DNA of 64,000 nt from Geosiphon pyriformis uo1. Taxonomy: Eukaryota > Fungi > Glomeromycota. Below, piece by piece: positions 1 through 64,000 of the stretch. Position 1 is the stretch's first letter; each line of letters begins with the position of its first letter. The DNA is taken from positions 144,293 through 208,292 of the forward strand of contig JAAOMT010000039.1 of the NCBI GenBank assembly GCA_016748015.1. The letters run 5' to 3'. The position numbers were made by a program, and so were the translations under genes. The notes below the pieces were generated by a model. The model was not told the DNA's origin and did no database searches. It was given only the letters and a program-made list of their open reading frames with translations.

Positions 1-445
1 AGATAGTCTTCAAGGTGGCTGATTAGATCTTCCATAATAAGCACATCGGCGGCAACAAGCAATTCTACAATTATAGGTACTTCATATTCGTCAAGCAATA
101 TTTCACCACTATATATGTATCTAGATAAACCAATAAAAAAATATAAATAAAAATATTAGCAAGTATATTTTAAGCAAACTAAACTTACCGAAGTATCACC
201 TCAAACATTTGTGGTGAAATATTAGGCTTAGAGAAGATAATGGTGTTATTTTCTCTTTTAACCCAATTACTAGAGAGTGCTACAGCAAAATAGGAGGATC
301 TTGCTGCTAAAATCGGCGAATGACCATGAAAAGTTTTAGTATTAAGACCATCACCGACGATAATCCTGACATCAGAAAATATTTCATTATTTAATAAGGT
401 CCCGAAGTCACGAAGTAAAGCGTGAAGGAGTTTTTGGGGGGCCAT
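1..445 (-). CDS. BTB/POZ(-BACK-TLD) protein, 5' part (exon1 445-189, intron 188-121, exon2 120-<1); runs off the window
   Basis: FSDVRIIVG...FHGHSPILAARSSYF BTB motif; GTAAG...TCTAG intron; near-identical to the gene at 21401. Confidence 0.9.
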
Positions 446-509
446 GAATCTTCAAAAAGCACAATTCTTGGTCTTTAGAACCTTTTTTGTTTACCTTGGG
501 AAAGATCCG

Positions 510-516
510 TGAGTCA
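510..516. promoter_or_regulatory. TGAGTCA (AP-1/Gcn4-type bZIP site) upstream of BTB paralog 1
   Basis: Lies in a block conserved with the paralog 2 promoter (TGACTCA 21322-21328); function is inference. Confidence 0.3.
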
Positions 517-1036
517 CTAGTAGCGCAGGTTATGGCGTAGTCTTTTATTTGTTATTCTGTAATTGATCATCACAGATAATAACCTATTTATTATTGTGTT
601 AGTTTTATTGAATAATATTTGTGATTTATCAAGGGGAACAAACCAATTTTCATAAATAATGTGTTGCAAAACGTTTTTTTAGTCTGAAATGGTTTAGGGT
701 TAACCAATTTTGAATTAGTTTATTTACTGTCATAACAAAAAATACTCACATTGAGTTTTTAATAGTTTTTTTGAACCCATGTTTTATCAAATTACTTTTA
801 TTTTTTTATAATATTATTATTTTGGTACAAATTTTTGCTTTAGTCATATATAGTTTTTAGGTAGTAAGAATTATTTATAATATTTTATAATTGAAATTTT
901 TTTGTTTTCAATTCAATAAATCTATGATACTTTAAAACTTGATTAAGCTTAATATTTATTTTATTTTTTTATTTCAAGATAATTGCGTTTGAAAGGCCTA
1001 AATGACACCAATAAAAATCAATCTTTTATTATTGCT

Positions 1037-1063
1037 GTTGTTGTTGTTGTTGTTGTTGTTGTT
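1037..1063. repeat. (GTT)n microsatellite
   Basis: Direct reading. Confidence 0.9.
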
Positions 1064-1849
1064 TTGAAAAGAGAATAAATTTAGAGTTAGAGTTTGTAAA
1101 ATTCAAAATTTTTTGAATGTATAATATAATTAGAATTTAATGAAAATCTTATACAATAAAGACTTTTTGGTATTTCAACAGCCGGATAGGAGTAAAACAT
1201 GAAAATAAAACATAAATTTTTTTAATTAAATCTTTAAATTTTGATGTTTAGGAGCTGATGGATTTGCGAGACTAAGGGGTAACGTGTTACCACTGAAATC
1301 AAAATTTAAAGATTATCCTTTTTTAGTTTTTGCTTTATCAATTTATTTTATATAGAGGTTTTGAGTTAATTTGCAATACATACATTTTAGTGATATAGTT
1401 AAAGCAACAGAGTCGATATTTTACTAAAGTGAGTCTAATAGGTAACAGGTGAGGGATAAGTTAAAATTTTCTTTAGATGTGATTTGGTAGTATTAAGGTT
1501 AGGCCATTTATGACAAAGATAAGTAAATAGATAAATTACTATTTTATAATTAAAGCCAAAGAAAATCGATAAATATGTTGTACCTTTAATTACAAATTTT
1601 TCCATATGACATGTGAATGTTGTATAGGTATAGATAATAGTTGAATTACGCTCATGTTAGTAAAAAAAAATTTTGTGACCCAAAACAAAATATCAATCAT
1701 TCTCCAAGGTTTTAGACCAATTTAATTTAGGGTACAAGAAATATATAATTCAAATTTATAACAAGAATTCTGTTTTCAATAAAACTTAAGATCAAGTTTA
1801 AACCCTTTTCATAAAAAAATTTATAAATATATTAAATTAATGATTAGCT

Positions 1850-3665
1850 TTTCATAGCTTTTTTAACAAAATTATACAAAACAAGTGGAATTACAAATAC
1901 CCCTAAAATAATACCTAATATAATGCCTCCTATTAAAATTATGGTGTTAAATGATAAAGATTTAGATGATGTTTGTGAAAATAAAGAATCGGTATCGCTT
2001 TCATTTGAGGTAATTGAAGTTTAATTTTTCAGTTGGTAGAGAACCTGGTCTAATCCAATAGGTTTATATTCTGTTTTCCAAACCATTTTTGTGGTGTCAA
2101 GTAACCAAAAGTGTCTATCGCTTTGCATTTTCGTCTAAATGTGGGTTTAAGATTCTTTAGTTATTAATTTAATTATATTTGTTTAAAACTTGAGATATAC
2201 AATGCTATATTTTGAAATAAATACTTACAGAAAAGCCTAGAGTTTTTTTGAATTGAATGAATAAAATTTCAAAAATTTATAATTTGAAATTATACTTTTA
2301 ATACTTACCAAATGCAATGATCAAATTATTTCCAACCATAGTCATTGTGTGTTCACATCTTCCTGCAGGAATTACTCAAGTAGTGTTTATTTTTTGACCA
2401 AATATATGGTTTTCTATTTACATCTAGTATTAATAAATCAAGTGGGCTTTGATAAAAATGATCACATCCTCCGAAGACAAAAATAGTATTATTTGAAGCT
2501 TAATATAAAATTAAAAAAGATTAAAAAAAATTAATTAGCTAAAACAACCACAATAATTACAGATTCAGAAAGTAAAGGTTAGCTATTTTAATCATTCTTA
2601 ATACTCACTTACAACAGCCTTATTACCTCCTCGAGATTTTGGTATATCTCCTGCTATCTTCTTCAATCCAAAAGTTAAAGTATCAATTATTTATTTTTGA
2701 CAAAAATTTTAAATTTTTTTTTTGATTTGTATTTTAAAATTAAATTTGTACCTCATTTGACCATTCTACTGTAATGGTATTATAAACATAAATCTGGGTC
2801 ATCGGTAAATAATTTTGACTGCCTAATCCGGGAATTAAATACATCTTTCCATCATTTAAAAATGTAGCAGTATGCTTTCTCATTCTAGGGGGAGCATTTT
2901 TCACAACCAAATCATTCCAAGTATTCAATTTTGAATCAAAAACTAAAAGTTCATTTGATAATTCGAATTTAGTGTTTATTCCAGAATTTGAATAAACAGA
3001 GCCACCAAAAAAACAAGTTTTTAAATAGCTAAAGTTAGTGGCCGCCGAGTGTTCAAGTCTTCGAGTTGGGAACGTTTTTGGAGAATACCATGATTGATTT
3101 TTTGTATTAAAAACATTTATCGAATTTTGCGCGGGTGGTACGATCGTTTTTTGATTTCCAACTATAATCATTTCATCAAAATTCTTCACCGCCTATGGTT
3201 ACGGTGTGAGCATAATACGGCGCAATAAAACCGGGATGCATTAGATTTTTCCCAAGGTGGTGAATTGACCGAGAATAGTATTGACATATCAAACATTCAA
3301 ATATTGCTACAGGTTCTGTTATATTTTTCAATTTATTATTCTCTCTTAATTTTCCTCCAAATATATATAATCTTTATTTTATGAATAAAATAATTTTAGA
3401 ATTGGCAAATTTTTAATTGGGTGATAAAATTTTCAAATTATTTTCTTGCTTACTTATTATTTATTAATATGGCTGAGTGATCACTTTTAGAATTTTGAAA
3501 GGAAAATATTAAATAGAGAAAAATAAATTTATTAATGTTTAAATAGATAAATAAATAAAAACCTACATTCTCGGACCAGGTTTTTCTCCAAATACAAATA
3601 TTTCAAAACCAAAATTTCCATATTTTTAAGAAGAAGTAATTAGATAAGAATATTTTTTTATTCAT
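1850..3665 (-). pseudogene. Kelch/galactose-oxidase-repeat protein with C-terminal TM helix, probably a pseudogene
   Basis: Spliced fragments PGPR..DHSAILINNK-LYIFGG, RRLEHSA..FFGG, PPRMRKHTATFLNDGKMY, IFVFGG, TM LIGGIILGIILGVFVIPLV; in-frame stop soon after the ATG and frameshifts near 3290 and 3190. Confidence 0.75.
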
Positions 3666-4467
3666 TATTTTAAAGTTTTTATTTTTATTTTGCAAAGAAA
3701 ATTTTTGTAATATTTATAAACACTTTTTAAGATAGCTAGCATTTATAATTTTTTGTTAAAAAAAGTCTGAAATGTGTATGACATTTTCAGCTCATCTGTG
3801 TTACAGCTTTAAAGAAAAATTAGATAGCGTTATCAAATTTTCGATTACATTTTGGCCATTAATTGTACTTTGAATATTTTACTAAGATAAAGACTATTTG
3901 CTGAATCTAATCTCTGTTATAAAACGTAATGTAATTTTAAGTGCAAAAACTTGATTTTATCTCATTGAACTAAAATATCTTTGTATTATGAGAAGAATTA
4001 AATTTAAACAAGTTTTAAAATTTGAAATTAGCTTAAACATTTTAAATTCAAAGAGATGTTAATAGCAAATAAATTATTTAGGCCTTACTAAAATAAAAAC
4101 AATTTCAAAAACCTTAAATGAATTTTAATTATTTTTTAAAATGGTAATTTTTAATTATTGTCCACCATCAGATCCATTTTTTTGGTTTTGTTTCTTAAAA
4201 ACTTTTTTAAAATATTCTGAATGATTAAATTAATAATATAATTAAAACACTGTACTCGTTGATTTAATGAATTAAATATTATTTGTTTTTCCGCAGATTT
4301 TGGTAAAATAAAAATACATAAGATCATTGTTTAATGGATTATTTGTATTTATTTTAAGCATTATTATTATGTAAAATAATTAATAAAAAATTAATATCTA
4401 CTGTTTTTGTTTTTGAATTTTTTGAATTAATTGTATTCTATTTATAATTTAGTATAAATATATAAAA

Positions 4468-7400
4468 ACTCTTTCTTTTGTTGATCCTCCAATCACAAAG
4501 AGAGAAAAATGAAGCTGAAGAAATATCTTATTCTTTTTTTTCTTTCTTAAGCTATTTTTTTTAATATGTTTTTTTTGTAAAACTATACACAATGGGCATT
4601 CTTGTTACTAGTATAATTGAAGCGAAAGGTGAAAAGAGAATTTACTCTAAGCCAAAATAAAAATTCTTAAGTGTATTTTTGGTAAAACAGACAAGAAAAC
4701 CAGAAAGCTTGGTGTTGAAGCTTCAGTATTGGATTCTTCTACTGGTGGCTTAAACATAAAGGTAGTCGAATCTGGCAAAGCTTTTAAGCCTATGTCTTAG
4801 AGCAGTAAAGAGAACAGTTTTATAGTAGTATTAATAGAGAATCAAATATTAAGACATAAAGACGTGTTATATTAAAAGAACTACTTTTTTAAATAATAAA
4901 AAGATAAAGATTTCTAATACCTCAAATAACATGATATTATAGAACTTATATCAAGTTTTTTCTGTTGAAAATGTCTATTAAATAGCTAAACTTTAATATT
5001 AAAGTTGATAATATTATTTTTGGTCTCTTTCCTTTTTTGCCTAAAAAGAAACCTTTTTTTTAGTAGTTTTAAAAAAGAAAATCGAATTTAATTCAATAAA
5101 ATCTTATGGCTTAAACATTAGTCTGTCTGCAGTAAACAAGAAAAATTCTCAAGAAAAGTTAAAGCATATTAAAATTTTTTTTCACCAAGTAGATAATTTT
5201 AGAAAGATCTCTACTTTTCAAAATTCCAAAAGATTATTCAATTTACATTTACATCCAAATTAAGTCTAAACAAAGCTAAGAAATTGGCTGTAAAAAATAA
5301 CATTATTATTAATATTAATCTAAAACATATAAATATACATAAAAATTAAAAAATAATTATTAAAACAATTGTGAAATTAGTTAGATAATCAAGTTGCAGC
5401 TTATTAATTTGTGGTAAAAAGTTGTAATAAAATTTGCTGATTTTAAAATTGTTAAATTAATAGTTTATTTTGATTAAAAAAAATTTAGTGCATTTAACAA
5501 AAACTAATATTAACAAACAAATATAAATATCAAAAATCAACATTAAGTGTTTCTTTGTATTTTATTAATAAACACAATAACTTATAATTTTTTTAATATT
5601 TTGGCATTATATAATAAGAAAATATGTGTTATAAATTAGAATTTTGTGTTTTATAATTGTGTAAAATATATAATTATTTGTTTTAAAACCAATAAGTCTT
5701 TGATAAATGCTTTTTATATAGTTTGTGTTTTAAAAACATGAATTTGTGTTGAATTAATTTGGTTTTGTCTTTTTATATTAAATATAAACAAAGTGAACAT
5801 ATTATTATAAAATGTGATTTTATTGAGAAATATTCAGGTCAGATTAAGCCTATTAAGTAATAGCTAATGTATTTATATACTAAAAAACAGATTATTATTG
5901 TTTATTCTATTTTTTTTAAAAAATATAGAATTATGACTTGTTGATTTAAAATACAGTCTTATTGGTTCAAAAAACAAATAAATAAGTTGACAAAAAAATT
6001 AATATATATTTATATTAATAATTTTTTAGTTTTATCTTAAATATAAACTATTAATAACATTTTTTAAGCAGAATTAAAAGAGTGATATAATAATAAAAAA
6101 GAATTTAAGTGTGTTTATTAGCAATAAGACTGTTAATATCAAAAGTTTTTTGATTTTTAATATTAATGAAAATAAACAATTTTAATTTATTTTAAAGTTT
6201 AATAAATTACTATTTTAATAATTAACTTAATTTAGAAATTTACTATGTGTAATATATGAGTATAAACAATTTTAATTTATTTTAAAGTTTAATAAATTAT
6301 TATTTTAATAATTAACTTAATTTAGAAATTTACTATGTGTAATATATGAGTATAAACAATTTTCTTAAGCAAAAAACATAATAAAATAAAATAAAAATAT
6401 AAATAATTTAATTTTTATTGTTATTAAAACAAATTTAAAAATTAAATCAGATTTTGAATCATAAACAAATTTAATAAAATAAGAGTTTTTATTTTTGGTT
6501 TGAATTCTGGTTATTTGAATTTTGAATTTATAATTATTTTAAATAATAATTTAACAAAACATATCTGCAAAATTTTTAATGTGTTTAATTAATTTTTATC
6601 TGTTGTTATAAGTAATTGTATAATATAATAATTTATAATATAGTATTGTAAATTGATAATATAATCTGAAGGTTTTGGTATTTGAAGATTTTGGTTGATT
6701 GAATTTTTTATATAATAAACAAAAATTTATTAATAATAAGTAATTTTAAACAAGATAAATAATAATTTATATAATTGAATAGTGAATAATTATAGATAAT
6801 TTTATTAAAAAAAAATTGTTTTAATTGTTGAATTTTTAATTATTAAAGGTATTTAGTAAATATTTAATAAAAAAATTGCTTTTAATGCTTTTGTTATATA
6901 TATATAAATCTTTATAATACAAAATTTCTAAAATTTTTAATAATTTTTACACTTTTTTCAAGTTATTATTGGAATTTTTGAAATCTTTTTTGGTATTTTT
7001 AAAATTTCTGTTATTATGTTATTTACTGATTTTTAATATATAATTGGCTAATTTATGCTATATTTAATCATTAATTGTTTTTTTATATTACTTTATAAGT
7101 AATACTGTTTATTTACTGTTTAAAAATAGGCTTTTAATTGCTATTTTAAGTTTTTATACAGATATTTTTTTTGCAATTTAATTAAATTAAGGTTGTAACA
7201 TTAATATTATAACTATTAAAACAGTAAATAACTGTTTTTTTGTGGTTTTAAATAATAATTTTAACAAAAATAGCACTGAATAAAATGCTAACTTCAAAAA
7301 ATATTTGGATTTAAGCTTGATTAATTTTTTGATAAGAAAATTTATTATTAAAACTCTAACTTAAAAAAAATTTAAGAAAAATAAAAAAAGTTATTAATTA

Positions 7401-8816
7401 TAATTTTATTAATATATTATTTATAAATATTATAATCAAGCAAAAAATGCAAAGTATAAAATTTTTTTTAATACTTATTATAAAGCTATTTTTGTGTCAA
7501 TTAATTTAAATAGTTTTTTAAATATATAATTTATTGCTTTATAAAAACAAGTAAATAAAAACCGTTAAAATATAAAATTAAGAATATAAATAGCTTTAAG
7601 TAGAAACAGTTCAAAGTTTTTTTAAATAAATATAAATAATATAATAAATAAGTTTAAAAAACAAAAAAAATTTGAATAAAAAATAGACTTTTTTTAAAAG
7701 TTATATGTTTATTAATTAATAAAATTTTCTTTAAAGTTTGATTTATAAATTTGAAAAAAAACAGAAATAAAAGTTTTTTAAGTTCTTTAAATTAAAGCTT
7801 TTGGTGTTCAGAATTGCTAAAAAAATAAGATTAAAGTTTAATTATAAATTTAAAAGACTTTTATACATATAATATTTTTTAAAAGAGCAAATATTTTGTT
7901 AATTTAAAATATATAAATATAAATTCTGATATTAATAATATTAGTTTGATTTTGTTTAGTGTATAAAAATTTTATTAAGCTTTTAAGTTTTATAAATTCT
8001 AAATAATTAAAGAATTTAAAATTAAGTTTATTATTTTTAAGTACATAAAAAACTTTATTTGTAATAAAGAATTGTTTTACAATATTTATTTTAAAATATT
8101 GTCCTAAATTATTTAATTATTAAAAATAAGCTATTTTTAGAGCCTAAAAAAGTTAAATTTAAAATAAATAAGATAATAAAAAAATAAACTAAGAAACAAA
8201 TAATATTAAATAAAGTTTTTAATTTATAATACTGTTAGTATATTCTGTTAAATTATGTAAATAATAGGATGTTTTTAAAGTACTAAAAAGAATAAAATAC
8301 AAGTTGTTAAATGTAATCAAAATTTTGTTAAATAATAAGACTGCTAATTTGTTTGTTATTATAAATAAACTATAAAAACATTATAACAAATTTGTTTTAA
8401 GTTTTTTGTTAAATTTATTAAATATATATTTACTAAGTAAGTTAATTTTCAAATTATAAAAAAAGACTTGAAAATTAATAAAAAAAGTTTTAAAAAATAC
8501 TTAACTTATTATTTTAATTAAAACTATTAGAAAAATACTTTTTGATTAGATTTTTACATCTATATAAGAAGTTTTAAGTTTTTTATAGAAATAATTTTTG
8601 TTTTAAAAATACTTTAATTCAATCTTTTATTTAGTAATTAATATATTTTTTAATAATATAATTTAAATTAAAAATACTTAAATTATTATTTTATTTATTT
8701 AAATATTGTTAATAAGTTTTTAAAATTAATAATATTTTAATTAATAATAACAAAACAATAATTATTTTTATTAAACATATGATTAAATATTTTTTTAAAT
8801 ATTAATTAATTAATTA
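4468..8816 (+). mobile_element. Old, heavily C/G-erased LINE, 5' part (ORF1, endonuclease, most of RT)
   Basis: About 5095-5330 reads SIKSYGLNISLSAV...FTSKLSLNKAKKLAVKNNIIININLK, matching ORF1 SIRKLFALDINLSAV...SMEMATSLAKEKGIDINGNLK of the nested element; about 6215-6270 LIINLI*KFTMCNI matches LMSDLIWKIATCNV. Confidence 0.85.
6172..6363. repeat. 90-bp tandem duplication (2.1 units) at the ORF1/ORF2 junction of the old LINE
   Basis: 6172-6261 repeated at 6262-6351 with one C/T difference. Confidence 0.9.
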
Positions 8817-8949
8817 TTTTTTTTTATTTAGCTTTTATGAGTACAGCTCAACTACTACCTAAGTACATAGAATTAACAAGACTTTAAATTAAGTGTGGCT
8901 CATGTGTTGTCAACATGTGACTGGCCACTCAGGCCAACTCAAAGCAATA

Positions 8950-11900
8950 CTATGCACTCAAACCTTCCAGTACAGGAAAGTCATACAGAAAACCAAAATG
9001 CAAGCTTACTAAACTAGAATACAAACCAAAACAAATGTGTACACCCAACCTGACCCAAAATCAAAAACTATTTTACAAGACCACACAGATGCCAGGCCAG
9101 ATATGATTGGAAACACAAAGCTATTTCTTGGCAAGAGACTGTGTTTCTCATAATACACTCTTAATTTGGCAGTCAGTATCTAAATAGAAGATCAATGACC
9201 TTCCACAAACTCACAGACCAGATTAATGACCAACAAACCCCCATCGAATTTAAAGCCTAACAAATGCACTGTGTTAGCCACCCATTTCTTCAACACAAAA
9301 CCCTTAGCCAGGACTATATACAAACTGTCTGACAATTCAACATTATGCAAGGAGTGAGTCACAGCACAATTAACATCACCAATTTCAGGCAAGCTAGTCC
9401 ATGTCTTAATTGTGTCAGAAATCAACTTTTGCTTGACATTAGCATCCCAGGCACATAAAAACATATGGTCAGAATCTTTAACCAAATCACAATAGATACA
9501 CACCATGCTAGGATAACTTGGTTTGTACCATTTTTTCTATACAGCCGTGGGCAGCCTATAATGGAGAGCCTTCATGAAGTAAGATTTCAGCACTGTAGTG
9601 ACAGAGCTGGAGAAGCCAGAGTAGATACCACCATCGGAATGCCAAACTTGAAAGGTTCAGCACATATCAAATTGTTTGACAAGATTCAAATCAACAATGC
9701 CACCCATACATTTGAACTTCCAGCCAACAAAATTAACAGCATCAAATAGACACCATATGAACTGACAAGTGTTTCCAAAAACAGATTGGCCTTCTACAGC
9801 AATAAATTGACATGCTATACTGACTGGCAGCACAAACTTAGATTTAGTGACAGCATCAGCAAAAAAGTCTGCATGTTTGTTACCAACCACTCCAGAGTGG
9901 CCCTTGACTTTATTTCAACAAACCAAAAGTTTCTTAGAAGCAATAGTGATATGAATGTGTTCCTTCTCAATCCAGCATTTATCGCAAAAATTGGGACCAA
10001 CAGAATTAACCAATGAAGCACACATGTCCAAGGAAGCCTGGCTATCTGTGAACAACATAACTGAGCTAGAAGTTGAAATGCATTCCAAAGCAAGAGCAAT
10101 GGCCTGAAGTTCCACCAGAGTCGAAGAAAGCAAACCATATACTCTAATCTCTACACTCAAGTCAACATCCGAGAAGTAAGCAGCAGTATCACCACAAGTG
10201 CCTGCAAAACCCAAACCTTTGACTGACCCATCTGTGTATACACTTACAATACCAGGCCTATTTTCAATAAGACAACCATTAGCAAAACCAAAATTGCATA
10301 AGTGTATGTCTGAAATAAAATAGTAGACCAAAGCACCAATGCTAGCTAGACCACCACTAAAAATGAATAAGACTAAAGAGACAAACCAACCAGGAACCCA
10401 ACCTTTGGGATCCAGTCTTTTCCATTGGCAAAAAGTGCTCCAAGTGAAGCACATGCCATTATGATCCAGAAGCTGATTTGCAAACACAATTCCGAATTTT
10501 CTTAAAGAGGCAATCACACTTAAGTATCACATCACACCCAAAACATTAGCAACAAGAACACCAACACCAGACTGGAAAACATTAAGAATATTATTGACCA
10601 ATGAAGACCCACATGATGCAAACATGTTGGTCATGCTGGCCAGAAAGCAATTGATTGGATTAACAGACAATTTAACCAGAAAACTAAGGGGTTGTTGGGG
10701 CATCCAACTGACAGTCTGTAGGTCCATGACTCTGTACTCAAACAACCTGCTGAGGATGCCACCAGAGTTGGCAAACCCAACCACACTGGCTAATAGATTT
10801 TCGGTCTGCAATTGGCTAAAAGATTTGAGACCATACATCTAAAGATAATATAAAGCCTTATTAGCAAAATTTTTAGGTAAGCTGGCTTTGATTTTCAGCC
10901 CTTTTCTAAGCAGTCTGTCTCATTTTTTACACACATGTGCTGAAACATAGCTAAATTAGATCCTGTAATTAACAATGGGCTGAAGCACAACAGACATCAG
11001 ATACAAAAATTGCTTGTCTAAAATGGTCTTCCTCAATATTAAATTGGTAAAAAACTGAACATCTGAGTGTGCTTTGGCAAGACTGGGTATAAAAAAACCA
11101 TTTGTAGACAAAAAGATGTCCAAGTATCTGTGTGGTTTCTTTTTTTTTGCTATTGAAATGACAGCTCCACTAATAAACAACCAAGGATTCTCTACTTTCA
11201 TGTTGATGGGTATGGCGACTGTTTTATCTGTGTTGATGGAGATGTTATTGACTCCAAAAAACTCACTTGCTATATCTAAAATGTTTTAAATAGCAGTTAT
11301 ACTATTACCAATCCATATTGTGTCATCCACAAAAACTTCAACAGCCAGAAAAGATGTCAAGCCACTTCTAAAATTTTTGAATCCAATCTATACCCAAATA
11401 AATCACCACAATACTTAATTTTGCAAAGCAAAGAATCATAAAAGATTCTCCACAACAAAGGCGAGAAAACTTCTCTTTGATCTAAATCATCATAGACAAC
11501 ATAACTATCTGTGAATCCAAAGTTAGTCATGACTCGATTGAATCTGCCATTGTGTAGGCTACCAAAAAATCTAATAAAACGGAGACACATCTTGATTCTA
11601 GCCAGACTATTATGTAGATGAAACTATCCAACAGAATTATATGCCTTTCACATATTCTGAAGCACCAGTCACAGCTCCTTATTCTTTTCCAAAGCATCTT
11701 TAACAATCAAACCAATAGCAAAAATTGGGATCTGTGTGGATGTACTTTTCAAAACCAAGAAATTGTCACCTTGTAGAACATTAAACTTACTACAAGTCAC
11801 AGAAATCCTGTCAGACAATATCTTAGACAATATCTTCTGAGATGTTTCAACTAAAGCAATTGGTTTGGTGTTTGTGAGAGTCCCCTTCCAATCATACAGT

Positions 11901-13612
11901 TTCGAAATCATAGACACCCATGTGTATTTCCAATGAACAGGCATTGCACCTAACACCAAACACACATTGAAAATATCTAGCAAACCACCCAAAACTTGCA
12001 CATCACCATGTTTCCAAAGCTTGTTAGGAATGCCAGACAAACCAGCAGCCTTACCATCAGGCAAACACTTGACCACTTAAAAAAATTTATCAGACCCTAT
12101 ATTGCACATAACTTTTAAGAAAGCATTATCATCAACATAACTTAGGGGAGCATATTGGGCAGCCCAGCGAGCAGGTAGAACATCAGGGATTGCACGCTTT
12201 TTCGTCCAACTCTCCATGATAGTGTCGACTGTAGATTTAACTTCACTAAACTCCAAAACTAAATCATTGTCAACCACCAAATGATCGAGGACCACCTTAT
12301 AAAAAGGTCATTCCAAAATGCTTTTAATCATATGGTTCTTGTCAGTACAAAAATTTTCCATGCACTTGTTAACCACTTTTCTAATAACAGCATCCCTGGT
12401 ATTCCTGGATTCAAAATACTTGGATCTATAGTATTTTTTTTTAACACTCAACAAATGGCCAAGAATTGCATCATGATCAGCACCATTATTAACCATGGCA
12501 CGAAATATGGAGGCTTCCTCAAAATCAACAACAGATCAGATGTCAACAAAGTGGTTAGCCACTGGATTCCAATACAAGCTCAAATTTTTTACCAGCTTGT
12601 AGATTAATAATTCTAGCTTAAAGAACTTTAAAGAAACCTTATTCCTTGAATACTCAAAATCATTAAACCAGAACTTAGAAAACACTTGATCAGCAGAGCA
12701 AACTACCACCTCCCTAAGAATATTCCATATTTTATCTAAATTACTGTCTTTTTTTGTGATGTCAAAGTCCACAAATCTCAACTGAAATTCACTAGAAAAA
12801 CACTCTCTGAATTGCAATCATTAATCATTACTAGCTGACTTAATTTTGAACTTCTATTTGTCTCTGTTAGTTTGCTTATGCAAGCTGTTCAAATTGACAT
12901 CCACAAAACCATCCAAACCAACTGAAACCGAGACTGCCTTATGATTAGACTCAAAAAAATCTGAAGCAGAACTAACAGCATGTCTGGTGACTGCAAAAGC
13001 CAAACTTGCACTAACAAAAACAAAGTCTATGGTCTTCTCAACCTCTCTAAAATTGCTTCATGTGAAAGCCTTGACCAAAGAAGATCTACTGAGTGAGTTA
13101 ACCAAATCCAAATCTGAACAGAACCTGAAACACATACTTCTTCTTGAACTATTTTTATTGAAATCCCCACCAATAACCAAGAAAGTACTAGAGTTGACAG
13201 CCTTAGCAATAAATGCATTAATCTCCAGAACTTGACTGAATTTAGCTCCAGTTGAAACACTAGCATATAGACTCAAAATTGAAACTAAAAGCTTGCCTTT
13301 GAACAAGAGCTGTACCAGAATAATCCAACCTGGAATTTTCTCAATTTTGCATACATAATGAGCCAGATTATTGTTCATGATTATTGCTACTCCAGCACCA
13401 AGAAAGCCCTTATCCAAGCCCGTCAAAAATATTCTTACTTCATCAAACTTATTGGCTATTTATGGCCTAATATTAGACTTCAACTTTGTTTCCATGATAA
13501 TAGAAACCATATTACCAGATTTTTTATGCCAACGAACAATGTCTTCCTGCTTGGCAGGAATATTGATACCCCGAACATTACAGGTAGCTATCTTCCAGAT
13601 CAAATCACTCAT
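8950..13612 (-). pseudogene. LINE ORF2 (AP endonuclease, reverse transcriptase, RNase H, C-terminal Zn motif), many stops
   Basis: Collinear ORF fragments in the track, 13460-13651 through 9192-9506; 3' end approximate. Confidence 0.9.
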
Positions 13613-15482
13613 TAAAAAGAAGAAGAGGCCAATGAACTCGAACCAGCACAAATCAGCTTTAACTTTGCCAAAACAGAACCAATAGAGGCCTCAAAAGCCA
13701 CCAACTTAGATTCCAAACAGCCAATCTTGGTAGTCAAGATCTTTGAACTACTCAGACCCAATGTTGAAATACTAAGAAAAGCAGAGGAGGGGGATGATAG
13801 TACCAACTCAGAATCATCCATGACCACATCCACAACCAAATCCTCTTTGGCAGCAATCAAAATAGCTGAGACTTTAGGGAGGAAGTTGAAGCTCACAGCA
13901 CCAATTTCATGTTGCTGAGTTTTTGCATAATGTCAGAGACTTGGTCAGTTAGCAATTCTAAGGATTGTTCTAAAAAGATCAAACAAGCATCCAAAAATGA
14001 ATTGTCAACCGAGATGGGAGGGATACTGTTATTTAAACCTGAGATGCTAGAAAGAGAGGAACTGAAACCAGAAACAAAGTGAAAACCATCAGAAAAACCA
14101 GCAAGTGAGACCATCTGGATCCAAAACTTATTACTAAAAGCAGCAGGGCAAGATATTAGAACACTCTTTTTCTCATACAACTTAGCCAACTGAAGATAAC
14201 ATTCATCAGATACAACTCTTATAAATGGTTTTTTTAAAGGCTTAGAGGTAGTTGCAACAGATGCATCACATTTTAGAGCAGAATGACCAAACTTCCCACA
14301 TCTCTCACACCAAACTAGATCCATTCTTGTCCAAGAAAGTCTAACACTACCAAGAATTGGCTTCATGCAAAAGACAGATTCCAGATTATTATCAGATTCA
14401 AAACCAACTACTGTACAGCAAATCCTATTGCCAGTTCCCAGAGATCTGTTTATGACACAAGTTTTCCCATTAGTCTTTTCCAGAAGAGTCCTAAGATTAT
14501 ATGCTGTTGTTCCTATCAACAGAGTAAACAACAGCACCCTGAACTGATCCTTTGATGTCCAGGTCTCACAATCCCCTACTGTTTTGGCTATATACACAGA
14601 GTTTTTACCAATCAGAAATGACCATTTTGAGGCCAATGAATTAGCTTGGTCTGATTCAGCAAACTCCACTACAGTCTTTTGCCACATTCTCATTAGTTGA
14701 ATTTTGATTGACTTAATTTCCCCAAATTCAGATACTGCGGTGACAATTATGTCCTTAGACATGTCTATGGAAATTTCCTTAATCACTACAGCTTGATCTG
14801 ATCTTATTTTTTGTTTCTTAAGATTGCCATTTATGTCAATCCCTTTTTCTTTGGCCAATGATGTGGCCATCTCCATGCTTTTTTCTGACATAAACATTAA
14901 TTGGATAATCCCTTCAAATTTTGAGGGGGTAGTGGCTCCCCCAAAACCATTGACTGTTGAAAAAATTTTCCTAATTAACTGAGTCTTTGCCATTGCTAAT
15001 TTACCTTCTACAGCTGAGAGATTAATATCCAAAGCAAATAACTTTCTAATTGACACTTCCACAGAAGTCTTAATAATTTTAGGATCAATCCACTTTTTTT
15101 CTAAAGAGATAGGCAAGTGAGAAAGAAGCACAACTTCATTATCATCCATATGAAAATTAGGAGAGCCAAGTGGAGAACCAAAACCAGCACCAGTGTTGAC
15201 TCACTTTGCCTTAAATGTAGTAGCAGCTGAACCTAAAAAAGACTCACCATTTGTTCCAGACATGCTAACATCCTCATCCTCACCAGATAAACTCTCCACA
15301 TCAAAATAAACACTGCCACTAGATCCAAATTTGCTCAAGGATATATCCCTTTTATTACCAAAATGTTTTACATTACCAAGAACAACTTTTTTCTTCTGAG
15401 AAAAGAAGCCACCAGCAGAACCGTGAAAAGCATCCTTAAGAGCCTTCTTCTTAGGTGCAGTGCTACTAGCAGTAGTCTCCAT
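13612..15482 (-). pseudogene. LINE ORF1 (gag-like, CCHC zinc knuckle), broken by stops
   Basis: ORF pieces 15201-15566, 13893-15149 and 13612-13896; ends in a TAA overlapping the ORF2 ATG. Confidence 0.85.
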
Positions 15483-15601
15483 ATCCACGAAAAATAGGTT
15501 ACTATTAGATAAAAAAATATTGATATAGACTAAAAAAACAAAAAACTTCTTTTTTAGAAAATGCACTTTTTGGAGATTTGTGGAAGTAAGAGAGAAAGAA
15601 G

Positions 15602-17277
15602 TTTTTTTTTATTTATTTTTATTATAAAATAAAAAAACTGTACTTATATTTTAAAATTTTTCTATTAAAAAAATTGTTCAAATTTAATATAAAAAAGTAT
15701 ATTTAAATATTAGATTTTTTGCCAAAATAATATTAAAAAAATATATTTTAAATAAACAGTTTTTTTATTTGGTTTAGCAGTTTTGTAGTTATTAAATTTA
15801 ATTTAAGTTTGTGTTTAAAAGTATATATAATAAGTAAAACTTGCTAATTAAGAAAAAATTAAAAATTAAAATCAACTTATTTCAAAATTTTTTTAATAAA
15901 GCAATGTATTTTCTTTGTTATACATTTTAAAAAAAAACTTTTATAATAACTTTTATAAATATTAATAATTCTTTAATAGATTTTTAATAATAAGTCAATA
16001 AATTTACTAATTTTAAAATTTTTACTAAAATATTATTTAGTTTTTGAACAATTTTTTGGTTAAAACAATAAAAATTTTTTGAAGTGTAATATTTTTTTTG
16101 CTAATATTGTTTAAATATGTTTTAATAATTAAAAAAATTTCTATTATTAAAAAAACTTGATTTTAAAACTTAATTTTTACTTCTATTATAAATTTTATTA
16201 AAAAAAATAGTTTTATAAATAAAAATTTGTTTGTATTATTTAACTTTGTTTTGTTAATATTTTTGATTTTTCTTATTTACTTAAACATTTAAGTGTTTTT
16301 AATACATATATGTTAAAATAAACTTAATTTTTACAATTACTGCTAAATAAAAAGATAATATATTAATAATATAAATAAAATAAGAATTTATTTATTAATA
16401 AGTTTTTAATAAAAGATTTTAATCTAATAAAAACTGATTTAATATAATATTTTAACAGTTATTTAAAAATTAACTTATTAAATTGTAATTTAATTAGTTT
16501 TTATATTTATTTTATAAAGACTTTATACAAAAAATATTTATTATTGTGAAAAATAAACTTTATAATTTCAGTTAATTTAATGAAAATTATGTTTGTTGTA
16601 GTTTATAAGAAAACTCTAATTACATATTTTTGTGTATTTTAACATTTTTATAAAAAAAACTATTATAAAAAACTGTTTAAGTAAGTAAATTATTTTGGCT
16701 AATATGTTATTTATGTGTTTATTTGTTTTTTAGTGCTAAATAACATTAATATTAATGATTATATATATATAACTATTGTCAAAAAATTTTGTTTTTAAGA
16801 ATTAGTTATTTTAAGTTGTTTGTATTATTAAAAATATTGTTAAAATTAGTTTATATATTATAAATTTTGTTTATAATATGATTGTATACCACAAAGTAAA
16901 TATTTAGTTGCTATATTTTAAGCTAAAAGCTAAGTATAAAAAAATAAGTTTAATTTTTGATAATAAATTGGTTTTGTTAATACTTGTGATTTAATTGTAC
17001 TTGGCTTTAGAGATTTTGTTCATAGAAAAAGTTTTGCTTAAGATTGGCTGGTTAGTTTTGGTCTTGTTATTGGTTTGCAATTAGTTTTTAATGTTTTTTA
17101 TAGTCTTATAAATGTTTTTAATAGTTTGAGTATATAATGTAGTCTTGATTGATTTAAGTATTGCTTATGTATAAAAAAGACATAGCCTATACTTATTTTA
17201 GAATTTTTAATAATTGTATTGTAGTAGATAGTTGGAATATATTTAATAAATAAATAATAATAATAATAATAATAATT
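15602..17277 (+). mobile_element. Old C/G-erased LINE, 3' part, ending in a (TAA)n tail
   Basis: About 15690-15790 reads VYLNIRFFAKIILKKYILNKQFFYLV, matching AHSDVQFFTNLILRKTILDKQFLYLM; 3' UTR aligns to the reverse complement of 8831-8970; (TAA)n at 17251-17277. Confidence 0.85.
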
Positions 17278-17636
17278 AAAATTACATTTTATTGCAAAAT
17301 AGGTGATAATTTACTATTTTAAATAATTTGAATTATTATAAGGTTAAATTCTAATTTTAAGTTTATAATTTTATGTCAGTTTACAAAAATTATCAACAAA
17401 ATATTTGTAAAATATAAGTTTGTAGATGCAAAAAATTAATAAATATTATTTTTATTTGTTAATTTGTTTTTATTTGCTGCAAACAAAAACTTAAATCATT
17501 AAAATTCATGTTTTATTATCAATTGAATTTAATACCAAACAATATAAATTATTTTTAATTTATATTGTTTAATTTACAATTAAATTTTTTTAAAATTTAT
17601 TATTTAATTTATTCACTATTTCTATTATTTTTATTA

Positions 17637-17672
<36 letters not shown>

Positions 17673-17759
17673 TGATTTTGCAACAATTTCAAAATTTGAT
17701 TAAATACAGTAATTAAATTATGCACATATTAATTTCAAATTTTTATCAAAATCCAAAAT

Positions 17760-18470
17760 TTTTCGCACACCGAAGTAGCAATATCCGATACCGAATGCAG
17801 CTCTGTCACTGATGACCTTTACAACAACCGCACCTTTCCACCAGAATCGACCTATCCTTATCCAATCTTCTGACCAGATCGATAATCTCAGCATCCTAAT
17901 TTCTGATCAAACCCTCCTTCTCATATAGGAACGCTTCTTAGCCGTATCCATCCAGACTCGTTGTCTCGGAAGATCCATGACCAATCTAACAAGTACCACA
18001 ACCTTGCCGTGGCTAGCTTTGCACACCCAAAATCCTATCCAAATCCACGAACCAATCGTTAAAAAACAAAACCCTTGGCCGGTACCACTGCTTGCCAACT
18101 TCAGATTTCCAAAAATCCTCAAAATCATTCAAAATTCAAAAACATGATCCGACGACTCTACTTCGCCACATCTAAAACATTTGGAGCTGGGATAATCCTT
18201 ATTGTATATTTTCATTCTCAACAACTCTCAATAAACCGCGGAGAACTTTCATTGCGTAACGAAATCCAGCCGACTTTCTTCTCGTGGTAGCCGACTTCAA
18301 AAGTGAATTTAGGTGCTAGACCATCACTATTTCGACGATATCACTGTCCACACATTTCTGCACTTTCTCAATTTTCTTAATAGCTTCATAAAAACCCTGA
18401 CATACCGCATAGCGCTGTAAAATATTGGAACACCGATACCGTTCACCAAAAACGGTTTTTCTCTAACCAA
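17760..18470 (-). mobile_element. 5'-truncated 3' fragment of a related LINE, CpG-retaining
   Basis: Reads KSAGFRYAMKVLRGLL..KIYNKDYPSSKCFRCGEVESSDHVF, the same C-terminal Zn region as YPSMVCIYCDLVKDSDHMFLC. Confidence 0.75.
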
Positions 18471-18650
18471 AAAATGTTCAGAAGGTTTAATTTTACGATA
18501 AAGAGTTCGCTCGCTTACATTATAAAAAGTTGCTAATTTATTTCAAGCATAGCCTTTTTTGTGTAAGTTGATTAAGTGCTGAGTTTCTAAGAAAAAATTT
18601 AATAACTTTGTATTATTCATATATTATTTTGTAAAATAATAAAAATCCTA

Positions 18651-18935
18651 TTAGACTGTTCCCAATATCAATTTAACACATCCCTCCATATCCATCATTT
18701 CCCTAACTGAAACTGGTTTGTTATTCTCATTTACTTGGTAAACTTGATATTTTCTCTTTTGACTAGTAGTTGCTATAACTCCAACCACCAATTTACTAGG
18801 AGGAACCAAAGCTCCTTTCTTTTCAGCTTCTTCCTTATAAAAACTTTCATTTTTAAACAATTTACGATCTAACTTGTCTTTCAAAAAATCTTTGCCGATA
18901 GTTTCAGATATTTTTAAAAGTAAACAATTTGACAA
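18651..18935 (-). other. Short ORF-like island (94 aa), possible gene fragment
   Basis: Coding-like composition inside AT-rich DNA; no recognised motif and no ATG start. Confidence 0.25.
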
Positions 18936-19504
18936 GAAATTGTCGATATAAAAAAATATTTTTGAAATTTTGAGTAAATATTTAAAATAAAAATATAATT
19001 TTAATAATTTGTAATTAGTACAATGCTTAATTACAATTATTTTGCAATTTATGTAATACTTATTTGTTGCATTTACATTCTATTTTAATTAAAATAAAAA
19101 AATAAGTTTAGATTACATGAATTCAATTTGATAAAAAAAATTTTACTTTTTTTTAAGTATATTATCTTAATTTTTGGTATAATAATAAATTGCTTTTAGA
19201 ATCAAAAAATTCAAATTATATTATAGAAAGCTAAATATTAATTATTATTTATTTAAAAAGTAAAAAAAATGTGGTCTAAATGCAAATAACTTGTAAAAAA
19301 GATTTTATCGTTTGTCCAATTTTTAAAAAAAATAATTAATTGATTAGTACTTTGAATTTTTCAATAAATTATGTACTTTTTGAATATGTTTTATTATTGA
19401 TTTAAAATAATTTTATCTAAATTTTTTGAATGTCAAAAATAAAAATTAAACTTATTTTTATTTACATCTTATTTTCTAAGTTTTGTTATTAAATAAAACT
19501 TAAA

Positions 19505-20193
19505 ATAAACGACAAATTCTTTATGGCATTCATGTCATCTTTTTATTACAGCATTTTCAGCTTCACATTTATCGTAGTTGCGCATTTTTTTTTGGAAGAT
19601 CACAACAAACCACAATTTAATTTTTAAATAAACATTAGAGTAAAAATTTAAAAGAAAATTTTTTAATTAATTTTGACAATGAAACATATTGCTTTCATTC
19701 TCTTCAAGAGAATATGTTATTAGATTAATACTCTAATTTTAAATCTTCCGGTTTGAATTTATCATATGTATCATATGTTTTATTTTCTTAACAAATTTAA
19801 ATTTTATTCTTATAAAAATAAATTCAATGTAACATCGAAATTTTAGAAAAATAAAAATTCTTTTGCATAAAAATCTTATGCTTTGGTAGGTGATGTTTTA
19901 TTTCCTTTGATTAAACTTTGGCTAAATCTCATTGAGAGCTTTCATTCTACATTGCAAAGACATATAACTTTGACTCACCAAAAATCTTTGTTGAAATATG
20001 ACCATTCCTTTCGGTGTAAAAAAATTTTTATCTCGACAAAAAAGTTAGAAAAGCATAGGGTCTTAAAATTTATACCTTGCATTAATATTAATATATATTG
20101 CATACCATTTTTCTACCGATGCGCGACAGAAAATACATCTTCATTTCCTATGCTATTATGTTAGTGCACTCTTTTAAACTTTTCTTAATCAAG
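19505..20193. repeat. Dispersed repeat, copy A
   Basis: Shares blocks (atggcattca, acaacaaac, tatgctttggta, aaagcat..gtcttaa, ttttcttaatcaag end) with 24096-25036 and 59359-60653. Confidence 0.8.
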
Positions 20194-20470
20194 AAAATAA
20201 TTTACCTACCAAGAATCACGAACATATAATTTCCACTTAACTTGATGATATCAATCTTAGCTATTCTAATATTTCTATCTCATCAATTTAAATAATATTA
20301 AACAAAGAGTTTGGCACAATTTAACAACATTTGGTCAACCCTAACGCCATTCAGACCATAAAAAACATGTTTTGCGGCACATTATTTATGAAAATTGGTT
20401 TGTTCCCCTTGATAATTCATAAATTAAATAAAGGTAAAATTTAATTATTCAAGTAAATCTAATATAATAA

Positions 20471-21143
20471 TACCATAGAGCACTGCTTATAGTATTAAGA
20501 CCGGAGACACTACACGATTTTATTTTGAAGATTGAATAAGACCCGAGTGTTTTATATATTTATTATATATTTGGTCTTCCTGACTTTTAATATATATTGC
20601 TTCATTTTCATTAGTTTCGTCAACATTATAATCCTCTATTCTATATTATGAATATTTTCATAATTATTCAAAGATAAATCATGTATTTTGCTTTCTTGTT
20701 AAAAATGAATTCCAATAGTATTAATACTATTAGATTGTACATGCGAAAATGGAGAAGTAATTTTTCCTCCAATCTTTCCATTTTATTTGAAATGCCACAA
20801 CATTTGAATGATCTTTGAATTGATGGAATTTCAATGCATTTTTCACCCATTTAGCCACTGTTGCATAGGATGGTCATTTAATTTTGCCAGAAGGAGTATA
20901 TTCTTTAATTTCATTTGCCATCCATTTATTATAAATGTGACAAATCTGTTAAAATTAATCAAATATTAGAATATATTTTAAAAATCATTTTAATTATCTT
21001 AGCTTTAAAAGGTTTACATAATTTGTGTTCGATTATTTTTTTGCTATCTTGTAAAGTATCCCCATGCATGTATAGTACTATTCAATTTTCTGATTAAAAA
21101 TTTTTGAATAATACCCGATTACTGTAGGCAGTGCCCTCTGGTA
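20471..21143 (-). mobile_element. Internally deleted pogo-family DNA transposon with TIRs and terminal TA
   Basis: 24-bp inverted ends taccatagagcactgcttatagta / tactgtaggcagtgccctctggta (4 mismatches); minus strand KPFKAK..YNKWMANEIKEYTPSGKIK*PSYATVAKWVK..IQRSFKCCGISN is a pogo/DDE_1 C-terminus. Confidence 0.85.
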
Positions 21144-21400
21144 ATTTATTTTAAATAGAATATATGTTAACTGACGCAGTAAAAATACTCGATGGCTATG
21201 GGAATAATATATTGTAGGGGTATATTGTTTAAATGAAAAATTTCAGATAAAAATCACGTTATCTGTGATAATCAATCGCAGATTAAAAAATAAAAGACTA
21301 CGCCATCAACTGCGCTACTAGTGACTCACGGATTTTGCTCAAGGTAAACAAAAATGTAGGCTGAGTTATAAAGACTAAGAATTGTGATTTCTGGAGATTC

Positions 21401-22909
21401 ATGGCGCCCCAAAAACTCCTTCACGCTTTATCTCGAGACTTCGGGACCTTATTGAATAACGAAATATTCGTAGATGTTAGGATTATCATCGGTGATGGTT
21501 CTAATACTAAAACTTTTCATGCTTATTCGCCGATTTTAGCAGCAAGATCCTCCTATTTTGCTGTAGCACTCTCTAGTAATTGGGTTAAAAGAGAAAATAA
21601 CACCATCATCTTCTCTAAGCCTAATATTTCACCACAAATGTTTGAGATGATACTTCGGTAAGTTTAGTTTGCTTAAAATATACTTGCTAATATTTTATTC
21701 ATACATTTGATTATTGTTTTATCTAGATATTTGTATAGTGGTGAAATATCTCTTAAGGAATACGGAGTACCTATAATATTAGAATTGCTTGTTGCCGCCG
21801 ATGAGCTTATTATGGAAGATCTAATTAGCCACCTTGAAGACTATCTAATTAAACAACATGAAGAAGAGTTGAAAGAAAACTTTTTCACTTTACGTGAAAC
21901 ATCCAATAGGCATGAATCTTTTAAAAAGCTCCAAGATTTTTTTACCAACATAACTGCTAGAAATCCAGCTGCAATCTTTAATTCAAAAGAGTTCACTAAC
22001 CTCAACAAAAGTGCTTTAGCTTCAATTCTATGCAGAGATGACCTTAATTTAGAAGAATCTCAAATATGGGAAAAGATTATAGAATGGGGAGTTGCCAAAT
22101 CGGGTAGCAATATTAAAGCAGAGGAAATTCTAAATTGGACAAATGAAAACTTTGAGGCCTTTAAGGAATCAATTGAAGAGCTTCTACCTTTAATACGGTT
22201 CTTTCATATATCCTCAACTGTATTCTATCACAAAGTAAAGCCATTTGGAAGAATTTTACCTAAAACTTTATATCAAGATCTTTTACATCATTATCTAGTA
22301 CCGGGTAGTCAGCAAAAATCTGTAGACGCTCAGCCATTTCGCCTTCAACTAGATATAGAATCGAAGCTTCTTTATTTGCATAATGTGAGGCAGCTTGATC
22401 ACTGGGTTCAGGACAAAGATAACAATACTCCTTTTCAAAACCAACTTGGAAATAGTTTTGACTTGTTACTTCGAGGCAGTCGAGATGGATTTACCCCAGG
22501 TGATTTTCATCGATTATGCAATCACAGAGGATCCACAATTAGTGTTATCAAAGTGAAAGAAACTGGTCAACTGATTGGTGGATATAGTCAAAATCCTTGG
22601 GCTTCTTGCAATAGTTGGATATATGGAACAGAAAGTTTTATTTTTTCTCTCGGAGATGGCAAAGCTGAAAATGCTAAACTTAGCAAATCAATTAACGAAC
22701 GGGGACCTTTTGATAAATCAACTTATGGACCCTATTTCGGTATGCGTAATATTGTAATAGGCGGTAGTGATTTTCAAAATAGTCCTGGATGCTATTGTCA
22801 TAATGATTCATCATATGAGGATGTAATAATGCCTGGTTCTGAAAATGAACGAGTGTCCTTCTTTGTTGAGGAGTATGAAGTTTTTAAAATCAGCGAAATA
22901 CGTTATTGA
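21401..22909 (+). CDS. BTB-BACK-TLD(c) domain protein (exons 21401-21657, 21727-22909; about 479 aa)
   Basis: BTB N-terminus, BACK (LCRDDLNLEESQIWEKIIEWG), TLD (LLLRGSRDGF..FHRLC..LIGGY..SFIFSL..YGPYFG..VEEYEVF); canonical intron. Confidence 0.95.
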
Positions 22910-24095
22910 GTTTTATACAATTCATTTTGCATTTTCTAAGCTATATATTAAATGGGGCTCTTTATTATTGTAATTTGCATTAGTAGAGTTATCCATAGCT
23001 TATTGATTTAAATCCCAAAATAAAGATATACAATTGAATATAAATATTATTTCACTTATCTTTATTTTACTTTGTGAAGTCTGCTATTAAAAACCTATCT
23101 TAAAACTTATATATAATCTTTAAATTTCATAAATTTATACAATTGGCTCAATAATATTAAAAAAGTTCCTACTTCTTTAAAATATAGTTTTAAATCACTA
23201 TAAAGAATGAGAGTTATTATTCGAGTTTTTACTAAGTAATGAGTGATTCTCAAGCCAAATGTAACTCGAAATTTCAATTTGTTCATTCTTCCCCTTTGAA
23301 TTTAAATTGACAAAGAATCAGAATATTTTTCTATTGAGCTTGCCCATATTCATCAGAAAATACAAATCAAAATAGTTTTCAGACCTTCGTAATATCATAT
23401 GTGTTACCCTATTCCTCCGAAACATTTTTCATATGATGAAATTAAATTTAATGAATCAAATTTAAGCCAATAAATTATTCAAATTCAATAATGCTTTTAA
23501 ATAAAGCACCTTTTTATCATTTATATTAATATTCTACTCGAAAAGAAGAAATTTATTTTGACTCATTTTTTTATGTTACATTATAAGTTCGACAATATGT
23601 ACCATTCAATTCTTATTCTTTTCTAAATAATGAGAAACTTTCATTGAAATATTATTTTATAATTTTTATAGTTTTCCTTAAAGTATTTAAAGTATAAAGG
23701 TATAATTTAGAATACTTACAAACTAAAAAGAGTTTTTCAATAAGATCATTTCAATTATTTAACTTCTAACAGTCGTAATCTTAAAAATAATAATAATAAT
23801 AAAAGTATAACCTTTATTATAACGTATTTAACTTTAATTTCAATTTCATATTACTTTTTTAACTTATACTTAGAAATGTGTGTTTATGTTGATATTATGT
23901 GACGAAATTTGAAAGTCATAATATGTAATCAATAATTATATAAATTGAAATTACATGTTAAAAGAAATTAAAATTTTGATATTTTTTTTAAGGATATCTG
24001 AGGATTGATATAACAATATTCTATAAAATAATCATTTCTTGATATTCCTCAAAAATAATTAGAAATTCAGATTTTAGAGTTATTATTAAAAATTG

Positions 24096-25036
24096 TTTAA
24101 TTTATTAGTAGTCCCAATGTATTTTTTAATCTATATTGTTCTTTTTTGGAATACTTAGACCTATCTACAATATAATCCTTCTTTTTATTGATAAATAACA
24201 ACTCATTTATGACATTCAAATTATATTTTTTATTAAAAAAATTTCAACTTCATATTTATTATAGTAACACATCTTTTTGAAAACTTACAACAAACAATAA
24301 TTTAATATTTATGGTAAAAGAAATCTAAGAAATAGAGAATAATTTTTTTTAATACATAATATGATTGATAAAAATATAATATTTTAATTTTATTTCAAAA
24401 GGATAAATCATTATTTATTTTAATAGTTTTAATATTTTAAATCATCTTGACTGAAATTTACTATATGAATCATATATCTAATTTCTTTTAATAAAGAATA
24501 ATGGTAAGAACATTTAGGTCTTTTAAATATTATTCTGATAAATAAGAAAATTTAATAAAATACGAAAATTTGTAAAAATGAGTGATTCTTTTCCATAAAG
24601 ATTTTATGCTTTGGTAAGTGATTTTATTTTTAGAAATATCATTTATATAAAAAGGTTGATTATAATACTTTAATAAAATATGCATTATAGAAAAAGACTA
24701 GTAAATAAAATTCTTTTTGCTTTATTATATCTAATTGAAAAAACATTTAAAATTTCCTAGAAATTTTTAATAAATTATAGGATGTAATATTCCATATTTC
24801 TTTAATTAGACTTTGATTAAATTTCATTAAAAACTTTTTATCTACATTATTGAAAAAACCTTGTTAAAATATCATCATTCTTTTCGGTACAAAGTAATTT
24901 TTATCTTAGCAAAGAAGTTATAAAAGCATGAAGTCTTAATATTTAAAGCTTATATTATTATAATATTGCATACATTTTTCTACAAAAAGTATTTTCTATC
25001 ATGTCAAAGTACTCATTCATATTTTTCTTAATCAAG
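24096..25036. repeat. Dispersed repeat, copy B
   Basis: Collinear similarity to copies A and C; same ttttcttaatcaag end. Confidence 0.8.
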
Positions 25037-25071
25037 GATTTTAACTATCAATATTTTGTTTTAATGACTGA

Positions 25072-25228
25072 TGTTGATCTACTTAAGGACCGGGAACTAG
25101 TCCAGCCCTTCTTTATATATCCGAATACCCCCTCCCAAATCTTATTACTAATTAACCGAATTAGTAAGCCGACTAGAATATTCCGGCATATTCAGCGAGT
25201 ATTCCTGATACGTCGCGAACTCGTGACA
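25072..25228 (-). mobile_element. Possible solo-LTR fragment
   Basis: GC-richer island beginning TGTCACGA on the minus strand with an internal TATATAAAG; no TSD found. Confidence 0.3.
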
Positions 25229-27136
25229 CATAGAATGCATTTTTTATTATCATTAATATAAATTAAGATAAAATAATTAATTTTGAAAATATTATTAGAT
25301 CTTTTTATGACATGAAAAAAAATTTTCAAGTTGTTTTAAAAAAGATTATTCATATTATTATCATTATTTTTCGAATGATATACAATTATTTATTTTATTC
25401 AAAATATTAAATCGGAATTAAATAAACTGATAAAATATTTTTAACCCTTTTTTTAAAAAAACGTTTTAAAAATCAAAAATATATATTAAAATTATTGTTT
25501 GCTAAGAAATATTACATTTTATTTATTTATTTATATAATCTTTAAAAAATAATTTTAATTAAAAAATGAAATTGTAAATGTGACAAATAAACATTAAATT
25601 AATTATGATTTAGAGTTGTAATTATGTGACAATAAGACATTTACATTAGTAATAATTTATTGTAATACTTTTATTGCCAATATAAATTATTGTTATCATC
25701 TTTTTATAATTGTTATAAATATTAATAATTTTTTAAAATATAAACTATTTTTATATATAAAATTAATTAATTAATTAATTAAAAGATTATATTGATTAAT
25801 TGAAAAAGGAATTAATTAAAAGAAAAATAATTATTGAATATAACAAAATAAAATTTTTTTGAGAATTAATTTTGAAGAGATAATTAAATTTTAAAAGTAT
25901 ATTAACAATTTAAAGCTTAAATAAAAGTATTATTAACAACTTTTATTGATTTATTTTAAAAAAAAATTGAATCAAATGTCAATTACTAAAATTCTATTTT
26001 TTTTAGAGTATATTTTCATATTTTTAAATTTTCTTTCCATTATTTCAACGACACGTGAATAAATATTTTTTACAAGAATTTAAACCAATATGGTGGTGAT
26101 TATATTAATACTATTTTCATTTATTCAATAAATCAAAAAGATCACATTAGTCATGTTTTGCTTTGTTTTAAAAACGAGTTGATAAAACTTTGAAGTTCCC
26201 AAATTTAAATTACTTTCAACACAATTCACTTTACAGACAAACTCGATTACAAGATATTTAAATTTTTTTAAATTTTTGAGGAAATCAGTTCCATTGTTAC
26301 TTGCAGTAAAAATTATTAATTTTCATTTCATCTGCGACAAGCTGTGTTACAGCATCAAATTAATGAACGTGGAGATGTAGAAAAACAAAGAGAAAAATAT
26401 GTGCTTACTAATAAAGTAAATACCATACCAGAACTTTACATTCAGTTTTATTCTAGTTTCTTTTTTTGCTTATTGGTCTATACTTAGTTTCACAAATCTT
26501 GTCCATAATTGATTTAATGGGAAAAATATGTAAAGATCAAACAAAAGGGATTGAAATAAAAAATTTATTTCCATTGTTGTGATTAAAAAAAAATTTATAT
26601 TGGAACTTCAAGAGAAACTATTTAATTAAAAAAAGAATATTTATATTTATCTGAACTTGTGATGAAAACTTAATAAAAATTCATTAACCAAAATCTTTTA
26701 CATTTATAATATGAAAGGTATAAAATATAAAACGGAAATTTTATAAAGATTATAAAATTAAAATTGTTAACTATTTTTGCATCAAATAAAATTATCAAGG
26801 AAAGCAAAACCTGCAAAAGAAATTTAAAGGCAATAAATATTAACAAGAAATTTGACACTTTTTTGCTGATAAAGTGGTATTTTTGAAAATTAATTTTATT
26901 CTATCATCCCTCAGCATCAATTAATCTAATCATACTGCTATAAACATTTTACTTTTGTTAAAATTCAATTCAGATAAATTCCTGCCAAAATTTTTCTTAA
27001 AAGTTCAGATTCAACTTTAAAATTTAACCTATCAAATATTATCTTTAGTTCCTGACTAAGGAGCTATATGAACTATCTTTTTTGCCAAATTGAACTGAAT
27101 ATTGGCCTCATTTTTAATACCCCATATTTCTATGGT

Positions 27137-28012
27137 TCAAATGAATTTTTTAATACTAGAGGGCGAAGATATCCCCCCAAATTCCATTAATCGCATGTGG
27201 AAATCATTGTACTCTCTGAACTCGGATCTTTCATGAAAATCGTAATGATGCTCTTGCTTTTCTTTACGATCCCGCCCCACAATTTTTGAATCAATAGATC
27301 TACTGCTTGAAGATTTTGATTGAGATTTCACTATTTTTACTTTCTCATCAACTTGATTATTTTTTTCCAAAAAACTTTTCCCATTCTTATTGCCTCTGGG
27401 TGGGCTTTGATTACGCTTTGCCATATTATGATTAGATCTTGAATTTAGGTTTGGATGTTTCTCATCAAGATTCTTGAACAAATTCAATCTTTTCTCGTCA
27501 ATATTTAAAAAACTTTTCTTCCTTTGATTATGAAATTCATTCACGCTACTACTACTCTTCTCAGATTTCTCAATTTGACAAGGTTTTTTCTTATCTTTTT
27601 TATGCTCTATGGAAGCCTTGATACAATCTTCGCATGGGCACTTTAAAAATCCATCATTGTCAATAATGAATCTCTCGTCTTCATCTGATGCCCTGATGTG
27701 AACACCATACCATTGTTCATTTATTAAATCAAATATTTTGTGATTTCCTGGGAGAGTTCGCTTTATTGGTTTCAAACGATACTTTTTTTCCATGATTAAA
27801 GTGATTGAGTCGATAAAATTTCCAAGTCCAAGAACGGCTTCCTCTTTATTACCATCAACTCCATTCAGTAATTTTTTAACACTTTCAATAACAGAAAGAC
27901 GTACACATGGTGGGGTGATTTCGGAGCGAAGAAAATCAAATTCTTTTTTAAAAATTTCATCTTTGACTGGTTTTGAAAATTGGTCGAAATTATTGGATAT
28001 TCTTTGAGCCAT
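27137..28012 (-). CDS. Hypothetical protein, 291 aa (CxCxxC motif, Lys/Ser-rich C-half)
   Basis: Uninterrupted ATG-initiated ORF; TATA-like tatata about 110 bp upstream; no family recognised. Confidence 0.75.
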   Translation of the reverse strand: MAQRISNNFDQFSKPVKDEIFKKEFDFLRSEITPPCVRLSVIESVKKLLNGVDGNKEEAVLGLGNFIDSITLIMEKKYRLKPIKRTLPGNHKIFDLINEQWYGVHIRASDEDERFIIDNDGFLKCPCEDCIKASIEHKKDKKKPCQIEKSEKSSSSVNEFHNQRKKSFLNIDEKRLNLFKNLDEKHPNLNSRSNHNMAKRNQSPPRGNKNGKSFLEKNNQVDEKVKIVKSQSKSSSSRSIDSKIVGRDRKEKQEHHYDFHERSEFREYNDFHMRLMEFGGISSPSSIKKFI

Positions 28013-29745
28013 ATTTTAGAAAAACTTTTTAATTGTATGGGAAATATTATTTGAAGAGAAATAAAAAACAGAGAGTTGTTGTATTTAACAAGGAAAACAA
28101 TGGTGCAAATTTAACCCAAATATATAAGTCCTTTCGAAAATATATCATCCTTCAGGTCGACTGAGTTTACAAGTTATTTTTAATTATCTGTAACATATTT
28201 ACTCTTTTTGTCTAATCAATAGTCTCTCACAATCATACATGTCATATATTAGTCAGAATAGAAAGATTTTGAATGATTTGGAAATTAATAGGGTTGCAAA
28301 AAAATTTCGGTCAATGATCAATAATCTAAGAATCCCATTAATCAGCTTTAAATGATATTGAATTTCAATACTAGAAATAAAAAATTTAGTTTGATTATCT
28401 TATTATTATCAATAAACTATATTCTACGAGTATTCGTCTTGGAATCTTAAATTTTTTTTCACGGGATTTGAACTTTAAAAAAGGTACAAGAAAAACATTT
28501 CTACGTATTTGGAAAATAAGTATCTTTTTGAGAAACGTTTCACTTTGCAATTCTTTTAAGTATAATTAAGTATTTACATAATACATGTAATTTATAGTTG
28601 AAAAAAAAAAAATTCCAATATCGTATGATCTTTGCTTTTTTACTATTACTTCAAAAAAGAAAAAAAAATAATTAATTTTATTACATGGTTTCAGCTTTCA
28701 AAAATTTATGATCCCAGAATTAAATTAGCCATCATTTGTTTATGTTAAAGCCCCACTTTCAAATCGAAATGAGGAAATAATATTATCAGGTTTTTTATTT
28801 AAAAGTTTCATATATTTTAGGTTTTCTTTTCACGTATTTTCACATAAAATTCTCAACCCCCCATCCCCTAATAATATATAAAATTAGGGAAATGCATGAA
28901 ACCTATTAATTCCTTGTCTTTATATGTTATAATGTCCTTGTTATGTAACGAATCCAATTAAAATTATTAATTGACGGTTTGCAGTATACATTTTATCATT
29001 TTTTGTGAACCTCTCACTAATGATCTGTTAATCAATAGGGAGTTGTTATCTCATACACCCGTGACCCTTTTCTCTTACTGAAGACCTGCATATGCTAAAT
29101 CGTGAATATTATTTCCATTTTTGGACTACAGGTAAAAAAAAATTTAGATGATGTCGCGTATACTACTGAATCTTCTTTTAGTTAGGGAAACAAAGGATTT
29201 AATCCATGATAAAACAAAGATCTCAATTATCACAAATTACATAGAAAGAATTCCCGAGCTTTTATTATACAATCACTCACCCAGGCTAATAAAGAAATAA
29301 AGAAAGAAAGAAAGAAAGAATTAATAAAATTGATGTTACCCCACTGTACCTCAATCAATGACTATGAGTAACTTAATTCTCACAGAAGGATAACTCAAAG
29401 ATAAAAACTCATAGAAATATTAATTTCTCAAAACTGCTTTTTACTTATTCTTGATCAGGTATCAAAAGCGAAGAGATTTCCCACACACAGTTTTTCATTA
29501 CCATTCGAACAACCTCCTGGGGATTCTCTTCTTTACATTTATTGTCGCCTTGTTTCTTTGCCAATTCATTTTTACACCTCTTTTATTTCCTCATGCATAC
29601 TTTCACCCGCTATTTTTAAAACATAAATATATTCGTTTTTTTTTTCTTTTTGAAAAGAATTCCTGGATATCTTATCAGCCAGGGAAGAGAAAAATAAACG
29701 AATACATACAGACCATAAAACCACCTGAATAAATTCAATACAGCA

Positions 29746-31106
29746 ATGGAAATGAGCAATGCCACAGAAACAGTAATTTCGACGATCCTAAAACATTGTG
29801 ACTGGCGCATAGAGATCTATAATTGTCAAAATTCTGGTTTCTGGACAACAGAGGTCGTCTTTTCGCTCGTCACATTTGGAATGTTGACATTGAGCGGTCT
29901 ATTCATTTTTGCATACCGATTTCGATACATGTGGCAAGGTTTATTTGTAGAGCATGGTGGTGTAGGGATAAGACCATTACCAGTTGATTGTCTATTGTTA
30001 TTTTTCACCATTGCTGCTTTGCTACGGACGGGACATTGCGTTTTTTTGTTGTTGGATTTGTATACAATGTTCTGGCAACGAGAACTCGGGCAAGAATTGG
30101 CAGCGACCTTCTTGAGTTTTGGGAGTGTTACCTATCTTGTGGGTAAGCATTATCTATCAATTTTTAATCATCTTTTAAAGACTAGAAAAATAATTATAAA
30201 ACTTAATATTAATTTAAATTTCAAAATTCTTCAGGAATTATATATACAATTCCGGTTAGCTATACATACGGGACATCTGGCATAGTCTCACTGGGAAGCT
30301 CAGCTGAAAAAAGTTCTTTAAATCTTAAATCCCACAAATTATTCATCCCAACCCCAGTACAACTTAATGTTTGTCTGGCATTCTGGTGTTTTTGGCCTTC
30401 CCTCATTGCTCTTCCATGTGCTATTCTATCTGGAATTTCAAGAGATCAAGGAAACCTTATAGCAGCAGAAAAATTTATTACTGCAAAATATGCATTGGAC
30501 TTTGTTTTTAGCATGAGTTTTTCTATAATCACGGCTTATTACGGGGTTAATTTTATTATTATTCTTCAAAGTACCATGAGAAAATTTGAAAGAAACTCGG
30601 TGGCCTTTGGTAGATTACAATCTAAGCTAACGCCCAATCCCACAAGGAAAGCTTTCTATCGGCTCAAATACACAATGACTTATCTATTTTTCATGTTTGC
30701 TTTCACCGGGCCTTGCTGGCTTCTATGGGGTATCTCTCATCAACAAATTGTGTCTACAGTGAATGGTCTCAACATCTTCCTTTCCATTATGTGGTATATC
30801 ACGGGGCCACAAGGAATGATTGCCGTGTGCCAATACTTGCTTGCTAAACGCATTTACCAGATAACCTTCTCGGATGGCCATCCATCATCTATAAGTTCTG
30901 TGCAAACTCAACTAACATATGCTGATTTGACCAATCCACATACCCCAACCACACCATCAATGATAAAGCCGGCAGTGATAAAGGTTGATAATAGAGTTGA
31001 TATTGAAATAAGGACTGTTGATAACTATAGTTCTGAGACGAATAATCATTGGGGAATGACTATGCCTGACTTTTCTGATACGGTGCCATACCATTCATCT
31101 GTCTAG
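29746..31106 (+). CDS. Multi-pass (about 7 TM) membrane protein, GPCR-like topology (exons 29746-30142, 30235-31106; about 422 aa)
   Basis: GT-AG intron joins two ORFs in frame; about seven hydrophobic segments; N-terminal NAT sequon; Ser/Thr-rich tail. Confidence 0.85.
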
Positions 31107-33439
31107 ATTCGAAAAGGCATCAATTTGTGAAAATTAAGGAGACTTGAATCCCTTGGACAAAAAAACTTTATAACTTTTTGTAATTATATATTCCACAGAA
31201 TTTCAACACATACAAATAGATTTAACTTTGTACAGCTCATAGATCATTTTTACTTCATCCCAATTCATTTGTTATATATGCTTCAAACCATTGACTTTCC
31301 CAAACTATCATATCATTTGCATTTTTTCATCATCATTCCCTTAATTTCTGTTAATCCCAAATCCACACAATAATAATTTTAAAAAATGGTGTATACTTTT
31401 CATTTTTTCCTTCGTTTCACTTGAACTTTTCATTCTTGTATATACAGTCAATCTCTGGACCTATTTTATGAACCAAACATTTAGCAAAATAGTAAATTTT
31501 CACTTTTCAGAATGAGGCAAAAAGTGAAATAGTCGTGTTAAAGGACGAAACTTAAATTTTTAATAATCTTAATGTTTGAATTGGTTTTGACTCGATAAAA
31601 CCAAAGTCAATTCATTTTTTTATGAAATCCTTTTAATTGTGACAGTTACTTTAATTTAATTATTTCTAATGTGACAATGAGTTTAATTCAAAAAAAATAA
31701 AAACTACAAAAAAATCAAGTTCAAATGATTCTATCTTGTAATGAATTTAATATTGCAGCAAGAACCACGTTGACGTTGTGTAACAACAAAGAATAAATAA
31801 TAATGTTATTTTGAGGTTTTTAAAATTTCATTGGGTGGGCGCGTTTATTATAACCAGTTAGTTCGGTTAAAGACATCAAAACTGACGCGATCAAATATTT
31901 TTAATTACAAATTTATTCTTTATCAATGGCACTTTTTTCTTTAATTTCAAATTATAAATTCTCCATTTCAGGATTATTTTTTTTCTAAAGTATAAAAATA
32001 ATTTTTAAAGGAGTTCCAAAACAAATTCTTGGAGTATAGAGTTCTGCTCTTTTATATTATCCTAAAAAATATAAAAGAAAGAAATTTACTAATTAATTTA
32101 TTAATTAATGCAAAAGAGAGAAAATTTTTTTATTATATCTGTTTAATCTGTAGGAATTATATATATATATATATCTATATATATATTGTAATTATTTATC
32201 AAATATTAAAAACATTTGATAAAAAATGATTTTTCTTTTTTTTAGAATTTATAACAATATATATAAAAAGATATCAACAGGATGTTTATTGATAAAAATA
32301 TGATTATTGCTTTAAAAAATGGTTTATTAAAATAAAAATTTTTAATAAATATTAATTAAATTATATAATTAATTATTTTTTTACTCATTTTCAAATGAAC
32401 TTAAAAATTTAATTTTAATCAATTTAAAAAATTATTTTTATTTTATTTTATTGGTTTCATAATAATTGGAATTAAGTTCTTATTTTATAATAATTTTTAT
32501 ATATTAATTATATATTACTTAATTTTTTCTAATTATTAGTTTTTTAGTGTTAAGAAAATATTATTTTAAATAATAATCAAATTAAAAACTATTTATTGAC
32601 TATTATTTTTATGTATTTTCATAAATAACTAGAAATAATAATAAAATATTAAGTTTTATAATTCCTTAATTTTTTTTTCAATTGAATAAAATTTTAATAT
32701 TTTTATTTATTAACATTTTAAAATATTTTAATAAATAATAAGTTAAAAATAAAATGAATAATGTAATACTATTGTTTTTAAATCAACTAAAATTTAAAGG
32801 TTTTAATTTTTTATTATATATAAAATAATATTTTAGCAATATCAATTTTATAAATATTAAATTAATTAATTTAAAAGATTAAAAATTTATGTTTTAATAA
32901 GCATTAATATTTTTAATAATTAAAAAAGTTTTATTAAAAAAATTGAATTAAATAAAATTAAAGCTTTTTATTTATAAAAACAATAATTTATTAATCTTAA
33001 ATTTTTAAGTTAAAATATAATATATTCAAACAAAAAATTAATTCGAAAATTAAAAATTAAAAATAATATTTGTAATTTCAATAAAAAAAACAAATTAAAA
33101 ACAAAATTTATTTTTTATACAAGTTATTTATTTTAATAAATTGATAATTTTTGTATTAAATAAAATATTTAATTTTATTTATTATTAATAATAGTTAATT
33201 AATTAAATTATATTTTTTAAAACAATATTTTTATTACTTTTAATTTGATAATAGGTATTAAAATACCAAAAAATATTTAATTTCAAATTTTAATAACATA
33301 TTTTTTAAAATATAAATTTTTAATTATTATAGTAAATATTTTATTCAAAACAAATATTCTTAATTATAAAATAAGCAATTTTATATCAAATTATCAATAG
33401 AGTTTTAAATTTAAAAAATAAGAAATAAGTTTTTATTTA

Positions 33440-33506
33440 AAAAACAATTTTTTGTTTCTTAATACATTAAAAACAATTTTTTGTTTCTTAATACATTAAA
33501 AACAAT
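33440..33506. repeat. 29-bp tandem duplication
   Basis: aaaacaattttttgtttcttaatacatta twice. Confidence 0.8.
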
Positions 33507-34952
33507 ATATATACAACTATTTATAATTAATTTAATAATAAAAATAATTTATTAAATATTAAAGTATTTAATTCAATATTTAATAATAATAATAATAATT
33601 TAATTGTTATGTTAAATATGTAAATATTAAAAAATTTAAAATAAATTTAAAATAATTAAATCTAAATATAACACATATATTTTTTATTAATTATAATAAG
33701 TATGTATTATAATTTTTAATATTTATTTATAATTTGTTATTGAAAAAATTGGCAAAAATTACAACAATAAAATTAAATATTATAAATATTTTTATTATAT
33801 TTAATTAAATTTTAAACTAATTAGAAATTTAATATATAAACTTTTCATTTTATTCTATTTTTATTATTATTTATAACTCAAAAATTTTTTTGGTGTTCAA
33901 TAGCATTAATCTTAAATAAATTTAATTTTGTTATAAATTTCAATTAAATTATATTAATTATATATATTAATTAATAAATTATAAATAAATTTTAAGTGTT
34001 TTGAAAATGATTTATTACTTTTTTTTATAATTGCTTACAACTTAATCGTCATACATTAGAAGTGGATCGCACGGCACGTGACCAGTTACTCACACATTAA
34101 TGTTTATATCTAGTTTAAAAATAAAATTTATTTATATTAATAGAATTTTTAAAAAAATTAATTCAAAAAAATTAATTTTCTATTATATAATATTTGTATT
34201 TTTGATTAATTATTAATTTAATAATAATAAATTTGAAATAAAAAATAATATTAATCAATTATTATTAAGTGTAAATATTATATTTTAACATAATTGCAAA
34301 TGTATTTAGACTTTTTATGCTTAAAATATATATAGTTTTTTTGAAATCCGTTCTCATTAGTTTTTGTTTTTCACAATTTGTTACTTTTTTCTTTGAAATC
34401 ATTGAAATTGAGCGTAAATTAAAAATAGTGGGACAAGCCTAATTTTAATCTAAAAGTTTAATTTCTGATTATATTCAAATATAAATTTTGTCACGTGTTA
34501 ATTTAATGTCTATTTATATAATACACAATGTTATTGGCCGATTCGGCGATTTATATATCAACCATTAATTATCAAGAATTCTTGGGAACGAGATTTTCAA
34601 AATTTACCTTGTAAATAAAATAAATGGCACAATGGTCGACTTCTCTACTTATATTATTCTTTCCTTTCGATGACCCCATTTGTTGGTTGGACAAAAAGCT
34701 TTTTTTTAGTTACATCATGCAGAATTCAGGCAATAAATAGAAATATGTGTGACGTTTCTCCATTATGCACCACACAAGTCTTTTTCGTTTCCCTTTCATG
34801 AGGAACAAAATATCGAATTTCCCCAAACTCTCTTTTTACTCCTCGACGTTGTTTACGCTACAACTTTAATCACTTTTTTTCACATTTCAAAAAAACTCAA
34901 CCCACTGATTCAAATTTCACTCGCTCCATGTTTTAATTCATTTAACCATTAA

Positions 34953-37900
34953 ATGCCTTCCGAAAAAAAGAAACATTTTATATCTCCACCTCCTGGTTTA
35001 GATTTCGTTACTCCACCTCATGATTCTTTGGTCGACGACCTAAGGTACGCGCTAGAACATGCGCGCGAATTATTCCCTGACATCGCATGGGAATTTACAC
35101 TTGCACTTACGCCCACAATTGTTTATGCCCATAAATGTATGTCAATCGTTGCAATAGTTCTATTATCTACTTTTTATCAAAGTTAGAAATCTATACAAAA
35201 TCAAACAACATTGATGAGTCTGATAATTAACGTCCTTTGACGCACCTGTGTTTTGAATTTAAACAATTATTCATGAATGTCATTTTACATGTCTCTATTG
35301 AAAGCTACAAAATCATTGACAATATATTTATTTATTTTCTAGCCATATTATACGCACGAAGTTCACGTACCTTTCAGGAAAATTTTTTAAAAATCAAAGA
35401 TGCAAATGGAATGTCAGTGCGGTCCATGAGAATGTCAAATCCGGAGCCAATAATTGTAAAAACAGAAGCAAATCCATTTTCACTTCGGCAGGAATTAAAA
35501 TTTTTTTACACGGGTGAAGAAGGTAGTGAAGAGTTTTTGGCTGCAGTTGATACTACGGCTGAACTTGAACAAGACAAATTGAAAGAGGATTTACTTTACA
35601 TGCTTAAATCAAAACTTTATACGGACGTTGAGTTGTTACTGTCCATTTCTGAGGATTCTCTGGATATTTTCCCGGAAGAGGACTTTACACCCACTTCACA
35701 TCGTGCCCATCGATTTATGCTTGCTTCGAGGTCAGAATACTTCAAAGCTATGCTGAACTCCCAATTCATTGAGGCTCGCCTATCCACAATTCACTTAGAT
35801 GCTAGCATTTTTACCCCAACATCTCTCAACTTGATTCTTACATTCGTTTACACTGGAAATCTATCATCCTCATCAAAACCTCTAACCTTGGAAACATGTG
35901 AAATGGTGTGGATAGGAGCAGATTTTCTTGGCATAAAATCATTATGTGACGAATGTGTACATCGTATCGCAACAAAGGTTCACTCATTTTCATGTACGTG
36001 CGCCGAATGTCAGGCAGTTATTCCGCGAGTAGCTGGTTTTGCTAAAGAGCATCATGTTGATATGCTTTGGCAAGGATCGCTGCACGTGTTGTCACAAGGC
36101 TTCGATAGTATGTGGCCTCAAAAAGCCTTTGCAGAATTAGAGGAAAATATTAGGGAGGAGGTTCTTTTGAATTTATTAGCCAAAATTCAAAATAGTAATA
36201 TTGTTGAAACTTTCAGAGGATGCCGAAAAATACTTGCTATTATTGAGGTTAAAGGTATCGGATTACCTTGGATAGAGATAATACGTGGGATGGCTAACCA
36301 TGTCCGTTCATATACAGCTGGTATATTGGTCGATGATTTTCAGCAGCTCTGTGAAGAGGATAAAGAATTTTTAAATTGCGTGGATGGAGTTGGCTTCAGC
36401 TCAGATTTATTAGAAGACATTATGAAGATTGTAGTCGAAGAAGGTCTAACGGAGCAAAACGCTGGAACTGTACTTAATTGTATCACTGGTAATTTATTGT
36501 TGAGGGAAGCTGTTCTGGATGCAGAGAGTGTGGAAACGAAGCGAATCCTACTTCAAGCGAAACAAAATGTCTCCGATTATATCAAAAAAAGGTGGATTGG
36601 GGTAAAACAGCATGGTGGGTTCAGCGAGTTAAAAGATTGGCTTTTAGATGAGTTTGCACAAGGTAAAAGCCATTCACGAATATTTGGTTTTCTGTTTTTA
36701 ATATTTTAGCCATTGATATTATCACCTTCGCAATGTCGTTTTTTAATGATAAATATTTTATATTTCTAGATCTTGGTATTACAAAAGCGGAATTGACGGA
36801 AACTGTTAGTGAACCAAAACCAAAATCTCGAACACCTGTGACAACAAATGGTATTCGTACCAACGGAAAAACAACCTCCCCCTCTACTTCACCTAAAGGT
36901 AGAACTACTCCATCAACAAAATCATCCTTATCGCTGGGGTCTTCCTCAACAGTTACAAAGACCATTTCAACATTTACCACAATCTCAACAACCAATTCAA
37001 CAGGTTCTTCCAGCCCAAAAACAATTCGAAGATCCGCCACAACATCGGTGGCATCCTCGACTGGTAGTTCAAAAGCTTCTGATCTTTCTGCTGCCAAAAA
37101 AAGCAAAAGTGTACGCATTGTGACAACTCCAGCAACATTTGGACGACCAACAAGAGCGAGTGTTTTGCGTCAGAAAGCCTTAGCAGAAGCTGCTGCTAAA
37201 AATCCAGTTAAGCAGAGAACAAAGACCATGCCTGAACGAATTTCCAATTCTAGCACAAATAGTGTCAGCTCTCTACCGCCGGTCGCTGGATTAAGTAAAT
37301 CTAAATCAGCTAGCGCATTAAACTCTCGCGTGACGCGGCCAGATTCAAAATCCTCACTAAATGTGCCAGGAGTATCGACACCTCCAGCTCGAGGTCGTAT
37401 TTCAACAAAACAAACAGCATCGGCAGCTTCTTCACGGGCAAGTTCTATTTCATCGATTCGTTCATCAAAGTCACCTTCTATTTCACCTAGCCGTTTTGGG
37501 GGTGTACGTCAAACTCGAGCTAGTATCCTTCGTCAACTTAAGTTTGACGAAACAGAACAACGTCGTGGCCGGGATCGACAACGTAAAGCTTCATCTCCAA
37601 CATCTTCAAGGGCAAGCTCGATAGCTTCCGTGTCATCTGTTGCAAGTTCAACAAACTCTTCAAACGTTGTGCATCCAAAAAGATCAGGATCACAATATTC
37701 CACATCTACCAGCATGACAACCGCATCTACTGGGTCAATCAGTAGTTTACCAGCTAAACCTCATCAAACGAAATTATCTACCACAAAAGATCCTGACATT
37801 TCTGTGGGTAGGAGAGTAATTCTACCGACAAAAAACAATTCTCCTGGTACTATCCAGTTTTTGGGCGAAACAGAGTTTGCCAGGGGTCATTGGGTGGGAA

Positions 37901-38098
37901 TAGCACTAGATAATCCAGGTAAGTTATTGGTTATATTATGAATTGTTTTAAATTTTTAATGAATGGATACTTACATATTTTTAATTTGCAACACATTTAG
38001 TTGGGAAGAACAACGGGACTGTTGCCAACATACAGTACTTTGAAACTTCTCCAAATCAAGGCATCTTTGTGCGACCTGACTCAATATTAATAATATAA
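34953..38098 (+). CDS. BTB-domain protein with Ser/Thr-rich linker and C-terminal CAP-Gly domain (exons 34953-35136, 35343-36662, 36770-37918, 38001-38098)
   Basis: BTB YTDVELL..HRAHRFMLASRSEYFKAML; CAP-Gly VGRRV..GTIQFLGETEFARGHWVGIALDNP/VGKNNGTVANIQYFE..GIFVRP; all introns GT-AG and in frame. Confidence 0.9.
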
Positions 38099-39139
38099 AC
38101 TGCCAGGGGATGTTCCTTCACAAAAAATCGCGCATTTAGATGATGGGGTCAATAGGCATGCACCTGAACAACTAAGATTTCATATACGACCAAAGCAGAT
38201 CATGCGGCAAAGAATAGAATTTCTATATCCGTAGATTTCCCTTGTCAAAATAGATCCAAAATCAAGGACGAATAGATTCCACTTAGATTAAAGTTTGGAA
38301 GTCTCATAAAGCAGTAAAAGAATTTTCAAATTTTTTATAAAAACACTGGGCATGAAGCAACAAAGGAATTTAGGTATTTTGGGAAATAATTTCAATGAGG
38401 ATCAACCATTCTTTCCGATTCCAAATAAATTATCTTTAGCCTAGAATCAATCCTTTCTGACCACTCTTTTACCCTTCACATAATTTGTGGACAATTCATT
38501 TGCCATTTTTTGTGATAGTTTTCTGTGTTTATCCCTGGTCTCCCATTCCCTAAAAATGATTTTAAAAGTCATATTCCTCTTTGACTACATCCATGTTTTC
38601 AAAGACATCTTGCTTCACATTCCCTTAATTATTCATATCTAGCCTTTGCGTGACCATCTAGTGTCAATTGGCGGGCATGTTTAAACTTTCTTTAACAACC
38701 CTTACTTCATAATTTTAGTGATATCAAATCATGACGATAACCCTTGTAATTTCCTATCACTTGGTTAATCTAATTCAATGCCCAATTTTGGTTATTTATC
38801 CCATAATATTATTAATAATTGTAATACCTACCTTTAGTTGGGTCTATCTAGTTTTTCATCAACCATTGTATTATATCAAAGATTTCAAAAAGCTAGGAAA
38901 GAGGAAGCGTGATCGCGGTTTTCCAAAAAAATCCTTGTTGAAAGTAGTCTTGCATGAATTATTGTCTGTTGATCAGTTATAAGAAACTATATTCAAAACA
39001 TTAGCAAGCGAGCCAACTCAAAATATAGTCACCGTTAGAATCAAAAATTTTCAAATAAATGACTAATATTTAAACTAATTCATTTATCCCCTTGCGTCGT
39101 ATTGAATTAATCTTTGACCATTTCAAAATGATATTTCCT

Positions 39140-39215
39140 TGACAGAAATTATGCAACAAATCAATAATAGGGTAATACTAAGTATTGCTATATAACTCCT
39201 ATTATTTCCTGGCTT
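39140..39215 (-). ncRNA. Candidate omegaRNA scaffold / right end of Fanzor2 copy 1
   Basis: Immediately 3' of the ORF; first part (gttatatagcaat) is conserved in copy 2; 12-bp stem GUUAUAUAGCAA/UUGUUGCAUAAU with 11 pairs including G-U. Confidence 0.4.
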
Positions 39216-40394
39216 CATCAAACAATGCCCAGAGGAAATCCCCCCGAGCGCCATCTACCAGAATCCTACAATATTGGTAGTTGTACACTTTGGACCCTTG
39301 GATCCTTTGGATGTGTCACGCTAACCACAAGTCTTGGATATATAAGTTTCATTCTAAATAATAGCATGGACCTTAATTGCTAATCAGACTTTGTCGAAGC
39401 GATAATGCCCCAACAAAGCATTTTTTCATGTAATCTTTCTTGTCTTGCGATTCACCGTGTCCGACACTTTAGGAGGAATCACAATCGTATCAAATTCGCG
39501 AGAAAAGAGTCACTGAATTTTACGTCTTATCAAGTCTCCAGGCCATTTTATTCTTACCCTTTGAGGAGGATGCTAATAGCCTATCCTTTTTGCAGATGAG
39601 GCCCAGAAAAAAAATAAAGTAGAAGATGGAACCTGATAAAGAAAATGTATATCAAGATCTACATGCAACTTGCAACAGTATCTAGTTCTGTCTCATGCTA
39701 GCAGTGCCAAGTTGAGGCTCTTGAACAAAGATTGGTTGACAAAATTACATGAGGCATAAAGTTTAAACTCTGAGCCTTAAAATTGTCCTAATCATCCAAG
39801 TACTTGCAAATACGAACTATACGTTCAATAATATGTTCGTCAATCTTGCCTACACCCTTTTGTGCTAGGTAAAAGGTATGGACGCCGAGACAGTACTATC
39901 CACTTGGATTTCGCGGAGCTGTTTTTGCATCTCATATACCCAGAAAAACTTCCACTCACTCGTTTTGGGAGAGGTGAGCTTGCCATTTGACATTACTTGT
40001 GAGGAATAGGGTACCTATGATTATTCCTCCTTTTTTCAAAATGAAGTCACAGAGCACGCTTCGATATCGAAATGATAGAGTGTATTTGGAAGAACTTGTT
40101 GATTCGCGTTTGTCTCTTGTTGATTCATGTTTAACTTTTGCTAATTTACATTACGCCTAATTACTTCTTCCCTAGTAATCAATGCTTCATCGATGATATT
40201 GGCGGGCGCTTTGCTGTGCATACCCCGAAACACACAACAATTCGCATTAACTTGCGCTTAGCATTTTCGAGTTTCTCGTCTTCGTGTTTGCTAGCGTCTT
40301 TTTCTGCCCAAATATCTGTATAAAGCTTAAGTTTATCTTTGATGGATTGAGGCCTGCTGTGATGGACCGCTTTTTGTTCATTGTGATCACTCAA
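39140..40394 (-). pseudogene. Decayed Fanzor2/IS607-type TnpB, copy 1 (middle and C-terminus)
   Basis: Frameshifted pieces CFGVC, KYTLSFRYRS, EWKFFWVYE, LGVHTF..KGVGKIDEHIIERIVRICKYLDD/LICKKDRLL, FDTIVIPPKVSDTVNRKTRKI, NETYISKTCG, GSKVYN, GARGI. Confidence 0.85.
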
Positions 40395-41334
40395 TAATAG
40401 TTTCTAAATTTAAAACCAAGACCTAGACAAATTAATAAAATTTTGGAGCTTCGAGCACCATAATGCTATTCGATAAACTCAGATGTGTTGGATTGCAAAG
40501 ACAGTGATTCCGTTTGCACCACCAAATTCAAGTTGAGTGTAATTTTCTTCCTTTCTTGTTATTATTCAAATACGAACGTGGTTAGTGGGTACTCTATGCC
40601 TCTGTCGGCCCACTTAGGCAAATCATGTTGCATTCTTCCGATTGAGCCATCCGAAAATGAAAACTGAGAACCCAATCGCGGTAATTATAGAAACAGAAAT
40701 CTTGAATTGACACAAGAAAAGTCTCAAACCCAAGCTAAAGTCCAAAACTAGAGGTAAATTAATGAAAGACGGTGTAATAAGCTTAATTCTCTTTGATGGT
40801 GCGGTTTAATAATAAAAAATACCCGACAGATAATGTTTATAGTGCCGATAGCAAAATTGCCACTTATACTTTTTGGAGTTCCGAATAATAAGATAACATC
40901 ATGATAGGAAATTTTCAGGACGTATCCAGTTTCAAATAATTATGAATTCACAAATCTGTTTCTGGAAATTCAAAAAATCTGTTTCAAAAAAGTTTTTGGA
41001 ATTCAAAAAAGTGTTAATAGTCAAAATCGTGCAACATTACCCGATTTTTTTAAGTCCAATTTTTTTGGGTGATGAGCTCATAATCACTGATTCTTTGGAA
41101 TGTATGTATTCAAAGTACCCTAACCTCAATCATAAATTTATCATCACCTATACGTCACTTGGTATTACCAGTACTATCATGCACAAGGAAAATCAATAGG
41201 CATTAGCCGAAATAATGATGTATGATGGATTTTGAGTTCCTTCTTTTGACTGGAATTTTTTTTTTGGACTTATATAAAAAGGAGGTCTGAGTTATTCCCT
41301 TAGTTATCTGGCTCCTTTTTTTTAACACTTAATT

Positions 41335-42516
41335 ATGACTTGGAAAAATAATTCAATGGTCAAACAATCTACATTACTTAAGATTAACCATTTCTACTCT
41401 AAATTTCCACGAATTCTCACAACCATACTTTACTTAGTATATTTCTTGAGTTTATCAACAATTTCATGTTGGGCTTCCCCAATTGAGAAACGCGGTGTGG
41501 GGAGCGACGCCTCACAACAAAATAGCGATAATGGTATGTTTTTGATTTCCGTGATCATATGATTCTAAAAATCAAACTGAAATTTCTTCTCAATTATATT
41601 TTTATAACGCGTTACAGCCAGCAAAATTACGGTACATTCAACCATCCTTGGCATATTATTGATCGCGTTAGGGTTCGTCTATTGTTTCTTTGGAAGGAGA
41701 TTTTTTCGAGTGACAATTTTCATACTTGGGTTCTATATAGGCTGTAAGTATTTACCTACTGACTCGTAAAGTTGAAGTTACGTAGAGTTGAAATTTTCAC
41801 ATTTTAACCGTATGATTTGTAAAACTTTCAAAGCTATTATCGCTTGGGTAATATTAACAAACGCAGAACCTAGCAAAGGATATGGCAAAGGGGCAGCAAC
41901 TATACTCTTAGTGGTCTCCCTTGTGTTTGGGCTTCTTATTGGTCTTTTAGCCGTGTGTTGCGCAGATTTCGCTGTTTATATGTTGGGTGGGCTTGGTGGT
42001 ATGTATCCGAAGTTCAGAGAACCTTTGGCCGATTGAGATAATAAGAATACTTATATATATTCCTGAATTTAAGGTTACGTCCTTGCCATATTCATCCTAG
42101 CCTGGGGAAATGATGGAATAATTACATCAAAAGCCGGCAGAATTATCTTTATATTGGCCTTTATTATTGCTGGTGTGATCCTAACGATGTTATTTAAAAA
42201 TATTCTCATCATCCTTTCAACCTCTTTGATTGGTGCCTACAGTATCATTCTTGGCATTGATATATTTGCTCGGACAGGGTTCAAGGAATCAGTTCGTCAT
42301 TTTATGGATGGAAACCATGGCATTATTTATCATGCTAGTGGTAAAGTATATGGGCTGTTGGTAGCATTGTTGGTGCTCTTTATTGCAGGGAGTGTATTTC
42401 AATGGAGATATCATAGAGGTCATGATTTCGGATACCGGAATGAAGCACCTGCAACAAAGAATACAATTGGTAAAAAAAGAAATTGGAGGAATATGTTTAG
42501 CAGGAGAAGTGTGTAA
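41335..42516 (+). CDS. DUF4203/TMEM198(TM7S3)-like membrane protein (exons 41335-41533, 41618-41743, 41834-41998, 42074-42516)
   Basis: Signal-like segment ending ASPIEKR; G..YCFFGRRFFRVTIFILGF; IILSTSLIGAYSIILGIDIF; canonical introns; start codon uncertain (41335 or 41356). Confidence 0.85.
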
Positions 42517-42906
42517 ATCTTAGCCGCAGGGTAATAAGATAAATGCCCGAAAATCAATTCCCGCCATTTAATTACATTTAGTTTTTATATTCCCTTTTGA
42601 TTTTAAACCCTAACAATTATTTTGAATTATTTATTGTACTATTTAAGTTGACATTGGTGCTGACGAATTTTTTTCTTCTCGTTGAGAAGTATTAGTATAC
42701 AAATCTTGATACGTTGTAAAATTGCTACCTTGTAAAGAGAAAAATTAATAAAACCATTGTGTCGAGATTGAAAATAGCTCTTTAAACTAGCTTTAATTAA
42801 ATGAAAAGCATACTTGCAGTTGCTTAAAAAAGAAACTGAACACGAAAAAATCGAATTTCTCGCCAAGAGTAAAAAAGTATATTCGTTAAATCATTTTTAT
42901 CACTTT

Positions 42907-43481
42907 CAGTGTATTGTGACAGAAACCGATATTTAAAAACGAATTTCTCAAAGTAAATTACCAAACTAAGAGTAAAGATCCCTAGCCCTTTTTGGTACCG
43001 AATCGATTAACCTTTAACAAAAAACGATTTCAATGCTATTCCAGGCAATTTATAACTTTTCCCACGCATATCTACTTCATTCCATAAATGCTCGACTGGG
43101 TTTAAATTAGGAGACTGGAAAAGAATTATGAAACCATTTGGCGATCTTTTAATATATTTTCCAACAATACTTTTGCCCATCTGACCCGAATAACTGGTAC
43201 TTGCTTTCCTTTGACCAGGCTACTCTTCGATGTTTTTGTCCATAGTAGTGAGTCTAGACTTCAACGGCGGTGGAGCATTTCCGGATGATATTAGTCGGAC
43301 AGCATTCTGTGGGCGACAGCTTTTGGTTTCTCATTGAAGCTCCCCGTTTCTTTTTTATTTTTGCATATGTTTAGAGCCGAAACCAGGGCTACCTGCTTTG
43401 ATACAGCGGTTTCGTGGACCATGTATCCTTCTTTTCCCAGTGTAGATATATCGGGAGCGTTTTCTTGTAAAATCCGAGCAT
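42907..43481 (-). mobile_element. Internally deleted Tc1-family transposase relic
   Basis: ICKNKKETGSFNEKPK (HTH), VAWSKESKYQLFGSDGQKYCWK (first D region), QSPNLNPVEHLWNEV (E region), LIDSVPKR; CAGT start of a possible TIR at 42907. Confidence 0.85.
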
Positions 43482-43759
43482 TGAAATAAAAAGAATGTTG
43501 TGTGAGATGAAAAAATTTAACTATTTATATTTAGTGGAATCTTAAGGCGATAAAAATTTAAAAATCCTTATTTTAATAAAGGAAAAATATAAAAACTAAA
43601 TTATATGATATTTGTCATTTTAGCGAAAATATTTTATATGCTTTTGGCATACAATTCTTCAATGGCAAAATATTCGAATCTCGACATTTTTTCGTGTCTG
43701 TATTTTTATTTTAAAATTAACTCAATTCCATTTTCTAGGTTACGATGCTTTCGGATGGA

Positions 43760-44600
43760 TTGCTATATAACGCGTATTACTTCTTGCAGGACCAAGGCTC
43801 CATCTCCTGAGCGCCATTTTCATTTTTATCTATCACAATCCCACAATTCTGACAGTTTCACACTTTGAACCCTCGGACTCTTTGGATTTAGCCACACTGA
43901 CTAAAAGTCTTTGATGTGTTAGCTTCGCTCTGGATAATAGCACAAACCCCTGATAACTCGGCCTTTGCTGATCAAGCGTTGTCGAAAGTGAGAATGCACC
44001 CAAAAAAGCATTTTCTAATTTAATCTTTCTTGTCTTGCGATTTGCCATGTCCGACACTTTAGGAGGGATCACAATCGCGTCAAATTCGCGAGTAAAGAGT
44101 GACTGATTTTCACTTTGCAAACGTATAACTTTTCACCCCATCCGAAAAATCGCCTTATCAAGTCGCCAGGCCATTTCATTCTTATATTTTGAGGAGAATG
44201 CTAATAACTTAGCCTTTTTGCAAATGAATGGTGATAGGCTTTTAACAATTTATAGTACACATTGACGGGTTATGAAAATGAGTGATATAGAACGGTTTTA
44301 TGTGGATTGTTAAAAATCATATTGATAAACCTTGAAGTTTTTCGTCTTTACCCAAACATCTATGTAAGATCAGGTTTATCTTTGATGGATTGAGGCCTGT
44401 TGTGATCAAAATTTTTGGCGATGTCATTGAAATAATCCGATTAGCGATTTTTGACATGACCTAGTATTATAAGCAACCCAACCACCGCTCGAAGTGCTTC
44501 TTTGAAGATGGTTTTGATCACCTTGATTAATAATATACGGTTGAGAATATCTTTCATCTTCTGACGTTTGCGACGAGCTGTTGTCGCTTTTCTCTTGTGC
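43760..44600 (-). pseudogene. Decayed Fanzor2/IS607-type TnpB, copy 2 (N-terminal part and C-terminus; centre deleted)
   Basis: KKHFERWLGC, LDKAIFRM, FDAIVIPPKVSDMANRKTRKI, WVHSHFRQRLISK, IIQSEANTSKTFSQCG, NCQNCGIVIDKNENGA. Confidence 0.88.
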
Positions 44601-44872
44601 TATTCGCCTGTTCTAACGCTTTTCGCCGAAGAGAGCCACAATTTTTGCAGAGACCATACCGCGGCTTGTTCGTTACAATAGGGTCTTAAGTCCCAATCGT
44701 TTGAAATTGATACCTGACCCGATATCGCTGAGGAGTTTGCAGGTTGAAAATCGAGAAAGGGGGAGTTGCTTTTGTAACTTTTCTTGTTAGCATAGTTGGT
44801 GGTAATATCAGAAGTTAACTCAGTAAAGAGAGAGGTGGAATTTATTTTCACAATTTTGAGCCTGAGAAGCAC
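44560..44872 (-). pseudogene. tnpA: IS607-type serine recombinase (TnpA) remnant upstream of Fanzor2 copy 2
   Basis: Frame shifted by one from the listed ORF reads QEKLQKQLPLSRFSTCKLLSDIGSGINFKRLGLKTLL*RTSRGMV; DIGSG(I/L)NFKR.GL is the IS607 resolvase signature; catalytic RVSS not found. Confidence 0.8.
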
Positions 44873-45694
44873 TACTTAGCTATTAATTGGTATTTTTATT
44901 AATAGGTATTTTTAATCAATCTTTTCATTTTTAGAAGAATTCCAATTAAGTTTCAGTCCTCATGATGGAAAATAAAAGACAGATACACCAAATAGTGAGT
45001 TTTGTAAAAGTATAAATAATATACTAACAAACTTAACTTAAAAAATTAGCATAATAAAAGGTTTTCTTATAATGAAAATCTATAATAATGAAAAGACTTT
45101 GCTAAAAATGATAAGTTATTTCTTACTAATTTGGTTAATTATTTCTTTGAAATATTACAAATTCAAAAGAAAATTTATATATATTAGATCATTTATATAT
45201 ATTAGCTGGAAGAAATTGTAAGATATAGAAGATCAGTGAAACAATTTATACATGTAACTATGTTTTTAAAAATGAAAAAAAAATCTCACATGTAATTTGT
45301 AATATTGGCTGAAGCTGATTATTGACCATTGAGAAGTTTAACCCAGTTTTGGGAATATCAATGATCAGATGGTCCCTGCTCATTTAAGACACACACTGTA
45401 CGCCAAATTTCTCATTTAAAAAGTTTAGTTGTGGCATGTTTGCTGGAATCCCAATTAGATATCTTAAACTTCCATTCATTATATAACGGATAACTCATTA
45501 AATTTCTATTTTTAAAAACTTTATCGATTGATGTTAAAATGGTCTTCAAATACGGATTCGCAATTGGTATTTAAATTCTTAATATTCCTACTTGTTTTAA
45601 TCTTGAAAATAAAGAAAAATTTTCAAAATCTATTCGAACATTTTTTTCAATCACTTTTGTGATAATCTGATAAAAAGGGGAAAATGTTGGTTCG

Positions 45695-46375
45695 ATGTCA
45701 ATCACTTCAGCAAGGATTATGACGCCATTACACGTTCCTAACGTTATTAGCCTTTCAGTCACTAATTCTACAAGGTTTTTATTGATTGGCACGAAGCCCG
45801 GTAAGTGAATAAAATAACACCAAGTATATCAGATAAAATAATCTAAAATCATTAATAAAAAATTCTTTGAAGAAATCCTCGAATGGATTTACGACCACCC
45901 CACAATTTTAATTGAAACTTCTCTATTCGACAATCCAAACGAAGCGCCACATATTCCATTACCAGACATCATAATCGATCTTTTACCATGTTACGATTCT
46001 GATGCTCATGCAACACATCAAAAATCTTTTCTACAATCTCTAAATCCGCTTTCTCATCCTGATCCAGCCACTGAACCAGTTCGTTTAGAATTTCGTGCGG
46101 TTAATCAAACTTTAGATGAAGAGATAAATGAATGGTATTTCCGGATTGTAATTCAAAAGGGAAAGAATTTGGCAGAAGTTTTTCAACGAGTTAGTGAAGA
46201 ATGGTCAAAAGTTCAGTATCCTAGCCTATGGGATAATATCAAAAAAGTTGCCGGTGTTGGAGTGCAGGCTTATAATGAGGTTGAGGAACAGGTTGAGAAT
46301 TACAAGAAAGTTGAGGAACAGCATCATGGGAATGAAAGTGTGAGCTATGAAAATGAAAGTACAGAAGGAGACTGA
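45695..46375 (+). CDS. Hypothetical protein (exons 45695-45800, 45873-46375; about 202 aa, acidic tail)
   Basis: ATG, GTAAGT donor and GAAG acceptor give an open frame joining ORF 46169-46375. Confidence 0.65.
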
Positions 46376-48437
46376 AGTTGGCAAGAAAAGATGTAATTAA
46401 TTAACACGATTAAAACTTTGTTTTATTCTTGCTTGATATGTATTTTTCGATTCTGTCCTTTATTATGATGAATCGCATTTTGGTTTAAGACAATCATTGA
46501 ATATGGAGGATATGGTAGCTTTCGTATTGGTCATTTTGTTCAAATATAGTATGGGGAATTTTATTGGGTCTATATGATTACGAATTTGTATTTATATAGA
46601 TAAAACCTCTATATTAGTCAGACTTCTTATAGTCACCACTTTTTATATCCTCAAGGTCTGATTACAATGAGTTTAAACTGTAGTAGTAACAGTTTTAAAC
46701 AAGCAACTATCTTTGGCACTCTAAAGAAATCTTTGCTATTAACAATTCAATGCGTTCCTTTCAAGACGTCAACTTTTTAGGTGTGCCTTTCTTTTTTTTG
46801 GTTTCGATTTTTTTATTTAACATTCAAATCGTCTTCTTGAGGTCCTGGATTTTTTTATAAAAGCTTTATGGAGCATTTAATGTTTAACTTCCAAACTAAA
46901 AAATATACAGGTTTTTGGGAAAGTAATAATAGGCTATCATTAAACAAGTTCCTGAATTTTCGTCTTTCTGCTGGCAATTGAAATAATGAAATTACAAACA
47001 ATCATCATTATAACAGTGAACTTGAGAAACTTGGCAAATATTATATTAAAGAGAAAAAGATCCTTAAATAGAGGAATCTGTTAAAGGAAAGTATAGTTAT
47101 TTTTTTATTAAAACACTTGGTCAGTCATGACATCTGAATATACCGATTACCTTCCAGGGTTTGTCCTTGTAGTGAGAAATGATTTATCCTTGTTGGTAAG
47201 AACAAAGCTCAGCAGAATATCTTGGGGGTTTGTCCTTGTTTTGTGGTGTTTTATATACTAATGTTGAGCAGCTTAAAATAATTTAATATTCCACTTATTT
47301 TTACAAATTTCCTTATTTCAAATGAAAATACACTTGCTTTTTGATTTTCTAAACAATATCAATGAGTTTCCCTATTTTATTTAGGCTAAAAACTGATTTG
47401 GTTGTTAAGTGTAAAAGTTCTAGCACTTTTTTGAAAGCTTGTTTCTTTTTTATCAAATTATTTCGACCTTAAAAAAATTAAATATCTTGGGTGTATTTTA
47501 CTAATCTCAAGGCTACAATTAAAATTCAAGATTTGGTTCCAAATTACACAGACGGATAACTTTATTATTGAAAACAAAAGTCTATCAATAGATCGCAGAA
47601 CCCTTTCTTTTTATAATTTCTTTGACACGTTTTAGCATCGAGTCAAGAAAATTGAACAAATGTTTTTAATCTATCCAATAAATCCTGCTCTTCCAAGTCA
47701 GCTTCTGTTTGTGGCTTTCGGTTTTTTTTGATGAATTCAATTTTTAATTTCTCTGAGATTTTCGACATTCAGAACGTTTATCAATAATAGATTTTCATTT
47801 CTTTTAGTTCTAATCGTTTAAGACAATTTTTAAAGCAAGTAATGAACCTTCCAATAATTCCGTACTCTTTCTTGGGCATTTTTACCGTATAACATTCGTT
47901 TTAAGTAAGATCTTTTTGGCTACTAATTTTTGTATACATTTCAAAAATTCAAGTCGTTCTTTAACTAAACAATATATATTAAAAAAAAGATGAATGTCTT
48001 GTTATTAAAAGTAACAAGACAGATCCAATCTAAAAGTTGTTAGTATTACTAAATCTTTGAAATTCGTCTTGAGATCTTTTTACCCGTCTGTACATGTGCC
48101 TAGATATGCAAAACGTTCGAAGCGGAAAAAGTTTTAAAATGAGTATTTTGGACATCTTTGTGGGATGCTAATATGATAAATAATCTTATGATTGAGTGCA
48201 AAGCCATTTAAGAATTGCGAATTGGGGCTTTGAATTCGTGGTTTGTCAATTTTGTTTTATTGTTAATTCAATTTAGTGAATTTCGAGACTTTCATTTTTT
48301 AAACGTTTCTGGAAAAAACAGGATGAATGAAAGAGCAAATTCAGAACAAAATTCAATTTGGAAAGAAATTCTAGTTCTCACAAAGACAAAGATGAAAATG
48401 TTAAATTCTCAGTTCACTATTATTAATTCAAAAATCA

Positions 48438-48872
48438 TCAAAATTTTGGTAAAAGAACGGCCATTAATACAGACAACAAGACCGCAAATGCAGCCTCGTT
48501 AAACATCGAAACCGCAGAACTTTTCTTTGCCGTAGTGCTGGTACTATTATTTGCGGATGTTGTGGTTCCCGATGAATTATTAGAGCCAGTAATAGGTTGA
48601 GACTCATTAGTTAGCTTATTACTAGAGTCTTGGTTGCCGGTAGGACTATTCCCGTTATCCTTCCCATAACGAATCCCGTTTCCACCCCCAATACCGGTGC
48701 CACCCCCATTACCGTTACCACCCCCATTACCGTTGCCGCCCTCATTACTGTTGCCTCTCTGACGTTTCTTGACATCATTGATGTCGCTGGGAGTTGCAGT
48801 GACGATGGCTAACGTCAGTGAAAGAAGAAAGACAAATAAAACAATATAGAAAAAGTGTTGTCTTTGAGCCAT
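48438..48872 (-). CDS. Small secreted, probably GPI-anchored Gly/Asn/Ser/Thr-rich protein, 144 aa
   Basis: N-terminal signal peptide, KKR Kex2-like site, GGNGNG repeats, SSA omega-like site before a hydrophobic C-terminus. Confidence 0.85.
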   Translation of the reverse strand: MAQRQHFFYIVLFVFLLSLTLAIVTATPSDINDVKKRQRGNSNEGGNGNGGGNGNGGGTGIGGGNGIRYGKDNGNSPTGNQDSSNKLTNESQPITGSNNSSGTTTSANNSTSTTAKKSSAVSMFNEAAFAVLLSVLMAVLLPKF

Positions 48873-49955
48873 ATTTTTATATGAGAGGTGGGAAGAAAAT
48901 TATAATATATGTTTAAAGAACAGTAATTAACCAATTGAGTAGAATTATTGTTACAAGAAAAAACTGCTGTTGAGATTTCAAAATTTATCTCTTAGGGGGT
49001 GCAGGATAGTATTTTTATGGTTTTTTTTGTCGAATGGCACAAGCGTATGAACGAATGAAAAATATTTTGTCATGACTTCTGAGGCCTGTTGACTTTTTGT
49101 TGATTTTTCCTTCTAATCATCACCTTGTGAAAGCTTTCGAACAACATTGAGCTCGCTGTGCTAGTAATTCTTAAAGATTTCTTTTAGGTGAATGAATCTG
49201 TTTGAAAATTTCCCAATCTAAACCTCAATTGCTGGCAGGTAATGAAATGGATAAAAGTTATTTTTTATCGCTTGGCAATTGGGAATATTCTATTTGCGCT
49301 CTTGTTTGTTACTTTGGCTTTTCCTATCGGCAAAAAGAATTATAATCAACTGTGAAATTTTTTTTGCGCATAATAAAAATTAGACTTATATAGAATGAGA
49401 TCCAAGCAATATTTTTGAATTCCATTCCATTGTGGGCTTTGAACGAATGAAAATGATTCAGATTTTTGGATATATCGTAACCAAGCCTCATAAAATTTTA
49501 CCAATTCTCTTCATTTTTTTTTTAAAATTTGTGTGACAATGATAAAGTTTCTGCGTCAGTTTTTATGTAAAGGAAATATTTCGCCACGTGATCGGAAAAA
49601 AATTGAATAATAAGAAGAATGCTTTTGCGTGATCATTTTTCAAATTCAAGAACTTTCTAGAATGGTGGAGACGATGGTTGCCAATTTTTTTATCTTTGAA
49701 AGACTTTGGTAAAAATTTATTCAAAAGAAATAAGGTTTGATTTGATATTTATTTCCTTTCCGAAAATCATATTGACTTTGTAAAATAAAATTTGTAGTCT
49801 CTTTCAATGGGAAAGATATGAATATGTTATTTGACCCACTTACATAAAAAATCCTAATATTGACCTCCCTTCAATACCGTAATGATGAGGAACATGGATC
49901 CCCAATGCTTTTTTCTTGGCTGTCATTGATACAATAGCAATCCAACCGGATTGAA

Positions 49956-51265
49956 TTATTTCTTCTTATAACAATTACCAGTAATCCCATCTTTGGAACA
50001 CCGACCGCAAATTGGCTCTATTCTATCACAGCCACGATGTCTTTGGCGACAACGAGGACATGGTGATGGTTTTATGAGAGGAGCCGTGGTGGAGGACGGA
50101 TCGGGAGATGGTGACGTGATATTTCGAGTGTTTTGGGACTTTTTAAAAGCAAAAGGATCAGATTATTAACTATAAGTGATCTAAAACCAAGGAAATTTTA
50201 CAAACCCTATTTACTTGTGAAGCAAGAGCCGAGTTTTTTGGAGTCGGAGTTGGAGATTTTGCGGTCGCGAGTTTCTTATCGAATATTTGTAAATTTAATG
50301 TTTAGTACTTTTTATTCACAATTCTATTGACAGAAGGAATAGTTTCATTTATTTACCTTAGAACTAGATCTCGTCGATTTTGATCCCTCCACAGGTCTCC
50401 TATTCGATCGACTTTGATTATATAATATTACTGACGAATTTCGCCTTTTTTGGGCTCGGTAATCAGGTTCTGCCGTCGCAGGTCTTTTACCAGTAGATTT
50501 GGTTGATTTATAAGAGTTTGGAGATTCAAAGTAATCTTTACTTTTTGACCCGCCTTTGCTATTACTTGCCGACGATTTCCCTGTTGAAATTTTTTGCTGC
50601 TTTGCCGAAATGGGTGCTCTTTTAGGAGAAACGCTGATGGGAGCCGATAGACTTTTCAGTTTATAACTTTGCCTCGTAGCATATGGTCTGAGGGTCGATA
50701 TTTTATCAAAGACGCTCGAATCATCTAGAAAAGGGTTTGGGACATTAGGTTGATGATCCACGGTATAATTTTCCGGACTGGAACCACGTTCGCTTTCATC
50801 ACAGTCATTTTCAGATATCGCATCATCATATTCTTTTTCATCTCCCGAAATCTCTGCTGCTGAGGTATCCTCTTCAGTATATTCAATCAGGGATGAAGGA
50901 ATATTTTGTCTTCCATCGGGGAAATAATCCTGTGATAAATAATCTCTACTAAGGTCTGAATCTTCTATGCCTTCGAAAGCCAGGCTTTCTTCAAATACTT
51001 TTTCGTGTGGATAATTTCGTTGGTATGTATCTGAAGATTCCACATGAACCAAATAAGAATTACTGGCAGCTTCCTCAAAAGAATCATAGTCAAGCGGAAC
51101 CAGAATATTATGTTTGTCGTATAATTTTTCGAATGAGTTCAAGTGATAAACCTGACAAATTTTTTCATGAATCATATCGGGAGTATCGGAGTCACAAATC
51201 TTTATGAGACGAGGCGAGTTGGTTCCCCCTTTGTAAATCAAAATTGTTTTGAAGTCTGCAGTCAT
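49956..51265 (-). CDS. Protein with C-terminal Zn(II)2Cys6 binuclear cluster (exons 51265-50357, 50274-50215, 50138-49956; about 383 aa)
   Basis: Two phase-0 GT-AG introns extend the 306-aa ORF to CPRCRQRHRGCDRIEPICGRCSKDGITGNC (C-x2-C-x6-C-x6-C-x2-C-x8-C). Confidence 0.85.
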
Positions 51266-52439
51266 TTTTGTTGGCTTAGGAGAAGAAATGGGGGAAATTT
51301 AATTAACCGACTATAAAATTTCGAATTTTGAGAGTCCCCGAAACAAGGATTCAAAGGGGGCGAGGCAAAATTTAAAAGATTGATTTTCGGATAGCAACCA
51401 ATTAGTAAAATAATAATTATCTGGGTGCCTTTCAGTATTTGATATTATTCGAAATAAATTTTCCCGTTTTTCTTCCAAATTTTTCCTTCCTTCCTACCTT
51501 CGTTTTACCGGCGGGGGAAATTTTCGTTCGTTGATGCGGTCTCTGGATTGGGAAAAGCTTCACCTAAAGCATAAGAGGGTAACACCATTCACCCATAACG
51601 ATATGCAGAAAAGTTTACTAACTATATATCTGATTGCCCGCATCAATGTGTACACTGTTGATCATTATATCAAAGCAGCTCCTCAATAAATGCCTTTATA
51701 AATTTATTTATAAAAAAAAAAACCTTTTGTCAAAATAAGAAAAATGATTATAAGAATTTATTAAAATATTTTTAATAATAATTTTATAGAATAATTAATT
51801 TTTTTTTACTTTTTATTAATTCATTAATAAATTAATATTACATAAATTAGTATTATTATTTATTTATTATTTTTTAACTTTTATTTTATTTAAGAATTTA
51901 ATTAATTATTTATTTATTGTTATAATTATTTATTTATTTATTTATTGTTATTATAATTATTTAAGTATTTATTTATTTATTGTTATTATAATTATTATTT
52001 GCAATTAATTAATTATTATACTTATAAAAATTAATTAAAAATTTATTTTTTAATCTTTAAAAATAATTTATTTAAAATATTTTATCAATTTAATTTTTTT
52101 TTCAAAAAGTTTTAAACAATATAAAATATTATATATTATTTATTTATAATAATAATAATAATAATAATAATAATTAATAATTTAATTATAATTAATAATA
52201 AAGTAAAAGCTTACCATTTTTTTTTAAATTTAAAAGTAAAAATAATATGATTTGATTCATATTTTAAAAAGCAAAATGTTTTTTAAAATAAAAAAAATAA
52301 AAAAAATAGTGTCCTATATCTTAATCTAGCTAGATCCTAAATTTTGTTTATATATCACGTATAGTTTCTGAAGAATTAATATACATATACATTTATTTAA
52401 CTAAATAAGGAATCTCGATTCTATGGAATCCCGGATAAA

Positions 52440-53080
52440 AAAATATTCTTAAAAAAAGAAGATATTCTTACGTCAGTGTTATGCTACTCATGAAGAAAAA
52501 TATCCTGAACCCTGGGGATTTGAGCCGGTATTTTTCCTTCGAATAAATATATATTCCAATACCAACTTTGATATTTTGATAGGCTAATAATCTATAATTT
52601 TTTAAAGCTCGGTGATCCAAATGAAATTTACTGCGGATTATATCTTCGCATCCTTTAAAAGAAAAATAAAGACTGAATTGAAAGAAATACCTATCGATAA
52701 ACTTTATTTATAAAAGAACTCTGCAGGAGTGAATACTTAAACAAAGTTGAAGTGACAAGTCCGAACTCTAGGCACTGACATTAGCTCTATATTGACAACT
52801 TTCAAATGAATGGCAAACAATCCGAGATAAAAGTTAAAACACTTTTAAATTATATCGTGTAACTGACAGATATTTTTTTGAGGTGCTTATGAATGAGGTC
52901 CAGAAACTAGTTTGTTTCTCATTCAAACACACAGATGCTGCCATAATCCTTTTTGAAGAAGTCTCAAAACCGAGATTATGAAGTAGGCGGCGTAATTCGG
53001 AAGGCTATAAGGATATTTCATCTCGCCAAGATGGATATCCTAATTTTAGTGATTTCAATAAATTCTTTACAGATTTTTTA
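52440..53080 (+). pseudogene. Possible degraded coding fragment
   Basis: GC-richer island with short coding-like stretches broken by stops; family not recognised. Confidence 0.25.
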
Positions 53081-55192
53081 TGAAAAAATCCTTAATATTT
53101 TCAAACTGTTGTAAATTTATTGTATTCATTTTCCCTTAAATCCTGTTTAGTTTAAAGTCACAAATAATAGGAAAAAAATGTCCAATTAACAGTCATTTAA
53201 TATTAGAAATGATTAAAAAATATTTTATTTTAATGTGAAAAACAATTAAATTAACAAAGTGTTCAAAATATCAAAAACTTGAAAAGAAAATTAAAAAAAT
53301 AGGCTTATATATAGAATAATGATTAGGATCAGTGATTTTTTTAAAAAATAAACATAATAACAATATAATAATTAAAATCATAACTTTCTAAATGTTGAAA
53401 ATTAATTTTGAATAATTATTTAGACTACAATATATATATTATTATTTAAAGGGTATTATAAAAAAAATAGTTTCCATAAAAAGTAACATTTTAGTATCGG
53501 TTTCAAACCTTACACATGTACATGTACATATGTACCTTATTAATTACCATTTATAGTAAAGAATTGATCATCATTTTTTCAAGTTGCTTTCTGTTTTACT
53601 TTTTTAATGTACTTGAAATTATTATTATTATTATTATTATTATAATTATCATGATTTCTTAAAATAAATATGGGAATTACATTTTTAATTCATAAAAATA
53701 ATTCCGTAGAGAAATAGAAAAATAAAAATTTCGCAACCCTTTTTTTCAATAAATTTCATCATTTGGAAGTTTCCTTTACATTCCTGTACTTCGGATATTA
53801 CTACTTTCGTTCTGCATTACCAAAAAAATTGACAAAAGAGAACGTAAAAATCATTTTCAATATTTATAGTTAAGAGCATTTAGAAATTAAAAATAGTTTT
53901 AGAATTTTTGATTTGACGAATTTTATTTTTTGATAAAGAGTAAATAAATGAAAAGAATGTTTTCATAAACAAATATTCATGATCACAGGGCTTTAAAAAT
54001 TGAAAAGACAATCAAAAGGATTTTTCAATTGTATCTTTCATTTTTTCTGAAATAAAGTTAAAAAAATTAAAAACAATACAAATATTGTTTGAATAGAATA
54101 GAATCTAAAAGAGGAAGCATTTTCAATTTAAAATTCATTATACAAGCCCCTAAAAAAATGTAAAGGGTAACAAAGGGAATCATAGAAATTACAAAAAAAG
54201 CCATTTATGATTCTGCAATAAATTATCGAAAATAAGAAAAAACAAAGATATGGAGAAGATTCTCAAAAGATTTGATACCATCTTTATCCATAAAAAAAAA
54301 AAATCCAGTTTTTCAAATTTGTTTAACAAAGATGTATTCATAATTGAAAATTCTCTCTTTTAGATTTGTTTTTGTTTTAGGGTCTCTCTTTGAAAATAAA
54401 ATTTATTTTAACGCGATAAAAATTTGAATATATATAAATTTTTTTGAAGGATTAAACTAAAATATTTTATTTACTAGATTTTTTTCGTGTGAGTGCTTAA
54501 ATCTAATATTTTTTATATATTATATACAAATAAAAAGTGGTTTTATTGATAGTAAAATTCATATTTCATTCAAGAAAGTACATTAACTGATTATTTGTAT
54601 GTGTGATTCTTTAAAGATATCTATCATTTTATTATTCTTTTATATCAATCAATCAATCAATTAAAAACTGATAAAAATTTCGGATCAAATAGATTTGGTT
54701 TTTGGAATATCTGAATATCTGATATTTAAATCACGATTTAAAGATATCAAGTAGAACAATAGGAAAAAGACAATATTTACCAAATATTGTTTTTCAAAAA
54801 TTAAAATCACAATGTGATTTGTGATTGTCGATTAATTCAGTTTTTTTTTTTAAAATATTATACCCTCGTGAGATGGTGATAGTGGTGTCTTAAATACCCG
54901 ATACACAAAGAAATGTTTATAAAAATTGTTTATTGAAAAAAAAAAAGAAGGTATTTCGATTGTCACGGACCATGGGGGGTGGGGTTGAATATCAAACAAA
55001 TTTTTTTAATGACATAAAAATACCGTTTTCCTGAATTTATCTTTCGTCATTTTTTCTTTCGTCAGAGAGATAGAAATCTTTAAAATCTTTAAAATCATTA
55101 CAAATTTTATAAATAAATTTGATTTTTTTTTAAACGAAACAAATTATTTTAAAATTAATTAATTTATCATGGTATTAATAGCCCATGCATTC

Positions 55193-55228
<36 letters not shown>

Positions 55229-55698
55229 NNNNNNNNNNNNNNNNNNNNNNNNNNNNNNNNNNNNNNNNNNNNNNNNNNNNNNNNNNNNNNNNNNNNNNNN
55301 NNNNNNNNNNNNNNNNNNNNNNNNNNNNNNNNNNNNNNNNNNNNNNNNNNNNNNNNNNNNNNNNNNNNNNNNNNNNNNNNNNNNNNNNNNNNNNNNNNNN
55401 NNNNNNNNNNNNNNNNNNNNNNNNNNNNNNNNNNNNNNNNNNNNNNNNNNNNNNNNNNNNNNNNNNNNNNNNNNNNNNNNNNNNNNNNNNNNNNNNNNNN
55501 NNNNNNNNNNNNNNNNNNNNNNNNNNNNNNNNNNNNNNNNNNNNNNNNNNNNNNNNNNNNNNNNNNNNNNNNNNNNNNNNNNNNNNNNNNNNNNNNNNNN
55601 NNNNNNNNNNNNNNNNNNNNNNNNNNNNNNNNNNNNNNNNNNNNNNNNNNNNNNNNNNNNNNNNNNNNNNNNNNNNNNNNNNNNNNNNNNNNNNNNNA
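55229..55698. other. Assembly gap (N run) next to poly(A)
   Basis: Direct reading. Confidence 1.
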
Positions 55699-55897
55699 AA
55701 AGATTAATTTTTTAACAAAAAAAGTATATTTTGGTATCATTAATTTATTTAGTATCTTAATAAATTCTGTATCAAGAAAACCTGAGAACAAAAAAACAAA
55801 GATGCGACAAATAAAATTTTATATTGTTCACAGGTAAAGGAAAAAACTTTTTGTATTGATGATGATTATGATCATGATAATGAAAATGATGATGATC

Positions 55898-55967
<70 letters not shown>
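55898..55967. repeat. (ATA)n microsatellite
   Basis: Direct reading. Confidence 0.95.
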
Positions 55968-55968
<1 letters not shown>

Positions 55969-56601
55969 TTTATTCTCATTCATCAGATCTAGCCTATAAA
56001 AAAAGCACAAAAGGTATTTGTAAAGCCTTTGTCTTTCCGTTTAACCTGTTTCTAAAAGTAACAGCCCACCAGTAAATTTTTTCAAAGAGGTGTGACTTTT
56101 ATGAACAATGGAGAATTGTTGTTAATCATGAGAATTATGTCACTTTTGTGATCGGTCGGTTCGTATATTTATACATTACCACCCAATATTGTTAAAAAAA
56201 CGTGATATGTTTCGCTAAAAATAAAATATTGAAAAAAAGCTAGTGTTGGAAGTTGATTATATAAATTTTAATGGATCTGATTTTCAGATCTATTAAAGTA
56301 CAAAACAAAAATTGAAACTTTTGGATAGAATTGTCAAAGCCCATATTTATCAGGAGGTTTTTCAAAAGGTTCACGTGGTCTTTAACCTTCCCTCTTAAAA
56401 ACTTTCAAATATTCGGGGCCCCCCCCCTCCCCCACGCGAGATTAACTAATACCTATTCAAAATCAATAAGTTTTAGCTATCCAGTCTACATAATTCGTTT
56501 TTCTTCAAGCTCTGCGAGTTTTCAGTTTCTGTTGCCTCAATAATTTTTTTAATCTGGAAATTGTTTTTGTGGATTCAAAGTTAATATCCGGCCGCCACTG
56601 C

Positions 56602-56606
<5 letters not shown>

Positions 56607-56633
<27 letters not shown>
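56607..56633. repeat. (AC)n microsatellite
   Basis: Direct reading. Confidence 0.95.
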
Positions 56634-57289
56634 CCACCATTATCAGACAAGAATTTGGAAAATTTCTCAACTCATCGACATTTTGTTGAGTGATCAAAAA
56701 AAAATCTAAACTTCATAAAATCCTTTTGACATAATAAAAGGTTCAATGCCACAAAATTATCAAACCAAAAAATCCGTACCCAATTTTGGTACATTGTACA
56801 AGACTGCACCACTGCGTTACCATGATGATTTTCCCAATTGATACAGATTTTTTTAAAATCACCCCCCTGAATACAATACTTCACTTTTCGATCTGATCCA
56901 CAATTGGGTATGACAAACGCTCCAGATAATGCACAATCAACAGTCTATTGTTCGTCTCAGAGAACCCAGTTATCATGATGACTTTTTTTATTTTCGTGGT
57001 ACGATTCAAATGATTATCCACTTTTGACATTTTCCTAACACACAATGGGTACACGATTTATTGATTCATAATGATATTATACAACCCAAGAGTTGATCGA
57101 TGATTCAATTGTTGGTTGTTGGTATTTTGTTTGCGTGTTCTAATGTGACTTTTTATTTTGTGCTTGGGATGTTTTTTTTTTCTTCCGGAGCTTACAGCCG
57201 TGTAAACACTCTATATAGAAATTCTTATATTAATTAAGGTGACATTTTTCCCCACTTAATCTTCAAACTTGGTCGATTTTTGTTGTCAT

Positions 57290-57342
57290 TAGTAGTAGTA
57301 GTAGTATTGGTAGTAGTAGTCGTAGTAGTAGTAGTAGTAGTA

Positions 57343-57396
<54 letters not shown>

Positions 57397-57407
57397 GTTG
57401 TAGTAGT
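57290..57407. repeat. Compound (GTA)n(ATA)n microsatellite
   Basis: Direct reading. Confidence 0.95.
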
Positions 57408-57673
57408 ACTCTTGTTCTTTTTTGCATGTATTTAGGGTGTGTTATTCTTTATACATCTCTTCTCATAATCAATCAGCAAATTAGCAATTGTCACACGAAC
57501 ACAAGAAACAATAACCCGGAATAAATTAACATATATATATAAATATCTTGCTGCCGTTCTTTTCAACTCAAAAAAATTATCAGGGACACGCGCTCGCGAC
57601 TTCTTTGTAAAAAAGGCCATCATTAATTCCAATTTATCGGCATTAATTTGCACAATAAAGACTTGCTTCATTT

Positions 57674-57711
<38 letters not shown>

Positions 57712-57725
57712 AATCATAATCATCA
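57674..57725. repeat. (CAT)n microsatellite just upstream of the F-box ATG
   Basis: Direct reading. Confidence 0.95.
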
Positions 57726-57731
57726 AACAAA

Positions 57732-59339
57732 ATGTATATAGAAAACGGCATAAATCTTTTACCACCAGAGATTCTCAGTCAAGTTTTCAGGAACTTGCAA
57801 GGTGATAGTAAAAGTTTATTCTCCTGTCTACTGGTGAGCAGAGCATGGTGTCGACAAGTTGTACCGATACTGTGGAGTTCTCCGTTACGTTACGGTTGTG
57901 TGAAAGAAGAGTCTAGCGGATTTTTTATCGAATCATTATTATCGTGTTTGAATCTTGACGAACGGGAAGAGTTACGGGTAGCTGGTATCAATCTCGATAA
58001 ACCAAGAAAACCTTTCTTTGAGTACACGAATTGGATTCGAGAATTTGATTTTAAATCATTGGACATTAAAGTCTCCTATTGGTTTTACAACCATTACCTG
58101 ACCAACAGTCTAAATTACAAATCCGCTCAAGGGTCTAATAATTCTCAAATTGCTGCCGTGACCACACAACTCTCAAAGTTAATCACAAATAGATCCCCTT
58201 TATTGACCAGTTTCTGGTTAACTAAACGAGATTCATCCATAAGCACACAAAGTTTACCTGATTTCACCACTTTTCATAGACTAGATTTTGCCTTACGACG
58301 ATTCGAACATGTTTATCTACATGGAAACTTTGATGAATTTGACGAACAAGATATTGACAACGTTCATTCTTTATTGAGTGCGATGAAAGTTGTGTGTCGA
58401 AATATTCAAATTTTGGAAATTGAATTTCGTGGCTGTACCGACCTTTTCGAAAGACATGTTGAAGGTTTAATCCGATTACAAAAAGGTCTCGAAGAAGTTG
58501 CCTTTGATGATATCTCTGCGATGCAAACTTCTGCGATCGCTGCACTTGCTTCTCAATCTCATTCACTCATCACCCTGGAATTTAGAAGTAGTTGCCTGGA
58601 CAGAATCTCCCTTAGTCCATTGTCAAATTGTACAAAATTGAAGACTTTGGTTTTTGATGAATGTGAAATGTTTCCTGATGATTTCTGGCGTCCGTTGTTA
58701 TGTAGTCAGATAAAATTGGAGAAGCTTCATCTTCGTGATAATCATTCTTACGGCAATTTGGAAGATCTAATCAGTTTGATTCAAAAGTGCGGACCATCTC
58801 TACGAGAACTTCAATTAATACAACCATCCATTCCTCCAACTCTTTTACATACTGTCGCTCAATGTTGTCCCAATCTCACACATTTGGATGTTTTAGCTGA
58901 TCCATCGTTGACAACAGCTTTGCAACATGTTCTTTCTCGATGCGATCAACTTACCTATTTTTCCCTACGTGGTGAAGATGACGAAAATATTAATTGTGAT
59001 GAATTATTACCAGCCTTAATAGAAGGCTTCCCAGAATCGGTACGTCATGTGAATCTATATTTTCCTGTGACGGCTACCGCTCTATCAACATTTTTAAGAG
59101 TTTGTGGTGGGCCATTACGAAAGTTGGGATTGCATCAAGTTGAAGGGATCTCGGATGAATGCGTGAAACTTTTAGCCGAATACGGTACAAGTCCTCAAGC
59201 ATCTAAAGATCTTATAATTGGGATCGATCAGCAGACCTTACAATTTAAATGTGATAAATTCTTGGTGGAAAATTTAAAGAAATCGTGCCGATATACTCAT
59301 GTTCTTTATTCCGATGCTAATCTTATACCTAGTTTTTGA
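57732..59339 (+). CDS. F-box / RNI-like leucine-rich repeat protein, 535 aa
   Basis: F-box LLPPEILSQVFRNL..SLFSCLLVSRAWCRQVVPILWSSPL; LRR-like CTKLKTLVF, CPNLTHLDV, CDQLTYFSL. Confidence 0.95.
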   Translation: MYIENGINLLPPEILSQVFRNLQGDSKSLFSCLLVSRAWCRQVVPILWSSPLRYGCVKEESSGFFIESLLSCLNLDEREELRVAGINLDKPRKPFFEYTNWIREFDFKSLDIKVSYWFYNHYLTNSLNYKSAQGSNNSQIAAVTTQLSKLITNRSPLLTSFWLTKRDSSISTQSLPDFTTFHRLDFALRRFEHVYLHGNFDEFDEQDIDNVHSLLSAMKVVCRNIQILEIEFRGCTDLFERHVEGLIRLQKGLEEVAFDDISAMQTSAIAALASQSHSLITLEFRSSCLDRISLSPLSNCTKLKTLVFDECEMFPDDFWRPLLCSQIKLEKLHLRDNHSYGNLEDLISLIQKCGPSLRELQLIQPSIPPTLLHTVAQCCPNLTHLDVLADPSLTTALQHVLSRCDQLTYFSLRGEDDENINCDELLPALIEGFPESVRHVNLYFPVTATALSTFLRVCGGPLRKLGLHQVEGISDECVKLLAEYGTSPQASKDLIIGIDQQTLQFKCDKFLVENLKKSCRYTHVLYSDANLIPSF

Positions 59340-59358
59340 AAATCGGGTAATCGACGAA

Positions 59359-60653
59359 TTTAATTTATTAATAGTTTCAACGAGCTCTTTAAATATATAT
59401 ATATATATGTCTTTTTTTGTTTTTTTTTGTTTTTTTTTGTTTTTTTTTGGGCTAATTAGGCTTTATCTGTAATATAATTTTTCTTTTTATTTCTAAATAG
59501 TAACTCATCCATGGCATTCAAGTCATCTTTTTCATTTTTTCATTCATATTTCATCAAAACTTTTTTTCAAACTTCATATTCATCATATTTGCACATAGTA
59601 TCAATCCCCATTGCATATATTTTTTTTAGGAAATCATAACAAACAACAATATAATCTTTAAAAATAAAGCTCGTGGTAAAAATTTCTGAAATATTTGATT
59701 TTTAATAATGGGGGAATTTTTAAAAGAACCCATAACACAAACGATATGATTGATGGAAGGATAATGTTGTCAAGGTGTGCCATCAATTTTTTGACTCTGA
59801 TCTGTAGATTACAATGTGGATTGTATGTTTTTATTTTCGTAATTAATAATCGTAATGGATAATGGTTAAAATATTTTTTAAATTTATTCATTCTAATTAA
59901 AAGATAAATAATGAATGTGACTTGCGTGAAAATCTTTAGCAATTTTTTGAAAATATTATTTTGTATAGAAAAGTTCATTATTTTTAATTATATAGTTTTT
60001 TAATAGAATGTAAATATTTTCAAAGCATAAAAGAGCCAGTATTAAAAATGATTTTTGCTTTTTTTGAAAAAAAAAAAAAAAAAAAAATCATTAANNNNNN
60101 NNNNNNNNNNNNNNNNNNNNNNNNNNNNNNNNNNNNNNNNNNNNNNNNNNNNNNNNNNNNNNNNNNNNNNNNNNNNNNNNNNNNNNNNNNNNNNNNNNNN
60201 NNNNNNNNNNNNNNNNNNNNNNNNNNNNNNNNNNNNNNNNNNNNNNNNNNNNNNNNNNNNNNNNNNNNNNNNNNNNNNNNNNNNNNNNNNNNNNNNNNNN
60301 NNNNNNNNNNNNNNNNNNNNNNNNNNNNNNNNNNNNNNNNNNNNNNNNNNTAAAAAAAAAAAAAAAAAAAAAAAGATCATTAACAGCTTTTTTCACTCAC
60401 TCGACATTATTGAAAAAAACCTTTGTGAATATCGTTATTATTTCAGGACAAAAAGATTCCTATCTTGGAGAACAAGTTAGAAAAAAGCATGGGGTCTTAA
60501 GATTTAAAAGCTTTTGCATTGGTATTACTATATATATTGCATACTACCCCCTATTTTTTTTTTCTATAGCTACACAACAGAAAAAAAATATCTTTTTCAT
60601 TTCCTTTGTCATCATCATGTCAATGCACTCATTTTAAACTTTTCTTAATCAAG
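59359..60653. repeat. Dispersed repeat, copy C (spans an assembly gap)
   Basis: Collinear with copy B from its left edge and with A and B to the ttttcttaatcaag end. Confidence 0.8.
60095..60350. other. Assembly gap (N run)
   Basis: Direct reading. Confidence 1.
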
Positions 60654-61414
60654 TTCAATACAATTCGAGAATTTTGGTTTATTGTCTTCTTTTATTAGTT
60701 CGAAAGGTATACAGTTTCTTTTTTATTTTTATTTTTTTGCATTATTAGGAAAACGAATATTTTTATTTTTTCAATTTCCCGAGTCATTAAATATGATATT
60801 AAAATTATGAGAAGATCATGCGTCATTTGTTTTAAGGGGTAAAACGTCCAAATTTAGAATTTTTATTATTGTGAAACTTCTTTTTTCTTTTTCTTTTTTC
60901 TTTTTCTTTTTCTTTTTTTTTAAGCCACACAAACTTGAAAAGGAAGAAAGAAAAAATGACGTTAAGAGACATATCATTGCATTTTTATTTTTTATTTTTT
61001 ATTTTTTATTTTTTTTTTGCAAACATAATACTTTTTCTCCCCTTGAGATTTTTTACTTTGAAATCTTAATTTATTTATATATTTAAAAGTCTATATAAAT
61101 TTTTTTGTATTTTGATTAATTATAAAAAAAAAAATTTATAATTGTTAATTAATTTTAATTAATTAATTAACTATGCACATTTTTTATATTATAAAATTAA
61201 TACTTGATATGCTTTTTAATTATTATCAATGTATATATATTTTAAAATAAATTTTAGAATAATATCTTAATAAGTTGTAATCAATATAATATAATGTTTA
61301 ATAATCATATAATAATAATTTTAAATTATATAAACACAATTATTTCTAATTCATAGAATCCTAATTTGCTATATTTCTAATATTCTTAATTAGTTTTAAG
61401 TTATATGATTTTTA

Positions 61415-61520
<106 letters not shown>

Positions 61521-62002
61521 CAAAAAATTTTATATTAAACTGTCGTGATTTTTTATTTTTCATAAATATTGTTTTTTTTATGTTAAATTAACATATTATA
61601 TAAACTTTTTTGTATTTTGTTTCAATATTTTATATGTTAACAAAATAAATAAAATAAAATAAATATATACTATTTTTACACAAAATATTTTTTGAAACTT
61701 TGGTTAATAATTTAAAAAAATATTTTTTAGTTTGTAAATTCTAAGACTGAAATGTTTTTTTTTTTTAAAATTAAAATGTTTACAATACGAGTTTTTTGAT
61801 TATATAATAGCTTAATTAAACAATAATATTTGGAAATAATGTTTTTATAAATAAATTCTCTTACAAATTTTGTATTTAGTTGTTAAATTGCTTTGGTTTT
61901 TCACTGTTTGATAAAATAAATTTATCGTTTTTACAATATATTAATTTTTTTTTTAGTTGTAATATATAAAAATCCAATTAAATAAATTGTAATTTAATTA
62001 AA

Positions 62003-62080
62003 ATATTTGTTTCATTTTGATTTAAATTTCAAAGTATATTTGTTTCATTTTGATTTAAATTTAAAAATATATTTGTTTCA
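62003..62080. repeat. 32-bp tandem duplication
   Basis: atatttgtttcattttgatttaaattt repeated about 2.4 times. Confidence 0.8.
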
Positions 62081-64000
62081 GAATTTATTATTATTAAGCG
62101 AAATATTTAAATTAAATATATATTAAGTTTAACATTCGAGTAAATTTTTCATCAATCTTATAAGTTTAATTAGCAAAATATTTATATTATTTGTAATAAT
62201 ATTTAATTTGTTTTAAATAAATATTATCCAAAAATGAGTTTAACTTTATAATTTTTTTTAAAAAGTTTCAATTTTTTGTTAATATATACTACAACTTTTG
62301 TATTCAATTGGTGAAAAGCATTTTTTTAAGTTGAATTTTATATTAATTTTGCTAATACGTATTCCAAAAAAAATGTCAACCAATTTTTTCTGCAACAAAA
62401 TTTTTTTAAATTTTTAATTTCAAATTCAGTTTTTAATAATTTTTTATACTTTTTTTTAATTTTATAGCAATTTAAAATAAATTATATATTTATTAATTAT
62501 CAAAAAAAAAACTTTTTTTAATGAATTACCCATTTCAAAAAAATATAAAATTAAATTGTTAAATTTTTTCTTAGGATTGTAAATGCTTTTTTTTTTTAAT
62601 AAATTGTTAACTGGCAATTAAAATTTTATATAATTGTTGTTTAATTAATCAAAAATTTTTCATGTATATACAATGCTAAACAATTTTTTTTCAAATTATT
62701 AATTAAAATAACAAATTAACAAATAACAGAAATAAAAATAGTTTTATAATTAATTTTATAATTATTTAATTTATATAATACTTAAATATTCAATACTATT
62801 ATTTTTTTTAGTTTTTATTATGTACATATATATAATTCAATTATTATTGCATTAATATGTTTAATTTTATGTTCAACCATTTGATTGATTATTTTATTGT
62901 CTATAATATTTAAATGTTTTTTTTTTTACTTTAATTCAATTTATATAAAAATTTCTTTTAAATATTAACTCTAAAACATATCTATTTTATTCAATATTTA
63001 TGTTACAAATCAAATTTATTTATTATAAAGCTATTAAAGCACATATTAATAAACTTTAATTCATATTAAAAAGAGTAATATAACTAAAAAATAAATTTGG
63101 CAATGTTAAAAATAAATTATAATTAATACAGTTATATAATTGAAAATTACAACCATCTAACAATTAAGTATTATATTGGTTATAATTTATTAAGATATTA
63201 TTTTTAATTGTAAAGTTTTAAATAAATTGAATTTAAATTTATACAATTTTTTAAACGTAATTTTTTTTTATACACAATTTTCTAAATATGAAATTACTTA
63301 AAACAATATTTAACAATTAAAAATAAACAAGTTTTTTGATTGTACAAATCTTAATAAAGCTAAAATTAATCATGATTTTAACTTTAATTTAAATATTTTA
63401 TTATCAATTAACAAAAAAAAATTCTTTAAAATTTTGGATTTTATTTAATAGTCAAAAACTTTAAAACATATTATTTTAAATAATTAATAACTTATAAAAA
63501 TGTTTAATATTACAAAAAAATATTATTCTAAATTAAATTAATATGTTGCATAATACACAAGTATAATTAAATAAAATAATCAAACTATATAATATTAAAG
63601 AGTTGGCCAAAATCTTTAATAATTTATTATAATTTTTTGTAGTTTGCCAAAATATTAGCAAAAAAATAATATTATAACTTAAACACTTTTAGGTGTTTTT
63701 ATCAACAAAAATTAAAAAATAGATCTTAAAATTTGTAAAAAACAGTTTAATACAGCCATGTTGAAAGAATTACATAAATATTTAAACATAATATTATTAA
63801 TAAAAATTTCAATGTATTAAACGTTAAAATAATTAATGTTCAGTTTCTTATTAACAAACTAAATTACAAAATTTTTTTAAACAAACAAGTTTTATTTGTT
63901 ATTTGTGAGTTTATTTGGTTTTTGTTATTTTTTATTTGTTCTATCTCTACGACGTTGGATTGCGACACATTGGTCCATCCAGTGGTCCCTGAGTCAGTCA

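Follow-up and report, generated by a model that had tools for sequence, protein, structure and literature searches.

IS607-type elements that carry Fanzor2 have been described from eukaryotes and giant viruses, an example being ISvMimi of Acanthamoeba polyphaga mimivirus (Bao and Jurka, 2013; PMC3627910). In cyanobacteria, certain IS607 TnpBs have been described as 'pro-Fanzors' (Yoon et al., 2023; PMC10711439). No link between Glomeromycotina and Fanzor was found in the literature searched. We analysed a 64,000-nucleotide stretch of DNA from Geosiphon pyriformis, here called the window, in which an earlier note had read the remains of an IS607 TnpA and a Fanzor2/TnpB nuclease. The segment at 43752-44942 on the minus strand is almost certainly a pseudogenised, internally deleted eukaryotic IS607-type DNA transposon in the Geosiphon pyriformis nuclear genome.

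The relic and its ends

Intact relatives with both tnpA and Fanzor (L052, L053, L054, L055 and L057) are located on contigs of other organisms. The element ends were set on these relatives by comparing L052 (5890-8157) with L053. Among the Geosiphon family copies, DNA comparison showed that homology ends at 43759-43802 and 44904-44924. The earlier note had placed the element at 43760-44880; the locus was right, and the ends are in fact slightly wider, at 43752 and about 44942. The following features were identified.

43752..44942, minus strand: whole IS607-type relic, about 1.19 kb left of an original 2.27 kb; left-end (LE) as well as right-end (RE) termini matched to intact relatives
44826..44942, minus strand: LE remnant, with a GAATTC start at 44942; local alignment to L052:5887-6000
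44880-44861, minus strand: decayed GCTTAGTAAT-type subterminal repeat, one copy in the LE remnant, compared with the LE repeats of L052
44637..44774, minus strand: fragment of TnpA, the IS607 serine recombinase, corresponding to aa 91-136 of L052 TnpA (tblastn, 74% identity, E 2.6e-14)
44522..44773, minus strand: Fanzor-frame N-terminal extension in the +1 frame over the tnpA remnant (tblastn with the L052 Fanzor-frame ORF, aa 39-184, E 3.4e-12; the frame differs from that of the TnpA match)
44473..44551, minus strand: beginning of the Fanzor/TnpB core, with the WED strand and first helix (..LNRILLIK.., a frameshift, KKHFERWLGC)
44227..44292, minus strand: REC-domain fragment FYITHFHNPSM... 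with an internal stop (tblastn with L052 Fanzor aa 350-371, 59% identity, E 3e-5)
44225..44227, minus strand: junction of a private deletion, about 316 bp lost (the tblastn match skips from aa 371 to aa 479)
44022..44225, minus strand: RuvC-II region with FDAIVIPP, Pro at the canonical Glu position (tblastn with L052 aa 479-551, 52% identity)
43807..44014, minus strand: bridge helix, alternative Glu (..QSEANTSKT..), zinc ribbon and RuvC-III (PF07282 six-frame match; tblastn)
43752..43806, minus strand: RE remnant, closing with ..CAATCCATCCG at 43752 (aligned with the RE sequences of L052, L053, L030 and L035)

The TnpA match (44774-44637) precedes the Fanzor/TnpB core (44551-43807). With L052 Fanzor as the query, tblastn matched aa 479-626 at 44225-43807 (E 1.3e-27). 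A six-frame Pfam search matched PF07282 at 43807-43980 with three stops inside (E 4.2e-8; 40.3 bits vs a cut-off of 26.3). When stop-free pieces alone were compared with Pfam, two zinc-ribbon pieces scored E 3.8e-4 and 0.16, and the 37-aa TnpA piece by itself had no match. TnpA evidence within the window copy amounts to 46 residues. The core-start segment is DNA block B, which is 76-82% identical to other copies, and it fits the ..YPN..Q..L..W.G..R motif of alignment A1, made from the intact relatives.

All seven peptides cited in the earlier note were recovered as exact minus-strand matches where it had put them:

44729-44676, minus strand: SDIGSG..., with the D codon at 44726, followed by the in-frame stop of the TnpA fragment at 44675-44673
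44502-44473, minus strand: KKHFERWLGC
44084-44061, minus strand: FDAIVIPP
44042-44022, minus strand: NRKTRKI
44002-43964, minus strand: WVHSHFRQRLISK
43938-43891, minus strand: IIQSEANTSKTFSQCG
43857-43810, minus strand: NCQNCGIVIDKNENGA

Since the peptides fall in three different frames, the gene is frameshifted. The note had also proposed a Fanzor-type rearranged active site in which Pro takes the canonical Glu position and an alternative Glu precedes the zinc finger. The two columns proved invariant in alignment A1, whose invariant residues are D263-P264-G265, P358, E409, four Cys and R442-D443.

The copy is dead, as had been stated: besides stops and frameshifts it carries at least three private deletions. 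From TnpA, the HTH and catalytic Ser are gone, together with most of its C-terminal half. The junction deletion took Fanzor aa ~373-478, including the RuvC-I DPG motif; DNA blocks D and E adjoin only in the window copy and are spaced 269-318 bp apart in L015, L027, L031, L034 and L035. The zinc ribbon/RuvC-III segment occupies two frames, and its first Cys is changed to Phe. The reported change of DRD to DKN is real and mutates the RuvC-III Asp. About 30 nt were lost within the RE remnant, the stretch in which the guide-RNA 3' end would be expected to lie. As the window copy no longer has RuvC-I, the HTH or the catalytic Ser, the element's full architecture is deduced from paralogous copies and from relatives in other organisms. 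Outside the right end, a probable Tc1/mariner transposase remnant is present on the same strand at ~43007-43450 (weak DDE_3 match, E 0.05).

Family copies and intact relatives

The six-frame Pfam search matched PF07282 at 68 genome sites. A family search returned 658 candidates with 105 matches at E<=1e-10, and protein-level matches number at least 150. The family consists of at least about 100 copies and several hundred fragments, scattered over many contigs as solo units about 2 kb long with 68-86% mutual identity. Such dispersal of more than 100 copies bears out the claim that the family was once active in this lineage. The host, described from the letters as Glomeromycotina-like, is Geosiphon pyriformis, and the L030 protein is 100% identical to NCBI G9A89_016616. 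Resolvase was matched at three further copies with DNA in common with the TnpA block of the window copy. Two copies with 80-86% DNA identity, L030 and L024, matched NF033518 (transpos_IS607) with E 1.8e-13 and 1.9e-9, respectively. The order TnpA then Fanzor on one strand is also seen in L015, L031, L017, L020, L024, L025 and L030 and is common to L052-L058. SIDPG is kept in other Geosiphon copies. The suggestion that intact relatives may exist elsewhere in this genome did not hold: every long match that was scored is interrupted by stop codons, and intact copies were seen only on contigs of other organisms.

The intact relatives were then used to describe the element. Some of them look like giant-virus contigs. 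L053 contains an 86-nt GT..AG spliceosomal intron, the removal of which restores the frame. L052 TnpA has MerR and Resolvase domains, and its closest structures are IS607-family recombinases. The L052 and L053 boundaries have only 10-12 nt subterminal direct and inverted repeats, and there is no duplication either at these boundaries or at the flanks of the window copy (..ttg|GAATT and ..CCG|aaa); with few ends compared, this is to be read as no evident TSD. In studied IS607 elements the integration crossover takes place at a matching dinucleotide, GG. No one dinucleotide accounts for all three junction pairs compared (L052, L053 and the window copy). The right ends of L052 and L053 have 1 difference in 47 nt. 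A candidate guide-RNA structure at the right end had a fold z-score of only -2.07 with weak covariation, and L053 had no Rfam match.

Judged from these sequences, the intact element would be about 2.27 kb long, with two genes on the same strand, short subterminal repeats and no long TIRs. The first gene, tnpA, would encode a serine recombinase with a MerR-type HTH ahead of the catalytic domain. The second would encode a Fanzor2/TnpB nuclease whose RuvC-I has DPG and whose RuvC-III has DRD, with a Glu directly preceding the zinc ribbon and none at the canonical RuvC-II site.

For the intact relative, phmmer comparison with the PDB gave 92 bits for 9b0l, the mimivirus Fanzor2, and 39 or fewer for others. 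Sequence matches to 9b0l had E values of 3.9e-11 and 2.9e-25. Foldseek likewise ranked 9b0l first (E 3e-23), ahead of TnpB/Cas12f (~1e-14) and the Fanzor1 SpuFz1 (7e-6). Taken with the PF07282, tblastn and NF033518 matches, these results support the identity proposed in the earlier note. A tree built without the named Fanzor2 reference sets of published surveys grouped the Geosiphon pieces with L052 at 100/99, and metagenome/assembly proteins together with the Geosiphon pieces were split from the bacterial clade at 99/99. No close relatives turned up when viral and prokaryotic genome collections were scanned with single proteins, and profile scans of these collections found distant relatives only.

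Origin of the relic

Fanzor2 is enriched in giant viruses (PMC10530073), and relatives of the family have been located both on contigs of giant-virus MAGs and on scaffolds that are dense and virus-like. One alternative is that the relic is not an autonomous transposon copy but a piece of giant-virus (NCLDV) DNA that became integrated. However, the window copy has both LE and RE termini and stands by itself with a host gene on either side, no viral genes were observed beside it, and family copies are dispersed as solo units. Integrated viral DNA is therefore a very unlikely source of this copy. It is possible that a virus was the original vector of the family.

To our knowledge, Geosiphon is the only Glomeromycotina fungus with a cyanobacterial endosymbiont. 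Bacterial DNA, from the Nostoc endosymbiont or another contaminant and either mis-assembled or very recently transferred, is a highly improbable explanation. The earlier note had itself raised a contaminant chimera. Single DNA contigs, probably of the source sample (the run may be the assembly's own), join the relic to both flanking fungal genes, which are spliced at GT..AG introns (run X2). Many cyanobacteria are among the nearest prokaryotic relatives of the TnpB clade, yet there is no Nostoc among the 80 best prokaryotic loci. The best plasmid TnpA match is to a Nostocales plasmid at 40% identity, and published pro-Fanzors are cyanobacterial (PMC10711439); conversely, bacterial relatives are ~30-50% identical, while L052 is far closer, and L053, which is close to L052, has a spliceosomal intron. 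The number of decayed copies, their spread and divergence, and the separate bacterial clade in the tree also argue against this origin. These points bear on contamination and recent transfer, as distinct from a possible ancient descent of the entire Fanzor2 lineage from cyanobacteria.

It is just as improbable that the relic is the Fanzor1-type nuclease of the neighbouring Tc1/mariner-like element: Fanzor1 is carried in mariners (PMC3627910), and a TnpA-less Fanzor copy on contig C701 is also near mariner-like remnants, but the mariner remnant in the window lies beyond the right end (43752) and is never covered by the homology that dozens of copies share, an upstream TnpA_IS607 fragment on the same strand is present here and in many copies, where Fanzor1 would have a eukaryotic transposon carrier without IS607 TnpA, and both sequence and fold are nearest Fanzor2. 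Nostoc origin, contamination and the mariner/Fanzor1 reading were all rejected on linkage, copy number, ends, tree and fold.

An open nuclease frame across tnpA

Among 55 non-redundant relatives, the nuclease frame contains 6 stops across tnpA, vs 218 expected; in this clade of elements it is open along most of tnpA. In contrast, six other IS607 elements had no such depletion, and their observed counts equal the shuffle expectation. The depletion provides statistical evidence for dual coding of the Fanzor2/pro-Fanzor nuclease frame across the transposase gene, a feature that the other IS607 elements do not show. No description of a dual-coded tnpA/nuclease arrangement was found in the literature searched. 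Extension motifs (..PYWN.., ..LWLP..TD.. and ..SWF..) were considered as independent evidence and dropped, since they represent conserved TnpA motifs read in the +1 frame.

In giant-virus MAG copies the ATGs of tnpA and Fanzor are 4-10 nt apart. In eukaryote-like copies the tnpA ATG is followed 112-181 nt downstream by the Fanzor ATG, 0-2 other ATGs intervene, and the context is weak at the first ATG and strong at the second. A Lys/Arg-rich, NLS-like stretch is found inside the overlap of eukaryote-like copies. Because of this ATG spacing and these contexts, both proteins could come from one capped mRNA, and the spacing in eukaryote-like and giant-virus-like copies is consistent with leaky scanning. 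The overlapping frame may thus be translated. The TnpB frame is also open across tnpA in bacterial (cyanobacterial pro-Fanzor) relatives, which weakens leaky scanning as the origin of the overlap; it was kept as a use of a pre-existing arrangement.

These observations suggest a broader proposal, to which we give an even chance of being correct. In the DPG/alternative-Glu lineage of bacteria, giant viruses and eukaryotes, the single IS607 lineage from which Fanzors arose, the nuclease ORF would be ~150-220 codons longer upstream, a +1 overprint on tnpA that is kept open by selection. Expression from one capped mRNA by leaky scanning would make the arrangement a pre-adaptation for eukaryotes.

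Fate of the family and significance

By analogy with known IS607 elements, TnpA would excise and integrate the element as double-stranded DNA. Fanzor2, if it acts like the studied TnpB and Fanzor enzymes, would take a right-end guide RNA, cut sites and help the element persist. The family amplified in Geosiphon in a large transposition burst and then died out, apparently completely. The window copy probably inserted full-length between two host genes and later lost ~1.1 kb by private deletions while gaining stops and frameshifts. It is now without function beyond faint transcription. The evidence speaks against a recent transfer from Nostoc.

If the long form is translated, annotated Fanzor2/pro-Fanzor proteins are often N-terminally truncated, and the NLS-like segment is part of the overlap. 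The arrangement, if true, would account for the colonisation of eukaryotes by this narrow TnpB lineage alone, and translation of the long form would make this a testable answer to single-lineage success there.

Comparison with known systems

Fanzor1 of Spizellomyces punctatus (SpuFz1, 8gkh) is likewise a fungal RNA-guided, TnpB-derived nuclease with the same rearranged catalytic Glu. Unlike the Geosiphon family, Fanzor1 is carried by DDE, Helitron and other eukaryotic transposons and not by IS607, and its fold match is far weaker.

Classical bacterial IS607 elements (H. pylori IS607, ISCfe1, Thermus and Clostridium) have the same transposase family and gene order. They differ in their canonical RuvC-II Glu arrangement and in a tnpA/tnpB overlap of only 10-184 nt, with no tnpB-frame stop depletion across tnpA.

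Cyanobacterial pro-Fanzors share DPG, the alternative Glu, an IS607 TnpA partner and a TnpB frame that is open across tnpA with the Geosiphon family and its relatives. However, they are only ~30-50% identical and form a separate tree clade, their TnpA is 190-215 aa long vs 246-270 aa in Geosiphon-family relatives, and they are without the Lys/Arg-rich stretch ahead of the nuclease core.

Like the IS607-Fanzor2 elements of eukaryotes and giant viruses, the Geosiphon family has its TnpB-like nuclease gene downstream of tnpA on the same strand, shows neither long TIRs nor an evident TSD, and has the derived active site, in which an alternative Glu precedes the zinc ribbon and RuvC-III contains DRD. 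Its nuclease has only ~19% sequence identity to mimivirus Fanzor2, and the canonical Glu position holds Pro, whereas 9b0l has Gly. It is also unlike the known elements in its Glomeromycotina host and in being extinct here among the copies scored. The locus is an ordinary addition to a known kind of element, by which Geosiphon, a Glomeromycotina fungus, joins the hosts of IS607/Fanzor2; its interesting part is the tnpA/nuclease overlap.

A decayed IS607-type element between two host genes

Seven minus-strand peptides, which the earlier note had assigned to an IS607 TnpA and a Fanzor2/TnpB nuclease, were all recovered in place. They lie in three reading frames with stops between them, and the D codon of SDIGSG starts at 44726. 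Pfam searches of the stop-free pieces gave only weak matches to PF07282 (E 3.8e-4 and 0.16), and the 37-aa TnpA piece had no Pfam match. In a six-frame search of the whole genome (cut-off 26.3 bits), PF07282 matched window 43807-43980 with E 4.2e-8 and 40.3 bits, with three stops inside. When proteins of an intact relative were used as tblastn queries, TnpA aa 91-136 aligned with window 44774-44637 (74% identity, E 2.6e-14) and nuclease aa 479-626 with 44225-43807 in three frames (E 1.3e-27). The PF07282 and tblastn matches uphold the assignment. The DNA of the TnpA block (44775-44635) is 80-86% identical to Geosiphon copies whose translations match the NCBIfam IS607 transposase model (E 1.8e-13 and 1.9e-9) and Pfam Resolvase. 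That the copy is dead, as had been proposed, is evident from its stops, its split frames and the change of DRD to DKN. The locus itself is unremarkable, one more dead copy of an element type already known.

The relic is flanked by two host genes, a TM7S3/TM198-like gene at 42073-42664 and another beginning near 45487. A contaminant chimera was considered, and DNA contigs of sequencing run X1 (42000-44725 and 44706-46500) join the relic to each of them. The assembly may itself derive from the X1 sample, so the linkage does not count as independent support. A second run, X2, is labelled DNA and behaves as RNA, with GT..AG joints in a flanking gene and adapter tails. Its depth is 3-9 on the relic vs 185-446 on the neighbouring genes. 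One low-depth X2 contig (44290-44521) joins 44395 to 44521 on the minus strand with GT..AG borders, and a faint transcript of the dead element seems to have undergone cryptic splicing that skipped 44396-44520. Transcription of the relic is faint and probably meaningless.

The host gene downstream of the relic (45487-46500, plus strand) is transcribed, with GT..AG introns at 45566-45676 and 45800-45871, and its 177-aa open stretch has no Pfam match. A sequence outside the relic, just past its right end, is probably the remnant of a Tc1/mariner transposase (43007-43450, minus strand; ..PNLNPVEHLW.., weak DDE_3 match, E 0.05) and does not belong to the relic's family. Within it, X1 and X2 contigs carry 36 extra letters at 43066/43067, reflecting either an allelic indel or a difference in assembly.

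Complete relatives and the ends of the element

Complete elements were found on metagenome contigs encoding 248-269-aa recombinases, which were retrieved with the TnpA piece of L030, another Geosiphon copy. L052 (tnpA 6001-6777, nuclease ending at 8113) and L053 (79-82% identical to L052) are complete, as are the more distant L054, L055/L056 and L057/L058. L053, from a metagenome contig, is intact except that its nuclease gene is interrupted by 86 nt with GT..AG borders and a CTAAT branch-like site (L053:1357-1442). Removal of this insertion restores the nuclease frame, as read by eye, indicating that the host of L053 is a eukaryote and that live relatives sit in a eukaryote.

Homology between L052 and L053 covers exactly L052:5890-8157 (2,268 bp), which defines both ends of the element. 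The left end begins GAA(A/T)TTTTTGCTTAGTAATAC and the right end closes with CAATCCATCCG. No target-site duplication was found at the L052/L053 element ends, and the only repeats there are subterminal ones of 10-12 nt. Both termini are kept in the window, so the relic spans 43752-44942, about 1.19 kb.

Termini of the relic, matched to those of the relatives, and its deletions relative to other Geosiphon copies
43760-43752, minus strand: right end, ..ATCCATCCG
44942, minus strand: left end, GAATTC..
Private deletion of about 220 bp, TnpA N-terminus
Private deletion of about 180 bp, after the TnpA block
Private deletion of about 200 bp, REC region
Private deletion of about 316 bp, RuvC-I lost

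Because the deletions are private to the window copy, it went in full-length and then decayed in place.

In L055 (GCA_040384025.1, JAWVHG010002864.1) the 596-aa nuclease ORF is intact and the overlapping tnpA has an early stop; its neighbours are densely packed (Evr1/Alr, polysaccharide lyase 14, NADPH-oxidase-like). L224, a Nostocales plasmid copy of the clade (Trichormus variabilis NZ_CP047243.1, 96894-102418), has an unannotated tnpA with an in-frame stop and a nuclease frame open across it, and the record annotates only a 403-aa TnpB.

The family in the Geosiphon genome

The relic belongs to a repeat family, of which a DNA search of the genome found 85 matching pieces of 68-86% identity on many contigs. 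A protein piece of one copy had at least 150 matches, and the nuclease of an intact relative gave 658 candidates, 105 of them at E<=1e-10. Every long match scored carries several stops, and the suggestion that intact relatives may exist elsewhere in the genome was not borne out among the copies scored. The host is Geosiphon pyriformis, as a protein annotated on one copy is 100% identical to NCBI G9A89_016616 of that species. The literature searched has no earlier link between this host and this kind of element.

About 3.5 kb away from the relic, also on the minus strand, is a second decayed copy (39211-40363); nuclease aa 280-637 align with it in several frames, interrupted by stops and deletions. 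A better preserved Geosiphon Fanzor gene without any tnpA (L001/L051; G000:C701:384000-391000, minus strand) has one in-frame stop and two intron-like stretches, with intact DPG, IPP, SEAYTSKTC and DRD motifs; upstream of it lie mariner-like remnants. The tree places it outside the window's family, within the broad clade of metagenome/assembly proteins and Geosiphon pieces.

Assignment to Fanzor2

Nuclease proteins of the intact relatives were aligned. Invariant columns include DPG of RuvC-I, Pro at the canonical RuvC-II Glu position, Glu in ..EAYTS.TC, the four zinc-ribbon Cys and RD of RuvC-III. The relatives thus carry the 'DPG and Ealt' signatures that mark pro-Fanzors and Fanzors (Yoon et al., PMC10711439). 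The Fanzor-type active site read by the earlier note holds, since ..IPP.. and ..SEANTSKT.. are kept in the window and both columns are invariant. Elsewhere in the window copy, the first zinc-ribbon Cys is Phe and DRD is DKN.

The closest solved structure is mimivirus Fanzor2 (9b0l), by sequence at E 3.9e-11 for a Geosiphon piece and 2.9e-25 for L052. An AlphaFold model of L052 (pLDDT 80-95 over the core) matched 9b0l in Foldseek at E 3e-23, TnpB/Cas12f at about 1e-14 and Fanzor1 at 7e-6. The structures nearest to TnpA are IS607-family recombinases. In a maximum-likelihood tree the Geosiphon pieces grouped with L052 (100/99), although these rows are partial and their exact position approximate. 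This group joined two metagenomic proteins (100/100), and the clade of metagenome/assembly and Geosiphon sequences was split from bacterial and phage-like ones (99/99). Recent transfer from the endosymbiont is not supported, because the prokaryotic relatives (many cyanobacteria, Chloroflexota, Synergistota, Ca. Uabimicrobium) are only about 30-50% identical and none of the best 80 is from Nostoc.

The nuclease frame is open across tnpA

The eukaryote-like relatives L052, L053, L054, L055 and L057 encode the nuclease in the +1 frame of tnpA. This frame is open from an ATG that follows the tnpA ATG by 121-181 nt, and in the four elements whose tnpA is intact the two genes share about 600-630 nt. 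L052 has no further in-frame ATG ahead of the conserved nuclease-core start. Among 160 loci from prokaryotic and viral scans, nearly all that have both genes intact keep the nuclease frame open over most of tnpA.

Synonymous codons were permuted over tnpA codons 61 to end in 55 non-redundant elements, keeping the TnpA protein and codon usage. Only 6 stops were observed in the +1 (nuclease) frame and 218 were expected; the +2 frame had 466 against 546 expected. In six control IS607 elements (H. pylori, C. fetus, L. salivarius, C. botulinum, T. thermophilus, M. intracellulare) observed stops equalled expectation. Because stops are depleted in +1 while the controls match expectation, selection maintains the open nuclease frame, a feature specific to the pro-Fanzor/Fanzor2 clade.

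Starts, extension and divergence of the overlap

In giant-virus MAG loci the tnpA ATG is followed 4-10 nt later by the nuclease ATG; three other viral-contig loci have the nuclease ATG first, 5-8 nt ahead of the tnpA ATG. In the eukaryote-like elements (four to five) A is at -3 of the nuclease ATG and a pyrimidine at -3 of the called tnpA ATG, the tnpA start of L057 being ambiguous, and 0-2 ATGs lie between the two starts. Because bacteria share the open frame, leaky scanning cannot be its origin and could only have made use of it later. We infer that the long nuclease form is translated.

A Lys/Arg-rich, NLS-like segment directly precedes the nuclease core in the eukaryote-like elements and is missing from bacterial relatives; its coding sequence overlaps that of a lengthened TnpA tail. 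The extension (aa 1-175) was mostly modeled with low confidence, with short confident islands at about aa 71-85 and 111-120. Because its conserved peptide motifs arise by reading conserved TnpA motifs in the +1 frame, they are not independent evidence.

L052 and L053 diverge by 11% in the overlap vs 27% in the nuclease-only part, which includes the poorly aligned intron region. TnpA third codon positions within the overlap diverge by 16.5% vs 39.5% for nuclease third positions outside it. In the first 157 nt of tnpA, ahead of the nuclease ATG (L052:6001-6157), there are 3 differences, spread evenly over codon positions, vs 11-27% divergence elsewhere. This suggests extra constraint, e.g. from recombinase binding sites, a 5' leader or an ATG-free stretch.

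Comparison with known IS607 elements

The overlap with tnpA is absent from the key papers searched (PMC3627910, PMC10711439, PMC10530073, PMC11061315, PMC9956272), one of which goes no further than to say that partial overlap of IS607 ORFs may occur. What merits further work is the dual coding of the nuclease frame over tnpA throughout the clade. In the six control IS607 elements tnpA and tnpB overlap by only 10-184 nt.
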